Under the pieces are notes generated by a model. The model worked only from the letters and a program-made list of their open reading frames with translations, did not search any database and was not told the origin of the DNA. A program made the position numbers and the translations under genes. DNA of 63,997 nt, filler included, from Candidatus Hydrogenedentota bacterium (GTDB lineage: Bacteria > JBFMHD01), in the NCBI GenBank assembly GCA_040752395.1. It is 7 parts of 7 records of this genome, joined end to end, with 100 filler letters (N's around TTAATTAATTAA, not from the genome) between each part and the next. Parts side by side here need not be neighbours in the genome. Positions count along the whole stretch, not along the records: positions 51,483 to 58,534 come from JBFMHD010000143.1; 6 more parts are not named here. One strand, written 5' to 3'. Position 1 is the stretch's first letter; each line of letters starts with the position of its first letter. Shown piece by piece: positions 1-63,997 of the stretch.

Positions 1-131
1 GATACTTCTCACTTCTTCCGTTATCTTGCATCTTGCTTCTTGCTTCTTTCGTTATCTTTCTTATCCGTTATCTTGCATCTTGCCTCTTGCTTCTACTTGA
101 TATTATTATAGTTACAATGTTTTTCAGAGGA
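1..131 (+). repeat. Modular heptamer-mosaic repeat, 3' part (CTCACTT / CGTTATCTT / TTGCTTC blocks ending GTTTTTCAGAGGAG)
   Basis: Near-identical to 57709-57832, 44004-44080 and 44306-44380. Confidence 0.9.
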
Positions 132-136
132 GATTT

Positions 137-979
137 ATGCGAGAATTAGATGCAACAAAAATTAAAGAGAGTGTTAAAAAATTATGTATTGAAGCAAATT
201 TTTATTTAGCTTTCGATGTTATTGATTCTTTGAAAAAAGCTTACGAAGAAGAGGTCTCTCCTTTTGGGAAGGAAATTTTAAAACAAATACTCGAAAATTC
301 GAAAATCGCTCAAGAAGAGAGATTACCTTTATGTCAGGATTGTGGGTTTACTGTTGTGTTCTGTGAAATAGGTCAGGAGGTAGTGATAACTGGTGGTAGT
401 ATCAGAGAGGCTATTAATCAGGGTGTGAGAGAGGCTTATAAAGAGGCTTTTTTAAGAAAATCTATTTTAAATGACCCGATTATAAGAAAAAACACTGGGG
501 ATAACACACCCTCTATTATCCACTTTGATATCGTACCAGGTGATAAAATAAAAATTATTATTGCACCCAAAGGAGGAGGAAGTGAAAATATGAGCAGAGT
601 GAGTATGCTTACTCCTTCTGATGGTCGATCCGGTATAATTAATTTTATTGTCAAAACAGTTGTTGAAGCAGGGTCTAATCCCTGCCCGCCAACAATTATA
701 GGTGTTGGTATTGGTGGTACCTTTGAATATGCTGCTTATTTAGCTAAAAAAGCGTTGTTAAGAAAAGTAGGAGAACCATCTTCTGATCCGGATACAGCTC
801 AACTCGAAAAAGAGATATTACAAAAAATAAATAACAGCGGTGTTGGTCCGATGGGTCTTGGTGGACGTATAACTTCGCTTGCTGTTCATATAATAAGACA
901 CCCCTGTCATATAGCGAGTTTACCTGTTGCTGTTAATGTTCAATGTCATTCAGCAAGACATAAAGAAGCGATTTTATAA
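137..979 (+). CDS. Class I fumarate hydratase / Fe-S hydro-lyase, alpha subunit
   Basis: Motifs PLCQDCG, NTGDNTP, PKGGGSEN, NPCPP, CHIASLPVAVNVQCHSARH; SD GAGGAG upstream. Confidence 0.93.
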   Translation: MRELDATKIKESVKKLCIEANFYLAFDVIDSLKKAYEEEVSPFGKEILKQILENSKIAQEERLPLCQDCGFTVVFCEIGQEVVITGGSIREAINQGVREAYKEAFLRKSILNDPIIRKNTGDNTPSIIHFDIVPGDKIKIIIAPKGGGSENMSRVSMLTPSDGRSGIINFIVKTVVEAGSNPCPPTIIGVGIGGTFEYAAYLAKKALLRKVGEPSSDPDTAQLEKEILQKINNSGVGPMGLGGRITSLAVHIIRHPCHIASLPVAVNVQCHSARHKEAIL

Positions 980-1015
980 TTAGAGGCAAGATAACGAAAG
1001 AAGCAGGAGTTTTAT

Positions 1016-1570
1016 ATGGTTAAGTCGGTTGAGATTACTACACCTTTAGACGATGTATCTGTTTCAAAATTAAAAACCGGTGACTCGGTTCTTATAACAG
1101 GTGAGTTATACACTGCACGTGATGCTGCTCATAAACGACTTGTTGAGGCGATAGAAAAAAACGAAAAACTGCCTTTTGATATAAAAGGGAGTGTTATTTA
1201 TTATGTTGGACCCTCACCAACGCCACCTGGCAAAGTAATCGGTTCTGCTGGTCCTACAACAAGTTATAGAATGGACTCTTATGCTCCTGAACTTATGAAA
1301 CTCGGTATGAAAGGTATGATAGGAAAAGGGATGAGAAAAGATAATGTGAGAGAAGCCATAAAAAAATTTAAATGTATATATTTTGCTGCTGTTGGTGGTG
1401 CTGCTGCCCTGATAGCAAAGACTATTAAAGAATGTAAAATAATAGCTTATGAAGATTTAGGACCCGAGGCTATAAACAGACTGTATGTAGAGAAGTTCCC
1501 GTGCGTTGTTGTTAATGACATCTACGGCGGTGATTTATACATCTTGGGAATAGATAAATACAGAAGATAG
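1016..1570 (+). CDS. Class I fumarate hydratase / Fe-S hydro-lyase, beta subunit
   Basis: Motifs TARDAAHKR, SAGPTTSYRM, MIGKG, DLGPEAI; follows the alpha subunit. Confidence 0.93.
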   Translation: MVKSVEITTPLDDVSVSKLKTGDSVLITGELYTARDAAHKRLVEAIEKNEKLPFDIKGSVIYYVGPSPTPPGKVIGSAGPTTSYRMDSYAPELMKLGMKGMIGKGMRKDNVREAIKKFKCIYFAAVGGAAALIAKTIKECKIIAYEDLGPEAINRLYVEKFPCVVVNDIYGGDLYILGIDKYRR

Positions 1571-1668
1571 TTGCGGCGTGTTACCCACGGCCTAAGAATA
1601 AGATTGGTTAAGAAGCAAGCCCACACCCCAATTGTCGAAAAAACAATAGCTGTTTAAGAATAATTGGC

Positions 1669-3717
1669 GTGGGAGCAAGGATCAAATTAATGGTTATGGA
1701 AAATCCTAGAATCGGACCAAAATTAAAACTCTTTGTAGCGTATCTTGTTCTATTTATATTAGTCATTGTTGCTTTATATCTTGTTTATGATACAATGAGA
1801 GCAGCATTTAAAAAAGAACGGGCCCCCACACCGCTTGCTGAAAGTAAAATAATAGAAAAAATAAAAGAAAAATTACTGCAACCCGATAAATCATTAATTG
1901 ATACTCTCAAAGGATTAAAAGAAAAAAAAGAAGATATAAAGATACAAATTGAGACTGAAAAAGCAGTCACTGAAAAGGAAAAAATATTAACTCAAAAAGA
2001 AGGCCCGATGGCAAGCATCTTAAAACTCGCTATATCTCTCTATAAAGAGAAAAGATATGATAAAGCAGAAGAACTATTGAAAGATATCATTGATAAAGAT
2101 CCTGTCTCGCTAGAAGCAAGAGAATCAAATTTATATCTTGGATTTATATATCAAAAAAAGGGTGATCTACTTTTAAGTCTTGATCATCTCAGACGTGCCT
2201 GGAAGCTTGATAACGAAGACCCTGTATTAAATTATAATCTCGGAATGATTCTATACACAATAAAAGAATATAAGGAAGCCTTACCATACTTCGAGAACGC
2301 AGTCTCAAAAGAACAAGATAATTATATGTATAAGAGGTCTTTTGCTAAATGTTATTACAACCTCAAAGATTATGATAAATCTTTTCATATTTTCTCTTCG
2401 GCATTGAAACTTAAACCAGAAGACCCTGAACTTCTATATTATTATGGTGTCTGTGCAAGAGAAAGTCCTGCAAGAGAAGATATAGCAATTGAATCGTTTG
2501 AAAAGATAATAAGTCTCTCTCCTTCATCTGAATATTCATTAAAATCATCTGAAAATCTTTCGGAAATCTATCGAGCCAGAAAAGAATTTGATAAAGCTGT
2601 TCGGTCCTTTAAAAAAGCCATCTCTCTTCAACCTGATAATTACAGATTAATTTATAATCTCGGTGTACTTTATTTTGAAAATAACGATATAGAAAATGCC
2701 CTGAATAATTTCGAACGTGTTGTTTTAATTAATAGTAATGATGTAAAATCCTGGGAGAATATTGCAGGTATATATTTCAAAAAAGGGATTTATAATAAAT
2801 CCCTTGATGCTGTTAATAGAGTCATATTAAAAGAACCTTACAATACCAATATGTTACTTCTTAAAGCTTATTTACTTGATGCGATGGCAAAATATGATGA
2901 GGCTGTATCTGTTTATAAAAAAGTTATCTCACTTGACCCGAAATCCAATGAAGCTAAAAAAAGTTTTTTAAATCTTGGTGTCATAGCTGAACGTAAAGGT
3001 GATATTTTACAGGCTGTTTCTTATTATCGTAACGCTGACGATAATGACCCGCTGATGCATTTTAATCTCGGCGTAGTATATGAAAAACAGGGTTTATTTG
3101 AGCTGGCTGTTAATGAGTATCAGAAAGCCATAGCTATAGAAAGTAAAAATGCTCAGTTCAAATTTGTTCTTGCTAAACTTTTGTATAGACTCGAAATGTA
3201 TGAAGAAGCTGAACGCGAACTCATAAATGCCAAGGAACTCGGACTTGATGATTTTGAAATGTGGATGCTACTTGCTGAGGTTTATGCAAAATCTAACAAA
3301 AATGAACAGGCTCTTGAATTATACAATACTTTACTCGAAAGAGACATCTCTACAACAAACGTTGTCAGGATATTAAATAATAAAGGGATTATGTATGACA
3401 GGCTTGGTCAGTATGATAGAGCCCTGGAAATGTATAATATCGTCCTTAACAAACAACCCGCTAACCCGGCTATCTATCACAATATAGGTCTTGTCTATAC
3501 ACATATGAAAGATTTCCCCTCTTCTATCCGAATGTTTAAAAAATCTATATACCTCGATCCTAATAATAAAGACGCACATCTAAATATTGCTGATATTTTC
3601 TTTAAGATCGGTCTATATGAAGATGCAAAAAAAGAATACGAAAAGGTTCTGCAACTCGACAAAGCTAATCTTGAAGCACAGTTAGGGCTTCGCAAAATCC
3701 GAGAAGTTAATCTATGA
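1669..3717 (+). CDS. Membrane-anchored tetratricopeptide-repeat protein (true start may be ATG 1690 or 1696)
   Basis: One N-terminal hydrophobic helix, then many YNLG...A...Y..A...P TPR units. Confidence 0.85.
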   Translation: MGARIKLMVMENPRIGPKLKLFVAYLVLFILVIVALYLVYDTMRAAFKKERAPTPLAESKIIEKIKEKLLQPDKSLIDTLKGLKEKKEDIKIQIETEKAVTEKEKILTQKEGPMASILKLAISLYKEKRYDKAEELLKDIIDKDPVSLEARESNLYLGFIYQKKGDLLLSLDHLRRAWKLDNEDPVLNYNLGMILYTIKEYKEALPYFENAVSKEQDNYMYKRSFAKCYYNLKDYDKSFHIFSSALKLKPEDPELLYYYGVCARESPAREDIAIESFEKIISLSPSSEYSLKSSENLSEIYRARKEFDKAVRSFKKAISLQPDNYRLIYNLGVLYFENNDIENALNNFERVVLINSNDVKSWENIAGIYFKKGIYNKSLDAVNRVILKEPYNTNMLLLKAYLLDAMAKYDEAVSVYKKVISLDPKSNEAKKSFLNLGVIAERKGDILQAVSYYRNADDNDPLMHFNLGVVYEKQGLFELAVNEYQKAIAIESKNAQFKFVLAKLLYRLEMYEEAERELINAKELGLDDFEMWMLLAEVYAKSNKNEQALELYNTLLERDISTTNVVRILNNKGIMYDRLGQYDRALEMYNIVLNKQPANPAIYHNIGLVYTHMKDFPSSIRMFKKSIYLDPNNKDAHLNIADIFFKIGLYEDAKKEYEKVLQLDKANLEAQLGLRKIREVNL

Positions 3718-4937
3718 ATTTTGACTCTTTTAAAATCTCACCCTTTGTTCGAGATAACGAAGTCCAGTTTTATCTAAAAAATAGCTCTGCAAAAAATGTT
3801 GAGATCATAGGCAGTTTTAATAATTGGGGCTCGCCACCTTTACAACTCAAAAGAATAAATAATGAATATTTTGCAAGTGATAAAATCCTGTTTGATACCC
3901 CAAACAGATATTTATATCTTTTTAGAGTTGATGGAAAAGAAACACTTGATGAAATAAATTTTAACAGAACAACTAATCACAAAGGCACAGTCTCTTTTTT
4001 TGATGTCTGGATTAATCCACGGGGTATGAAAGAACAGCTTGTAGGTATCATTGAAGAAATTGATAAAAATCCGGTTCAGGGGGGAAACCCGTGGATAAGG
4101 TCTGTTGTAATATCTATCCTGGATCAATATATTATGATACCCTCTATTAATCGCAGTGTTACTTTGATGAATTTATTTATTGATAGAATTAATAAAAGTA
4201 TAGATTCAGTCAGAGAGAGACACGTTAAATCAGGCGTCTTTATCGCCCACCTCTATAATATGGGGGTTATTATTAAAACTCGTAATGCTACTATCGGTAT
4301 CGACGCTGTTTCGACTAAAGATTGCTGGAATCTGGATTATGATGTTCCTGATCATATTATTGAAAAACTCGCTAAAACTCTTGATGCCCTGTTTATTACG
4401 CATCAACACAGTGATCATATGGACCCTGATTTGATGACAAGAATGTTAAAAATGAAAAAATTAGTTTATGTTGCCGAGGATAATAGATTACCAGCACCTC
4501 CTGGAACGAAATTTCTAAAAGGTGATGGAACTATAAAAATCAGTCAGAATAAAATTAAATATTTTACTGGTAAACACGTTTATGATAACGGAAGAAACAT
4601 CAATCTGGTTTCATATTTTATACATACAGACACCGGTAAAACAATCTATCATACAGGAGACCTTGATTATACAATAGGGCTACCAGTTAGCGGTAATATC
4701 GACGTTGCTATACCCAAATATGGCGGTATCAGCCCATTTTATGAAGATGATTATGAATCTTTAAAAATATTTCTTTCAAAAGTATCACCCAGATTACTTA
4801 TCCCGTCTCACATCGGTGAATTATCTCATTACCCTGGCGGTGGGAGAGAGAGTTACAAAAAATGTATGGATGATATGAACAGATTAAAAGTAGATAATAG
4901 ATTATTACTCTGGGGTGAGACCTACCACTACGATTAA
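3714..4937 (+). CDS. CBM48/AMPK-type glycogen-binding domain fused to an MBL-fold (UlaG-like) metallohydrolase
   Basis: N-terminal V.IIGSFNNW...Y.F.VDG; C-terminal THQHSDH, YHTGD, PSH metal motifs; ATGA overlap with the TPR gene. Confidence 0.75.
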   Translation: MNFDSFKISPFVRDNEVQFYLKNSSAKNVEIIGSFNNWGSPPLQLKRINNEYFASDKILFDTPNRYLYLFRVDGKETLDEINFNRTTNHKGTVSFFDVWINPRGMKEQLVGIIEEIDKNPVQGGNPWIRSVVISILDQYIMIPSINRSVTLMNLFIDRINKSIDSVRERHVKSGVFIAHLYNMGVIIKTRNATIGIDAVSTKDCWNLDYDVPDHIIEKLAKTLDALFITHQHSDHMDPDLMTRMLKMKKLVYVAEDNRLPAPPGTKFLKGDGTIKISQNKIKYFTGKHVYDNGRNINLVSYFIHTDTGKTIYHTGDLDYTIGLPVSGNIDVAIPKYGGISPFYEDDYESLKIFLSKVSPRLLIPSHIGELSHYPGGGRESYKKCMDDMNRLKVDNRLLLWGETYHYD

Positions 4938-5003
4938 TCTACCCTCTTATTCTCCTGTCAAATGACATTGTGGTAGTCGAATACAAGCTGTTATTGTCAA
5001 TTG

Positions 5004-5201
5004 TTAAAATTCAGCAAACTCGCTGGGATAATGAGAAAGATCCAATTTCTCTTGCTCTGATATCAATCGTATCCCCCATTGTTGCATTGCCAATGCCCCA
5101 AAGAGAACTTCGATAGCTTTCTCTTCCTCATCATCTCCAATACGATCAATAACCATGGCTTCTTTAGTTTCATCTATGCTTATTTTCAGTGGCATTGTCA
5201 A
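5004..5201 (-). CDS. Small acidic hypothetical protein or gene fragment
   Basis: 65-aa ORF directly downstream of and co-oriented with xerC; no recognised motif. Confidence 0.3.
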   Translation of the reverse strand: MTMPLKISIDETKEAMVIDRIGDDEEEKAIEVLFGALAMQQWGIRLISEQEKLDLSHYPSEFAEF

Positions 5202-5225
5202 GAAAATGATTCTGGATATTTTATC

Positions 5226-6092
5226 TCATGCCCGGGGATGGGCTTTGTCATATACCTCTTTTAATTTCTTTCGTGTGAGATGGGTATATAACTGCGTGGT
5301 TGAGAGACTTGAATGACCTAATAATTCCTGCACACTACGTAAATCAGCCCCTGCCTCAAGCAGATGCGTGGCAAATGAATGTCTCAACCAATGTGGGCTG
5401 ATTAGTTTATCTTTCCCTATCTTTCTACACCAGTAATATATCTTGTACCTTACACTTCGCGGGTCTATACGTTTCTTATCTCTATTTAGAAACAAGGGGA
5501 ACTCATTCCTAAAAGTTCCCTGTTTTTCTCTTTCTTTAAAATATTCTCTAATTGCGGTTATAGCAAAGCTACCTACAGGAACTATTCTCTCTTTTCTGCC
5601 TTTGCCTTTAACTTTGATTATAGATGAAATAATATCAACATCAGCTATATCAAGGTTTACCATCTCAGAGACGCGAATCCCGGCTGAATAGAGTAATTCC
5701 ATCATCGCTCTGTCCTGTTTATTTTCTACCAGAGCAAGCATATCGCCTAATTCTTCCTGATATAAAAATCTTGGTAATGATTTAGGGATACGCGGGGTTC
5801 TCAAGGCTTTAGCCGGATTCTTTTCTATTATGTACTGTTTTTTACAGAACTTAAAAAAACTACGTATTGATGAAAATTTACGTGCCATACTGCGGTTGGT
5901 TAAATCAGTGTTGTTAAGAATGTAGAAATGTTCCCTTATATGATTTAGATTTATTTCTTTTATATTTTTAATCTTTTTATTTTTTATATAATCAAAAAAT
6001 TCCTCTAAATCTTTAGAATAAGCTTTGACGGTATGTTCTGAGAAACCTCGAGATTTCAAGTAATCTATAAATTGTTTAAAAATATCTCTCAC
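5226..6092 (-). CDS. xerC: Tyrosine recombinase XerC/XerD
   Basis: LYSAGIRVSE, KGKGRKER, HWLRHSFATHLL, LLGH, TTQLYTH, C-terminal AHPRA. Confidence 0.9.
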   Translation of the reverse strand: MRDIFKQFIDYLKSRGFSEHTVKAYSKDLEEFFDYIKNKKIKNIKEINLNHIREHFYILNNTDLTNRSMARKFSSIRSFFKFCKKQYIIEKNPAKALRTPRIPKSLPRFLYQEELGDMLALVENKQDRAMMELLYSAGIRVSEMVNLDIADVDIISSIIKVKGKGRKERIVPVGSFAITAIREYFKEREKQGTFRNEFPLFLNRDKKRIDPRSVRYKIYYWCRKIGKDKLISPHWLRHSFATHLLEAGADLRSVQELLGHSSLSTTQLYTHLTRKKLKEVYDKAHPRA

Positions 6093-6141
6093 ATTAATTA
6101 ATCACACTATCCAGAGGCTCCGGTCTGTAGCCTCTGAAACG

Positions 6142-7388
6142 CTACATCGCTATAAGGTATCTATTCAATCTCATAGAAATTCTATGGCTGAGATTCATAA
6201 ATTTTATACCAATCTGATAATGGTTCTGAAACGGGACTTTATCACAACGGACGACTTTTGCTATAACATAAAAAACATTATCAGGGAATTCAAGATTCAC
6301 CTCAAGAAATTTGTTCAACTGGATCTCTTCAGGTGATTTAAAGAGTAATCCGCCAGCAGAGACATTGACAGTATGAGAATACTTTTTATTTTTCATCACA
6401 TCAGTAAGATTATCGCCCTCATATAGAGTATATGATAAATTCAATTCCTGATTAATACGTTTATAAGAGCGTCGTTCTATTTTATATAATTCTTTCTCAA
6501 TAAAAATATTAACCAATTGTGGATCGAAAAATGTAGCTCTGTTATCATTCAAAAATTTCACACTTAATTTATATACCTCATCTGTAGTACGGTTAATGGA
6601 TTGATTTATAACAAAATTATCAAGTTCCTCTGATATTGCTATAATCCTCGATTCAAGAGGAATAGCTTTACCTGTGATTGCATTCGGGAACCCACTGCCA
6701 TCAAATTTTTCATGATGCATAGAGGTGATAGCTGGTATCTCTTTGTAATCAAAAGACCAGTTAATATAGTTGAGTCGTTCTTTTGTAAGAAGAGTATGCT
6801 CAGGCAATTTTTCATAATCACCTATAATATCCAATCCGAGCTCAAGTTTACCATAATCATGTAATAAAGCTGCAATTTTTATTCTGTCTATCTCAAGCTG
6901 GGACAAACCAAGAGATTCAGCAAGCCCTACTGAATATTTCATAACGCGTTCAGAATGACCACCTTTAACAGGCTGCCTTGAATCAATTGCCGTTGCAAAA
7001 GAATCAGTCATTGTAAAAAACATCTCCCTTGAACCCTCATATAATCTTACATTGTCAAGACAGACCGCAATACTGCCAGCAACACTTGATAAAAAAAGTT
7101 CATCCTCACTATTAAAATCACCCTCTATTTTATTAAGCACCTGTACCACACCAATAATCTTATCATCTCTTGTATACAAAGGTACACATAGCATATTTCT
7201 TGTCTTATAACCTGTTAATTTATCTATCTCGGGGTTAAACCTCCCATCACTGTAAACATCATTTAAATTCACTATTTCACCTGTACGCGCCACATAACCT
7301 GCTATGCCTTTACCTACTGGTAACTTCATATCTTTAATCTCCATATCCTGAGCTACACGATACCACAACTCACCTGTTTCTTCATTAA
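6142..7388 (-). CDS. GAF + HD-GYP-like + PilZ domain protein, 5'-truncated at contig end
   Basis: GAF (GIAGYVA...YKTRNMLCVP); HD (HSERV, LLHDYGK, HHEKFDGSGFP); PilZ (ERRSYKR, NVSAGG); frame is open to the gap. Confidence 0.85.
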
Positions 7389-7488
7389 NNNNNNNNNNNN
7401 NNNNNNNNNNNNNNNNNNNNNNNNNNNNNNNNTTAATTAATTAANNNNNNNNNNNNNNNNNNNNNNNNNNNNNNNNNNNNNNNNNNNN
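7389..7488. other. Artificial contig-joining spacer
   Basis: N44-TTAATTAATTAA-N44, giving stops in all six frames. Confidence 0.97.
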
Positions 7489-8315
7489 ATCTCACCGCCA
7501 ATGGGATGAAGATGGATTGAATAATTAATTGTTTCAAGAAATAATAAGATTTGTGGGGCTGCGAGGAAAAAACCGAGACTCCAGGTAATGAAGAATTGTA
7601 TTATATTAATCGGTTGAAGTTGGTTATGGTTAAACAATTTAAGCAAGGCATAAAGAAATCCTAATAATAACACATACAGCGAGGTTTCTGGTTGTCCGGC
7701 ATAGAGAATAAGTGCGATAACAATAGTTGTAAGGAGGCGTGATTTAAGGTGCTTATTTTGCAATTCATTTTCAATGGCAAATAGGAAGATTGGGATAAGC
7801 ATTGCAACGTTACTAAATTGTTCAAGACTAATGAACCATGTAAAACTTCCAGAGAATTGATAAAATACGCCTCCAAGAATGCTTGCGTAATAAGAGACAC
7901 CAATTTTTCTTAAATAGAGATATGTAAAAAAACCTGCAATAATTATTTTTAAGAGATAAAAATAATCCCATAGCCAGTAAGGGGATATATTTTCAATCAA
8001 TTGATAAATAAAAAGGGCTCTTGTGCTATATTGGCCGGCAAGTGGAACCCCCAAACCCTGATATGGGTTCCATAGTGGTAATTCACCATCAGATATGATA
8101 TTTGCTATTGTTTTATTAATTGGTTGTTCATAAAATGCGGGTGTTGCTAAATCTACTTGAAGATTATTTTCTGGTCTTAGTTTATTATTTATATTATCAC
8201 CGATGGGGTCAGGGACATAATGTGATGGCAACAAAGTTCTATTAAGGAATGTTATAGGCAAATAAAGTATTATTACAGTCAAGACATAAAAGATTAAGGC
8301 ATTTTTTATTTGCAA
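7489..8315 (-). CDS. YfhO-like / GT-C membrane protein (putative glycosyltransferase), 3'-truncated
   Basis: GELPLWNPYQGLGVPL motif, GQPE, many TM helices; TTG start with GAGGA SD. Confidence 0.7.
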
Positions 8316-8336
8316 TGATATATCCTCATTTTGTTT

Positions 8337-11300
8337 TTATTTTCTATAACGGTTTTGGAGCGAAGATACGGTATATGTCGTTGTATGTTTTGTAATGAGG
8401 CCCTGGAGACAGGATTTTGCTGCTGACATAGTAGTAATGATTGGTATATTATATAATATACAATGGCGTCTAATTTTATAAGCATCTTCTTTAGTATGAC
8501 GTCCACTTGGCGTATTTATTACCATCTTGATTTTGCCATCTTCGATCATCTTTAATATTTCTCCTTTACCTCCCTCTTTAACACGTTTCACAGTTTGAAC
8601 CTGGATATCGTGAGTTTTAATTTTGGCAGCTGTTTTTTTTGTAGCATATAGTTTAAAACCTAATCGAGCTAATTCTTTAGCAATATCAACTATTTCTTTT
8701 TTATCTTTGTTATTGACTGTTAAAAGTACACCGCCTTTTTCAGGGACATAGCTACCTGCGGCTTCTTGAGCTTTTAAAAATGCCAACCCAAAACTATTAT
8801 CAATAGCCATCACCTCACCGGTTGATTTCATCTCAGGTCCTAAAATTATATCAACATTATCAAACCGAGAAAAAGGTAGAACAGCTTCTTTGACTGAATA
8901 GTAATCTATTCTTCTATTATTGAGGTTTAAGTTTTTTAGTTTTTCACCTATCATAATATATGCTGCGTATTTAGCGAGCGGTATATTAATAGATTTTGAG
9001 ACATAGGGAACGGTTCTTGAGGCACGTGGGTTCACTTCCAAAACATAGACTTCTTTATTTTTTACCGCGTATTGAACATTCATAAGACCATATACCCCAA
9101 TTTTTAGTGCAAGTATTCGTGTATATTCTTGAATTCGTTTAATAATTTGGGGTGATAAATTAACAGGTGGTAGAACGCAGGCCGAGTCACCAGAATGTAT
9201 GCCAGCGTGTTCGATATGTTCCATCACACCAGCAACAAATACTTCTTCTCCATCGCATAAAGAATCGACATCAACCTCAGTTGCATCCTCAAGAAATCTA
9301 TCGATGAGCACTGGTTGGTCTTTCTGGGCTTCAACTGCTTCTCTTATATATTTTATCAAATCTTTATCATTATAGACAATTTCCATTGCACGGCCACCAA
9401 GAACATACGATGGTCGCACAAGTACCGGGTATCCAATTTTTCGTGCAACAGTTAAAGCTTGTGATGTTGAATAAGCGATACCGTTTTCTGGTTGTTTAAT
9501 ATTTAGTTCAGCGAGAAGTTTAGCAAATAGTTCTCTATTTTCAGCCAAATCGATTGCCTCAGGTTGGGTTCCGATAATTGTAATCCCATTTTCTTTTAAT
9601 CCTCTTGCGAGATTAAGTGGTGTTTGACCTCCGAGCTGGACAATCACGCCATCGACCTTTTCTCGTTGTAGAACATTTAATACATCTTCAAGTGTTAGCG
9701 GCTCAAAATATAATCTATCAGCTACATCATAATCAGTTGATACTGTTTCAGGGTTTGAATTAATCATAATAACTTCATAGTTTAATTCTTTCAAAGCCAT
9801 AACAGCCTGGACGCAGCAATAATCGAACTCGATACCCTGTCCTATACGATTTGGTCCACCACCAATAATTGCAATTTTTTTCTTATCAGTTTGTGGAACT
9901 TCATCTTCTTTGCCGTAAGTAGAATAGAAATATGGTGTGTATGCTTCGAATTCGCCTGCACAGGTATCAACCCCTTTATATACAGGTAAAATATTAATTT
10001 TTTCTCTTAGATTTCTAATTTCTATTTCTTTTTTATTAAGAAGGTAAGCGATCTGTCTATCAGAGTAGCCGTAGTATTTAGCTTTTTCTATATCCGGGTT
10101 TTGTTTAAACGTTTTTTCAAATAAAACGAGTTCATTAATTTTATTAATAAACCATCTATCAATTTTCGAGAGAGAATATATTTCTTCAATTGAGAGTCCA
10201 AGTTGGAGCGCATATTTTATAGTAAATATTCTATCGCAATTAGGTATTTTCAATTTATTTTTAACCCACTGGAGATATTCGTTCTTTTTTTCATTACTCC
10301 AGTTAGAGAATTCTTCAACGTTTTTCACCTGGCCGAGGCCATCGGCGCCAAGCCCAAAACGTTTAATTTCAAGGCCACGAACAGCTTTTTGGAGAGACTC
10401 AAGGAAGGTTGATCCGATAGCCATAACTTCGCCAACAGATTTCATTTGTGTTCCGAGTTCATCTTTAGCTCCTTTGAATTTTTCAAATGTGAATCGTGGT
10501 ATTTTAGTGACGACATAATCAATAGTTGGTTCAAAACAGGCAGGTGTTTTTTTAGTGATATCATTAGGTATTTCATCGAGTGTATAACCGACAGCGAGCA
10601 AGGCTGCGATTTTAGCTATAGGGAATCCTGTAGCTTTGCTTGCGAGTGCACTTGAGCGCGAGACACGTGGGTTCATTTCTATCACAACCATTTTTCCGGT
10701 ATCAGGGTGTACAGCGAACTGCACATTCGAGCCACCTGTTTCAACACCGATTTCTCGCAGTATAGCAATAGATAGGTCTCTCATTTTATGGTATTCTATA
10801 TCAGAAAGAGTAAGAGCAGGTGCTATGGTGATAGAATCACCGGTATGAACACCCATCGGGTCAAGATTTTCAATAGAGCAGACAATAATAGCATTATCAG
10901 CTTTATCGCGCATAACTTCCATCTCAAATTCTTTCCAGCCTGTAACGCATTCTTCAATAAGTACTTCATTAATCGGGCTTGCTTCAAGTCCAACAATAGC
11001 GCGATGTTTTAATTCTTTTTCATTATGTACAATACTACTGCCTGTACCACCAAGTGTATAAGATGGTCTAATAATCAATGGGTATCTGATTTTTTCAGCT
11101 ATTTTTAAACATTCATCGACAGAATAAGCGAACCCACTTTCTGGTAAATCAGCATTAATATTTTTCATAGCGTCGCGAAACTTCTTTCTATTTTCAGCTT
11201 TTTCAATAGCTTCAAGGGAAGCACCTATCATTTTAACTTTATATTCATCAAGCACTCCTTTTTTAGCAAGTTCTACAGAAACGTTTAATCCTGTCTGACC

Positions 11301-11573
11301 GCCGAGTGTTGGCAATATAGCATCAGGTTTTTCTATTTCGATAATTTTTTTAACAAAATTAAAGGTTATAGGTTCGATGTAAGTAGCATCAGCCATTTCA
11401 GAGTCTGTCATAATTGTAGCAGGATTAGAATTAACAAGAACGATTTTGTATTCTTGCTGTCTTAATACTTTACAGGCTTGTGTTCCTGAATAATCAAATT
11501 CGCAGGCCTGTCCTATGATAATAGGTCCACTACCAATAATAAGAATTTTTTCTATATCATTTCTTTTTGGCAT
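8337..11573 (-). CDS. carB: Carbamoyl-phosphate synthase large subunit
   Basis: MPKR...[17 protein letters not shown], duplicated ATP-grasp domains, C-terminal MGS domain. Confidence 0.98.
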
Positions 11574-12663
11574 AAGTTCTTACAGTATTAATAAATTGAG
11601 AGAAGATATATTTAGCGTCATTTGGGCCGGGACAAGCTTCAGGGTGATACTGTAACGAGAACACAGGTAAATCTTTGTGTTTCATCCCTTCAACCGTACT
11701 ATCGTTTAAGTTTATATGAGTGATTACTACTTTATCTTTGACTGAGTTATAATCGACAGCGAACCCATGATTTTGGGCAGTAATCTCAACTTTATTGGTA
11801 AGTAGATTTTTTACAGGCTGATTACCGCCCCGATGCCCGAATTTTAATTTAAACGTTTTACCAGAAAGCGCAAGACACAATATCTGATGGCCCAGGCAGA
11901 TACCAAGTGTCGGGTATCTCAGTAAAACTTTTTTTGATAGTTCAATAACATCGTTTATAGGTTCCGGGTCACCTGGTCCGTTTGAAAATACAACACCATC
12001 AGGATTAATTTCGTTCAGTCGTTTCGGAGTAATATTTTTAGGAAGCACTGATACTTTAGCGTTATGATTTTTCAAATTTTCAAGTATCCCTTTTTTTACG
12101 CCGCAATCGATTACAACTATCCTGACATCACCAGTTGAGGAGTATTCATATTCTTTTTTAGTAGTTACTTCAGTTGATAAATCAATACCGACAATGTCTC
12201 TTGCTTTTTGAGCTAATTCTATTGCTTCTTCTTCAGTGCCAATTTCGGTTGATATGCATCCCTTCATTGCACCACGCGAGCGAATATAACGAGTAAGAGT
12301 TCTTGTATCAACTTGCTTGAGGCCAACAACCTTATTTTCTTTTAAATAATCATTGAGTGAGATTTTGCTTCTATAATTTGATGGTATTCTTGACTCGTTA
12401 TGTATAATAAAACCAGCGACTTGTGGTTTGGGTGATTGTTCATCAGCTAAAGTAATACCATAATTACCCACTTCACTAACAGTCATAGTTACAATCTGAT
12501 AATAATATGAGGGGTCGGTCAAAATCTCTTCATAACCAGTAATAGATGTATTAAAGACCACTTCGCCAGTTGAAGTGCCATTATAACCGAACGCGGAGCC
12601 GTGTAATACAAATCCGTCAGAAAGCGCAATGATGCCTTTCATAGCTGGGATGCTCCTATACAA
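11557..12663 (-). CDS. carA: Carbamoyl-phosphate synthase small subunit
   Basis: [27 protein letters not shown]. Confidence 0.97.
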
Positions 12664-12745
12664 CGCACCAATAAGTTACTTTTAATATCAAGTTAAAAGA
12701 AACTATAAAGACGACTATTTAATGTCAAGAATTGAAATTAAAAAA

Positions 12746-13084
12746 TCATGCGTAAGTGTCTATGTTTAAACCAACAAGAATAACACCAGCAGTTGAAGTG
12801 GAAGTATTTACTGATCTCACTGTAGTTTGTCCGCCTCTTGTTACAGGTATACCATTTTCTATACCACGATTGTATTTTATTTGAGCCTGGATTACCTGCC
12901 CCCCTTGTTCCATAGCATCAGCTTTTAATCTATTTATATTCCTTCTCTCCTGTGCTGTGACCTGTAAAGTAGATTGTGATGGTGTACTCGAGCGAAGCAT
13001 CCCTGGTTCGCCTGGGTCTAATTTGAAATACATTCTATTCTGAGCGATACCATTAATACTAGCTACCATAGTAAACTCCCACAT
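12746..13084 (-). CDS. Hypothetical protein downstream of fliD
   Basis: 112-aa ORF with natural composition; C-terminal GLNIDTYA. Confidence 0.6.
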   Translation of the reverse strand: MWEFTMVASINGIAQNRMYFKLDPGEPGMLRSSTPSQSTLQVTAQERRNINRLKADAMEQGGQVIQAQIKYNRGIENGIPVTRGGQTTVRSVNTSTSTAGVILVGLNIDTYA

Positions 13085-13227
13085 CTATCCAACCGCTACC
13101 CTGGTATTGGTGTAGCGGTATGCATAAGTGGAATATAAACTTTATTATAATTTAATTTTAAAATTTATCAAGGGTAATTTTTAAAATTTTGTAATGCCTC
13201 GGTTATTGGTGCGGTAGAATTTACTTA

Positions 13228-13288
13228 AGAGGCAAGAAGTCTGACTCCTGACTCCTAACCCGAATAAATCGGAAAAGAAATATTATCT
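13228..13288 (-). repeat. Short copy of the modular repeat
   Basis: CCCGAATAAATCGGAAAAGAAATATT is the reverse complement of 57440-57466; GACTCCT units. Confidence 0.7.
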
Positions 13289-13301
13289 CATTGGTAAGGT
13301 A

Positions 13302-15113
13302 CTAATATTTTGTTGCGGTGAGACCTGCTAATTGGGACGAGACATAAAGACTTATATTCTGAAGTTGAGCTACTGCTGTTTCCATAGCAGTGAATTGTCG
13401 TCTATAATTTGCTTCACGCATATCAAGTATCTCTTCGAAATCAGTTATCTGGTCATTTAAATCATCAATGAGTTCTTCATAATATTCTTCCTGTGAATCT
13501 ATAACACCATCTACACCGATTAAATTATCAAGAAGATTATCCATATCGACTGCGATACCGGTATCTTTGATACTATCGTTATTCGAATCAAACGTGAATA
13601 AATTTTTAACGCCATCCGGGTCTCTCTCAAGCGCCTCGGTTAACGCTGTCTCATCAATCACGATCAGGCCTTCTTGACTTGTATTTATCTCGCCTATGGT
13701 GAAAGCAGCAGTTCCATCATCCCCGGTTACTTGAAATAAAGATTTAAAAGTCATCTCAGTATAATCGTAGAGAGTGGTAACAGTATCATATAGCTGATTC
13801 ATCATACTATTTGCGGTAAAATTACCCTGCAGGTCACCTGCTTCTTCAGTTATAGAATTATATTGTGTTAAACTCTGCATCAAACTAATCACACTGTTAT
13901 ATTGATCAACAAACGATTTTATATCATCTAACGCAGCTTGTGTATCTTTATCAATAGTGAGAGTTATCTCAGTTGCGCCAGCATCAGCTTTAAGCAGATT
14001 TAACGTAACACCGCTAATAACATCGTCAATCCCCGTATTTTTATCACGCGTAACCGGTACACTATTAACAGTGAACGAGGCATCGGTATCAGCCTGCAAC
14101 ACACCACCCTGCGTTTGATCTGATGCAAATTCATTATTTATTGTTGAAGAATCAGCATTGTCTTCAATAAGAATATCTAATTGGTCAAGAATACCTGTAT
14201 TCGTTAAAGGGCTATTATCAATAAACTGTAATCCATTTGATGCGCCAACCTTATCACTCGCGATGACCAGTCGGTTATTTAGAATCGAAGCTGTGAATGT
14301 TTTTCCCGAAACACTATTTATTGCGTTTGCTATACCTGAAAACGATATATCACCGTTTAGAAACACCTCAAAATAGCTCGCATCTGCTTCTGTTTTTATT
14401 TGGAAAACCCTGTCGCTTTTACCGGTAGTACCACCAAGCCCTAATGTATTTACATCAGAGTTTTCTGTAATTTTTATTGATTTGTTCTGATCAGTAACAT
14501 CAACAACAAAATATTGATTCCCTGCGCCGCCATCGTTATAGCTTACAGTAACATTTGAAAAAGCGGTCTCAATAGCAGTTTCAATATCTCCAGCAGTTAC
14601 AGCTGCACTTACATCTATTGTTTTGGTTGTATTTCCAACAGTCATAGTTAATGAGGTAGTACTAACACCTGCACCACCGTTAAAATTAGCAAGCGGCGTA
14701 GTTGCGTCGAATACACCAGCTGGATTAAGGTTAACATCATTTCCGTTTATTTGAGCATTAAAGTTAGCTACGTTATTTGTCTGCTCGGATATCACTGTAT
14801 GTTGTGCGGCAAGTGTGTTGATTTTTATTTTATAAGTTGCGGATTGTGCAGAAGAGCTTGCTGATGCCGTTAGAAAACTTGTGTCAGATGACGTTGCAGA
14901 CATTTGACCAAACGAAGTGCCATTTATTAAATCTGTTAACGTACCCTGGAGATTAGTGAGCCGAGTATTAATGTCTCTGAACGCATCAAGCTGTAATTGA
15001 TAAGTATTTATCTCGTTCTGCCATAAAGTTATTGGTCTGCTCTCAATTGCTATTAATTGGTCGATAAGATTATCAATATCTATTCCACTTGCTAAACCAG
15101 TTATGTGTACCAT
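13302..15113 (-). CDS. fliD: Flagellar filament cap protein
   Basis: N-terminal ITGLASGID...I.QLIAIE; C-terminal Y.RQFTAME.A; ATG 15113 preceded by GGAGG. Confidence 0.93.
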   Translation of the reverse strand: MVHITGLASGIDIDNLIDQLIAIESRPITLWQNEINTYQLQLDAFRDINTRLTNLQGTLTDLINGTSFGQMSATSSDTSFLTASASSSAQSATYKIKINTLAAQHTVISEQTNNVANFNAQINGNDVNLNPAGVFDATTPLANFNGGAGVSTTSLTMTVGNTTKTIDVSAAVTAGDIETAIETAFSNVTVSYNDGGAGNQYFVVDVTDQNKSIKITENSDVNTLGLGGTTGKSDRVFQIKTEADASYFEVFLNGDISFSGIANAINSVSGKTFTASILNNRLVIASDKVGASNGLQFIDNSPLTNTGILDQLDILIEDNADSSTINNEFASDQTQGGVLQADTDASFTVNSVPVTRDKNTGIDDVISGVTLNLLKADAGATEITLTIDKDTQAALDDIKSFVDQYNSVISLMQSLTQYNSITEEAGDLQGNFTANSMMNQLYDTVTTLYDYTEMTFKSLFQVTGDDGTAAFTIGEINTSQEGLIVIDETALTEALERDPDGVKNLFTFDSNNDSIKDTGIAVDMDNLLDNLIGVDGVIDSQEEYYEELIDDLNDQITDFEEILDMREANYRRQFTAMETAVAQLQNISLYVSSQLAGLTATKY

Positions 15114-15193
15114 AAAATTACCCTCCTTGGCTTTACATTCCCTGAGATTCATCAGGGAAGAGTGGTTTTGTGGGGAGACCCCTCCTATGAATT

Positions 15194-15221
15194 ATATCGG
15201 CATATCCTATAATATACTTTA
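15194..15221 (-). promoter_or_regulatory. Sigma-28 (FliA/SigD)-type promoter of fliD
   Basis: Minus strand reads TAAA-N16-GCCGATAT, matching the SigD consensus. Confidence 0.85.
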
Positions 15222-15273
15222 GCACATTTTTAGCAAAAAATCAAGTAAATTTTCGCTATTTTTTAACTTAAAA
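15218..15273 (+). repeat. Imperfect direct repeat, copy 1, flanking hicBA
   Basis: TTTAGCAcATTTTTAGCAAAAAATCAAGTAAATTTT...TTTTTTAAC; copy 2 starts at 15827. Confidence 0.85.
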
Positions 15274-15276
15274 TTA

Positions 15277-15522
15277 TTACAATTGAGCAAGTAAATCAAA
15301 GTATCTTTGCCTGCTAATACCTGCTGTTGTTAAGTTTGTTCGAATATGTGCTACTGGTACCTGTTTGTGTCCACATTTTATAACAACTGGTCTTTTTACT
15401 CCGGGTTTTGTCATACTGATATGATCACCTTTACGATTTGAAATATTAAACCCTTCCAGCTCAAATATCTTTATGAGTTTGCGATAATCTAAAGGGACTA
15501 TTCTTTGTTCATTAAACGGCAT
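15277..15522 (-). CDS. hicA: HicA-family toxin
   Basis: LIKIFELEGF...RKGDHISMTKPG..RPVVI pattern; 81 aa. Confidence 0.8.
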   Translation of the reverse strand: MPFNEQRIVPLDYRKLIKIFELEGFNISNRKGDHISMTKPGVKRPVVIKCGHKQVPVAHIRTNLTTAGISRQRYFDLLAQL

Positions 15523-15796
15523 AAGATAATTCGACTGGTAAAAATTCTATATCAATTGGTTGTGGGGAAACCCATTGCGGAACTGGTTTCTGGATATATG
15601 TAAATCCTGCTTCTTCTAAGACAGTAACTAATGTTCCCATTTTTTCACATTCTTCAAGAAATAAATCTACAGCTTCTTTTAATGACTTTTTTGCTTCTTC
15701 TATGCTGCTACCAAAACTTGAAATGTTTAATTCCGGGCATAAACTAATGTATTCATCTCCTTCTTTAAAAATTTCCATTCTGATTAAAATCTGCAT
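15512..15796 (-). CDS. hicB: HicB-family antitoxin (short, no DNA-binding domain evident)
   Basis: Y.SLCPELNISSFGSSIEEAKKSLKEAV.LFLE. Confidence 0.82.
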   Translation of the reverse strand: MQILIRMEIFKEGDEYISLCPELNISSFGSSIEEAKKSLKEAVDLFLEECEKMGTLVTVLEEAGFTYIQKPVPQWVSPQPIDIEFLPVELSYAV

Positions 15797-15826
15797 TTTG
15801 TAACCTCTTTATTATTAATTATAACA

Positions 15827-15883
15827 TTTAGCAGATTTTTAGCAAAAAATCAAGTAAATTTTATTGATTTTTTTAACATAAAT
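15827..15883 (+). repeat. Imperfect direct repeat, copy 2, flanking hicBA
   Basis: TTTAGCAgATTTTTAGCAAAAAATCAAGTAAATTTT...TTTTTTAAC. Confidence 0.85.
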
Positions 15884-15999
15884 ATTTAGCATATAACTCA
15901 ATGGATACAAAGTTATTTTTGCCGGTAATAGATGTAAATAAATTTATCAAATGGTCAAGGCCTGGCCTGGCTTCTCTGTCAGACAGAATAGCTCTATTA

Positions 16000-16191
16000 C
16001 TACTCAACGAAATAAAGTGTTAAAAATGATTGGATTATAATGTAACATAAAAGAAAAAGCGATATAATCTTTATAATAAGCTGGACCTTTTTATTTAGAT
16101 TTTTATCTGAGACCCTGTAGTCTTTAAAAAAGATTACTGTTTCATAGATAATTAAAAACAAGAGTAAAAACAAAGCTATTAATAGTTTCAT
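16000..16191 (-). CDS. Small two-TM membrane protein
   Basis: ATG 16191 with GGAGG SD; two hydrophobic helices. Confidence 0.55.
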   Translation of the reverse strand: MKLLIALFLLLFLIIYETVIFFKDYRVSDKNLNKKVQLIIKIISLFLLCYIIIQSFLTLYFVE

Positions 16192-16219
16192 ACTAATCCC
16201 TCCAAAAATTGTTAACATA

Positions 16220-17485
16220 TTACAATGACCCCCTTCTAATATCATCGAGTAATTCTCTGGCTATATTTATAGTTTCGGTCTCTAACTCTTTTTTTGGTTC
16301 CCCTGTTCTTAGTTTATCTTGAGTATAGACTCTTTCTTTAAGTTCTCTTATCTTTTCTAATATATAATCTTTGTCTTCCACAGCGCCTTTTGATAAGAGC
16401 ATTAATATAACAACAACAGAATAGATTAGAACCGCCTGGATTATAACAAATATAGCATATATTAAAGTAAGTTCTTTAACTAAAATAGCACCTATACAAA
16501 CTAATGCAGTGATAAGATAAAGGAATAAAACAGTGCTTGTATCAGAAAGCCCGATGCTTTTTACTCTGTGATGAAAATGGTCCAGTCCGGTATATTCAAT
16601 CCACTCTTTTATATTTGTCACATCGCCTCTGTAAACCCTTGCAACTGTAATATAAATCATATCAAATATAAGTGGGCTTAAAACCATTAATGGTATGCAA
16701 AACGAAACTATCGGGTCTTGATTACTCCAGGTACCGTAGACAGCTAAAGCTGCGAGTAAAAACCCTAAAAAATTACTGCCACCATCACCCATAAATATCG
16801 AGGCAGGATGAAAATTGAAATATAAAAAGCCAAGAGAGCTGCCAGCGATCGCTAATGAAATGAAACTTAATGCTGGTTCATTTGTATCTAAACTTATTAT
16901 AAAAAAAGTTATTGAAGATATAAAAGCAAGCCCAGCCGCTAATCCATCCATGCCATCAAAAAAATTAAACGCATTCGTTATACCGATAAGCCAGATTACA
17001 GTGATTACAATCTCACCGATATCGCCCCATAAACCCGCTGGTAAAAAACTTAATCTTATCCCTGAATAAATAATAAAACTTGACGCTAATATCTGGACAA
17101 ATAACCTGAGCTTTGCTGAAACATCCATTATATCATCCAATATTCCAATTACTAAAAGCATTGTAGCAGCAAGGAATATTCTTCTTACTCCAAGTGATAA
17201 CTCATAATTCCAGAGTACAGCAAGGATCACACCTGCCCAAATAGCAACACCGCCAAGTAAAGGCATTGCGGAACTATGTATTTTTCGTGAGTTTGGTTCA
17301 TCGACTATTTTAAGTTCTTTTGCTATCCTTGACATTATAGGTGTTGCTAAAAAAGAGACTATAAATGAGAGTATAAATACATAGATAAATTCAGAGATAT
17401 TTTCATAAAATATTTTTTTTACATCTGGATGAATTATAACGAAAAATAGTATTAAGAAAATCGGCCAGAGAACCTTTAAAATCAT
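16220..17485 (-). CDS. WecA/TagO-type polyprenyl-phosphate GlcNAc-1-P transferase (MraY family)
   Basis: DEPNSRKIH, P.LGG, GILDD, NAFNFFDGMDGLA, FMGDGGS, DHFHH. Confidence 0.9.
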   Translation of the reverse strand: MILKVLWPIFLILFFVIIHPDVKKIFYENISEFIYVFILSFIVSFLATPIMSRIAKELKIVDEPNSRKIHSSAMPLLGGVAIWAGVILAVLWNYELSLGVRRIFLAATMLLVIGILDDIMDVSAKLRLFVQILASSFIIYSGIRLSFLPAGLWGDIGEIVITVIWLIGITNAFNFFDGMDGLAAGLAFISSITFFIISLDTNEPALSFISLAIAGSSLGFLYFNFHPASIFMGDGGSNFLGFLLAALAVYGTWSNQDPIVSFCIPLMVLSPLIFDMIYITVARVYRGDVTNIKEWIEYTGLDHFHHRVKSIGLSDTSTVLFLYLITALVCIGAILVKELTLIYAIFVIIQAVLIYSVVVILMLLSKGAVEDKDYILEKIRELKERVYTQDKLRTGEPKKELETETINIARELLDDIRRGSL

Positions 17486-17489
17486 CGTT

Positions 17490-18119
17490 CTAAATCTTAA
17501 GAAAATATCTTAAAGCTAAAAATCCTTCGGCATACTTTTTTCTTGCCTGGAACCCCCGATATATAGCTATAGCTTTTATACTCTCTTTTAGATCATATAA
17601 TGTAGGATAGAAATCCTGTTTTATCTGGGTTCTGTGAAATGATATTAATTTCTCCTTTTTTTCAATTATAGAAGTGATGTCAACAAAAATATTGGGTTTA
17701 AAATTAATGGTGGTATAATCCTCATAAAATAAGAGTGAATCTATCTGTCTTGCTGAAGCCATAGCTATCTGGGCACAGGCTCTGTGGTCCTGGTGAGTAT
17801 CATCATAATAATTCACAAAAATTATCTCTGGTTTAATCTTTTTAACAAAACTATCAACGAATGCGATGGTATTATTGCTAACTACAAGTTTAGTATCTTT
17901 TATTTTCCCTAAGATGACATCATCAGCATTAAGATATTTAGCAGCTTCTAATTGTTCTCTTCTTCTTGTTCTTGGGTTTCCGCCCCTACTCCCATCAGTC
18001 AATATAAGTAAATAAACTTTATAACCTTTTTCTCTGTACTTAATGAGCGTCCCGCCACAACCATATTCAATATCATCCGGGTGAGCACCTATTGCAAGTA
18101 TCTTTTTATCGGTTGACAT
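17490..18119 (-). CDS. PIG-L/LmbE-family deacetylase
   Basis: AHPDDIE, HQDH, YAEGF; start set at ATG 18119 because the longer ORF runs into repeat DNA. Confidence 0.88.
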   Translation of the reverse strand: MSTDKKILAIGAHPDDIEYGCGGTLIKYREKGYKVYLLILTDGSRGGNPRTRRREQLEAAKYLNADDVILGKIKDTKLVVSNNTIAFVDSFVKKIKPEIIFVNYYDDTHQDHRACAQIAMASARQIDSLLFYEDYTTINFKPNIFVDITSIIEKKEKLISFHRTQIKQDFYPTLYDLKESIKAIAIYRGFQARKKYAEGFLALRYFLKI

Positions 18120-18240
18120 AATCCTCTCTGTATCTTTAACGCAATCTTCACAGCAGAATATACAGCAATCCGGGAATTTTGACAAGTAAAATTTTAGAGA
18201 GCTCTGAAAAACTTTATTTTTTAAAAATAGGTCTAAAAAA

Positions 18241-18310
18241 CGGGTCTTGTGACTCTCACTACTTCTTCGGAGTTCGGAGAAGTGTCTCACGTTTCAGGGG
18301 AGCAGTATAT
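18241..18310 (+). repeat. Modular repeat block followed by an IS-like terminal repeat
   Basis: CGGGTCTTGTGAC.CTCACTACTTCTTCGGAGTTCGGAG shared with 24976 and 63766; AAGTGTCTCACGTTTCAGGGGAGCAGTATA is the reverse complement of 60640-60669. Confidence 0.85.
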
Positions 18311-18378
18311 TGTCATTCTCCAGCTTGACCGTGAAATCCAGTAAAAGCGTATGGATTCCCGCTTTCGCGGGAATGACA
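18311..18378. repeat. dRS3/REP-like palindromic element
   Basis: TGTCATTC...GAATGACA ends; internal ATTCCC-N8-GGGAAT; ATCCA/TGGAT pairing. Confidence 0.7.
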
Positions 18379-18421
18379 TAAAAAAATCTACGGTCAGAAA
18401 TTAATGTCCCAATGTATTAGT

Positions 18422-18590
18422 TATGCGGAAGTAAAAACAGGAGTCAGCGGAGCGGTGGTCAAGCATGTTGACGAAACCGGCTGGTTTGAAAAGAATCGGT
18501 TATGCTGATTATGGCCGGCGACGACTAAAACTGCCGTATGCTTTTAAATCCAGGTCTCTCGGAGTCGTAAAGGACTGAGGAGGTTTTTTT
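18422..18590 (+). pseudogene. Degenerate IS66-family transposase fragment
   Basis: Translates YAEVKTGVSGAVVKHVDETGWFEKNRLC*LWPATTKTAVCF*IQVSRSRKGL; HxDETGW...WLW...SRS is the IS66 TnpC pattern; two in-frame stops. Confidence 0.75.
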
Positions 18591-18596
18591 TTATTC

Positions 18597-20030
18597 TTAT
18601 CTTTTTCTTTTTTTCTTCTTTTTGATATAGTCAAGACGAACGGAAATAGATAGACCATGTTGATTATATAAGCCTTCAGCCATAGACAAATTTCTAATTG
18701 ACTTATTTAATAATGGCATCATATTGGCGTTGGCTTGTAATAATGATGTCTTTTTCAGAAACATATCAATATTGATACCCGATGTATATCTTGCAGAACC
18801 GCCTGTTGGCAAAATGTGATTTGGGCAAATGTAATCACTAATTGCTACTGGACTATATTTCCCCACACAAATTGTTCCTGCATTTTTAATCTTATCAATC
18901 CACTTTCTTGGATTTTTAGTCATAATCTCCAGATGTTCAGGTGCGAAATCATTCGAAAAATATATTGCGTCTAATATATTATCTACTATAATAATTGCTC
19001 CATAATTCGATAACGATTTAGTTGTAATTTCCCTCAAATCATTCTCATAGTTTTCTTCTAACAAAATATCTTTTATCCGTTTTCTAACATCATTCGCTAA
19101 TTTTTTAGAGTCAGTCAATAAAATAGCAGAGGCATTTTCATCATGTTGTGCTTGTGATACCATATCTCTTGCCACAAAATTACTATCAACAGTTTTATCT
19201 GCAATGATCATAATTTCACTTGGACCAGCAATAAAATCTATTGCACAAATCCCATTACTTGCAACAAATGCTTTTGCAGCAGTAACAAATATGTTACCTG
19301 GTCCAAATATTTTATCAACTTTTGGAACACTTTTTGTCCCGCAGGCCAGAGCAGCAATTGCTTGTGCTCCACCTGCTCTTACAATTAAATCTGCTCCTGC
19401 CAGATCAGCAGCAACTATTATTTTATGGTCAATATCTCCACCCCGACTCGGAGGAGACGCAACGATTATCTCTTTAACGCCAGCGACTTTAGCAGGCGTA
19501 ACTCCCATTAATGCCGTAGTAAATAATATTGCATTACCACCCGGCACATAAACTCCTATTCGATTCAATGGATTGTATATTTGTCCAACAACTAATTTCT
19601 GATATTTTTCTTTCCAATCCTTAGCTTTAACACTTTTTTCCCACGATTTAAGATTACCTACATTCTGCATTTTTTCTTGTTCGTGATATGCTTTTATAAG
19701 ATCAATAGAACTCTGCATATTTTTGATAAGTTCTTTATCCTCACTTTCTACTTTTTTGTACGCATCTTTTATCTCAGTTTTTTTAACAGTAATCTTTGAT
19801 GACAATATTTTAACTCCATCATATTTTTCCGTATATTTCATCAAAGCTTTATCACCATCTCTTTGTATACTTGATATAATAGAAGATATTAAAGGCATAA
19901 TTTCCTCTATTCTCTTGCTTGATCTGGATATTATTTTAGCCCTTCGTTCTTTTTTCATAGTAGTTAGATTCTCAATTTTAAGAAAATTATTACTCTTAAC
20001 CACTTTGGTAATCACATTAATATCTTTCAT
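18597..20030 (-). CDS. hisD: Histidinol dehydrogenase
   Basis: GVYVPGG, GGAQAIAALA.GT, GPGN, AGPSE, APEHLE, NHILPTGG; ATG 20030 with GAGG SD. Confidence 0.88.
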   Translation of the reverse strand: MKDINVITKVVKSNNFLKIENLTTMKKERRAKIISRSSKRIEEIMPLISSIISSIQRDGDKALMKYTEKYDGVKILSSKITVKKTEIKDAYKKVESEDKELIKNMQSSIDLIKAYHEQEKMQNVGNLKSWEKSVKAKDWKEKYQKLVVGQIYNPLNRIGVYVPGGNAILFTTALMGVTPAKVAGVKEIIVASPPSRGGDIDHKIIVAADLAGADLIVRAGGAQAIAALACGTKSVPKVDKIFGPGNIFVTAAKAFVASNGICAIDFIAGPSEIMIIADKTVDSNFVARDMVSQAQHDENASAILLTDSKKLANDVRKRIKDILLEENYENDLREITTKSLSNYGAIIIVDNILDAIYFSNDFAPEHLEIMTKNPRKWIDKIKNAGTICVGKYSPVAISDYICPNHILPTGGSARYTSGINIDMFLKKTSLLQANANMMPLLNKSIRNLSMAEGLYNQHGLSISVRLDYIKKKKKRKR

Positions 20031-20070
20031 AAATATACCTCTCATTAGTAATGAAGATTCAATAAGAATC

Positions 20071-20106
20071 TCCTCTGAAAAACGCTGTAACTCTAATAAT
20101 TCGGGG
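20071..20106 (-). repeat. Isolated terminal module of the modular repeat
   Basis: CTCTGAAAAACGCTGTAACTCTAATAAT identical to 25050-25077. Confidence 0.85.
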
Positions 20107-20209
20107 TACGATAAAGGTCAATAGAGCAGAATCTATCACCGATGTCTTAGATGCAAACCGACGAGGCTGAAAGGGAGTATTCGTAATAGAGGTAATCCAT
20201 CTGGCATTA

Positions 20210-21952
20210 CTATTTTCGTAAAAACATTCGTTCTATCTCTTCGTTATTTATCTTAACAAAGACTGGTCTTCCGTGTGGACAGATGAACCCGTCATCTTCT
20301 TTCATTCTATAAACTTTATTAATCAGTTCTCGCATCTCCTGCTCGCTTAAAAAATCACCTGCACGAACAGCACTTTTACAGGCAATAATTGCTACAATAT
20401 CTCTTACTCTATCCTGATATATATTTGTTACTCTTTTATTTATCAGGTCATCAATGATATCAACAATAATGTTCTTGTCAGATATCCTTCTGCCAAGAAA
20501 AGATGGTACACCCTGAACTATAAGGCTTCCGCTCCCGAACTCTTCAATGATAAATCCAAGTTCTTTCATAATCTCGAAATATTCTTTAATCTCTTCAATT
20601 TTATTCTGCGGGTAATGGAGTGAATATGGGATTAAAAGGTTCTGGATAGTAATACTATTTTCATTATACTGACTGATTATCCTGTTAAAATTGATACGTT
20701 CGCTTGCTGTATGCTGGTCGAAGATTACAAGATTATTCTCAAACTCAGTTAAAATAAAACATCTATTTAGTTGTCCGATAATTCTAAAAATTTCAATCTC
20801 TTCATCTTCTAATAAACCGGTTTGCTTTACACCTGGCAGTTCAAATCGTGATTCAAATAATGATGCCTTTGTTCTATGGGGTTCTATATCTGACAGGCGA
20901 GGTTCTTGTTTTTTGTTAATATCTGAGATAAATTTATCAGCTCCGATTCCTTTAATAGCGGTGTGCAAGGTGGTATAGACCGCTGATTGAATAAAATCTA
21001 TTCGAGTAAATCTTACTTCTTTTTTCTTTGGATGAACATTTACATCAACGAGATCAGGATTAATCTCGATAAATAGAAATATATAAGGGTGTCTTTGGGA
21101 TGGGAAATAATTTTTATAAGCCTGATAGATAGTGTAAGATAACATTTTATCAGTAACTGGTCTGCCATTTACAAATATGAACTGGCTGTTTCTTGATGCG
21201 AGATGTTCATCAAGTGTCGAGATAAACCCTGATACGATGCCGAGCTCAGAATTATCTTCAGGTGATTCAATCTCTTTTTTAAAGGCGACCAATTTATTAC
21301 AAATATTATCACCATAATAATTTTTTAATATTTCTTTTTTACTCCAGCCTTTATTGGTTTTAAATATTATTTTACCATCAGTTATCAATTGAAACGCTAT
21401 TCCAGGATTCGATAATGAAAGAAGCAATACTATTTCCTGAATAAGATTTATCTCAGTAATATTTTTTCTTAGAAATTTCCTTCTTGCAGGTGTATTAAAG
21501 AAAAGATTTTTAACAACAGCAGTTGTTCCTTTTTTCGAGGAAATAGGTATAGAGGAAACCAGTTCGCCACCCTTGACAAACAATCTCAATCCCTCGCCGT
21601 CTCCGGTAGCAGAGCTTGCTAATTCAAGATAGCTTACAGCGGCGATAGAAGCGAGTGCCTCGCCCCGGAACCCGTAGGTTATTATCTTATACAAATCATC
21701 TAATTTTTTAATCTTACTCGTTGAATGCGATAAAACAGTTTTAGAGATATCGTCTTTATCAATGCCTTCACCATCATCAATCACAGTAATGGATTTTTTG
21801 CCTGCGTCTTCTATATAGACATCGATATGTTCGGCTCTTGCATCTATTGAATTTTCGATAAGTTCTTTGACGATATTAGCGGGTCGTTCGATAACCTCGC
21901 CTGCGGCTATTTTAAGATATATCTCTTCCGGGAGAACATTTATTTTAGACAT
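20210..21952 (-). CDS. mutL: DNA mismatch repair protein MutL
   Basis: IAAGEVIERP, GFRGEAL, DVNVHP, DQHTASER, ACK, CPHGRP. Confidence 0.97.
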   Translation of the reverse strand: MSKINVLPEEIYLKIAAGEVIERPANIVKELIENSIDARAEHIDVYIEDAGKKSITVIDDGEGIDKDDISKTVLSHSTSKIKKLDDLYKIITYGFRGEALASIAAVSYLELASSATGDGEGLRLFVKGGELVSSIPISSKKGTTAVVKNLFFNTPARRKFLRKNITEINLIQEIVLLLSLSNPGIAFQLITDGKIIFKTNKGWSKKEILKNYYGDNICNKLVAFKKEIESPEDNSELGIVSGFISTLDEHLASRNSQFIFVNGRPVTDKMLSYTIYQAYKNYFPSQRHPYIFLFIEINPDLVDVNVHPKKKEVRFTRIDFIQSAVYTTLHTAIKGIGADKFISDINKKQEPRLSDIEPHRTKASLFESRFELPGVKQTGLLEDEEIEIFRIIGQLNRCFILTEFENNLVIFDQHTASERINFNRIISQYNENSITIQNLLIPYSLHYPQNKIEEIKEYFEIMKELGFIIEEFGSGSLIVQGVPSFLGRRISDKNIIVDIIDDLINKRVTNIYQDRVRDIVAIIACKSAVRAGDFLSEQEMRELINKVYRMKEDDGFICPHGRPVFVKINNEEIERMFLRK

Positions 21953-22316
21953 GAGGAGGCGCTGCCTCGTTGGTTAAGGATTGATAGTATGCGATTGCCG
22001 CTTCCCTTGTATCAAACCATCTAAAAATTTTCACAAGGCCTAAAATTCGGAATATGTCGTGAACTCTCGAAGCAACCGAACAAAGAACTATATCTCCTCC
22101 TAAATTCCTGATATTTTTTAATGAATCAACAATTAAACCGATGCATTGACTGTTAATCATTCGTAAGTCTTTAAGGTCAAGAATGATGTTAATTTTCTTT
22201 TGGGTTACTATAAACCCTTTTAAAATATCAGAGAATGAAACCACGCCATAAGCGTCGAGATCGCCAGCTACTTTTATAATTGTGCAAACATTATGCTCTA
22301 TCTTTTCAACAATCAT
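21945..22316 (-). CDS. STAS-domain protein (anti-sigma factor antagonist type)
   Basis: GDLD...ILDLKDLRMINSQCIG...IFRILGL pattern. Confidence 0.8.
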   Translation of the reverse strand: MIVEKIEHNVCTIIKVAGDLDAYGVVSFSDILKGFIVTQKKINIILDLKDLRMINSQCIGLIVDSLKNIRNLGGDIVLCSVASRVHDIFRILGLVKIFRWFDTREAAIAYYQSLTNEAAPPHV

Positions 22317-22332
22317 CTTGTTAATCCAGGCT

Positions 22333-24936
22333 TTAGCCTATTTTTTTCTGTATTTCACATAAAATGTTTAATGCGTCAAGAGGTTTTATATTATTAATAT
22401 CAAAACCTTTAATCTCTTTAATTATCTCTTGATATCTATTATCGATGTCTAAATTTAGCTGGAAGATATCAAGTTGCGATAGTTTATCCTGATTTAAATC
22501 AATGCCTTTTCTTTGGCGTTCGAGCAGATTTAATATAACTTTAGCTTTTTTAAGCGCATCCTCAGGGATCCCGGCAAGTCTTGCAACATAAATGCCATAA
22601 GACCTGTCAGTGCAGCCCTCTACTATCTTATGTAGAAAAATTATCTCATTATTCCATTCTTTTACTGAGATATTATAATTTTTTACATTTTTATATTTAT
22701 TGGAGAGCTCAGCGAGTTCATGGAAATGCGTAGCAAAAAGTGTTCTACATCTAATTTTTTCTATTATAAATTCGCTTACAGCCCATGCTATCGAAACGCC
22801 ATCATACGTAGATGTTCCACGACCTATCTCATCAAGTATCACAAGACTCTTTAATGTAGCATTGTTCAGGATATTCGCTGTTTCAGTCATCTCAACCATA
22901 AACGTTGATAACCCACCTGCAAGATAATCCAGGGCACCTATACGGGTAAAAATTCTATCAGTTAATCCTATTTCAGCTTCGTTAGCTGGAACAAACGAGC
23001 CTATCTGAGCAAGTAAAACAATTAACGCAACCTGACGGATATAAGTTGATTTGCCTGCCATATTCGGACCTGTTATTATATGAAAAGTATCTTCGCTCGT
23101 CCCCATCTCAGTCTCATTCGGGATAAACTCACTTCTTTTTTTTAATATCTCTATTACCGGATGTCTCCCGTTTTTAATAATAATGATATTTTCATCAGTT
23201 ATAACCGGTTTAGAGTAATCTCTATCTCTTGCTAATCTTGCGAAATTTAAAAAGACATCAAGATGTGCGATAGCATTAGCGTTGTTCTGGATAGATTCAA
23301 GATAACTTGATATATCTTTTAAGAGTTCATCAAAAAGACGGTGCTCGATCTGTATAATCTTTTCTTCAGCATTTAATATCATACTCTCTTTTTCTTTTAA
23401 TTCAGGAGTAATAAATCGTTCAGCATTAGAAACGGTCTGTTTTCTGATATACTCTGGTGGAACGTATTTAAGATTTGGTTTTGTTACTTCAATATAATAG
23501 CCAAATACAGAGGTGAACCCTATCTTTAAAGAATTAATTCCTGTCTTTTCTCGTTCTTTTTTTGCAAGCGTTGTTATCCAGTCTTTGCCGTCCTTTATTA
23601 ATATTCTTAAATCATCAAGTTCCTTGTTATACCCGTCTTTAAAAACTCCACCGTCTTTTAAACTTGAAGGCGGATCCTCTTTAATCGCCTGCTCTATTTT
23701 ATCAGCAGCATTCTTCATATCCTCTGTGAACTCATTGTATATCCATTGTAAACCATCAGATTTAACATCTTTTAACAATTTTTTTAAAAGTGGTATTTTC
23801 TTTAACCCGTGTGCAAGCCCAAGCAAATCCCGTGGAGTACATATCCTTAACCCTATCTTACCGCATAGCCGAAATAAATCCTGCATCCCTTTTATAACAT
23901 TATTTAATTGACCACTTAATTCACTATTTTCAAATAACTCACTGACAGCATTTAACCTAAAATTTATCTCGTGTTTATCTGTTAAAGGATGTCTTATAAA
24001 ATTTCGTAGTAAACGTGAGCCCATTGAGGTGCTGCAGCTGTCTATGCTCCAGACAAGAGTATATTCTTCCTCGTTATTGTGCAGATTGTTAAAGAGCTCA
24101 AGATTACGTATCGTATTATCATCGAGGAACATACCTTTAGAGGCTTCTACGATCCGTATCTTCCTTATGTGTTCAATCATACCTTTCTGTGTTTCATAAA
24201 GGTATGCGAGTAGAGCAGCACTCGCTATTTTTAATCCGCTTCTATTGTAAAAACCAAACCCTTCTAAATTATGAACCTTGAAATGTCGTTTAAGTAAAGA
24301 TTCACATTCTTCATCAAAGAAATGATAATCTTCATATTTTGTAAGAGCGACACCTTTAAAATTATTACTGAAAAATTTTAATAGTTCTATATCACTTTCT
24401 CTGATGATTATCTCTGCCGGCTCTATCTTGCAAATCTCAGCAATTGCATTAGTATTATCTATTTCACTTGTTAATATCTCACCCTCGGATAAATCACAAT
24501 ATGACATATAATAATTATTCTCATTTTTAACCACACACATTAAATAATTATTCTTTTTAGGGTCAAAAACGCCTGTGGTAAAGAGTGTGCCCGGGGTGAT
24601 TACTCTAATAATATCTCTTTTAACTATACCTTTTGCGTATTTAGGGTCTTCAACCTGGTCACATAAAGTTATTCGATACCCTTTTTTGACAAATTTAGCT
24701 ATATAGTTATTTATGGCATGATATGGAACACCGGCAAGCGGAACACGTACCCCACCCCCTAACGGCTTTGATGTTAGAGTTATTTCAAGTTCTTTACTGG
24801 CAATTTTAGCATCCTCATTGAACATCTCAAAAAAATCACCAACCCTGAACATAAGTATAGTACCAGGATACTGATTCTTTATCTGGTAATATTGTTTCAT
24901 CATTGGCGTCAAATCTTCTTCTTTCTTGCTCTTCAT
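22333..24936 (-). CDS. mutS: DNA mismatch repair protein MutS
   Basis: TPMMKQY, GDFFEMF, TGPNMAGKSTY, STFMVEM, DEIGRGT, FATHFHEL. Confidence 0.98.
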   Translation of the reverse strand: MKSKKEEDLTPMMKQYYQIKNQYPGTILMFRVGDFFEMFNEDAKIASKELEITLTSKPLGGGVRVPLAGVPYHAINNYIAKFVKKGYRITLCDQVEDPKYAKGIVKRDIIRVITPGTLFTTGVFDPKKNNYLMCVVKNENNYYMSYCDLSEGEILTSEIDNTNAIAEICKIEPAEIIIRESDIELLKFFSNNFKGVALTKYEDYHFFDEECESLLKRHFKVHNLEGFGFYNRSGLKIASAALLAYLYETQKGMIEHIRKIRIVEASKGMFLDDNTIRNLELFNNLHNNEEEYTLVWSIDSCSTSMGSRLLRNFIRHPLTDKHEINFRLNAVSELFENSELSGQLNNVIKGMQDLFRLCGKIGLRICTPRDLLGLAHGLKKIPLLKKLLKDVKSDGLQWIYNEFTEDMKNAADKIEQAIKEDPPSSLKDGGVFKDGYNKELDDLRILIKDGKDWITTLAKKEREKTGINSLKIGFTSVFGYYIEVTKPNLKYVPPEYIRKQTVSNAERFITPELKEKESMILNAEEKIIQIEHRLFDELLKDISSYLESIQNNANAIAHLDVFLNFARLARDRDYSKPVITDENIIIIKNGRHPVIEILKKRSEFIPNETEMGTSEDTFHIITGPNMAGKSTYIRQVALIVLLAQIGSFVPANEAEIGLTDRIFTRIGALDYLAGGLSTFMVEMTETANILNNATLKSLVILDEIGRGTSTYDGVSIAWAVSEFIIEKIRCRTLFATHFHELAELSNKYKNVKNYNISVKEWNNEIIFLHKIVEGCTDRSYGIYVARLAGIPEDALKKAKVILNLLERQRKGIDLNQDKLSQLDIFQLNLDIDNRYQEIIKEIKGFDINNIKPLDALNILCEIQKKIG

Positions 24937-24967
24937 CGTTATTTTAGCCTTTCTTCAGTAACCCCAC

Positions 24968-25168
24968 CTCTACTACGGGTCTTGTGACCCTCACTACTTC
25001 TTCGGAGTTCGGAGCTCGGAGCTATTATTACGAACTCCTAACTCCTATTCTCTGAAAAACGCTGTAACTCTAATAATCCGGGGTACAGGCTACGGGCTAC
25101 GGACTACAGCCGGCTGGAGCCCGAAGCACGGAGCCTGCTGAAAAGTCTTGAGTCTTGAGTCTTGCTTC
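24968..25168 (-). repeat. Modular heptamer-mosaic repeat
   Basis: GGAGTTC/GGAGCTC, AACTCCT, GGCTACG, CAGCCGGCTG palindrome and GTCTTGA blocks; matches 63757-63940. Confidence 0.92.
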
Positions 25169-26304
25169 TATTTTTTATATATCCAACCTTCGAGCCCTTT
25201 TTCAATTATAAACTCATTAGCTTCTTCTTTTGAATCAAAAAAACCGATCCTTACTCTGTAATAGGTTTCATTTCGAACATTGATAGTTTCTATATAGGAT
25301 TCTATTCCTTTGTTCTTAAGTTCATTTTGTAAATTTTCAGCTTTTATTATTTCTTTAAATGAGCCTATCTGAATTATATACTCACCCTCTTTTCTATCTT
25401 CTGTCTTCTGTCTCCTGTCTTCTAATTTTGAATTTTGAATTTTGAATTTTGAATTTAACTTTGTGCCTTTGTGCCTCTGTGTCTCTGTGCCTTTCCCTCC
25501 TGTCTCCTGTCTCCTGTCTTCTGTATTCTGTATTCTGTATTCTATCTTTTCGTTTTTTAACGCATAAGCTTCAAGCGAGTCAGTATAATTTTTTATCAAA
25601 AAATCTTTAATACCCTCTGCTTCTTTATTTTTACCGAGATTAATATCACAGCGATAGAGTTGTAAATACACCCAGGGTATCCATATAGAATCAGGATATA
25701 ATACAAGATACCTGTGGTAATTAATTCTTGCATTATCATAATCATTGTTTTTATATAAAATATCTGCGAGTGAAAGGATGCCATCCTTAAAAAATCTTCC
25801 ACCCGTATATTTCTTTTCAAGCTCGTTTAAGACATTTATAGCATTAGTATTATCCATTATTCCTATATAGCATAATCCCAGTCTATATAAAGTTTCTTCA
25901 TTAAGTAAAAATTTATCATTCTCTTTATTAAGACTTAATACGTTATTAAAATAGGTTATGGCATTTTGATAATCTTCTTTATAAAAGTAATTCATTCCGA
26001 GTTCAAAATTAGCATAAGCTAATATATGAGATTCTGGATAATTATTTATTATTTCATTAAGATAAGTGATAGATTTACTGATTTTATTCTCAGCCTTAGA
26101 AGCGAGCAGCAGGAAAACGTCTCTATTTTTTAATGCTACTGGTTTTTCCTCTAATATTTCGCGCAATTTGTTTATTGCTTTTTCTTTATTGTTCTCATTT
26201 ATCCATTTCTCAATCTGTTCTATAAGAGCTTCTTCATTTCTGTATGCATTAAGATTATTACAAAATAAAACAAAGACAAACAAAATAAAAACAAATTTTT
26301 TCAT
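25168..26304 (-). CDS. Secreted TPR + SPOR-domain protein with a repeat-derived linker
   Basis: Signal peptide, BamD/CpoB-like TPRs, C-terminal YIIQIGSF...YYRVRIG SPOR domain. Confidence 0.85.
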   Translation of the reverse strand: MKKFVFILFVFVLFCNNLNAYRNEEALIEQIEKWINENNKEKAINKLREILEEKPVALKNRDVFLLLASKAENKISKSITYLNEIINNYPESHILAYANFELGMNYFYKEDYQNAITYFNNVLSLNKENDKFLLNEETLYRLGLCYIGIMDNTNAINVLNELEKKYTGGRFFKDGILSLADILYKNNDYDNARINYHRYLVLYPDSIWIPWVYLQLYRCDINLGKNKEAEGIKDFLIKNYTDSLEAYALKNEKIEYRIQNTEDRRQETGGKGTETQRHKGTKLNSKFKIQNSKLEDRRQKTEDRKEGEYIIQIGSFKEIIKAENLQNELKNKGIESYIETINVRNETYYRVRIGFFDSKEEANEFIIEKGLEGWIYKK

Positions 26305-26340
26305 TTTAAAATCTCCATACCTTACCCTCCAGGCCTGTAC

Positions 26341-26934
26341 TTACTCTGCCACCAATCCATTAGTAGCGTCGGCATAGGTGTTGTGGTGTACTAAATAAGG
26401 ATAAAATACCCTGATTACTCTAAAAAAGTTATGCCATTTTATCTCGTTTTTATATACGTCATCAACATATTTTTTTGTTGATTCTATGGGGTAATCTTCA
26501 ATTTTGTAATCTTTTTCATTTTCTTTCAACCATCTTTCAACTCTCGATGGTCCTGAATGATAAGCAAACAAAGCAAGTTCTTTACTTTGAAATCTCCCTT
26601 TTAACCTTGAGAGATATTTTATACCAAGCTCAAGATTCTTTATTGGCTCTCTTATTTTCATAGCTGCTAATGACGAATCGTTCTCTATTTCATAAGCGGT
26701 CTCAGGTAAGAGCTGCATAAGTCCTAAAGCGCCTTTTTCTGATTTGGCTTTTTTATTAAACCCTGATTCAGCCTGAATTATGGCTATAATTTCTACTGGG
26801 TCTATGGCGTACTGTTTTGATATTTTATAAATGTCATAGTACATAATTACTTCAGAAAGAAAATAATAAAACCCGATCGCAAACAAAATATAAATAATAA
26901 AAATAATAGAGATAAATATAACTAACTTTTTCAC
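26341..26934 (-). CDS. Lytic transglycosylase (SLT domain)
   Basis: AIIQAES.F...A.S.KGALGLMQL, AYHSG; N-terminal TM helix. Confidence 0.9.
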   Translation of the reverse strand: MKKLVIFISIIFIIYILFAIGFYYFLSEVIMYYDIYKISKQYAIDPVEIIAIIQAESGFNKKAKSEKGALGLMQLLPETAYEIENDSSLAAMKIREPIKNLELGIKYLSRLKGRFQSKELALFAYHSGPSRVERWLKENEKDYKIEDYPIESTKKYVDDVYKNEIKWHNFFRVIRVFYPYLVHHNTYADATNGLVAE

Positions 26935-27041
26935 ATTAAATCCTTACTATAGGCAGTGTTGCTTCTTTTAAATGTTTCTTATAGGAAACATTGAAAAATT
27001 TGTGTGTTTTCGGCAAATTATTTTACATTATCCTCTCAATT

Positions 27042-27302
27042 TTATATTTTCATTATAGCAGTTTTTAATAAATTTCTTGTGAATACTTGATAAGGCATTT
27101 TGTATTCCTTTGATTTTTCTTTTAGTGTTTTAATTAAATCTGAATTGAGCCAAATAGTAATTTTTTGTTTTTTTTCTTTTTGGAGTTCTAACAAAAAATC
27201 TCTTGTTATATCTTCGTCGAAAAATCCCGTTGTATCATGTGTATCCCAATAATTAGACTCCTGCTCTAAATTTTTAAATTTTGGCAACATTTTCTTTTTC
27301 AT
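27042..27302 (-). CDS. BrnA/CopG-like antitoxin
   Basis: PKFK...E..YWDTHD; C-terminal ribbon-helix-helix-like ITIWL...MPYQ. Confidence 0.75.
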   Translation of the reverse strand: MKKKMLPKFKNLEQESNYWDTHDTTGFFDEDITRDFLLELQKEKKQKITIWLNSDLIKTLKEKSKEYKMPYQVFTRNLLKTAIMKI

Positions 27303-27314
27303 TTTTTATCACCT

Positions 27315-27596
27315 CTATTGATTATATTGTTTCTTCTCTTTTACTGTCATATCTCTGGCAGTTATTATTTTTAATCCAGCTATTTCTTTTATAAAAACAG
27401 TCATTATATAACGCTCTGCAAAAGTTCTACCTAAAGCCTTTAATCGTTTCTGACCATAATCATTTCTCGAAGATGCTCTAAATATTTTTATCTTTTCATC
27501 TTGGTTTTTAAATACCTCCTTAATTTCATCCCACTTAATATGATGTTTAGATTGAATTTTATGATAAACACTTCGGCTCGCGGGATAAATGTTCAT
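27315..27596 (-). CDS. BrnT-family toxin
   Basis: KHHIKWDEIKEVF, ALGRT, IITARDM...E. Confidence 0.78.
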   Translation of the reverse strand: MNIYPASRSVYHKIQSKHHIKWDEIKEVFKNQDEKIKIFRASSRNDYGQKRLKALGRTFAERYIMTVFIKEIAGLKIITARDMTVKEKKQYNQ

Positions 27597-27617
27597 ACAG
27601 TCCTTCGTGCTTCAGGA

Positions 27618-27650
27618 TGAGCAGTCGTGGAAAAACTCCCCAACTGCTCA
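27618..27650. promoter_or_regulatory. Hairpin/inverted repeat upstream of brnT
   Basis: TGAGCAGT...ACTGCTCA. Confidence 0.4.
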
Positions 27651-27706
27651 AATTATATTATATTTATATTGTATTATATACATACAATTTGTCAATACCT
27701 ATTTTG

Positions 27707-27770
27707 CAGGTCTCTTTTAAACCATATTTTTAAGGAACTTGTTTAAAAATTTTATAGAACTAGCTTTTTT
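27707..27770 (+). repeat. Second dispersed repeat (family B)
   Basis: CAGGTCTCTTTTAAA...ATTTTTAAGGAACT...TTTATA.AACT.GCTTTTTT; inverted copy at 60526-60583. Confidence 0.7.
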
Positions 27771-27784
27771 AATGCCCGTAATTC

Positions 27785-27813
27785 ACCCCCCTTTTTTTTC
27801 AAAAAAGGGGGGT
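27785..27813. terminator. Hairpin just downstream of miaB, possible terminator
   Basis: ACCCCCCTTTT...AAAAGGGGGGT inverted repeat. Confidence 0.5.
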
Positions 27814-27814
27814 T

Positions 27815-29122
27815 TTAAAAGAAATCTCTTTTGCCAAAAAGCGTATAGCTCCCTGCACGTTCTATCATAACATCGACTATTTCACCTGTAATATTTTTTT
27901 CTGATTTTACAATAACAATCTTATTTGTTTCTGTTCTTCCCTGATATTCATTTTTATTTTTCGGGCTTGGTCCTTCTATTAAGACTTCTACTATTTTACC
28001 AATAAGACTATTGTTTATTTCAAGTGAGATTTGCTGCTGCAATTTATTCACTTCTTTCAATCTCTGCTTCTTTATATTGAAAGGTATAGTATCACCGAAT
28101 TTATAAGCAGCGGTGGCCTCTCTTTTTGAATACGCAAAAGTATGCATACTATCAAACCTTATTCGTTTAATAAATTCAAGTGTTCGTGAAAAAGATTTAT
28201 CATCTTCAGTTGGTAACCCCACGATAAGATCAGAGGTTATACTGCAGTTGGGTCTCTTTTTACGGAGTTTCTCCACTTTCTCAAAAAAAGATTCAATGGT
28301 ATATTTTCTGTTCATATTAAAAAGAACGCTATTATCCCCTGACTGAAGAGGTAGATGATAATGTGGACATATTGTTTGTAATGCGGTTACATTATCTATA
28401 AAGTAATCGTCAACGAATGCAGGATGACTGCTTACAAACCGTATTCGTTTTAAATATTTCTCTTTATCTATCTTGATAAGTAAATCAGTAAAATTTCTAT
28501 TACCATTCAGGTCTCTACCATAGGCATTAACATTCTGTCCAAGTAGTGTCGCTTCTTTATAACCTGCTTCTTGTAGATTCTCAAGTTCTTTATAGATAAT
28601 ATCCTCTTTTAAACTTCTCATTCTGCCTCTTACATACGGCACAATACAATACGAGCAATAGTTATCACAACCCGTCATAATAGTAACCCAGGAAGATATA
28701 CCTTTTATAGCTTCTGTTATCCCCCATTTTGCGGGATGTGGTTCTGATTCGCCATATAAAACCACTCCATCGCTTCTGTTTTTTATAATATCATCTATTA
28801 TTCTTGGTATCTCTTCAAATTTAGATGGGCCAACTACAAAATCCAGTTTATCAAATCTCTTAATTAACTCTTCTTTTCTTCGTTCAGCGACACAACCCAT
28901 AAGCCCAATAATCTGGTGTTTTTTATCTTTTAGAAATCTACCGAGATTACTGATTGCTCTATCCTCTGCGTGCTGACGTACGGTACAGGTATTAATAATT
29001 AATATATCAGCTTTAGAGGGGTCGCTCACTTCATTATAGCCTTGATTAACGAGGATATTAGCAAGCGCTCTTGAATCCCGTTCATTCATCTGACACCCGA
29101 AGGTAACGATTGTAAATTGCAT
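27815..29122 (-). CDS. miaB: tRNA-2-methylthio-N6-dimethylallyladenosine synthase
   Basis: TFGCQMNERDS, NTCTVR..AE, GCDNYCSYC radical-SAM motif, TRAM domain. Confidence 0.95.
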   Translation of the reverse strand: MQFTIVTFGCQMNERDSRALANILVNQGYNEVSDPSKADILIINTCTVRQHAEDRAISNLGRFLKDKKHQIIGLMGCVAERRKEELIKRFDKLDFVVGPSKFEEIPRIIDDIIKNRSDGVVLYGESEPHPAKWGITEAIKGISSWVTIMTGCDNYCSYCIVPYVRGRMRSLKEDIIYKELENLQEAGYKEATLLGQNVNAYGRDLNGNRNFTDLLIKIDKEKYLKRIRFVSSHPAFVDDYFIDNVTALQTICPHYHLPLQSGDNSVLFNMNRKYTIESFFEKVEKLRKKRPNCSITSDLIVGLPTEDDKSFSRTLEFIKRIRFDSMHTFAYSKREATAAYKFGDTIPFNIKKQRLKEVNKLQQQISLEINNSLIGKIVEVLIEGPSPKNKNEYQGRTETNKIVIVKSEKNITGEIVDVMIERAGSYTLFGKRDFF

Positions 29123-29250
29123 TTCTTTCTCTCGTATTTTCTATAGTATATCGGGCTCTATCAAAATACAAGAGATTTCTCTTTGCAAAATTAAATAAAT
29201 ATGTAAATTAAGAAGACAGGAGACAGAAATGGAAAAAAGAGGTGATTTTT

Positions 29251-29340
29251 ATGATTATCGTAAATATCGACGATACCATTGCTGATACACAACATAGATT
29301 AAAACGTAATCCTGATGGTTCGTTTGACTGGGATTATTAT
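29251..29340 (+). CDS. 5' fragment of a HAD-like (PNKP phosphatase-like) protein, truncated by gap
   Basis: GAGGTG SD then MIIVNIDDTIADTQHRLKRNPDGSFDWDYY. Confidence 0.4.
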
Positions 29341-29440
29341 NNNNNNNNNNNNNNNNNNNNNNNNNNNNNNNNNNNNNNNNNNNNTTAATTAATTAANNNN
29401 NNNNNNNNNNNNNNNNNNNNNNNNNNNNNNNNNNNNNNNN
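29341..29440. other. Artificial contig-joining spacer
   Basis: N44-TTAATTAATTAA-N44. Confidence 0.97.
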
Positions 29441-29622
29441 AGAAGCAAGAAGCAAGAAGCAAAAGGCAAAAAGTAGATGATATGTTGGCTTCGGACTTCG
29501 GACTTCAGGCTCCGGGTTCCAGCCGGCTGTAATCCGTAGCCTGTAGCCTGTAGCCTAAAACCAACTTCCTTTAAAAAATTCGGAATTCGGAAGTAATCTT
29601 TGAATCTTTCAATCTTTGAATC
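29441..29622. repeat. Modular heptamer-mosaic repeat at contig start
   Basis: AGAAGCA x3, CTTCGGA/CTTCAGG, CAGCCGGCTG, GTAGCCT x3, AATCTTTG units. Confidence 0.88.
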
Positions 29623-29630
29623 TTTTATCA

Positions 29631-32600
29631 TCATTGTTTTATCACTGCTATTGGTTTAGTTATAATTTGTGTCGATGTTCCTCGAACAATCTCAAGACGG
29701 TAGATATAAAGACCGCTACCCACAAATCTACCTGCATTGTTATCTGCAAACCAGGTTATGTTGTTACCTGAATTCTGATGATATTCAAACGCAAGTTTGC
29801 CAGATAAAGTATGGATGTATAAATGTATAGCTGTTATGGTTGCTGGATTATCAAATGAAAATGTAGTGCCATTTTCCGGTGTTACTGGATTATTTGATAT
29901 ATATACTCTCACAGCAGTAGAGCCAGCTCCCATAAGCGTGAATAAACCTAAATGATTAACTGAAGCTGTTATTATATTATTTATAACATTAACCGAGCTT
30001 ACCTCCTCAATCCATTCATAACCATTATAGTAATATATTTTTAAATCAGCCTCTGCTACTTGATTGCCGTACTGGTCTATTAAATCATTATGGGTATATG
30101 GTATAGCTATGGTTACCGGTCTTTGAAGCTGGATATTAGAAGGGGTGAATTTTCTTGTTACCTTTATTGTTCGCTGTGTGTTATCACTTACCGGCGGGAT
30201 AGAACTAATATCAGGAATAGTTATTGTGACAAGTGTCTGATCAGTAAAAGCGCCAACTGGCGCTGAAATATAGGTACTATCCTGGGCATATAAAGTGCCA
30301 CCAGAAGGCCCGAGATAACCGCTTGCCTCAGGCTTTAGATAATAAATATTTATACTTAAAGTCGTACTATTACCTGCTTCATCACGCGCTATACAAGTTA
30401 AAGTATTTGTACCTGGTTTTAAATCTGCAAGTATGGTGATAGTTTCACCAGGATTACCTCCATAGACCTGACCTGCTACAAGTTCACTTGAAAAAAGAAT
30501 CTCAATAGCATTAGAATCATTTACAATAATATCGAGTTGTACTTTATCACTAAAAACCTGGTTTTGATATTGATACGAGACTGTTTCGGGCGATAAAGTA
30601 ACACTCCCGAATGATGGCGGAAGAGTATCAACAATAATATATACCGAGGCTGAGCCTGTATTACCCGCAATATCTGTAACAGTAAGAGTTATCGTATTCC
30701 CACCATCTCTTATGCCGCTATCAATCCCAACGTAAAAATCAAACGGCTCCACCATCTCGTTCCAGGAACCGTCAAGCGGAGATGCACTCGAGTTCATGTT
30801 TACAAAACTGTTTATCACATTAACATTCATACTGCTAAGATTTACAGCCACATCCTGGGCATAACCTTTAATATTTATATTTGTATAATTTAAAATGCTG
30901 TTATTGGAGGGTGAATTAATGACTACGATAACCTGTGCACGTGCTACCTGGAAATTTACAATGAGTAGATTGCTAAAATTGCCGTATGTATCATTACTGA
31001 TAATGAATAAAGAATGGTTCTCATTTGATAAACCTGAGGTTCTCACAACCGTGGTTCCGAGAGTAATCGAGCCAAAAACAGCTTTTGAGTCAAACCCTGT
31101 ATCCTGACCAGGATATGCATCAATAGTATATTGTATAGTGTCCACAGGGAAAGAATAATCCTCGATTTTAACAACTATTAATAAAGTATCAGTTGCAGGA
31201 TCAGGATTTTTGAGTAACAGAGTTATGGTTCCGCCTGTTTGAAAGACTGTAAAGTTTCTTGAAGCTACATTACTCCAGTTACCAAGAGTGTCCACACCCG
31301 CAACATATAATGTGTGATTGCCCTGTAATAGAGTTCTTACAATAATTTGAGCAGTACCATAAGTGGTGACCCCACTTACTACCCACGTATCGAAAATAAC
31401 AGCCGTGCCCGGATAAGCATCAAGATAGTAATAAATAGTATCTATCGGGAAATCATTATCAGTTATACTCACAATGACAGTTATAGAATCCGGTGCAGGA
31501 TCAGGTGTTAGAGAGATTATAGTCATTGTACCGCCACTCTGTGAGACTGTAAAAGACTGAGTGACTACATTGCTTGTTTCACCCGCGGTATCTACTGCAA
31601 GAGCGTAAAGTGTATGATTACCCTGACTTAGACTCAAAACATTCACTATTGAGGTACCAAAAGTGATGGTGTCTGCTGGAAGAACAGGAACTATTGTATC
31701 AATGCCATACGCGGTGGATGGATAAGCATCTATATAATACAAAATTGTATCAATAGGATAAGAATAATCATAAACCATAAAAACTATTAGAAATGAATCT
31801 GCACTTGGGTCTGGAGTAGGCGGAGTAGAAACAACGATACAGACCCTGTTTTTTAGCTCAACAAAGGTCTTTTGTGAGACAGAATTGCCAGCAGTATCAT
31901 AAACTGTTATATTAACTTGATACACACCATTGGGACGGGAATTAGCAAGACTGATGTAATAAGTTATTGTTCCACCATTATTAACTGCTTGATAAGTATC
32001 CATTGTCTCAGAGAACATTGAATCAAGATTAGAGAAATCACCCTCAATCCGTGCTAAAGCCCCGGTATTCGTAACTGAGATAATCACAGTCTCGCCATTT
32101 CTGTAATTAGCCTGTAGAACAGTTAAGGTTGGTGTATCAGGCGGTGTGTTATCAAGTGCTACAAAAATAATAATACTATCACTGTTAAAAGCAGCATCTC
32201 GTAAAAGTATTATAAGATAATATGTCTCAGCATCAGGATTAGCATTATTCTGCGAAATTTTATAATAAATGGTGCACCCATTTGTGCCCTTGTTTATTAC
32301 AGAATCACCAGGATATAAAGAATCTATGGTCGCTTGTTCTATTGATACTGTAAGCGGACTTGAATCAGACCCGTATGAGATAAAAATACTGATCGTTTCG
32401 CCATCTCTATATATTGTATCAGCATCAAGAATTGTGTAGCCTGTGATATCAGGTGGTGTACTGTCAAACTGAACTATTGCGATCTGCGAATCAATAAGAG
32501 AACCACCATTATAAACAAGCACTTTAATCTGGATATAAGGTGAATCCGAAGCCTGATTTAAATTGCTTATTGTATGTTCATAACAATATACCGCATCGCT

Positions 32601-35600
32601 AGGTCTCGTATCACCGAGACCACCAGTATCACTTAATTGTATAGTATCAGATTTTGTAGTATCGAGATTTACGAATGTGGTTGTATCAATAACAACATAT
32701 AAACCAGGTCCGTAACCATAATATCTAATATAAACGCTATCTCCATTCTTGAACACAGTATCCCCATCACTCCCGATAATAATAAAGCTACTATCAGGAG
32801 TATTTGAATGATATTTAGTATCCCAGCCGATATTTCCAGCTTTATCTGCTATCTGGACTGTTATATAAGGATCTCCTGAAACGCCAGATGGAACATTAAC
32901 AATCGCTGAGTCAACTGTTCCATAAGTATCGCTAATACTATTATAATTTAATGTAGCAGCATTGATACCATCGATCTTAACTGAGACAGGTGACAGATTC
33001 GCGATACCTGATAATGTATCTGAGGCATATATTGACATCGTAACGATTTGACCGGCTGCAACAACTCCTGAAAGACCTGTAATAATAATACGTGGACGAG
33101 TTATATCTACATTCAGAGTTACAGTATCAACACCTGAGATACCACCCTCATCAGTTATGCGAACGCTTACAGAAATAACACCCTCTGTATAAGAACTACT
33201 CGATAGTATCACAACACCGCTACATTGACCTATACCTGTAACACTATCACCTGTATATCTAATCGTATGATAGGTATCATAAGGTATAATTGACCCATTC
33301 CCTGTAACAGTTGCAGATTCACCATTAGGTATGATTGTTTGTGTTCCGTAATCAGTAACTGAACATAAAAACCAGATGGGATAATCAAGCGGTACCCATT
33401 CATTATCAACTGGTGTTAGTATTGTTAAAGTAATCTGATTAGAACTCTGATAGAATATCGTAATAAAAGTATCAGTAATAGGTCCTGTGTTTAATGCGTT
33501 ATCTGCAATCGAATCGGTCTTAATAAGAAAAGTATAAACACCCTGTGTGTCAGTATCCTTCACTCTATATATAGCTCTCCACATCCCGTTACTGCCTGTG
33601 TAATAAATAGTTACAGGTGTTGTATCAATTGCTGAGGTTGTGTCATCTGGGTTTATTGGTTTGATTATTAATATAGTATCTGTGGTATCAGTATTTTCTT
33701 GATTTGTAACAATTTGGCCTGTCTCATAAATATATGTTAATTTAAAATCAAGAATAATCTGGTTTGAGTCAGCAGGTGCAAGATATGAGATAGATGTACT
33801 TAATTGGGATACCACAATTTTTGCTGTGTCTATTTGAACCATATCAAATGGCGGGTTAACAGGGAAAGAATCTACATCATTTGTATTGCCATAAGGGTCT
33901 ATTAAACTATTTGTCTCAATCTGTATGTCATAGCTCGTGGCTTCTGTATCATACCGTGTATAAAGTGGTAATCGAAAAGTACTATCAGTAGCAATAATAG
34001 TTGGATTATATACAATATATGTATAGGTATCTTCTCCACCATTTTTTATTAGTTGTATAGTAATCTGGCTGAGATTAGTAACCGTATCTCCTGTGGGATA
34101 AAATGCGCGGACCCGAACATAAATCGTATCAGTTCGCTGTATCGGTGAATCTTCAACATAAACCGTATCTATCTCAATAGATGCTGTATCAAGCAGTACA
34201 CTATCACTAAAATTAACCCAGGAACTGATAAGAGACGTATCACCTGAGTACGGGAAATAAGGTCGAGAATCTGTTATAGAGAAGGTCTCTATTATAAGTG
34301 CATAATATCCTGAGGTATCAGAGATAGAAGTCGCAAAAGCAAATCTAATCAATGTATCACCAGGCCCGATTGAGGTATCGCCATAACTGAAAATAACAGT
34401 TGTTTCACCTGCACCACCAAGATGGCGCATTATTAGTATCGCTGTATCGATTACACCAAGATAGGTCCCATCAACAAAACGTAAAGCCACACCAACCCAT
34501 ACTGTGTCACCTTTCTCTACACTCTCTGAATCAAAATAGATGTCAGCTATATACCAGCCTGATAAATGTGTTGAATCAGATGAAGTATCTGTGAGGTATA
34601 AAGTACCGTCATACGAATCACTTATTAAATTAGCAGGGAATACAAGGATGAAATAGCCAGGGGAATCAAAACGCGTGGTATTAAAAACTATTATAAAAGT
34701 ATCAGAGTTTGTCCCTGTTTCAAGATAATTATTAGTAGATACTATTTTATAATCAGGTGTATCAGGAACTGGTGTAATCGGCACAAGATATATATAAGCG
34801 GTATCAAGTACTCTGACATTTATATCTGTCCCGCCAGGTGTACCAAGACCATTTGTATCATATCTCGCTTCAAAATATGCATAAACGTCACCCGTGATAC
34901 CAGTATCAAGAGTTATGAATCCTGAATCAAAAATAATAATCGGCACATAAACATAAACACTATCGCTTGAAAAAGTTTGAGTTAGAGGGCCTGTATTAGT
35001 ATTATTGAGTGGTAATCCTGGATAAGTATCAGCTATCGCACCGGTTTCTATAAGTATTCGCCAGTATGAAGTTTTTGTGTCAAGCCAGGTTATAATAAAA
35101 AGAACATAGGTATCGTTATTAATCTGGGTATCCATACCAGTTGGCTGCTGTGGATCAAATGTATGAATAGTTGAATCACCCGGGTTTTGTACGTTCTGTA
35201 GATATACAGTTAAGGTATCTAAATTCAAGACAGGAACAGGTGTTGAATCAGGATACAGAAGCCGCATCGTGACTTTTACAAAATTAGTCTTTATTACTGA
35301 ATCAGCACCTGTGTTAGAATCAGAAAGCGTAATATCAACAGGTATTATATAAGCAGGTAGTATTGTCACAGTGTCCCAACCAAGAGTAAGGGTATCGTTT
35401 TGAGGCCCTTCTGCTACCTTATTACCACCAGGCTCTGATTTGAAGGAATTTGCTCTAATATATAATATATAATCCCCGGTCGGCGTATCAACATCAGTAA
35501 AGAAATAAAAAGTATATACTCCATCAGAGCTTGAAACATCTGTTAAAGATTGTGAATAGATAGTGTCAGATGTTCCTGGTCTTGCAAGCATCAGTGTATA

Positions 35601-36488
35601 TTGAGTTGTTAAAAGCGTAACAGGGTTTTGCTCTGCGTTAACAAGTTTAACTGAAACCGTGATGGTCTCTGTTCTATAGACCTGAGACTGGACTATATTC
35701 ATTGAATCAACATTGATGATTTGTTTCAGGACAGCATCTACTGATTGGCCGTCAATTTTATTACTGCCATTACTATAATCATTAACAGCTGCTTTGTCTC
35801 TACTTAAAGTAATATATCTTGAATCATCATTAATTGTATATCCGAAATCAGCGACAGGCGCTGTTGAGATTTCTTCATCGAGAAATATAATAAGTGCATA
35901 ACCAAGTGTATCAGTTTTTTGCAATCCGCTCAGGCTATCAGTAAGTGTAACAGTACAGCCACCTACTGGTGACCGCTTATTTGCATCAGTGAAACTGCTA
36001 AAACCACGGATATCAAACGCTATGTCTGCAGAAGAATGGTTCAGGATTTGTAAATATTTGGTATCAACAGCTGAAGAAGTAAAATATGCAACAATGGTCC
36101 ATGTCTCTATGCCTGGTAAATCAGATGCATTACCATCAGGCTGAAAATCCTCATCACCGCCACCAATAATCCCGCCTCCTGTGGCACGATAAATTATCGC
36201 TGAATCGCCTTGAATAGTTGTAGTCTCCTCAACGGCCCATCCAGCAGGCGGCGCTATATCACCTGTAAAATCTATACTTCCTGTTTTTGGGGCGATTATA
36301 ACTATTCTTGTACAAGCATTCGTACCATTATTTAGCACATTAATTGATACTAAATTATTGCTATTAACAGGGACGTAGAGTAGACGCGAGTAATTAGTTG
36401 CATCAACACTGATTGTATCCGCAGAATATAGAGGTATTGTTAGCAAAAGGGTTATAGAGATACAGATGAATAGTCTCTTTATACTCAA
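29631..36488 (-). CDS. Giant secreted beta-rich (Ig-like) surface protein with a T9SS-CTD/FlgD-Ig-like C-terminus
   Basis: Signal peptide; recurring D.AGN and D.TPP Ig-like motifs; C-terminal NNPVTP...IHTLSGKL...W.....G..V.SGLYIY...K.IAVIK. Confidence 0.85.
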   Translation of the reverse strand: MSIKRLFICISITLLLTIPLYSADTISVDATNYSRLLYVPVNSNNLVSINVLNNGTNACTRIVIIAPKTGSIDFTGDIAPPAGWAVEETTTIQGDSAIIYRATGGGIIGGGDEDFQPDGNASDLPGIETWTIVAYFTSSAVDTKYLQILNHSSADIAFDIRGFSSFTDANKRSPVGGCTVTLTDSLSGLQKTDTLGYALIIFLDEEISTAPVADFGYTINDDSRYITLSRDKAAVNDYSNGSNKIDGQSVDAVLKQIINVDSMNIVQSQVYRTETITVSVKLVNAEQNPVTLLTTQYTLMLARPGTSDTIYSQSLTDVSSSDGVYTFYFFTDVDTPTGDYILYIRANSFKSEPGGNKVAEGPQNDTLTLGWDTVTILPAYIIPVDITLSDSNTGADSVIKTNFVKVTMRLLYPDSTPVPVLNLDTLTVYLQNVQNPGDSTIHTFDPQQPTGMDTQINNDTYVLFIITWLDTKTSYWRILIETGAIADTYPGLPLNNTNTGPLTQTFSSDSVYVYVPIIIFDSGFITLDTGITGDVYAYFEARYDTNGLGTPGGTDINVRVLDTAYIYLVPITPVPDTPDYKIVSTNNYLETGTNSDTFIIVFNTTRFDSPGYFILVFPANLISDSYDGTLYLTDTSSDSTHLSGWYIADIYFDSESVEKGDTVWVGVALRFVDGTYLGVIDTAILIMRHLGGAGETTVIFSYGDTSIGPGDTLIRFAFATSISDTSGYYALIIETFSITDSRPYFPYSGDTSLISSWVNFSDSVLLDTASIEIDTVYVEDSPIQRTDTIYVRVRAFYPTGDTVTNLSQITIQLIKNGGEDTYTYIVYNPTIIATDSTFRLPLYTRYDTEATSYDIQIETNSLIDPYGNTNDVDSFPVNPPFDMVQIDTAKIVVSQLSTSISYLAPADSNQIILDFKLTYIYETGQIVTNQENTDTTDTILIIKPINPDDTTSAIDTTPVTIYYTGSNGMWRAIYRVKDTDTQGVYTFLIKTDSIADNALNTGPITDTFITIFYQSSNQITLTILTPVDNEWVPLDYPIWFLCSVTDYGTQTIIPNGESATVTGNGSIIPYDTYHTIRYTGDSVTGIGQCSGVVILSSSSYTEGVISVSVRITDEGGISGVDTVTLNVDITRPRIIITGLSGVVAAGQIVTMSIYASDTLSGIANLSPVSVKIDGINAATLNYNSISDTYGTVDSAIVNVPSGVSGDPYITVQIADKAGNIGWDTKYHSNTPDSSFIIIGSDGDTVFKNGDSVYIRYYGYGPGLYVVIDTTTFVNLDTTKSDTIQLSDTGGLGDTRPSDAVYCYEHTISNLNQASDSPYIQIKVLVYNGGSLIDSQIAIVQFDSTPPDITGYTILDADTIYRDGETISIFISYGSDSSPLTVSIEQATIDSLYPGDSVINKGTNGCTIYYKISQNNANPDAETYYLIILLRDAAFNSDSIIIFVALDNTPPDTPTLTVLQANYRNGETVIISVTNTGALARIEGDFSNLDSMFSETMDTYQAVNNGGTITYYISLANSRPNGVYQVNITVYDTAGNSVSQKTFVELKNRVCIVVSTPPTPDPSADSFLIVFMVYDYSYPIDTILYYIDAYPSTAYGIDTIVPVLPADTITFGTSIVNVLSLSQGNHTLYALAVDTAGETSNVVTQSFTVSQSGGTMTIISLTPDPAPDSITVIVSITDNDFPIDTIYYYLDAYPGTAVIFDTWVVSGVTTYGTAQIIVRTLLQGNHTLYVAGVDTLGNWSNVASRNFTVFQTGGTITLLLKNPDPATDTLLIVVKIEDYSFPVDTIQYTIDAYPGQDTGFDSKAVFGSITLGTTVVRTSGLSNENHSLFIISNDTYGNFSNLLIVNFQVARAQVIVVINSPSNNSILNYTNINIKGYAQDVAVNLSSMNVNVINSFVNMNSSASPLDGSWNEMVEPFDFYVGIDSGIRDGGNTITLTVTDIAGNTGSASVYIIVDTLPPSFGSVTLSPETVSYQYQNQVFSDKVQLDIIVNDSNAIEILFSSELVAGQVYGGNPGETITILADLKPGTNTLTCIARDEAGNSTTLSINIYYLKPEASGYLGPSGGTLYAQDSTYISAPVGAFTDQTLVTITIPDISSIPPVSDNTQRTIKVTRKFTPSNIQLQRPVTIAIPYTHNDLIDQYGNQVAEADLKIYYYNGYEWIEEVSSVNVINNIITASVNHLGLFTLMGAGSTAVRVYISNNPVTPENGTTFSFDNPATITAIHLYIHTLSGKLAFEYHQNSGNNITWFADNNAGRFVGSGLYIYRLEIVRGTSTQIITKPIAVIKQ

Positions 36489-36574
36489 ACATTAAACCTC
36501 ACGATATATTTTGACAAAAAACCAACTTATATTATTATAACTTTATAATTAAAATAAGTCAAGTTTTAGATTTA

Positions 36575-36771
36575 AAAAGATTCAAAGATTGAAATTTTTT
36601 CTGATACTTCTTACTTTCAAAGGCACAGAGGCACAGAGGCACAAAGGCACAAAGTATGAAAAGAGTCACAAGTCGCAAGTCGTGAGTCAAAACAGGACTC
36701 GAGACTCAAGACTCAAGACTCAAGACTTTTCAGCAGGCTTTGGGCTTTTGGCTCCAGCCGGCTGTAGTCCG
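36575..36771 (+). repeat. Modular heptamer-mosaic repeat at contig end
   Basis: AAAGATT, GGCACAGA/GGCACAAA, AGTCGCA/AGTCGTG, GACTCAA, CAGCCGGCTG blocks. Confidence 0.92.
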
Positions 36772-36871
36772 NNNNNNNNNNNNNNNNNNNNNNNNNNNNN
36801 NNNNNNNNNNNNNNNTTAATTAATTAANNNNNNNNNNNNNNNNNNNNNNNNNNNNNNNNNNNNNNNNNNNN
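36772..36871. other. Artificial contig-joining spacer
   Basis: N44-TTAATTAATTAA-N44. Confidence 0.97.
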
Positions 36872-37163
36872 CCAGACACACAACATTTAATATTACACTC
36901 GTTAATTCATTGAGTCTATCATCTTCGCCAGCGCTTGACATCCTCGAAAATATAGGTAAAAATCCGCTTGAAAAAGCGCCCTCGCCAAGAAGCCTCGAAA
37001 GTGTATTCGGTATCATTAACCCGATAAAAAATAAGTCCCTTAATTCCCTGCTTATAAAAAATGCTATTACCTTATCCCTTACAAGTCCGAGTATCCTTGA
37101 GATAAGTATGCCCGTACCTATTATTATACTGCTTTTAAAAGTTGACTGCGCTTCCCCTCTCAC
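36872..37163 (-). CDS. murJ: Lipid II flippase MurJ, N-terminal fragment
   Basis: SRILGLVRD, IPN.L.RLLGEGAFSSGFLP. Confidence 0.85.
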
Positions 37164-38350
37164 TCTATAGCCTCCAGAATATGCATTATCTTAATATTTC
37201 TACCATTTTTAATAACAGCTTCATTTAAAACAATTATGCATTCAATACAATTTGTTAGGATATACTCTGACTTTTCATAATTGTCTAACCTGGCTTCTGT
37301 TATTGAAAAAGCGGTATCAGGATAAGTATAGGTAAACATCCCACCACCACCGCAACAACTATCATCATTATCAATCTTTATAAAATTTTCTTTAAAAATA
37401 CTTTTTAAAACATAATATACCATGCTCTTAAGATTCTGCCCACGAACCTGATGACAAGGAAAATGATAACTCACTCTACCTGAAATCACAGGCTTTATCT
37501 CTATCCCTCTATCTATTAATATCTTCAGGTATTCCATGAAATCATAAATTTCTTTATTCAAATACTTCTTTAAATACCATGCGCAGGTTGAACAGAGTGT
37601 TATAACACAAGAAAAGTCTTGAAATGCCTCTATATTCTTGTTTTTTAATCTGTCTGATTCCCTGGTCAGTCCGCTTAAATAATGCGGAGCGCCACAACAG
37701 CTCTGCTTGCTGGTATATCCCAGCCGCTCACCAGCCTTTTCTAATATTCTGAACAATCTTATACCAAATTCAGGCTTCAAATACTCAACCATACAACCCG
37801 TAAAAAAACCTACGTCTTTCTCCTTTTTAAAACCCCTGGATGCTTGAATCTCTTTCTCCCATAATTCATTTAAGGTATAGTCCGGGATAGAAGGCAGAAT
37901 TCTATTTTTAATCAAAGGTAATGGAAATCTTAATTTTATTCCTCTATCGTCTTCTAATCTCTTACTTAATAATTTTTCAAATAGTTGATAGGATTTAAAC
38001 AAAAGTTTTGAGATATCTCTCTCTGAGATGAGCTTATAAGCAATCTTTTCAATAAAGTCTTTACCATAGTTTTCTATAATCCTTTTTCTCATTTCAATAT
38101 ATGCATTTTCTATCTCAATGCTGCGCGGACAGTTCGATGCACAGTTCATACAAAGTGTGCATTCAAATATAGATTTTAAAACTTCTTCATTAAAAGGTAT
38201 CTCTCCTTTTAAAACTTTTTCAATAAGCACAAGTTTTCCACGTGATGAAGCAAGTTCATTCAATAAAACAGCTGATACCGGGCATCCTCCTTTACACGCC
38301 CCGCATCTTACACACTGATTTACTACCTCAAGTAATTTCTCATCATCCAT
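37160..38350 (-). CDS. GlcF-like Fe-S oxidoreductase (two 4Fe-4S motifs plus CCG domains)
   Basis: CVRCGACKGGCP, CTLCMNCASNCP, FTGC, CCG x2. Confidence 0.88.
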   Translation of the reverse strand: MDDEKLLEVVNQCVRCGACKGGCPVSAVLLNELASSRGKLVLIEKVLKGEIPFNEEVLKSIFECTLCMNCASNCPRSIEIENAYIEMRKRIIENYGKDFIEKIAYKLISERDISKLLFKSYQLFEKLLSKRLEDDRGIKLRFPLPLIKNRILPSIPDYTLNELWEKEIQASRGFKKEKDVGFFTGCMVEYLKPEFGIRLFRILEKAGERLGYTSKQSCCGAPHYLSGLTRESDRLKNKNIEAFQDFSCVITLCSTCAWYLKKYLNKEIYDFMEYLKILIDRGIEIKPVISGRVSYHFPCHQVRGQNLKSMVYYVLKSIFKENFIKIDNDDSCCGGGGMFTYTYPDTAFSITEARLDNYEKSEYILTNCIECIIVLNEAVIKNGRNIKIMHILEAIE

Positions 38351-39707
38351 AAAAAATTTTACCGGGATTCATTATTAGATCAGGGTCGAATACCTGTTTT
38401 ATAGATTTAAAATATTCAAGCATATTATCACTATATCTTTTTTTCATAAACCCAGACTTTAAAAGTCCTATCCCGTGCTCCCCTGATAATGTTCCTTTTA
38501 AAAATATCGCTTTTTCAAAAATATAATTAACTAATTCTTTTGCTCTGGCAAATTCAGTAAGATTATTTTTATCAGTCATTATATTGAGATGTAAATTTCC
38601 ATCGGCGATATGGCCAAAAATACACAATAGGACTTCCTTGTTCTTTGCATATTCCTGAACATCGTTGATATAATTTTTTAATTCGCTGCGGGGAAGACAG
38701 ACGTCTTCATTGATCTTTGTTGGTTTGAGTTTGAAAAGTATTGGTGAAACGCTCTTTCTCGCTATCCATATCCTTTCAATCTCATCCTCTTCTGTGCCTG
38801 TAGTATAGTTAATAACATCAAAACCCTGTAACTCTTCCTCTATGAGCCTTTTCCCTCTCTCAACTTCATTCTGTCCACCATCTACCTCAATAAGAAGTAA
38901 CGAAGAATCTCTCGCTTGAGATTCTATCATTTTATCATTAATCAGCAGGTTCACAATCTCAGGACCTATATACTCGCACGCTGTAATATTATCAGTTTTT
39001 AATAGAAGCCCATTAACAAAATTAATAGAGTCTCCTATTGATTTAAAATAAACCTGCGCAACAATTTTCTTTTCTGGCGGTATCAGTAATTTCAGGTATA
39101 TTTTAGTTACTATTCCAAGCGTTCCCTCAGACCCGATTATTAAATCTTTTATCGAATAGCCAGCTGTCTCTTTAGAAAATTTACCACCTAATATTTCCTT
39201 TATGCCGCCCGGGAATACAACCTCAAGTCCTGCGACGTATCTGCGTGTGGTACCATATTTAACTGTCCTTAAACCGCCTGCATCTGTATTAACATTCCCA
39301 CCGATTGTGCAGAAATCAAGACTCGATGGTTCGGGTGGATAGAATAAATTCTCTTTTAAAAGATTCTTTCTCAATATCCCTGTTATTACACCAGCTTCAC
39401 TAATCACAATTTTATTTTTTTTATCCACTTCTAATATTTTATTCATTTTTTCAAGCGATAAAACAATACCGCTGTTTTTGGGGACAGCACCACCAACAAA
39501 CCCGCTACCAGCCCCTCGAGGGTATAACGGTATTTTAAACTCTTTTACTAATTTTGATATTTCAATGACTTCATTCGTATCCTCGGCAAATACCACAAAA
39601 TCCGGCCTAAACTCTACCCCTGAGGCATCATAAGAATAACCTATTCTAATCTCTGTGTTTGTGTAGACATTTTTTGTTATAGAACTTAGTTTTTTTTCAA
39701 TATCCAT
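38343..39707 (-). CDS. GlcD-like FAD-linked oxidase (glycolate/D-lactate dehydrogenase family)
   Basis: PRGAGSG, GSEGTLG, GHIADGNLH, GEHGIG, MNPGKI. Confidence 0.9.
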   Translation of the reverse strand: MDIEKKLSSITKNVYTNTEIRIGYSYDASGVEFRPDFVVFAEDTNEVIEISKLVKEFKIPLYPRGAGSGFVGGAVPKNSGIVLSLEKMNKILEVDKKNKIVISEAGVITGILRKNLLKENLFYPPEPSSLDFCTIGGNVNTDAGGLRTVKYGTTRRYVAGLEVVFPGGIKEILGGKFSKETAGYSIKDLIIGSEGTLGIVTKIYLKLLIPPEKKIVAQVYFKSIGDSINFVNGLLLKTDNITACEYIGPEIVNLLINDKMIESQARDSSLLLIEVDGGQNEVERGKRLIEEELQGFDVINYTTGTEEDEIERIWIARKSVSPILFKLKPTKINEDVCLPRSELKNYINDVQEYAKNKEVLLCIFGHIADGNLHLNIMTDKNNLTEFARAKELVNYIFEKAIFLKGTLSGEHGIGLLKSGFMKKRYSDNMLEYFKSIKQVFDPDLIMNPGKIFYG

Positions 39708-39765
39708 ATCTGTGAACTCCTGTCTCTTATTTATATTTATTATCCCACTACGCTGCTGAAAAACT

Positions 39766-40398
39766 CTATAACTTTATCTCGTGCTTCTTTAATAATTTTC
39801 TTGCATCTTCAATTTTACAGATAAAATTCTTACTTAAAATATTATATACTTTTTTTTTAACCCTTTCTGGTTTATCCATCGATTTAAGCTCATTTCTTAT
39901 AATCTCACATATCTTTATATATTTACCCCACTTTTTATCAAACACCTTTTCAATATCCTGTCTTACTTTTTTGGTTATAAAGGGTGTTTTACCACTTGTA
40001 GAGATAGCTATAAGTAAATCTCCCCTTTTTACAACAGCAGGTACAATAAAATTACAGTATTGTGGGCTATCAACGACATTTAACAATATCTTTTCTCTAT
40101 CACATTTTTCATACAATCTTTTGTGTAACTTAATATCATCTGTTGCGTCAATAACCATAAATACATCTTTTCTTAAATCTTTGAACCTTGCTTTTCTCTG
40201 AATAGTCTTTATATTGTACTTATTACAGAGATTTTTTAGCTTCTTAATATACTTTTGTGAGATTAAAGTTATATTTGCTTTACAATAGAGCAAATTTTTA
40301 AGTTTTCGAAAAGCCACATCACCCCCACCAATAATTAATATATTTTTATCTTTCAAATCCAGGATTAGAGGATACAAACTACAGATAGAATTTTTCAT
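39766..40398 (-). CDS. Precorrin-2 dehydrogenase / sirohydrochlorin ferrochelatase (SirC/Met8/CysG-N)
   Basis: IIGGGDVA.RK, NVVD.P..C.F..PA, AISTSGK.P. Confidence 0.88.
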   Translation of the reverse strand: MKNSICSLYPLILDLKDKNILIIGGGDVAFRKLKNLLYCKANITLISQKYIKKLKNLCNKYNIKTIQRKARFKDLRKDVFMVIDATDDIKLHKRLYEKCDREKILLNVVDSPQYCNFIVPAVVKRGDLLIAISTSGKTPFITKKVRQDIEKVFDKKWGKYIKICEIIRNELKSMDKPERVKKKVYNILSKNFICKIEDARKLLKKHEIKL

Positions 40399-40451
40399 AC
40401 ATTATTCTTATTATATTCCAAAATTTCTTACAATTATTATTTTTTCAAAAG

Positions 40452-41492
40452 TCAATATTTAGTGATATCAATCTGGTTAAATATATATTGTGCTACCATT
40501 TTATGGCCAGCTGCATTAGGATGAGCAGGGTCGCTTGGACAAAAAAGTTTATAAATATTATCCCTGGTAAAAATATTATGCGTATCAATGAATAATACAT
40601 TTTTATTAAAAATATAATTTTTTATCCTATTTCTTCTATACTCAGTTATATCTATAAATTCATCTTCATAATCCAATGCCTGGGGAAAAAGAACAAATAT
40701 TGGTTTAACGTTATTCGAATGAGCAACCTTTATAATCTTATCAAGACTTTTTTCAAAATCTCCAGCAGCTTCTTCATCGTAATATTTACCACTCACAGCT
40801 TTGCAATAAGAATAATACTCTCTTTTTTTATACATTAATGCAGGCTTATTAAGTCTCGAAAATAGAATATCAGATATCTTTACTAAAAGTTTAACAAGTT
40901 CAAAATCTTTTAGTCTTGTTTTTTTTGAATAATCTTCAATCTTAACGCTCTTAACAAGGCTTCCTGTATCATCAATGATTTTTACATTGGCAAGTATATC
41001 ATTCGGACATATTCCATAAATAACATAATTACATTGCCAGTCATCTTTTAGAAGTCTTTCGAAATATCTCGCAACCTGTAAATGATTATACCCCGAGACA
41101 CCCGCGTTTATTACCTCCCATTTAATGTTTTGATATGATTCTTTGTTAAGTATCTCTTCTAAATATCGAGGAAAAGAGATTAATTTCTCACCACCTTGAG
41201 TTAGAGAATCTCCCAAGGTAAGAATCCTTTTACTATCATCTCTTATCTCTTTTTGATACTCTTTAGAACCCACAAATCCCTGTGAATTTGTTATAAATAG
41301 ATTATTTCTAATGTTCGGTTTTAAAACAAACTGGAGTACAGGGTCGTCTATTTTTAAAAATGGTTCGGTAATGTTATTTGCTGAAGAAAAAAATAATAAT
41401 CGTGGGCTGTATCTCAAAAATAATTCGGCAAATATAGCTGAAATTAATATAGAAACACTCAAAAGTAACAACCTTTTTATAATCTTTTTCAT
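40452..41492 (-). CDS. SGNH/GDSL hydrolase-family protein with N-terminal anchor
   Basis: LGDSLT, INAGVSG, ND, DPAHPN..GH. Confidence 0.82.
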   Translation of the reverse strand: MKKIIKRLLLLSVSILISAIFAELFLRYSPRLLFFSSANNITEPFLKIDDPVLQFVLKPNIRNNLFITNSQGFVGSKEYQKEIRDDSKRILTLGDSLTQGGEKLISFPRYLEEILNKESYQNIKWEVINAGVSGYNHLQVARYFERLLKDDWQCNYVIYGICPNDILANVKIIDDTGSLVKSVKIEDYSKKTRLKDFELVKLLVKISDILFSRLNKPALMYKKREYYSYCKAVSGKYYDEEAAGDFEKSLDKIIKVAHSNNVKPIFVLFPQALDYEDEFIDITEYRRNRIKNYIFNKNVLFIDTHNIFTRDNIYKLFCPSDPAHPNAAGHKMVAQYIFNQIDITKY

Positions 41493-41707
41493 AATACCAT
41501 TCTCATTTCTTTCTTCTCACTCTCACTTCTTGCTTCTTTCGTTATCTTACTAATAAATAATCCTTGATTTTATATAAATTTTATACTATTCTGTTAACAG
41601 AATTTTTTTATGAACACACAATTAGTCAATTAAGGGTGGGTTAGTGCAGTATTCCGGCTGTAGCCCATAGCCTGGAGCCTGAAAGCCAGCGGTAACTGAG
41701 GGATTAC

Positions 41708-42496
41708 ATGAACACAGATAAAATTTTTGAATTATTAAAAAAATATAAAGAAAATAAATTAACGGATAAAGAATTTGTTAATGAACTTGGATTATTACCT
41801 TACCAAGATATAGGATTTGCCAAGCTTGATATCCATAGAGAAATACGATGTGGTATACCCGAAGCCGTGTACGGTAATCATAAATCTTTGACTGAATTAA
41901 TAAAAATTATAACAAGACTTAAAAAAGAAAAGAAAAGAATCCTTCTGACACGACTCGATTCTTTTAAATATAAAAAATTAAAAAAAAGATTTGCGTTTTT
42001 ATCAGGCATAAAAGCCAATGAGAGAAATATTTTGTATTCTAAGAGCAAAAAAATTATAAATAATTTGCTACCCGTCATAATAACAGCCGGGACATCAGAT
42101 ATACCTGTCGCAAAAGAATGTTCAGCAACCCTGAAAGTTATGGGTTACAACCCTCTTGAAATATTTGACATTGGCGTTGCAGGAATCCATAGATTATTTG
42201 ACAATCTTAATAAAATTCGCATGGGCGATGTTGTAATAGCTGTTGCTGGTATGGACGGTGTTTTGCCTACTATTGTGGCTAACCTTGTGAAAGCACCTGT
42301 TATAGGTGTACCAACTTCCACTGGTTATGGCACGGCATTAAATGGGTTTTCTGCTCTACTTACTATGCTTAATTCTTGCTCAGGTAAATTGGCTGTATGT
42401 AATATTGACAACGGTTTTCAAGCAGGATGTATCGCTATATCGATACTCAACAAGATAGAAGACAGGAGACAGAAGTTAAAAAGATACAAAGATTAA
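41708..42496 (+). CDS. larB: Nickel-pincer cofactor biosynthesis protein LarB (PurE-like)
   Basis: D..RE.RCG.PEAVY, TAGTSD.PVA.E, D.GVAGIHRL, AGMDG.L, VPTS.GYG, NIDNGF. Confidence 0.9.
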   Translation: MNTDKIFELLKKYKENKLTDKEFVNELGLLPYQDIGFAKLDIHREIRCGIPEAVYGNHKSLTELIKIITRLKKEKKRILLTRLDSFKYKKLKKRFAFLSGIKANERNILYSKSKKIINNLLPVIITAGTSDIPVAKECSATLKVMGYNPLEIFDIGVAGIHRLFDNLNKIRMGDVVIAVAGMDGVLPTIVANLVKAPVIGVPTSTGYGTALNGFSALLTMLNSCSGKLAVCNIDNGFQAGCIAISILNKIEDRRQKLKRYKD

Positions 42497-42748
42497 AAGA
42501 TTAAAAGATTGAAATTTTTTCTGATACTTCTCACTTCTCACTTCTTACTTTCAAAGGCACAAAGGATGGAAAACTAAAGATGATATGAAAAGAGTCGTGA
42601 GTCGCAAGTCGTGAGTCAAAACAGGACTCAAGACTCAAGACTCAAGACTTTTCAGCCGGCTCCGAGCTTCGGGCTCCAGCCGGCTGTAGTCCGTAGCCCG
42701 TAGCCTGTAGCCCGAATTATTAGGGTTGCGAAGTTTTTCAGAGGAGGA
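42451..42748 (+). repeat. Modular heptamer-mosaic repeat between larB and arcC
   Basis: AGACAGG, AAAGATT, CTCACTT, AGTCGTG/GACTCAA, CAGCCGGCTG, GTAGCC, terminal GTTTTTCAGAGGAGG. Confidence 0.92.
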
Positions 42749-42754
42749 CCAACT

Positions 42755-43690
42755 ATGAAAATGCTTATAGCTTTGGGCGGAAATGCTATCACTAAAGAAA
42801 CTGAGATAGGCACGATTGAACAACAATGGGCTAATACAGCTCAAACTATGAAGGAAATAGCTAAAGTGGTAGAGCAGGGTCATTCAATAGTTATAACACA
42901 CGGCAATGGTCCCCAAATCGGTAACATTATGAGACGGATTGAGATAGCATCTAAAGAAGTATACCCATTGCCACTTGATGTATGTGTCTCTGATTCCCAG
43001 GGTGGGATGGGTTATATGATTCAGACGCAATTGATGAATGAACTTCGTAAAATAGGAATGAAAGATAAAATCTCAAGTACAATTATAACTACTTGTCTTG
43101 TATCTAAAGATGATCCCGGGATGAAAGAGCCAACAAAACCTATTGGTCCATTTTATACAAAAGAGCAGGCAGAAGAGATAACAAAAACAAGGGGCTGGAT
43201 TATAAAAGAGGATGCTGGCAGAGGTTATAGACGTGTGGTCTTTTCTCCAAAACCTTTGAAGATAGTTGAAAAAGATGCTATCGAAAAATTAATGAACGCT
43301 GGGGTTATTATTATAGCTTGTGGCGGCGGCGGGATCCCGGTAATCGAAGAGAATGGTAGGTACCACGGAATCGACGCGGTTATAGATAAAGATAGGGCTT
43401 CAAGTTTACTTGCAAGAGAGATTAAAATAGACTTATTTGTTATTCTTACAGGTGTTGATAAAGTCGCTATCAATTTTAAAAAACCAGACCAAAAATATCT
43501 TGATAAAATTACATTATCTGAAGCAGAAAGATATTTAAAAGAGGGCCATTTCCCTGCTGGAAGTATGGGTCCTAAAATTGAGGCTTCTATTGATTTTCTA
43601 CAAAACGGCGGTAAAGAAGTGCTTATAACTTCTGCAGAACATCTTCTTTTGGCACTTGATTACAAGACTGGCACACGGATAGTAAAATAG
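42755..43690 (+). CDS. arcC: Carbamate kinase
   Basis: IALGGNA, THGNGPQIG, PTKPIG, GGGGIPV, VIDKD, GSMGPK. Confidence 0.95.
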   Translation: MKMLIALGGNAITKETEIGTIEQQWANTAQTMKEIAKVVEQGHSIVITHGNGPQIGNIMRRIEIASKEVYPLPLDVCVSDSQGGMGYMIQTQLMNELRKIGMKDKISSTIITTCLVSKDDPGMKEPTKPIGPFYTKEQAEEITKTRGWIIKEDAGRGYRRVVFSPKPLKIVEKDAIEKLMNAGVIIIACGGGGIPVIEENGRYHGIDAVIDKDRASSLLAREIKIDLFVILTGVDKVAINFKKPDQKYLDKITLSEAERYLKEGHFPAGSMGPKIEASIDFLQNGGKEVLITSAEHLLLALDYKTGTRIVK

Positions 43691-44080
43691 AAGACAGGAG
43701 ACAGAAGACAGAAGACAGGTAACTCTTGAACTCCTGAACTCATCAACTTTTTCAAAGGATTACTCATGAGCGCGGGTTGCGTTCTACACTATTGGGTTCT
43801 TGGGTTATTGGGTTATTGCGTTTTTGCGTTTTTGCGCTCTACACAACGTATGAAAAACTAAAGATGATATGAAAAGAGTCGTGAGTCGCAAGTCGTGAGT
43901 CAAAACAGGACTCGAGACTCAAGACTCAAGACTCAAGACTTTTCAGCAGGCTTTTGGGCTTTTGTCTCCAGCCGGCTGTAGTCCGTAGCCTGTAGCCTGT
44001 CCTGATACCTCTCACTTCTTCCGTTATCTTGCTTCTTGCTTCTACTTGAAATTATTAGAGTTGCGAAGTTTTTTAGAGGA
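43688..44080 (+). repeat. Long modular repeat copy
   Basis: AGAAGAC, AACTCCT, GGGTTATT, GCGTTTTT, then the core shared with 57527-57832. Confidence 0.92.
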
Positions 44081-44102
44081 TGAATGACTGATGTTTCTTG
44101 AT

Positions 44103-44202
44103 NNNNNNNNNNNNNNNNNNNNNNNNNNNNNNNNNNNNNNNNNNNNTTAATTAATTAANNNNNNNNNNNNNNNNNNNNNNNNNNNNNNNNNNNNNNNNNN
44201 NN
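44103..44202. other. Artificial contig-joining spacer
   Basis: N44-TTAATTAATTAA-N44. Confidence 0.97.
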
Positions 44203-44400
44203 AAGAGTCGTGAGTCAAAACAGGACTCGAGACTCAAGACTCAAGACTCAAGACTTTTCATAGGCGGCTCCAGCCGGCTGTAGTCCGTAGCCTGTAGCCT
44301 GTCCTGATACCTCTCACTTCTTCCGTTATCTTGCTTCTTGCTTCTACTTGATATCATTATAATTACAATGTTTTTCGAGGGAGGGAAGAAGCAAGAAAAC
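44203..44400 (+). repeat. Modular repeat copy at contig start
   Basis: Near-identical to 43890-44080. Confidence 0.92.
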
Positions 44401-44445
44401 CAGAACCGTCCCCGTTTTCTCCGTTTTCTGTTTTTCTCGTTTTTC

Positions 44446-45792
44446 TTATTTTAGTTTTTTAATAAAAATTTCGTTATTATCTATCAGTAATAAAAAAATA
44501 TTTTTAGTATATTTATCTAATTCTTTCATCTCATAAACTACTCTTCTGTCAGCATAAAAGGGGATATGATGTATTTTTGAGAATTTTTTATTTATACATA
44601 CCACACCGTCTTCTGGTATCTTTTCTTTTAGTATTTTAGAGATTTTTATTGCCTCATCGAATTTATGCGAATCACGATATATGTTCTGCAAAATACTGAG
44701 GGATTGATAAAATAATAGTAAACATAATACATAAGGGATCAGCCTCATCTTTTTATAGAGTTCAGCTAAACATATCCCTACAATTAATGAAACCCCTGGC
44801 AATAAGTAAAACTGCCAGTATTCGTGTATAAATGCTGCATTTCTGAATATAAAAATATTCAGAATCCCGGAGCATAATAACGCTATTATAATGCGTTTAT
44901 TATACCGCTTCAGTAGAAAAAAACCTGATAAAAATAATAACGAACCTACTATTGTAAAATTATAATATGGGAAAAATAGTATGAATTGCTGTAACAAAAA
45001 TTTATATAAAGATTTGGGCATTATTTCACTATCAATTATCGAGCTTCTCTGTAAAAACGATATCAATAAATGCCTGTAAACCTCTGTCCCTTGAAGTATC
45101 GCTATATGAATAATATATATTAAATAACCGATAAACATTGAGATAAAAATAACAAGCCACTTTTTAAAATCTGCTCTATCTTTTATTAAAAATAACATCC
45201 CGATAACAAAAAAAGCAAAACCAAAATCTATTAAGGCACTGATTATAGAAAGTAAGCCGAGCTCTATAAAAAAGGACTTGAGAGGCGAGACTTGAGACTT
45301 GAGGAAAAAATACATAACAATCATAGCGATAGCAAATATAAAGACCTCGAAATTCAGCATTTTACCATAGAATGCTGATATAGGTACAACAGATGCAAAA
45401 ATCAAAGAGAATATCGCCTCAGTATATCCGAAGTAATTATAAACAATTTTGAAAAAATAATATAAACCAATAACAGAAAAACACAAAGAGAGCAGTCTTG
45501 CATTTAATTCACTCTCTCCAAATATTCTAAATATAAATGATAAAATAATGGGTAATAGCGGTGGATGATTGATATAGTAATCCTTTTTTTGTATATCTGG
45601 TTTAGCTGGTGATAATAACATACCGCCTTTAGTTATACAAAACCCGAACCTTATATCATTTCTTGCAGCCTGAGAAAAAAGTGCACCATTATCATCGTGG
45701 GGGTATATAAATGGCTCTGATACATACGGAAGCTTAATAACTATTGAAATAATTATAATAACTAATAGAAAAGCCTTTTGAATATTGTTCAA
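44446..45792 (-). CDS. ArnT/PMT-like (GT-C, family 39-like) membrane glycosyltransferase
   Basis: HDDNG, YINHPPL, FG.SE..ARL, many TM helices; TTG start with GAGGAAG SD. Confidence 0.78.
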   Translation of the reverse strand: MNNIQKAFLLVIIIISIVIKLPYVSEPFIYPHDDNGALFSQAARNDIRFGFCITKGGMLLSPAKPDIQKKDYYINHPPLLPIILSFIFRIFGESELNARLLSLCFSVIGLYYFFKIVYNYFGYTEAIFSLIFASVVPISAFYGKMLNFEVFIFAIAMIVMYFFLKSQVSPLKSFFIELGLLSIISALIDFGFAFFVIGMLFLIKDRADFKKWLVIFISMFIGYLIYIIHIAILQGTEVYRHLLISFLQRSSIIDSEIMPKSLYKFLLQQFILFFPYYNFTIVGSLLFLSGFFLLKRYNKRIIIALLCSGILNIFIFRNAAFIHEYWQFYLLPGVSLIVGICLAELYKKMRLIPYVLCLLLFYQSLSILQNIYRDSHKFDEAIKISKILKEKIPEDGVVCINKKFSKIHHIPFYADRRVVYEMKELDKYTKNIFLLLIDNNEIFIKKLK

Positions 45793-45860
45793 TATATATC
45801 CCTTCCTCAGTCTTCGGTGGAGCTTGTTAATTTTAAACCAGCTACTAAAACCGATAGTTT

Positions 45861-45960
45861 GAGGCACAAAGGCACAAAGATTGAAAGATTAAAATTGTGG
45901 AAACACCGCTCCTACAGCGGTTTTCCGTTATCTTGCCTCTTGCCTCTTGCTTCTTGCCTC
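45861..45960 (+). repeat. Short modular repeat copy
   Basis: GGCACAAA x2, AAAGATT x2, CCGTTATCTTGCCTCTTGCCTCTTGCTTCTTGCCTC. Confidence 0.8.
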
Positions 45961-45991
45961 TATTATATCACCTATAACGAGGTGATTACAA

Positions 45992-46960
45992 CTAAACTTT
46001 AATACAGGAAACAAAATGACCTGATCTTTTTTGTTCCAATAAAGGTATGATATTTTTGCAATCATTTGTAGCCATAGGGCAACGTGGATGAAATGGGCAA
46101 CCCTGGGGTATATTTACTGGTGAAGGTACATCTCCTGGAAGAATGATTTTCTTTATGCCATCTTTTTCATCAATAACAGGCACACAGGAGATCAAAGCCT
46201 GTGTATAAGGATGTAGCGGGCTATCCAATACATCTTCAGCTTTACCTTGTTCTACGATTTTACCGAGGTACATCACACCCACCCTATCTGAGATATGTTT
46301 TACAACCGATAAATCATGTGATATAAATAGATAGCTTAGAGCAAATTTTTCCTGTAATTCAATAAAGAGGTTCAATATCTGTGCTTGAACCGAGACATCG
46401 AGTGCGGAGACAGGTTCGTCGCAGACAATAAATTCGGGTTCAGCTGCGATAGCACGGCCTATACAGATACGCTGTCTTTGACCACCTGAGAATTCGTGCG
46501 GATAACGTTCATAATAATCAGGACTTAACCCAACAATTTTAAAAATTTCTTTTGTCCTATCTTTTCGTTCCTTTTTATCTCTGCCTATTTTGTGTATGCT
46601 TAAAACCTCAGCTACAGCCTCACCTACCCTCATTCTCGGGTTAAGTGAAGAATATGGGTCTTGAAAAACTATCTGCATATGTTTACGTAATTTTCTTATT
46701 TCAGACTCTCTCTTATTAGAAATATCTATACTTTTAAAATATATTTTTCCAGATGATGGTTTAATCAATCGTAGAATCAATCTGCCAAGCGTGGTTTTGC
46801 CGCAACCTGACTCACCCACAAGCCCATAGGTTTCGGCTCTGTTAATATAGATATCAATCCCATCACAGGCTTTGAGTTCAAGTTTTTTACTTAATAATCC
46901 GCCGCGTTTAACAAAAAATACCTTCTTTAATTCTTCTGTTCTAACTAAGTTATCACTCAT
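45992..46960 (-). CDS. Oligopeptide/dipeptide ABC transporter ATPase (OppF/DppF type)
   Basis: GESGCGKT, QDPYSSLNP, YPHEFSGGQRQR, CPFHPRC; likely ATG 46960. Confidence 0.93.
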   Translation of the reverse strand: MSDNLVRTEELKKVFFVKRGGLLSKKLELKACDGIDIYINRAETYGLVGESGCGKTTLGRLILRLIKPSSGKIYFKSIDISNKRESEIRKLRKHMQIVFQDPYSSLNPRMRVGEAVAEVLSIHKIGRDKKERKDRTKEIFKIVGLSPDYYERYPHEFSGGQRQRICIGRAIAAEPEFIVCDEPVSALDVSVQAQILNLFIELQEKFALSYLFISHDLSVVKHISDRVGVMYLGKIVEQGKAEDVLDSPLHPYTQALISCVPVIDEKDGIKKIILPGDVPSPVNIPQGCPFHPRCPMATNDCKNIIPLLEQKRSGHFVSCIKV

Positions 46961-46982
46961 AATAGTATCGAGGTGGCAGACA

Positions 46983-47942
46983 TTAACATAATAAACATCT
47001 TGCAAAATGGTCTTTTTCGATTTCACATAAATCAGGGTGCTCGGTTTTACATCTATCAACTGTCATATCACATCTTGGGTGAAAAACACAGCCTGATGGC
47101 ATCGTGATACCATCAGGTACATTCCCCTTTATCGCAAATAATCTCGACTTTTTTGCTACCTCTTTATCAGGTATAGCATTAATCAATGCTTTAGTATATG
47201 GGTGTAATTGTTTTTTTAAGATATCATCTTTTAATCCTGTCTCAACTATCTCGCCAGCATACATAACAGCAACTCGATGACACATCTCGTTGACGATCCC
47301 GAAATTGTGTGTAATAAGAAGCAACGCCATTTTATGTTTCTCCTGGAGTTCCTTTAATAGAGATAAGATCTGAGCCTGGATAGTTACATCAAGCGCTGTT
47401 GTTGGTTCATCAGCTATAAGTAAATCAGGTTCAGAGATGATAGCCATAGCTATCATTACCCGTTGCCGAAGCCCGCCTGATAACTGGTGAGGATATTCGT
47501 TATAACGTATCGCCGGTTCAGGGATTTTTGTTTCTTTAAAAATCTGAATAACTTTTTCTTTTATCTCTTTATTTTTCATTTTTCTGTGAACCCGTAATAC
47601 CTCAGCACATTGGTCGCCAACTGTAAATACCGGATTAAGGCTTGTCATAGGTTCCTGAAAAATTATTGATATTCTATCCCCCCGAATATTTCGCATCTCT
47701 TTCTCGGTTAATTTGCTGATATCAACATCTTTAAAAAATATCTCACCGCTAACCTCTGATATCTTGGGAGGTAAAATCCGCATAATTGAATATGCGGTAA
47801 TAGATTTACCTGAGCCTGATTCACCAACAAGTCCAAATACCTCCTGTTCATTAATGAAAAAATCCATACCACGTACAGCCTGGACAGTTCCGCGATGAGA
47901 GTGTAGATTAACTTTCAGATTTTTAATTTGTAGTAATGTCAT
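46983..47942 (-). CDS. Oligopeptide/dipeptide ABC transporter ATPase (OppD/DppD type)
   Basis: [34 protein letters not shown]. Confidence 0.93.
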
Positions 47943-48847
47943 ATCTTTGTTTTTACATCGAGCGTATCACGTAAACCATCACCCAGAAAATTAAACGCAG
48001 TCACAGTAATAAAAATAAAAAAACCAGGTAAAAATGCTAATAAATAACCTTTACCTAATATAACATATTCCTGGGCTCTTTGCAAAATATTTCCCCAGGA
48101 AGGTGTTGGCGGCTGGATACCAAGGCCGAGATAAGAAAGTACAGCTTCTGAAATAATAACACCGCCAACCTGTAACGTTGCAGCAACAATAGCCGGTGCA
48201 AGAACATTTGGTAATATATGACGGAATATAATGAAAATATCTTGCTGCCCGCTTGCTCTTATGGCTTCGATATACTCAGTCTCTCGAATACTTAAGGTGC
48301 AGCCCCTGACAATCCGTGCTACGCCCATCCATCCGAATATAACAATAATAATTATTATTTTCAATATGTCAGGGTTTATAATAGTAGCAAGAAACGAGAT
48401 TCTCAAAACATTCACAATATCAATCATTGAAAGAAGAATCATTATAGCAAGAACAGGTAAACTTAACATAGTATCTACAAATCTCATTATGACCTCATCT
48501 ATCAAACCCGCATAATATCCTGAGATGATACCAATAACTACACCAATAAATGTTGATATTAAAGCAGAAACCAGTGCCACACTTAATGAGACCCTGCCAC
48601 CATATAACATTCGAATAAATAAATCATGTCCAAGGTCATCGGTACCAAAAATGTGTTTGCTTGAAGGATGTAAAAAACATTTTTCAAGGTCTATCTCTTT
48701 GTAATCAAGATTAAATATTTTACTAAAAAGTGGTGCCAGGACTGATAATAAAATAAGTATAAAAAGAACTATCAGACTTATCATTGCAAGTTTATGCTTA
48801 ATAAAGCGCTGAACAAATGTTTGCTCCAAGATATTATCCTCCAGCAA
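47939..48847 (-). CDS. Oligopeptide ABC transporter permease (OppC type)
   Basis: H.FGTD.LG.D, GGRVSL, H.LPN, PSWG. Confidence 0.92.
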   Translation of the reverse strand: MLEDNILEQTFVQRFIKHKLAMISLIVLFILILLSVLAPLFSKIFNLDYKEIDLEKCFLHPSSKHIFGTDDLGHDLFIRMLYGGRVSLSVALVSALISTFIGVVIGIISGYYAGLIDEVIMRFVDTMLSLPVLAIMILLSMIDIVNVLRISFLATIINPDILKIIIIIVIFGWMGVARIVRGCTLSIRETEYIEAIRASGQQDIFIIFRHILPNVLAPAIVAATLQVGGVIISEAVLSYLGLGIQPPTPSWGNILQRAQEYVILGKGYLLAFLPGFFIFITVTAFNFLGDGLRDTLDVKTKI

Positions 48848-49787
48848 TCCTTACTCTCGGATCAACCATAGCATACATTAGATCAGCAACCATATTAAAA
48901 ATAACAGTCAGTATTGAAAGAAACATAAAGCAATTGCAAGCAAGGCAAGAGTCACCGCCAAGCACTGATTCATATAAGAGGCGACCCATCCCGGGCCAGG
49001 AAAACACAGTCTCAGTAATTAATGCACCTGAGAATAGACCGGGTATTGATAACATAAGAAGCGTTAGTATCGGTATAAGTGTATTTCTGAAAGCATGTTT
49101 TAATATAACCAGGTGTTCCGGAAGTCCCTTTGCACGCGCTGTCCGTATGTAATCCTCTCTTAATACCTCAAGCATACCTGAACGAGTATATCGTGACCAG
49201 CCTGCAATAGATTCTATACTTAAAACACAAACCGGTAAAAATAGATATCTCAAATATTCTAAAAAAGAATCAGAACGTGGCATCCCGCCTGCTGGAAACC
49301 ACTGCAAATAAACTGAGAAAATAAGTATAGCCATAATCCCGAGCCAGAACGAAGGTATGGATATCCCAATAAACACAAAAAAATTGATAGTATAATCAAA
49401 ATACGAGTATTGTCTTAACGCAGCAATTATACCAACAGGGATAGAAAGTAATAACGAGATAAGAAAAGCTCCTATCAGTAAAAAAAAGGTATTCTTTATC
49501 CTTGAGGTAATGATTTTTAAGTTAGATTCTTTATAAGTAATAGAAAAACCAAGATCACCTTTAAGAGTCTGTTTCAGCCATTTTAGGTATCGCACAGGCA
49601 TCGGCTGGTCTAATCCCCACTGTTTCTTAAGCCTTATTATATCCTCGGGTTTGACCTTCGGGTTAGAAGTTATTAACATCTCAACCGGGTCTCCCGGCAT
49701 CATTGATAAAAAAAAGAAAGTAATAAAAGAAATAAGAAATATCAAAATAAAAAAAATAATAGATTTTTTTATAAGATAAAATAACAT
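48834..49787 (-). CDS. Oligopeptide ABC transporter permease (OppB type)
   Basis: MPGDP, GDLG.S, DYIRTARAKGL, ETVFSWPGMG, VDPRVR. Confidence 0.92.
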   Translation of the reverse strand: MLFYLIKKSIIFFILIFLISFITFFFLSMMPGDPVEMLITSNPKVKPEDIIRLKKQWGLDQPMPVRYLKWLKQTLKGDLGFSITYKESNLKIITSRIKNTFFLLIGAFLISLLLSIPVGIIAALRQYSYFDYTINFFVFIGISIPSFWLGIMAILIFSVYLQWFPAGGMPRSDSFLEYLRYLFLPVCVLSIESIAGWSRYTRSGMLEVLREDYIRTARAKGLPEHLVILKHAFRNTLIPILTLLMLSIPGLFSGALITETVFSWPGMGRLLYESVLGGDSCLACNCFMFLSILTVIFNMVADLMYAMVDPRVRIAGG

Positions 49788-49788
49788 A

Positions 49789-51382
49789 TTATAAAATCAA
49801 TTTCCAGTATTCACAGTTCCATGAGACAGGATTAGTTGTTCCTGTAGGTAGCCAATTCTCAAAACCTGCTCTTACAACACTAATATCAAGTCTAAAAAAT
49901 AATGGGATAGCAGGTAGTTCATCAGACCAGATTATCTGTTCCTGCTTGAATAATTCTTTTCGTTCGCTCTCATCAAGCGTTTGAGGTATTAGATGGTCGA
50001 TTCTGTCGATCTCTTTGTTCTGCCAGCCCGGGGTGTTCTGACCTACAAAATTATTTGATTTTGAAGGTATGTTATCACTTGTCCATAAACTCTCACCATC
50101 TGATTCAGGCGACATAACCCAGGCATACATAGCTAAATCAGGGAATTTCCTGTACCTTGTTGTTTGTCCAAAAAAAACATTTGCAGGCTGGTTTTTAATA
50201 TTAAGCTCGATACCGATGTTTCTAAAATCTGATTGGATAATCTGTTCTACCTGCTCACGAAGCTTATTACCAGCTGTTGTCATAATTGTTAATACTATAA
50301 GTTTATTATCTTTATAAAACTTTTTTTCTGTATCAACCCACTTCCAACCAGCTTTTATTAATAATTCTTTAGCTTTCTCTGGATTGTATTCGTATTGTGA
50401 AACGTCTTTATAATAGCCGTAATGTTTAGGCGGGAGCCAGGAATGAGCAACCTCAACTTTATTAAAAAATATTTTCTCGATGATATTCTTTCTGTTAATA
50501 GCATAAAGTAGCGCTTTTCTTACAAGTTTATCTTTTAATAACGGGTTATCCAGATTAAAATCTATATGCTCCCAGATAAGTCCGGGGGTAAAAAATAATT
50601 TTATATCTTTTCTATCTTGTTTTTCAAGTTCAATAGCCTGGTCAAATGTTATGCCAAGACCCGGGGGAGAGGCATCAATGGTACCTGATAAAAGATTAGC
50701 AAGTAAAGTATTTGAGTCGGGAATAAATCTAAAAATTAGTTTATTTGTAAATGGTTTATCAAAAAAGAATAATTCATTTTTTTCTAAAACTATTTCAACA
50801 CCAGAAACCCATTTAGAAAGCTTATAAGGGCCGTTACCGATCGGTGTTTTATTATAAAAAGATTGATGATACTTTTTAGGGTCTGATTTATAAACTGGTT
50901 CAAGAATATGTGATGGTAAAAAACCTATACCATAATCAGCAAGATGATACCTCTCCTTCCAGACTATGCGTAAACTATAGGAATCTATTATTTCGATATT
51001 TTCTATCCTTTTATGGACATCTCTCGAAGTAACAGGGATATCCGGGTCCATATAAATTTTATGAACAAATAAAGAATCAAATACAGTTAAAGGATGCCCA
51101 TCTTCCCAGACTGAAGCTGGTTTTATCTTCCATATAGTTTCCATCCTTTTTTTATCAAGTATCTTCCAATCTCCATCTTTTAGCGATGGGATCTTTTCAG
51201 CTAATCTCAGTTCTCGATCCCATTTTTCATTTCTTTCGGTTTCGGCCTCAAACAGGGCCCCCTGAATTAAACTTGAAGCAGCCATCTGCGAAAAAACAGG
51301 GTCCAAACTATCTGGTTCTTGTGTCATACCAATAATTATCTCATCTTGAGGTATCCTATTGTTTTTTGTTGTTTCAATATTT
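49789..51382 (-). CDS. Peptide ABC transporter substrate-binding protein (family 5), 5'-truncated
   Basis: QEPDSLDP, W.DG.PLT..D, PIGNGPY, VRKAL..AINR; frame is open to the gap. Confidence 0.9.
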
Positions 51383-51482
51383 NNNNNNNNNNNNNNNNNN
51401 NNNNNNNNNNNNNNNNNNNNNNNNNNTTAATTAATTAANNNNNNNNNNNNNNNNNNNNNNNNNNNNNNNNNNNNNNNNNNNN
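51383..51482. other. Artificial contig-joining spacer
   Basis: N44-TTAATTAATTAA-N44. Confidence 0.97.
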
Positions 51483-51652
51483 AAGTGAGAGGTATCAGGA
51501 CGGGCTACAGGCTACGGACTACAGCCGGCTGGAGCCAAAAGCCAAAAGCCTGCTGAAAAGTCTTGAGTCTTGAGTCTCGAGTCCTGTTTTGACTCACGAC
51601 TCTTTTCATATCATCTTTAGTTTTTCATACGTTGTGTAGAGCGCAACCCGCG
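51483..51652 (-). repeat. Modular repeat copy (minus orientation) overlapping the dedA 3' end
   Basis: Reverse complement of the 57531-57722 core. Confidence 0.92.
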
Positions 51653-52276
51653 ATGACGGATATATTCTATAATACCTGGCAGAATGGATATAAAAACTAT
51701 CATAAGAATAACTAAACTAAAATGTCTTTTTACAAAAGGAATATTGCCAAAAAAATAACCACTATAAACGCAGATCCAAACCCAGAGTATACCACCAAAT
51801 ACATTATAACATATAAATCTGAAATAACTCATTGTACCAATGCCTGCAACAAACGGTGCAAAGGTACGAATAATCGGGATAAATCGTGCTATCACAATAG
51901 TCTTTCCACCATATTTTTCATAGAATCTATGGGTACGATTAAGATACTCTTTATTTAAAAAACGAACATTTTCTTTATAAAATATTTTGGGACCTACCTT
52001 ATACCCGATCCAGTAATTTACAGTATCGCCTAAAATAGCAGCTAAACTAAGAAGTATAAATAGCCATTTATGGTCGAGTGCTCCAGTACAAGCGAATGTT
52101 CCAGAAGCAAAAAGTAACGAATCACCTGGTAACAAAGGTGTTATAACGAGTCCTGTTTCACAGAAGATTATGATAAAAAGAAGTAAATACGTTCCTGTGC
52201 CGTATGTTTGGATAATCTCGTTAAGATGTTTATCAAGATGTAAAAAAAAGTCGATAAAAAAAGATATCGGTTCCAT
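51617..52276 (-). CDS. dedA: DedA-family membrane protein
   Basis: FCETGL...[32 protein letters not shown]. Confidence 0.93.
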
Positions 52277-52341
52277 TATAGTGGTATGAATAAATATATG
52301 TTATTTATATTTGTCAAGAAAAGAAGAGAAATTTATTTTAG

Positions 52342-52369
52342 TAAAGACTTGTTTACATAATACCGATAA
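52342..52369 (+). promoter_or_regulatory. Sigma-28-type promoter upstream of motA
   Basis: TAAA-N16-ACCGATAA about 60 nt upstream of the motA start. Confidence 0.65.
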
Positions 52370-52427
52370 TATGATATAATATAAGTCCAGTTATGAGATA
52401 TCAATTTTTAATGGGGGGTAAGATCCG

Positions 52428-53249
52428 ATGTTTGGTATAAATCTAACAACTATTTTAGGATTAATCCTTGGCGTAGGGTCTGTATTTCTTTCAGGTGCGA
52501 TGGAGGTATTACATCTTAACCCCAAAGGCATTAATCCATTTTTGAAGCCATCAGCTATTATAGTAATATTCGGTGGTACGATAGGTGCCACGATGCTTGG
52601 TATCTCGTGGTCAACATTTCTTCGTATTCCTAAATTGCTCTGGCTTACGCTCAAAGAACCAAAATATGATCCCAAACAACTTATAAATACCTTTGTCAGT
52701 TTTGCAGAGAAAGCACGCAGAGAAGGGATACTTACTCTTGAAGCAGACCTCGAAGAGATCGAGGACTTATTTTTCAAAAAAGGGTTGCAATTAGTTGTTG
52801 ATGGTGTTGACCCTGAGACAGTGAAAGCTCTGCTTGAGAACGAGATTGAGAATACAAAACTCCGGCATAAAGAAGGTATGGATGTATTTAATCAGATGGG
52901 TGGATATGCACCAACAATGGGCATTGTTGGCACGGTGCTTGGACTTATAGCTGCGCTTGCAATGGCTGCTGCTGGCGAAGAGACAGGGAAAGTAGTTGGG
53001 GCTATTGCTACAGCATTTATCGCTACATTCTACGGTATCTCAAGTGCAAACCTGATTTTTCTTCCGCTGCAAGAGAAATTAAAGGTATTAGACGAGGTCG
53101 AGGAAAGATATCGTGAACTCGTTATGTTTGGCTTGATCTCTTTAATGAGTGGAGATAACCCGGGTATCGTTAATGAAAAATTGAGTGTATTTTTAAGAAA
53201 GCGAGAACGATACGGAGGAAGGGAAGAAGAAGCACAGGAGAAGAGATAA
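52428..53249 (+). CDS. motA: Flagellar stator protein MotA
   Basis: V.GGT.GA, ARREG.L.LE, APTMGIVGTVLGLI, ATFYG..ANL.FLP. Confidence 0.93.
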   Translation: MFGINLTTILGLILGVGSVFLSGAMEVLHLNPKGINPFLKPSAIIVIFGGTIGATMLGISWSTFLRIPKLLWLTLKEPKYDPKQLINTFVSFAEKARREGILTLEADLEEIEDLFFKKGLQLVVDGVDPETVKALLENEIENTKLRHKEGMDVFNQMGGYAPTMGIVGTVLGLIAALAMAAAGEETGKVVGAIATAFIATFYGISSANLIFLPLQEKLKVLDEVEERYRELVMFGLISLMSGDNPGIVNEKLSVFLRKRERYGGREEEAQEKR

Positions 53250-53260
53250 GGGGTGATTTT

Positions 53261-53968
53261 ATGGCAAGGAGAATAAAAGGCGCGGGTGGTGGGGGCGGTG
53301 GACATAGTGCAACCGGTGGTTTACGCTGGCTTCTTACCTACGCTGATATGATTACCCTGCTTCTTGCATTATTCATATTTTTTTATTCTGTTTCAGTAAT
53401 AAGTGAGGAGAAAGTAAGGGCATTCGGATTAGAATTCGCCCAGCAATTTGGTATTTTTGAAGGAGCTGAGAAACCATTGCCTGGTGGCAGAGGCTTATTA
53501 CCTTATGAGAAAACACTTATTGAGCGTAAAGCACGCGGTAAGAAATTATTAAAAAAGATTGAGCAGTACGGTGCGATAGTAAAAGAAGGCGAGCAAGGGG
53601 TGATAATTACTTTGACCGACCAGTTTCTTTTTGCACCGGGCTCAGCTCAACTTTTACCCGGGGCAGAAACCATTTTAGAAAACGTTGCGTTTTTTTTAAA
53701 AGAAATAGTACCTGACCAGTATTTTCGAATCGAAGGCCACACTGATAACAGTAATATCCGTTCTCCTTTATACCCTACAAACTGGGAACTTTCAGCCTGT
53801 AGATCAGCTGTGATTGCACGTTCATTAATTGATAAGTTTGGTATAGATTCGCAAAGGATATCAATAATCGGGTATGGTGAATATCGACCCATTGTCGGGA
53901 GTGTGGATAAGCAAACCAAAGAGGAGCAGGCAAAAAACCGAAGGGTAGAGATTGTTATTGAGCAGTAA
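53261..53968 (+). CDS. motB: Flagellar stator protein MotB
   Basis: WLLTYADMITLLLALF, EGHTD, NWELS..R, NRRVEI. Confidence 0.93.
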   Translation: MARRIKGAGGGGGGHSATGGLRWLLTYADMITLLLALFIFFYSVSVISEEKVRAFGLEFAQQFGIFEGAEKPLPGGRGLLPYEKTLIERKARGKKLLKKIEQYGAIVKEGEQGVIITLTDQFLFAPGSAQLLPGAETILENVAFFLKEIVPDQYFRIEGHTDNSNIRSPLYPTNWELSACRSAVIARSLIDKFGIDSQRISIIGYGEYRPIVGSVDKQTKEEQAKNRRVEIVIEQ

Positions 53969-54023
53969 TAAAGATAATATGTTGGCTTCAGGCTTCAGAA
54001 GCCTATTTAGTGAGTATTTACGA

Positions 54024-56531
54024 TTATGTCGAATAATATCTTATAGTGGTTTCAATAATTTTTGATATATCGATGCCTTCATTCGCTAAACGTTTTTTTC
54101 TATTTTCAAGTATCTGAAGTTGTTTAGTACGTCTATTTTCTTCTATACGAGCTATTCTTTCAAACGCTGGTACGCTGCTTAATCGGGTTCTTATCGGTTT
54201 GGGGAAAGGGACATATTGATAAAATATCTCCCGGTTGACTTTATTGAGTTTTATTATGGCTTCTCGCTCAAATTTTATCCATAGGTTATAGTCATAAGAA
54301 AATCGTTCCTGTGTGGAGCGATATTTAGTAAATAAAGATTTTAAATGTTCCTTAACCTCATCTGTTAAATCAGGATTTTTTTTATAGAATTGTATATAAT
54401 CATAATATTTACCAGTCAAACCACCCTCAACAGGGTCGCCCCAATTGTAACCAGCCATAGTCTTTGCTAATTCCCATCTAAAATGTGCAATAACATCTAA
54501 AAGTATATCTACAAAATCTTCGAGTATAAATACAGGGAACACAATCCTTCCGTGAGAATTACGTTTATTAGCGACAATTTCCTGCCAGACTATAGCTTTT
54601 GTCCCAACAACCGGTAAAATTATTATATTTGGATAAATCTCATCATAATAATAGTCAGTTTTATCAGCAATAACAAATTTTACCTCTCTAAAAAATACTG
54701 AGTAATCAAGTCCCATCAATGCAATAAGATTATTTTCTATAATCGATTTATTTAGAATAAATTTTCTTAGATCGACTTTTTTTAAGTAGAGCTCATCAAG
54801 TACAGGGAAGTCAAGACTTAACGACCCGGAACACATCCTTGATGAGGAGCGTATCATATTTTCGATTTCGAACTGTGCAAGATGATATTCTGATAGAACA
54901 AGTTTTTCGCCTTTTCTCAGGCTGTTTCTTTTTTCCTCGAGATGTTCTTCATAATTCTGCCCCATCTCAGTATTGCTTGGTGATTCCTTGCCGGAATTAA
55001 TGTACTCTATCCACTCGTCCATATAGTAAATCGGGATTTTTCTTGTTTTCTCTTCTGTCGGAAAAGGGAGTTGAGCTAATACCTCATTTGAAACAAGTGT
55101 TCTGTCCAGGAGCCCATATCTGAACAAATATTTGAAGTCCAGCGGTACATCGTTAATCTTTTTACAATACTCAAAAACTTTATAGACGATATCAAAGTAT
55201 TTAGAGCCGATATCTTTTTTAAGTCGTCTGACATGTGGTTCTGTATCAAATCTGTCCGGGAGACAATTGTATTCTTTAAGCCTTTTTAATAATTCTTCTT
55301 CTTCTGATCCTGTAATGATGCCGAATTCTATAACTTTTTTTAGAGGGTTGACATCGGGTATCTCCTGTTTCGTTATTTTAATGCCAGGTGCTTCTGCTTT
55401 TTGCCTTTCCTCTATTACCACTTCTTCCTTTTTTTTAATAAATATATTTAAATCTTTATATATTTGAGGTGTTTTAATAACTAAATTTGGTATTGATTTT
55501 CCCCATAGCTGTATATATTCATTATTTAATTCTGTTAACAAAGTAAATAAACGCTCCAGTATTAAGGCAACTCTTTCGACAAAAACCGTATTAATATCTT
55601 TTATATAATAAAAGATATCAAGCAGTGTTTTTATACAACTTGTTTCAGAATTAGCTAAAAGACGTAACGATTTGTCGGTTAAAATGCTTATATCGTATAA
55701 CTTTTTATCTATTAAAGCAAATCCATTACTGAAGAGTAAAATAAGATAATTTAAAGATTTACTATCTTCTTTTAAAAACTGTTCGAATTCAGGATAACTT
55801 ATTGAGAGTGCTCTATGAAGAATGTTAACAAGCCGTATATCAGGTACAAACTCATCTTTTTCTATATTTACCCCGTATTTTATATCTATCTCATCGCCAA
55901 GTCTCTGATTTAGGAATGATTCATCAATATTATCTATTCTTAAATTCTTCTCTTCTAATTTACCTATAAGAATTTCACCGCGTCGAAGAATAGGGTTCTG
56001 TAAAAAAGATAAGAGTATATTTTTTTTATCATGGGTAAGGAGGTCTTTTAATTGATTAATATAATACTTATTAATAATGGCGACATTATCTATAAGTATC
56101 TGGAGGTTAATCAAGTATTTATTTATTAAGTTATATCTTTCTACACTTTCAAGCAATCTCCTGGATAAAATTTTAGCAAGTGAGATCGCCACATCAGGGT
56201 GTTCCTGAAAGAACGTTATCATCTCTTCACGAGAAGAGGGTAGACGGATCAGAGAAGAATCGCAAGTAGCATAGACGCTTGCAGAACGCGGTATGTTTTT
56301 TATAAAACCAACCTCACCCACAGATGAATCTGGGTTGATTATAGCAATCCGTTTACCCTGTGATAAAATAACGTCTTCATTCAAAGGAAAATCTTTTTCT
56401 TCATTAATAATGACTTCTAATTCGCCTTTTTTAAGTATGTAAAAATAATCGGATTCAGAACCCTGAAAAAACAAAAACGTACCTTTTTTTATGTTTATAG
56501 TCTCAACCGAAGAGATTGTTTCAGTACCCAA
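54024..56531 (-). CDS. Cyclic-nucleotide-binding domain protein with a large uncharacterised C-terminal region
   Basis: N-terminal F.QG...Y.L..G...GE...PRSASV; no HTH recognised. Confidence 0.75.
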   Translation of the reverse strand: MGTETISSVETINIKKGTFLFFQGSESDYFYILKKGELEVIINEEKDFPLNEDVILSQGKRIAIINPDSSVGEVGFIKNIPRSASVYATCDSSLIRLPSSREEMITFFQEHPDVAISLAKILSRRLLESVERYNLINKYLINLQILIDNVAIINKYYINQLKDLLTHDKKNILLSFLQNPILRRGEILIGKLEEKNLRIDNIDESFLNQRLGDEIDIKYGVNIEKDEFVPDIRLVNILHRALSISYPEFEQFLKEDSKSLNYLILLFSNGFALIDKKLYDISILTDKSLRLLANSETSCIKTLLDIFYYIKDINTVFVERVALILERLFTLLTELNNEYIQLWGKSIPNLVIKTPQIYKDLNIFIKKKEEVVIEERQKAEAPGIKITKQEIPDVNPLKKVIEFGIITGSEEEELLKRLKEYNCLPDRFDTEPHVRRLKKDIGSKYFDIVYKVFEYCKKINDVPLDFKYLFRYGLLDRTLVSNEVLAQLPFPTEEKTRKIPIYYMDEWIEYINSGKESPSNTEMGQNYEEHLEEKRNSLRKGEKLVLSEYHLAQFEIENMIRSSSRMCSGSLSLDFPVLDELYLKKVDLRKFILNKSIIENNLIALMGLDYSVFFREVKFVIADKTDYYYDEIYPNIIILPVVGTKAIVWQEIVANKRNSHGRIVFPVFILEDFVDILLDVIAHFRWELAKTMAGYNWGDPVEGGLTGKYYDYIQFYKKNPDLTDEVKEHLKSLFTKYRSTQERFSYDYNLWIKFEREAIIKLNKVNREIFYQYVPFPKPIRTRLSSVPAFERIARIEENRRTKQLQILENRKKRLANEGIDISKIIETTIRYYST

Positions 56532-56583
56532 ATTTTATAACCTCCTCTTATTTCATATAATTCAAACCATTAGAAAATATTTG

Positions 56584-57192
56584 TCAAGACATAATGAAGG
56601 ATAATAAAAAATTTCGAAGATAATCAATGTTATATCTCGTTTTAGCAGAAACAGGAATTACTTCTATCCCCGTATATTCATTCCGTGTCTTGTTTATTAA
56701 GGCCAACCCAACACTTTTTTGGAGTTTGTCAAATTTATTCGCTGTAATTATAAAATTAATATTTAAATCTTTTAGCCATTCAATAAGAATTTTATCAAGT
56801 AAAGTCAGACCCACATTGCTATCAATTATCAATACTATGATTTTTAACCCGTGGGCGTTTTTGAAATAAACATTTAATAACTCCTCCCATTTTAATCTTA
56901 AAATCTTCGAGATTTTTGCGAACCCATATCCAGGGATGTCAACAAACAATCTGTCTGTATAAAATTTATCCTGATGTTTAATTTTTAAACCGAAAAAATT
57001 TATATATCTTGTTTTACCAGGTGTTTTACTGACAATAGCTAACCTTTTTTTATTACACAGAACGTTTATTAAGGATGATTTTCCCACATTTGATCTACCT
57101 GCAAACGCTATTTGCGATAATTGCAGTAAATCAATAAGTTTATCACCAAACCAGGATGTTATAAATTTCGCATCGCAAATTGTATAACCCAT
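56584..57192 (-). CDS. engB: Ribosome biogenesis GTPase EngB/YsxC/YihA
   Basis: AGRSNVGKSSLIN, SKTPGKT, DIPGYG, NKFD, VSA. Confidence 0.92.
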   Translation of the reverse strand: MGYTICDAKFITSWFGDKLIDLLQLSQIAFAGRSNVGKSSLINVLCNKKRLAIVSKTPGKTRYINFFGLKIKHQDKFYTDRLFVDIPGYGFAKISKILRLKWEELLNVYFKNAHGLKIIVLIIDSNVGLTLLDKILIEWLKDLNINFIITANKFDKLQKSVGLALINKTRNEYTGIEVIPVSAKTRYNIDYLRNFLLSFIMS

Positions 57193-57439
57193 AATAACGG
57201 CTCTACTCTATCTAAAAAAGAAATATGTTCAATAAAAAAAATTACGGATTCCCCCAACTGATCTTTCCACCCTGGCCAATAGTACCTTACAAATAAAAAC
57301 TTGACATTTTCAGCAAAAATATTTTACCACTGAAACACAGAATTACTGAAACACGGAATATGTTTCTGTATTTCAATAAAATTCAATCCGATAATGCTGG
57401 AATGATCCCCTGTCTGGTGTTTTTTCGATTATTCCGTGG

Positions 57440-57832
57440 TAATATTTCTTTTCCGATTTATTCGGGTCAGGAGTTCGTAATAATAGATACGAGCTCCGAG
57501 CTCCGAACTTTTTCGAAGGAGTCAACATGAGCGCGGTTTGCGCTCTACACAAAGTATGAAAAACTAAAGATGATATGAAAAGAGTCGTGAGTCGCAAGTC
57601 GTGAGTCAAAACAGGACTCGAGACTCAAGACTCAAGACTTTTCAGCAGGCTCCGGGCTTTTTGCTCCAGCCGGCTGTAGTCCGTAGCCTGTAGCCTGTAG
57701 CCCGTCCTGATACCTCTCACTTCTTCCGTTATCTTGCTTCTTGCCTCTTGCTTCTTTCGTTATCTTTCTTTCCGTTATCTTGCTTCTTGCCTCTATTTGA
57801 TATTATTAGAGTTACAACGTTTTTCAGAGGAG
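57440..57832 (+). repeat. Most complete modular repeat copy, ending in the SD of the antitoxin gene
   Basis: GAGCTCC, AGTCGTG/GACTCAA hairpin, CAGCCGGCTG, GTAGCCT, TTGCTTC blocks; terminal GTTTTTCAGAGGAGG. Confidence 0.93.
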
Positions 57833-57841
57833 GTAAAGAAG

Positions 57842-58048
57842 ATGACTATTCAAGCAGAATATCTTATTGATGAAAAAGGAGAGAAAAAATCCATAGTTTT
57901 ATCTATTAAGGATTATCTTAGATTGATGGAGTATCTTGATGATTTAGAGGATGCAGTAGATTTAAAAAAAGCAAAAGACCATCCCAAAGGGTTTATTGAG
58001 TTTGAGAATCTTGCCAGGCAGCTTAAAAGACAGGGTAGAATTCATTAA
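57842..58048 (+). CDS. Putative antitoxin paired with RelE
   Basis: ATG 57842; Y..DEKGEKKS.VL...Y..LME.L.DLED pattern; immediately upstream of relE. Confidence 0.7.
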   Translation: MTIQAEYLIDEKGEKKSIVLSIKDYLRLMEYLDDLEDAVDLKKAKDHPKGFIEFENLARQLKRQGRIH

Positions 58049-58050
58049 TT

Positions 58051-58302
58051 ATGTATCGTATCATTATTGAACGCCGGGCAGTTAGGGAGATCGAGTCTTT
58101 GCCCAATGAAATAATTCAAGACGTAATAGACGCAATTAAAAGTTTGAAGTCTAATCCGAGACCACATGGTGTCAAAAAATTAATTGAAGTGGACGGTTGG
58201 CGTATCAGAGTTAGAGACTATCGTGTACTTTACTTGATAGATGATGACAAAAGAGTGATCAGTATTTATAGGGTAAAGCATCGTTGTAAAGTATATAGAT
58301 AA
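58051..58302 (+). CDS. relE: RelE/ParE-family toxin
   Basis: L..NPRP.G.KKL....WRIRV.DYRVLY.IDD...HR..VY. Confidence 0.85.
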   Translation: MYRIIIERRAVREIESLPNEIIQDVIDAIKSLKSNPRPHGVKKLIEVDGWRIRVRDYRVLYLIDDDKRVISIYRVKHRCKVYR

Positions 58303-58325
58303 GCTATATTTTCCGGAGTAATTTT

Positions 58326-58534
58326 ATGGGTAAACTTACAGTAGTAGGTTCTATTGCGTATGATACAGTCGAGACGCCTTTTGGTAAACTGGAACGCAGG
58401 TTCGGCGGGTCTGCTATATATTTTTCTGTAGCTGCTTCTTTATTTACGCCAGTATATATGATAGGTGTAGTCGGTGATGATTTTGATCTTAATTTTTTGA
58501 AACGATTGGAGAAAAGAAGAATAGACTATCAAGG
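58326..58534 (+). CDS. PfkB-family carbohydrate kinase, N-terminal fragment
   Basis: VVGSIAYDTVETPFG...GGSA.Y....S...V.VVGDDF. Confidence 0.82.
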
Positions 58535-58634
58535 NNNNNNNNNNNNNNNNNNNNNNNNNNNNNNNNNNNNNNNNNNNNTTAATTAATTAANNNNNNNNNN
58601 NNNNNNNNNNNNNNNNNNNNNNNNNNNNNNNNNN
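58535..58634. other. Artificial contig-joining spacer
   Basis: N44-TTAATTAATTAA-N44. Confidence 0.97.
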
Positions 58635-58758
58635 AATGGCTTGAGGCACTGCCTCATCCGTCTCTTTGTCAACAAAATTTACGCTTATTAGGGCTGTAGT
58701 TCGCTCATTCAATATGGCATAGCAGCTTTCAAATGGCAGAATGGCTTAAGGCACTGCC

Positions 58759-59220
58759 TTATTCTAAAAAATTCTTTAATTTAAGCAAGGCTTTATCAAT
58801 ACAGATTTTAATCTCATCAAAAACATTTTTATATACTTCTTTTGGACCTAACAGTGGGTCTTCTATATCACCATTCAAATCAGCAAACTCTTTTAGAGTA
58901 AAAACTTTAATAGTCGGGTCAAACGTTAACAAATAATTTTTATGTTGTTCGGTCATTGTTAGAAATAAAGTATCTTTATCAATTAAATCTCTTGAAAAAA
59001 TTTTAGTTTTATGTTTTGAGTAATCCAATCCAAGCCTCTCTTTAATTAATTCAGCTGTAGTCTGGCTTACATAGGTTTCATCAATTGTATGTGTACCATA
59101 AGAAGATATTGCGTCTTTATGTTCTGGCAAATAATTCTTCAATATAGCCTCAGCTATGGGGCTTCTACAGGTATTACCTGTACATACAAATACTATTTTC
59201 TTCAATCTTAAGTACTCCAT
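58759..59220 (-). CDS. Low-molecular-weight protein phosphatase (YwlE-like)
   Basis: FVCTGNTCRSP, DIEDP; start may be TTG 59205. Confidence 0.88.
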   Translation of the reverse strand: MEYLRLKKIVFVCTGNTCRSPIAEAILKNYLPEHKDAISSYGTHTIDETYVSQTTAELIKERLGLDYSKHKTKIFSRDLIDKDTLFLTMTEQHKNYLLTFDPTIKVFTLKEFADLNGDIEDPLLGPKEVYKNVFDEIKICIDKALLKLKNFLE

Positions 59221-59800
59221 CTCGTATAATTCTGATTGTATCTTTTTCTATCTTTACAATGCTTGATGGTATTTCATCTCTATCATTATCAATAACAATC
59301 CAGTCAATCTTATTTTTAAACCATTTAATTACATTCTCTATTTTTCCTGCTCCCTTATCTCCAGCGGCGTTTGCACTTGGAGCTATAACAGGGAAATCAC
59401 ATAATTTTAATAAACGAAGTAAAGGTTTAAAATCAGGTATACGAAATGCCTGTGAATCTTTCACAGAGACATATTTATATTTTTTTTTACATTTTTCAAG
59501 AATTAAAGTGATCCTGCCGGGCCAGTATTTCTTTGCAAACATATTTTCTATTTTTGTGAGTTTACGACCTATAAATCCTTCAATTTTTTCTATTGAATCC
59601 GTGAGTATAATAAACCCTTGTTCTTTATCTCTGTTACGTTTTAATTCAAAGACCCTGTTTATAACATCTTCTCTATCGGCTCTTCCAAGAATCCCGTAGA
59701 TTGTATCGGTTGGAAAAACCCCTATTTCTTTATCTTTTAATTTGTAAGAAAAGTCTTCAAGTTTATCTAATATCTCAGATACCATATATATTTCAGTCAT
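59174..59800 (-). CDS. tsaC: Threonylcarbamoyl-AMP synthase (TsaC/YrdC)
   Basis: FPTDTIYG, LK..R, YWPG..T, R.P, APSAN, PS.IV, R.G. Confidence 0.85.
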   Translation of the reverse strand: MTEIYMVSEILDKLEDFSYKLKDKEIGVFPTDTIYGILGRADREDVINRVFELKRNRDKEQGFIILTDSIEKIEGFIGRKLTKIENMFAKKYWPGRITLILEKCKKKYKYVSVKDSQAFRIPDFKPLLRLLKLCDFPVIAPSANAAGDKGAGKIENVIKWFKNKIDWIVIDNDRDEIPSSIVKIEKDTIRIIRDGVLKIEENSICMYR

Positions 59801-60488
59801 ATTCTTTATTAATAATAAGAGTGAATTCTCCTTTGAGTGGTATTTCATTACTATAAATTTTATTCAATAAATCTTCACAATTTCCACGATAAATCTCTTC
59901 ATAAATTTTAGTCATTTCACGTGCAATGCATATTTTTCTATTTTTAAAGATTTCCTTTATAATCTCAAGTGTTTTTTTTATTTTATATGGTGATTCAAAA
60001 ATAACAACAGGTAAATTCAAATCATACAATTCCTGTAATCGTTTTCTTTTTTTACTGACGCGAACCGGCAAAAACCCTTCAAAAATAAAACGGTCGCACC
60101 TGAAACCACAGATAGAAACAGCGATATTTAAAGCAGAGGCACCTGGTATTGGAACAACTTTTAGATTCTCTAAAAGAACCTTATCAACAACGATATTTCC
60201 AGGGTCTTGTATTCCTGGTGTTCCGGAATCTGAGACAACTGCAACATTTTTATCATTTTTTAGTTCCTGAATGATTGTTTCTGACTTTTTAAAAGCTTCG
60301 AATTCACGAAGTCTATGTATCAATTTATTTTTAATCTCATATTTATACAGGATCTTTTTTATCTTATCTGGTGTTTCAGCATAAATAATATCAACCTCTC
60401 TAAGCGTTTTTAATGCTCGTAGTGTAATATCCTCAAGATTACCAACAGGTGTTCCAATTACATACAATCTACCGCTCATCTCTCCCAT
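59793..60488 (-). CDS. rsmI: 16S rRNA C1402 2'-O-methyltransferase
   Basis: LYVIGTPVGNLEDITLRAL, SDSGTPGIQDPG, FESP, RE.TK.YEE, KGEF. Confidence 0.93.
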   Translation of the reverse strand: MGEMSGRLYVIGTPVGNLEDITLRALKTLREVDIIYAETPDKIKKILYKYEIKNKLIHRLREFEAFKKSETIIQELKNDKNVAVVSDSGTPGIQDPGNIVVDKVLLENLKVVPIPGASALNIAVSICGFRCDRFIFEGFLPVRVSKKRKRLQELYDLNLPVVIFESPYKIKKTLEIIKEIFKNRKICIAREMTKIYEEIYRGNCEDLLNKIYSNEIPLKGEFTLIINKEYD

Positions 60489-60525
60489 CCTTGTAAAAAA
60501 GTCTCTGAAAAACCCAATTTTTGAA

Positions 60526-60583
60526 AAAAAAGCGAGTTTTATAAAATTAGTTCCTTAAAAATGATACTTTTAAAAGAGACCTG
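60526..60583 (-). repeat. Family B repeat, inverted copy
   Basis: Similar to the reverse complement of 27707-27770. Confidence 0.7.
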
Positions 60584-60639
60584 GTAAATAAAAATATAAA
60601 AAATCTATAAGCTTGACCAGAAAAAGTTTAGGAATATAT

Positions 60640-60755
60640 TATACTGCTCCCCTGAAACGTGAGACACTTTAAAGGGGAGGAAAAGAGGCACAAAGGCACA
60701 AAGATTCAAAATTCAAAATTCAAAATTAGGAGACAGGAGACAGAAGACAGGAGGA
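60640..60755 (+). repeat. IS-like terminal repeat followed by octamer/heptamer blocks
   Basis: TATACTGCTCCCCTGAAACGTGAGACACTTT, GGCACAAA x2, ATTCAAA x3, AGACAGG; matches 63951-63997 and 25392-25480 in reverse. Confidence 0.88.
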
Positions 60756-60771
60756 GTTAAAGGAAAGTGCT

Positions 60772-62169
60772 ATGGAAATAAAATATCATTTTTCAGGGAT
60801 TGCAGGTAGTGGAATGTCGGCACTTGCATATCTTTTATATAAATGGGGATATATAATAAGCGGCTCTGATAGGTTTGTTGATCAGGGAATAATACCCGAG
60901 ACAATAGAGTGGATACATAGTTGTGGTGACAGAGTTAAATTATATCCACAAGATGGCAGTGGTATAGATGAAAAAGTAGATTTTTTGGTTATATCATCTG
61001 CTGTAGAATTTACCAATCCCGAAATACAAAAGGCTGTTTCTCTTAATATACCTGTTGTAAAGCGAGCTGTTCTGTTATCTAATCTATTTAATACTGGTAA
61101 GGGTATAGCAGTTGGCGGCACAAGTGGTAAATCAACTGTCACCTCGCTTATATATCATTTACTCAAAGAAAAATCTAATCCTACCTTTGTATGTGGTGCT
61201 GAATTTAGAGAAAGTGCTTCTTTGGGTAATGTAAAGGTAGGAGATAGAGATTTTTTTATTATAGAAACTGATGAAAGTGATAGAGGTATAGTTCTATTCA
61301 AACCAGATATATCAGTAATCACGAACATCACACTTGATCATCATCCCATAGAAGAACTGAAACGTCTTTTTCAAAAATTTATAGATAATACATATTCTTG
61401 TGTAGTATTTAACAGTGATTGCAAATTAAGTAATGATTTAAATACTCACAGAAAAGAGGTCATCACTTTTGGTGTTAAAAAAGGAATGTTAATTCCAAAA
61501 GATTTGAATCTATTTCATGAATATTCTGTTTTTTATCTTGATAAAATAAAATTTGTTGTTCCTATGCCTGGCTTATACAATGTTTATAATGTTCTTTCGG
61601 CAATAGCTGTAGCACGAGCTAAAGGTGTTTCATTAAGAGATTGTAAAGAATTAGTGTGTACTTATCCGGGGATTAAACGAAGATTTGATATATTATATAA
61701 AGGTCCGAGGTTTTATGTTGTCGATGATTTTGCCCATAATCCGTGTAAAATCAGGTCTGTGATAGAATCAGCAAAAAATATTAAAAAAAATTTGATAGTA
61801 ATTTATCAACCACATGGTTATAATCCAACAAAACTCGTAAAAAATGATTTGATAGATGTTTTTTCCACCTGTCTTTGTAATAAAGACAGGCTTTATTTAT
61901 TACCGATATTTTATGCTGGAGGAACTTCAGATAAAAGTATAAGTTCAGAAGATATTGTAAAAGAAGTTAAAAATGTAAAAGCTGAAGCCTTAACTCGCGA
62001 GGCTTTACTAAAAATTCTACCAGAGATATTACAAGATATAAAAGAGGCCCTGATTCTTATTTTAGGTGCACGTGACCCTACTTTACCTTCTTTTGCTCAA
62101 AGTATCGCTTCCATCTGTTCTTCATCACCTCTAAGTGCCGGATTACAAAATGACAAATTCATTCTATAA
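60772..62169 (+). CDS. Mur ligase, MurC/Mpl-like
   Basis: GIAGSGMSALA, GSD, GT.GKST, ETDESD, N..LDH, RRF, DDFAHNP, QPH. Confidence 0.85.
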   Translation: MEIKYHFSGIAGSGMSALAYLLYKWGYIISGSDRFVDQGIIPETIEWIHSCGDRVKLYPQDGSGIDEKVDFLVISSAVEFTNPEIQKAVSLNIPVVKRAVLLSNLFNTGKGIAVGGTSGKSTVTSLIYHLLKEKSNPTFVCGAEFRESASLGNVKVGDRDFFIIETDESDRGIVLFKPDISVITNITLDHHPIEELKRLFQKFIDNTYSCVVFNSDCKLSNDLNTHRKEVITFGVKKGMLIPKDLNLFHEYSVFYLDKIKFVVPMPGLYNVYNVLSAIAVARAKGVSLRDCKELVCTYPGIKRRFDILYKGPRFYVVDDFAHNPCKIRSVIESAKNIKKNLIVIYQPHGYNPTKLVKNDLIDVFSTCLCNKDRLYLLPIFYAGGTSDKSISSEDIVKEVKNVKAEALTREALLKILPEILQDIKEALILILGARDPTLPSFAQSIASICSSSPLSAGLQNDKFIL

Positions 62170-63679
62170 CAAGGCTTCTTACATTGTTTTATCAATAATT
62201 TTTATTATCATCATTTGCACATATACTGATTATGGTATAAGCTGGGATGAACCGGCCCAGGATACCTATGGCAGATTATGTTATAATTATTATAAAGGCT
62301 GGTTTACTAATAATCCTGACTTAAGTGTTTTCAATTATGGCAATCTATATTTATATGGTCCTTTTTTCGAGCTTATTACTGTTATTATTAATAAGTTTTC
62401 ACCTTTAGATAGATATGATACGAGGCATTTAATAAATGCGATAGTAGGTTTTATAACAATACTCGGGGTATGGAGGTTTGCGAAGCTTTTAAAAGGAGCT
62501 GATTCATCTTTTTTCTCAATAATCTTTCTTTCTGTTTTCCCACGTTTTTACGGTGATATGTTTAATAACCCTAAAGACATACCTTTTGCCTGCGGCTATA
62601 TCTGGTCTATTTATTATATTCTTCAAAGCATTGATACAGCAGTACCTCGCACCATTCTTTTTAAGCTCGGTATAATTTTAGGTTTGACAATGAGCATTCG
62701 TTCAATAGGTCTAATTCTTCTCTTTTATTATTTATTAATCACTATTTACAATTTTTTTAAGAAAGGGTGGAGTTTTATAAAATCATTCATAATCGTAGGT
62801 TTAATCTCCTATGCAATTATGCTTATATTCTGGCCCTTTGCACAACTTTCTCCTTTAATACATCCTTTTAAATCATTATTTGAAATGAGCAAATTTCAAT
62901 GGATAGGAGAAGTCTTATATAATGGTGAGTATGTCTTTGTCACTGAACTTCCACGATATTATTTAATTCATATTTTTCTAATTACGTTTCCCGAATATTT
63001 AATTATTATATTACTAAGTGGCATACCTATTTTCTTTCGGGCTCTGAAACAGCCAAATATAATCTCGCTAAAATATATTCTCATTTTATTTGCAATATTA
63101 TTTCCGATAGCACTTGTTTTTATTAAAAAACCAAATCTCTACGATGGAATGAGACACTTTCTTTTCATCATACCGCTACTTGCGAGTTTATCAGGGGTGA
63201 TATTTACTGAAATTATTCAAATTTTTAAAAAACAAAAATTATACATTAAAATTTTTTATTTTATTATCAGCTGTTATTTTATTTATCATTTAAGCATTAT
63301 GATAAGATTACATCCATATCAATACGTATACTATAATAATTTTTTTGGTGGGTTAAAAGCTGCTGTAGATAAGTTTGAACTTGATTACTGGGGCACATCA
63401 TATAGAGAGGCTGTAACAATGCTGAAGAAATATATTGTTTTGAGGAGAGAGGATTTAAAGGAGACAGAATATAAAATAAAAATCCCAAAAAATCCGTTTC
63501 TTGGCTCATATTATTTCGATTCCCATTTAAAAGAAACAGATAACGAAAAAGAAGCAGATTTTTTTATAAGTATAACACGTTTCAATGACCATAATTCAGT
63601 TGATGGAGAGATAATTTTAACTGTTCAGCGTATGGGCATAAATTTAGCATACATAAAAGACAGACGCGTTATTAAATGA
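62150..63679 (+). CDS. GT-C (family 39-like) membrane glycosyltransferase
   Basis: DYGISWDE, YGP.F, F.NPKD.PF, YDG.RH, DYWG; many TM helices. Confidence 0.72.
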   Translation: MTNSFYNKASYIVLSIIFIIIICTYTDYGISWDEPAQDTYGRLCYNYYKGWFTNNPDLSVFNYGNLYLYGPFFELITVIINKFSPLDRYDTRHLINAIVGFITILGVWRFAKLLKGADSSFFSIIFLSVFPRFYGDMFNNPKDIPFACGYIWSIYYILQSIDTAVPRTILFKLGIILGLTMSIRSIGLILLFYYLLITIYNFFKKGWSFIKSFIIVGLISYAIMLIFWPFAQLSPLIHPFKSLFEMSKFQWIGEVLYNGEYVFVTELPRYYLIHIFLITFPEYLIIILLSGIPIFFRALKQPNIISLKYILILFAILFPIALVFIKKPNLYDGMRHFLFIIPLLASLSGVIFTEIIQIFKKQKLYIKIFYFIISCYFIYHLSIMIRLHPYQYVYYNNFFGGLKAAVDKFELDYWGTSYREAVTMLKKYIVLRREDLKETEYKIKIPKNPFLGSYYFDSHLKETDNEKEADFFISITRFNDHNSVDGEIILTVQRMGINLAYIKDRRVIK

Positions 63680-63683
63680 TTAT

Positions 63684-63997
63684 TGTAATGCTCCCCCTTT
63701 TTGATACACTTTAATTTTTCTACCATTAGGCACTAAAGCAAATTGCAAATTTATTCCCCCTACTACGGGTCTTGTGACCCTCACTACTTCGAAAAACTTC
63801 GCAACTCTAATAATTCGGGCTACAGGCTACGGGCTACGGACTACAGCCGGCTGGAGCCAAAAGCCCGGAGTCTCCTTCGAAAAAGTTCGGAGTTCGGAGC
63901 TCGGAGCTCGTATCTATTATTACGAACTCCTAACTCCTATCTTTTTCATCCTTTGTGCCTTTGTGCCTCTTTTCCTCCCCTTTAAAGTGTCTCACGT
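63684..63997. mobile_element. Candidate MITE: IS3-like terminal inverted repeats enclosing modular repeat DNA (right end cut by the window)
   Basis: Left TGTAATGCTCCCCCTTTTTGATACACTTTAA; right TTAAAGTGTCTCACGT, which continues as TTCAGGGGAGCAGTATA in the copies at 18280 and 60640. Confidence 0.5.

Follow-up and report, generated by a model that had tools for sequence, protein, structure and literature searches.

The focal copy and other copies in the window

Positions 57440–57832 of the window, a stretch of 63,997 nt in which 7 contigs of one metagenome-assembled genome (MAG) are joined by 100-nt spacers, hold one copy of a mosaic repeat made of short tandem arrays of 7/8-nt units and fixed linkers, designated here by letters as modules (Table 1). 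A RelB-like/ParE gene pair lies downstream, and the Shine-Dalgarno (SD) motif of its first gene comes from the mosaic. The predicted fold of the copy contains three arm-pair hairpins in addition to the J hairpin (z = −3.62, 0/100 shuffles as good). The AGTCGTG and GACTCAA blocks, proposed in the initial annotation to face each other as a hairpin, pair in both the MFE and the centroid folds. The spacing between these two modules, C and D, varies mainly by 7-nt steps, and the E-F-F2 block occurs inverted in other copies. Promoter-like sites, counted in the focal copy only, are at chance level (2 vs 1.6 expected), and in Rfam, which had been suggested for a search, the window has no match. A further non-tandem repeated segment is located 5' of the focal copy (57279–57463) and has a second occurrence on contig C290.

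Modules J, Q, R, B and I0-I do not consist of tandem arms and may derive from other sources. The minus strand of J starts with GTAG, a feature which we take to be REP-like. Module Q, found in only 26 among 848 loci of the genome, has a sharp end in these 26 copies and presumably resembles the end of an IS. The ATG-containing stretch of linker B appears to resemble the first codons of one of the four-helix-bundle (4HB) genes of the genome, located on contig C92.

Eighteen of the 19 sites at which related DNA had initially been placed in the window fall within repeat loci defined by repeated 16-mers, and the 19th, at 41654, is a visibly degenerate copy of the GTAGCCT type; 7 of the 19 are truncated by contig ends. 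One copy is situated inside a TPR-SPOR gene (25168–26304, minus strand), where O, A and N arrays encode part of the linker of the protein, over ~50 codons in frame. Eleven other in-ORF cases are present in the genome, some of which are probably start-site miscalls. A palindrome adjoining the Q block (18312–18395) presumably resembles dRS3-like/GIY-YIG-flanking hairpins, and the region 5' of hisD (18430–18585) gives the impression, by its sequence, of a decayed transposase fragment. Mosaics are also present on both sides of a gene for a 2285-aa protein with Ig-like (Big_13) repeats (29631–36488, minus strand).

Table 1. Modules of the focal copy, its neighbouring genes and the other copies, in positions of the window
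Position	Strand	Feature	Remark
57464–57482	+	L1, left arm of gene-less arm pair, AGGAGTT-type heptamers	pairs with L2 in fold
57489–57513	+	L2, right arm, CGAGCTC/CGAACTC heptamers, then T run	seen in fold
57526–57550	+	J, short GC hairpin, 120 copies	seen in fold
57551–57579	+	B linker: end of GGCACAAA unit and ATG-containing stretch	
57580–57609	+	C, left arm AGTCGTG	unit and polarity as 5' of C284 4HB gene
57615–57643	+	D, right arm GACTCAA	as 3' of C284 4HB gene
57647–57704	+	E, palindrome (57667–57676), F2	gene-less arm pair round perfect 10-nt palindrome
57707–57726	+	G, right-type arm CTCACTT	
57728–57796	+	H ×2, right arm TCTTGCT	as 3' of intact C347 4HB gene
57797–57833	+	I0-I, fixed 3' block with terminal SD motif	8 nt 5' of ATG at 57842
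57842–58300	+	RelB-like antitoxin (under Pfam cut-off) and ParE toxin genes	neighbours outside the repeat
1–135	+	H-I0-I before fumarate hydratase alpha	truncated by contig start
981–1005	−	lone H arm between fumarase alpha and beta genes	left-arm orientation
13202–13285	.	short related segment	no anchor module
18241–18311	−	R-like hairpin, short array and Q block	Q IS-end-like
20066–20109	−	I (SD) block before hisD	
24969–25164	−	D-F-F2-I-L1-R before mutS	
25397–25548	−	O-A-N-O left-type arms	in frame inside TPR-SPOR gene
29441–29625	+	copy truncated by contig start	
36576–36771	+	M-G-A-C-D-E-F	truncated by contig end
41509–41690	+	G/H-type segment (41525–41550) and degenerate F-F2 copy (~41654–41690)	before larB
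42455–42748	+	complete copy O-M-G-B-C-D-F-F2-I	between larB and carbamate kinase
43687–44102	+	O-V-J-K-B-C-D-E-F-F2-G-H-I0-I	at contig end
44203–44412	+	C-D-F-F2-G-H	truncated by contig start
45806–45964	+	A-M-H copy	
51483–51652	−	B-C-D-E-F-F2-G	truncated by contig start
60639–60756	+	Q-A-N-O before murC	
63738–63997	−	A-L1-L2-F-F2-R	truncated by contig end

Extent of the repeat family

The MAG (2.84 Mb in 349 contigs, 34.8% GC, 93.8% complete) has only the rank of domain in common with its sampled GTDB relatives. Repeat loci were defined genome-wide by 16-mers occurring at least 5 times, which gives 1077 loci covering 151 kb. At least one of 24 anchor modules is present in 848 of these (134 kb, 4.7% of the MAG), and the remaining 229, which are without an anchor module, are excluded from the module counts. 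A k-mer analysis of the whole genome had been proposed at the outset as a check. The observation is confirmed as real, and the family is far bigger than the window shows.

Comparison with the shuffled genome reveals an excess for 12 of the 13 initially named units, which is strong for 10 of them; TTGCTTC occurs 445 times (vs 1) and AGTCGTG 337 times (vs 0), and the excess is weaker for ATTCAAA (20 vs 6) and CTCACTT (14 vs 2). As a 7-mer, AAAGATT shows no enrichment (19 vs 14); it is instead an 8-mer unit. Tandem runs of period 7 and period 8 number 1132 and 324 (19 and 8 after shuffling), those of period 6 number 222 (vs 93), and periods 5 and 9–11 are near background. Cyanobacterial STRR elements are heptamer repeats, and the STRR-like feature of intergenic period-7 arrays well over chance is present here, with only 12 of the 848 loci located entirely within ORFs. 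The linker palindrome is perfect, as had been described, and is found in 289 copies (vs 1 after shuffling), and the 30-nt linker has 51 exact occurrences. The focal DNA has no match among 40 other genomes searched, no instance of a 25-nt core pattern was found in metagenome contigs, and a MutS search for close relatives returned distant ones only, with 39–53% identity.

Order, polarity and ends of the modules

The modules follow the master order Q A M N O L1 L2 J K B C D E F F2 G H I0 I. The initial suggestion that local order is kept agrees with the neighbour pairs, 2631 of which obey this order and 160 of which break it (2791 in total), counts that rest on the same data from which the order was derived. 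Copies vary by the skipping of modules and by unit number. As a result of this variation, the 460 loci with at least 4 modules display 353 distinct module strings, and 305 of the 460 loci have a string that occurs nowhere else. The polarity of the composite is along the downstream gene, with sense to antisense ratios of 204:4 for I, 87:3 for C and 72:2 for K; the module mosaic had been noticed correctly before, and this polarity and the SD-bearing 3' end had been overlooked. The 5' ends are ragged (168 distinct 10-mers among 215 loci). No excess of target-site duplications is observed at these 215 loci, where matches between the flanks equal those of shuffled pairs.

Four-helix-bundle cassettes of the genome

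The genome has five 4HB genes (PF05635/TIGR02436), all of which carry heptamer or octamer arm arrays. The four-helix bundle had been one of several candidate partners of the repeat named initially and turned out to be the right one. Arms of type H are found at C347, C/D at C284 and A at C92:3632, whereas the gene at C92:6 has a K-like left arm only, at a contig end, and the gene at C146 has a fifth arm type outside the common mosaic units. Both arms are present at four of the five genes, the fifth being truncated by the contig end, and abundant mosaic units are carried by four of the five. The polarity of the arms round these genes is the same as in the mosaics. Left arms lie close behind the upstream gene and right arms precede the start of the next gene; all five cassettes are located between protein genes and none in the 23S rRNA gene.

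The five 4HB genes form a decay series, in which two are intact, two are internally deleted and one is shortened and fused to its right arm. C347 is the only intact gene that matches a common unit, the C/D, A and K counterparts being broken. The gene-less stage is seen in the mosaics, where C and D are neighbours 223 times, in addition to the L1/L2 and E/F2 pairs, and gene-less composites outnumber cassettes more than 100-fold. The orientation H-left…H-right is present at 14 loci, 8 of which enclose sense-oriented modules or represent a bare pair. The C347 protein is a member of TIGR02436, and the family alignment matches PDB 2GSC and 2RLD. The arms of its cassette pair in the fold, the whole of which is not significant (z = −1.58, 9/100 shuffles).

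Of the five 4HB genes, a genome-wide scan for inverted flanks recovered only two, C284 and C146. Overall, the inverted-flank score was passed by 23 of 2227 genes. Several of these belong to the host and have the cassette layout reversed, the H right arm standing before the gene and the H left arm after it, so that no second cargo family emerges. A search for further 4HB remnants in the genome gave none at E up to 1.

Four-helix-bundle cassettes in other genomes

The foreign set consists of 145 distinct 4HB genes, after 5 of 150 ORFs had been dropped as duplicates or too near an edge; relatives of a single protein are abundant in it, and its counts are therefore not independent. Inverted flanks (score of at least 11) are present at 109 of these 145 genes, at 1 of 111 distant control ORFs and in 40 of 600 mismatched pairs. 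Most of the arrays have period 7 or 8; they lie upstream at 91 genes and downstream at 76, left arms have G>C in 101 of 109, and 86 of 132 genes are situated between co-oriented genes. As a descriptive count in this kin set, H-type arms become rarer as identity to the C347 protein drops (16/29, 11/45, 5/71). Stacking is rare, with two arm families at 13 of the 145 genes and three at none. In one genome, G039, filled, decayed and emptied O-type cassettes lie within 4.4 kb, and the emptied one retains the last codons of the gene, followed by a second arm family. Four further cassettes (L021, L024, L028 and L134) show 9-mer arms, duplicated right arms or the arms of a neighbouring cassette, which suggests that cassettes may be arranged in arrays.

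Exact matching of mosaic units to foreign arms is at chance level (12/30 vs 5–14 for shuffled units). Because of this, it is layout and polarity that point to a cassette origin for M, N, L1/L2, E/F2 and S.

Gene junctions and the Shine-Dalgarno block

Mosaics occupy 403 of 1724 co-oriented, 62 of 166 divergent and 22 of 183 convergent junctions, and the median gap between co-oriented genes is 228 nt where occupied vs 18 nt elsewhere. The genes next to copies are mutually unrelated. Genes of toxin-antitoxin size, another of the partners proposed initially, are not enriched downstream of copies (18% under 120 aa vs 13–24%).

The I block, which bears the SD motif, is present in 405 copies, 280 of which have a gene start within 40 nt. 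Since the gene caller rewards SD motifs, the raw ATG count serves as independent evidence; in 398 flanks it is 18–78 per offset at 4–12 nt after the block and 3–10 beyond. The ATG is outside the block and its spacing is variable. With our own gene calls, repeats account for 267 of the 1060 strong SD motifs of the genome, about a quarter, and the block plausibly serves ~270 genes. The complementarity of the I-block SD is our assumption from general knowledge, and a 10-nt anti-SD search gave a single match, at a non-rRNA-looking site. At mosaic junctions without an I block the SD rate is 46% vs 33–43%, which is not clearly higher, and the test for selection for stronger SD motifs at such junctions is null. 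Genome-wide, 71 called stops fall within repeat loci by 6 nt or more, so that repeats also supply some gene ends.

Recombination and spread

Non-tandem linkers of 23–30 nt are near-identical in hundreds of loci, and B is within 2 mismatches in 188 of 204. Near-identity of such unique linkers across loci implies that DNA has been copied between loci. Linkage inside the 36-nt 3' block, analysed in 308 of 404 copies (the 96 with more than 7 mismatches were left out), falls with distance, D' being 0.82–1.0 at up to 7 nt, 0.58–0.86 at 8–14 nt and 0.52–0.62 at 16–21 nt. This decay indicates recombination, rather than recurrent mutation. Across the composite, normalised excess mutual information is at most 0.07 for 51 of 53 site pairs, and the linked exceptions are a shared deletion and two sites ~10 nt apart. 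Copying has not taken place as clonal blocks; alleles recombine among copies. The initial description as a recombining non-coding mosaic is thereby borne out, with linkage decaying inside one module and near zero between modules. However, linkage decay alone names no mechanism, and template switching by a reverse transcriptase (RT) would give the same.

The family had further been called actively spreading. Spread as such, rather than present activity, is supported indirectly by the high identity among hundreds of copies and by an in-frame 24-nt expansion. The expansion is located in a HATPase gene just 5' of the C92 A-type cassette, where three extra A units (3×8 nt) add 8 residues that are absent from 117 of 119 homologues. 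Such an expansion hints that an array can be seeded where a sequence fits a unit by chance. In this HATPase_c protein (L012:691–1179 = C92:3790–4278) the expansion lies near the G-x-G motif, and the C-terminus extends into the left arm of the cassette next to it.

The other proteins proposed as partners find no counterpart: a RAYT is not indicated by any Y1_Tnp match in the 93.8% complete genome, an IS3 transposase by any rve match, and a search of the genome for GxxExxY found none. Likewise, RVT_1 has 0 matches in the 93.8% complete genome. Since alleles recombine and none of RAYT, RT, rve and GxxExxY was found, short-tract ectopic recombination primed at arms is favoured. GIY-YIG has one match, in a 617-aa frame, and is not a small stand-alone nuclease. 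DDE_Tnp_1 has three matches, two of them without a mosaic module and the third near one Q block. A 95-bp MITE with ~17-bp terminal inverted repeats is present at C1:38498–38592 and in 11 more paired copies (41 end matches), with no cognate transposase found for it, and a 58-bp MITE is inserted at the same mosaic point, just before linker B, at C313:12373–12430 and C113:17492–17549, with an apparent short duplication.

Proposed origin and alternative explanations

The explanation that we favour, with a probability a little above even, is that the composites are stacked arms of 4HB cassettes, homogenised by short-tract ectopic recombination between loci. In the pattern seen at the genes described above, a cassette consists of a G-rich left 7/8-mer array, the gene and an inverted right array, with a unit specific to the protein clade, and it lies on the sense strand after a stop codon and before the ribosome-binding site of the gene that follows. 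Internal deletion may remove the gene and leave an empty left and right pair or orphan arms; the stages are observed, and their order is our proposal. Arms of many families, together with a few REP-like hairpins and IS/MITE ends, might then gather at similar junctions and be stitched into the master order as orphan left arms, empty pairs, orphan right arms and finally a captured SD spacer. Copies exchange short tracts, by the recombination observed, and an existing arm or a chance unit match would serve as the landing pad. Such landing pads could let modules spread, skip and shuffle without a transposase, and slippage would set the unit number. The terminal block, possibly the ribosome-binding site at ~1 in 9 genes by now, may help to fix the 3' end.

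A tentative extension, which we regard as rather unlikely, is that 4HB proteins are the trans factor of an unrecognised mobile class with a clade-specific 7/8-mer, RNA-level targeting of stop-to-SD junctions and copy-in of arms at cognate seeds by short homology. In this lineage a non-autonomous composite would then have hijacked this machinery and rewritten ~1 in 9 translation starts.

An RNA route is a doubtful alternative, in which mosaic mRNA would be cut at stems and copied back by an RT acting in trans, with a 4HB protein as an Avd-like cofactor and template switching between copies. The strict sense polarity, the fixed 3' end and the ragged 5' end would fit such a route. The C347 protein is above the Pfam bAvd cut-off (43.3 vs 40), and an RNase III gene is present, an enzyme that cuts a related element according to the accessible text of PMC4990558. 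However, the same protein is under the cut-off of the NCBIfam Avd model (42.7 vs 80), and the missing RVT_1 match, the lack of excess target-site duplications and the inverted E-F-F2 blocks argue against it.

Domesticated regulation seems quite unlikely as the origin. Leader arrays would here bind host 4HB or other RNA-binding proteins and tune translation or RNA stability, and selection would drive their spread. The location of arrays in leaders, on the sense strand and beside the SD block, and the fact that arm type follows protein clade, are in line with this, and a translational role has been suggested for TAACTGA repeats in the accessible text of PMC4679880. However, clade tracking is expected from co-inheritance too, C347 is the single intact 4HB gene that fits a common unit, the neighbouring genes are unrelated and most multi-module loci have a unique string. 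The regulatory reading is compatible with an origin from cassette arms and does not exclude it.

We consider it very unlikely that a transposase has mobilised a family of REP/BIME or MITE type. The presumed likeness of J to a GTAG REP and of the sharp-ended Q to an IS end, the true MITEs in and near mosaics and the existing DDE transposase genes could be cited for this. On the other side stand the lack of Y1_Tnp/RAYT and rve matches, of terminal inverted repeats and of excess target-site duplications. Convergent junctions are the least occupied, Q is restricted to few loci and alleles are unlinked.

It is very improbable that the assembly has produced the variable arrangements by chimerism from a small number of real copies, even with a fragmented MAG in which 240 of the 848 loci lie at contig ends. 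Of the 608 internal loci, 535 have no exact 99-mer in common with another locus, and by a length of 141 nt hardly any exact repeats are left (2 loci), a pattern expected of an assembler that breaks at longer repeats and does not guess. All four allele combinations are present at sites 12–21 nt apart, a finding which together with the unshared 99-mers makes chimerism unlikely as a general cause. In-ORF copies stay in frame and ATG is enriched shortly after the SD block, which also speaks against chimeras. Judged on these data, mis-assembly is an unlikely general cause, although errors may occur at individual loci. Independent slippage at each junction without copying between loci is hardly credible, since, although unit number varies mainly by exact 7-nt steps and some alleles are unit variants that could recur, the near-identical linkers largely refute it, loci repeatedly have the same skip junctions (F2 to I 110 times) and both mutS and mutL are intact.

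Bacterial heptamer repeats have been known for decades without an origin, and S23p/4HB proteins without a function. The genome holds, in extreme copy number, the full series from intact armed cassette to gene-less composite, which ties these two puzzles together, and the C347 protein and the H arm can be named as a testable pair. Hundreds of dispersed intergenic loci behave as one recombining pool at the 20-nt scale and contribute about a quarter of the strong SD motifs of their genome.

Comparison with known systems

The claim of an undescribed system made in the initial annotation is too strong, because paired heptamers (PMC4692102, PMC2700814), heptamers next to S23p (PMC4990558) and repeats carrying ribosome-binding sites (PMC3184786) are published, as the accessible text of these papers shows. 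A single described element that would cover the family end to end did not emerge; the family departs from REP/BIME, MITE, REP2 and IVS in some of the features tested for each and is not one element with defined ends. In our literature search, which covered few subscription journals, neither a class of heptamer-armed 4HB cassettes nor such a composite was found described.

The closest relative of the cassettes is the IVS in the 23S rRNA of Coxiella burnetii, which according to the accessible text has AGAAGA and then GACAGAT heptamers in variable number just 5' of the S23p ORF, terminal inverted repeats, an ORF decaying by deletion and cutting by RNase III (PMC4990558). Its heptamer unit is close to module O. 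However, the IVS is one element in rRNA, whereas the cassettes here are intergenic between protein genes and have many unit families; and RNase III cutting, shown for the IVS, has as a possible counterpart here the RNase III gene and the pairing of arms in folds.

Paired heptamer families include GGGAATC of Xanthomonas (PMC4692102), the octa- and heptanucleotide sites of Geobacter metallireducens, beside which IS elements insert (PMC2700814), and the TAACTGA repeats of Beggiatoaceae, mostly without SD (PMC4679880). These are alike in being intergenic 7/8-nt arrays, often in inverted pairs, near start codons and with 7-nt indels. The published systems comprise one to four separate families with tens to a few hundred sites, and the accessible text of the three papers describes no fused order of a dozen families, SD end or 4HB link. 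S23 and four-helix terms are absent from the 12 of 19 Geobacter supplementary files covered and from Table S4; the annotation dates from 2009, and genes of this kind may be listed there as hypothetical. The array of the ART preprint is, by its accessible text, a different thing and is RT-linked.

REP2 of Neisseria (~25 copies of 120–150 bp, with promoter and ATG) and IR-A/IR-B of Borrelia are comparable in lacking terminal inverted repeats, in their internal hairpins and in placing a ribosome-binding site directly 5' of unrelated genes, according to the accessible text of PMC3184786. The family described here has the constant SD-bearing end shortly before unrelated start codons in common with REP2. 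In contrast to REP2, it has 405 SD blocks, an ATG outside the element at variable spacing and a body of tandem arms, and promoter-like sites in the focal copy are at chance level. With REP/BIME it shares mosaic intergenic clusters, an ordered layout and the attraction of IS/MITE insertions, as far as the accessible text of PMC3733652 and PMC3184786 goes. However, it consists mainly of tandem arrays and not of palindromes, and is polarised to gene starts and not ends, and no RAYT was found. Only module J resembles a palindrome of GTAG/CGTC type, and the siting of REP/BIME on the 3' side of genes and at convergent junctions is not matched. Neither the terminal inverted repeats of MITEs nor an excess of target-site duplications was found, the 5' ends being ragged, and the RVT_1 match of DGRs and retroelements was not found either. 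We would place the family among composite remnants of armed 4HB cassettes, as a relative of the published paired heptamers, with a 3' end that would work like that of REP2 and a layout that appears to be like that of BIMEs.
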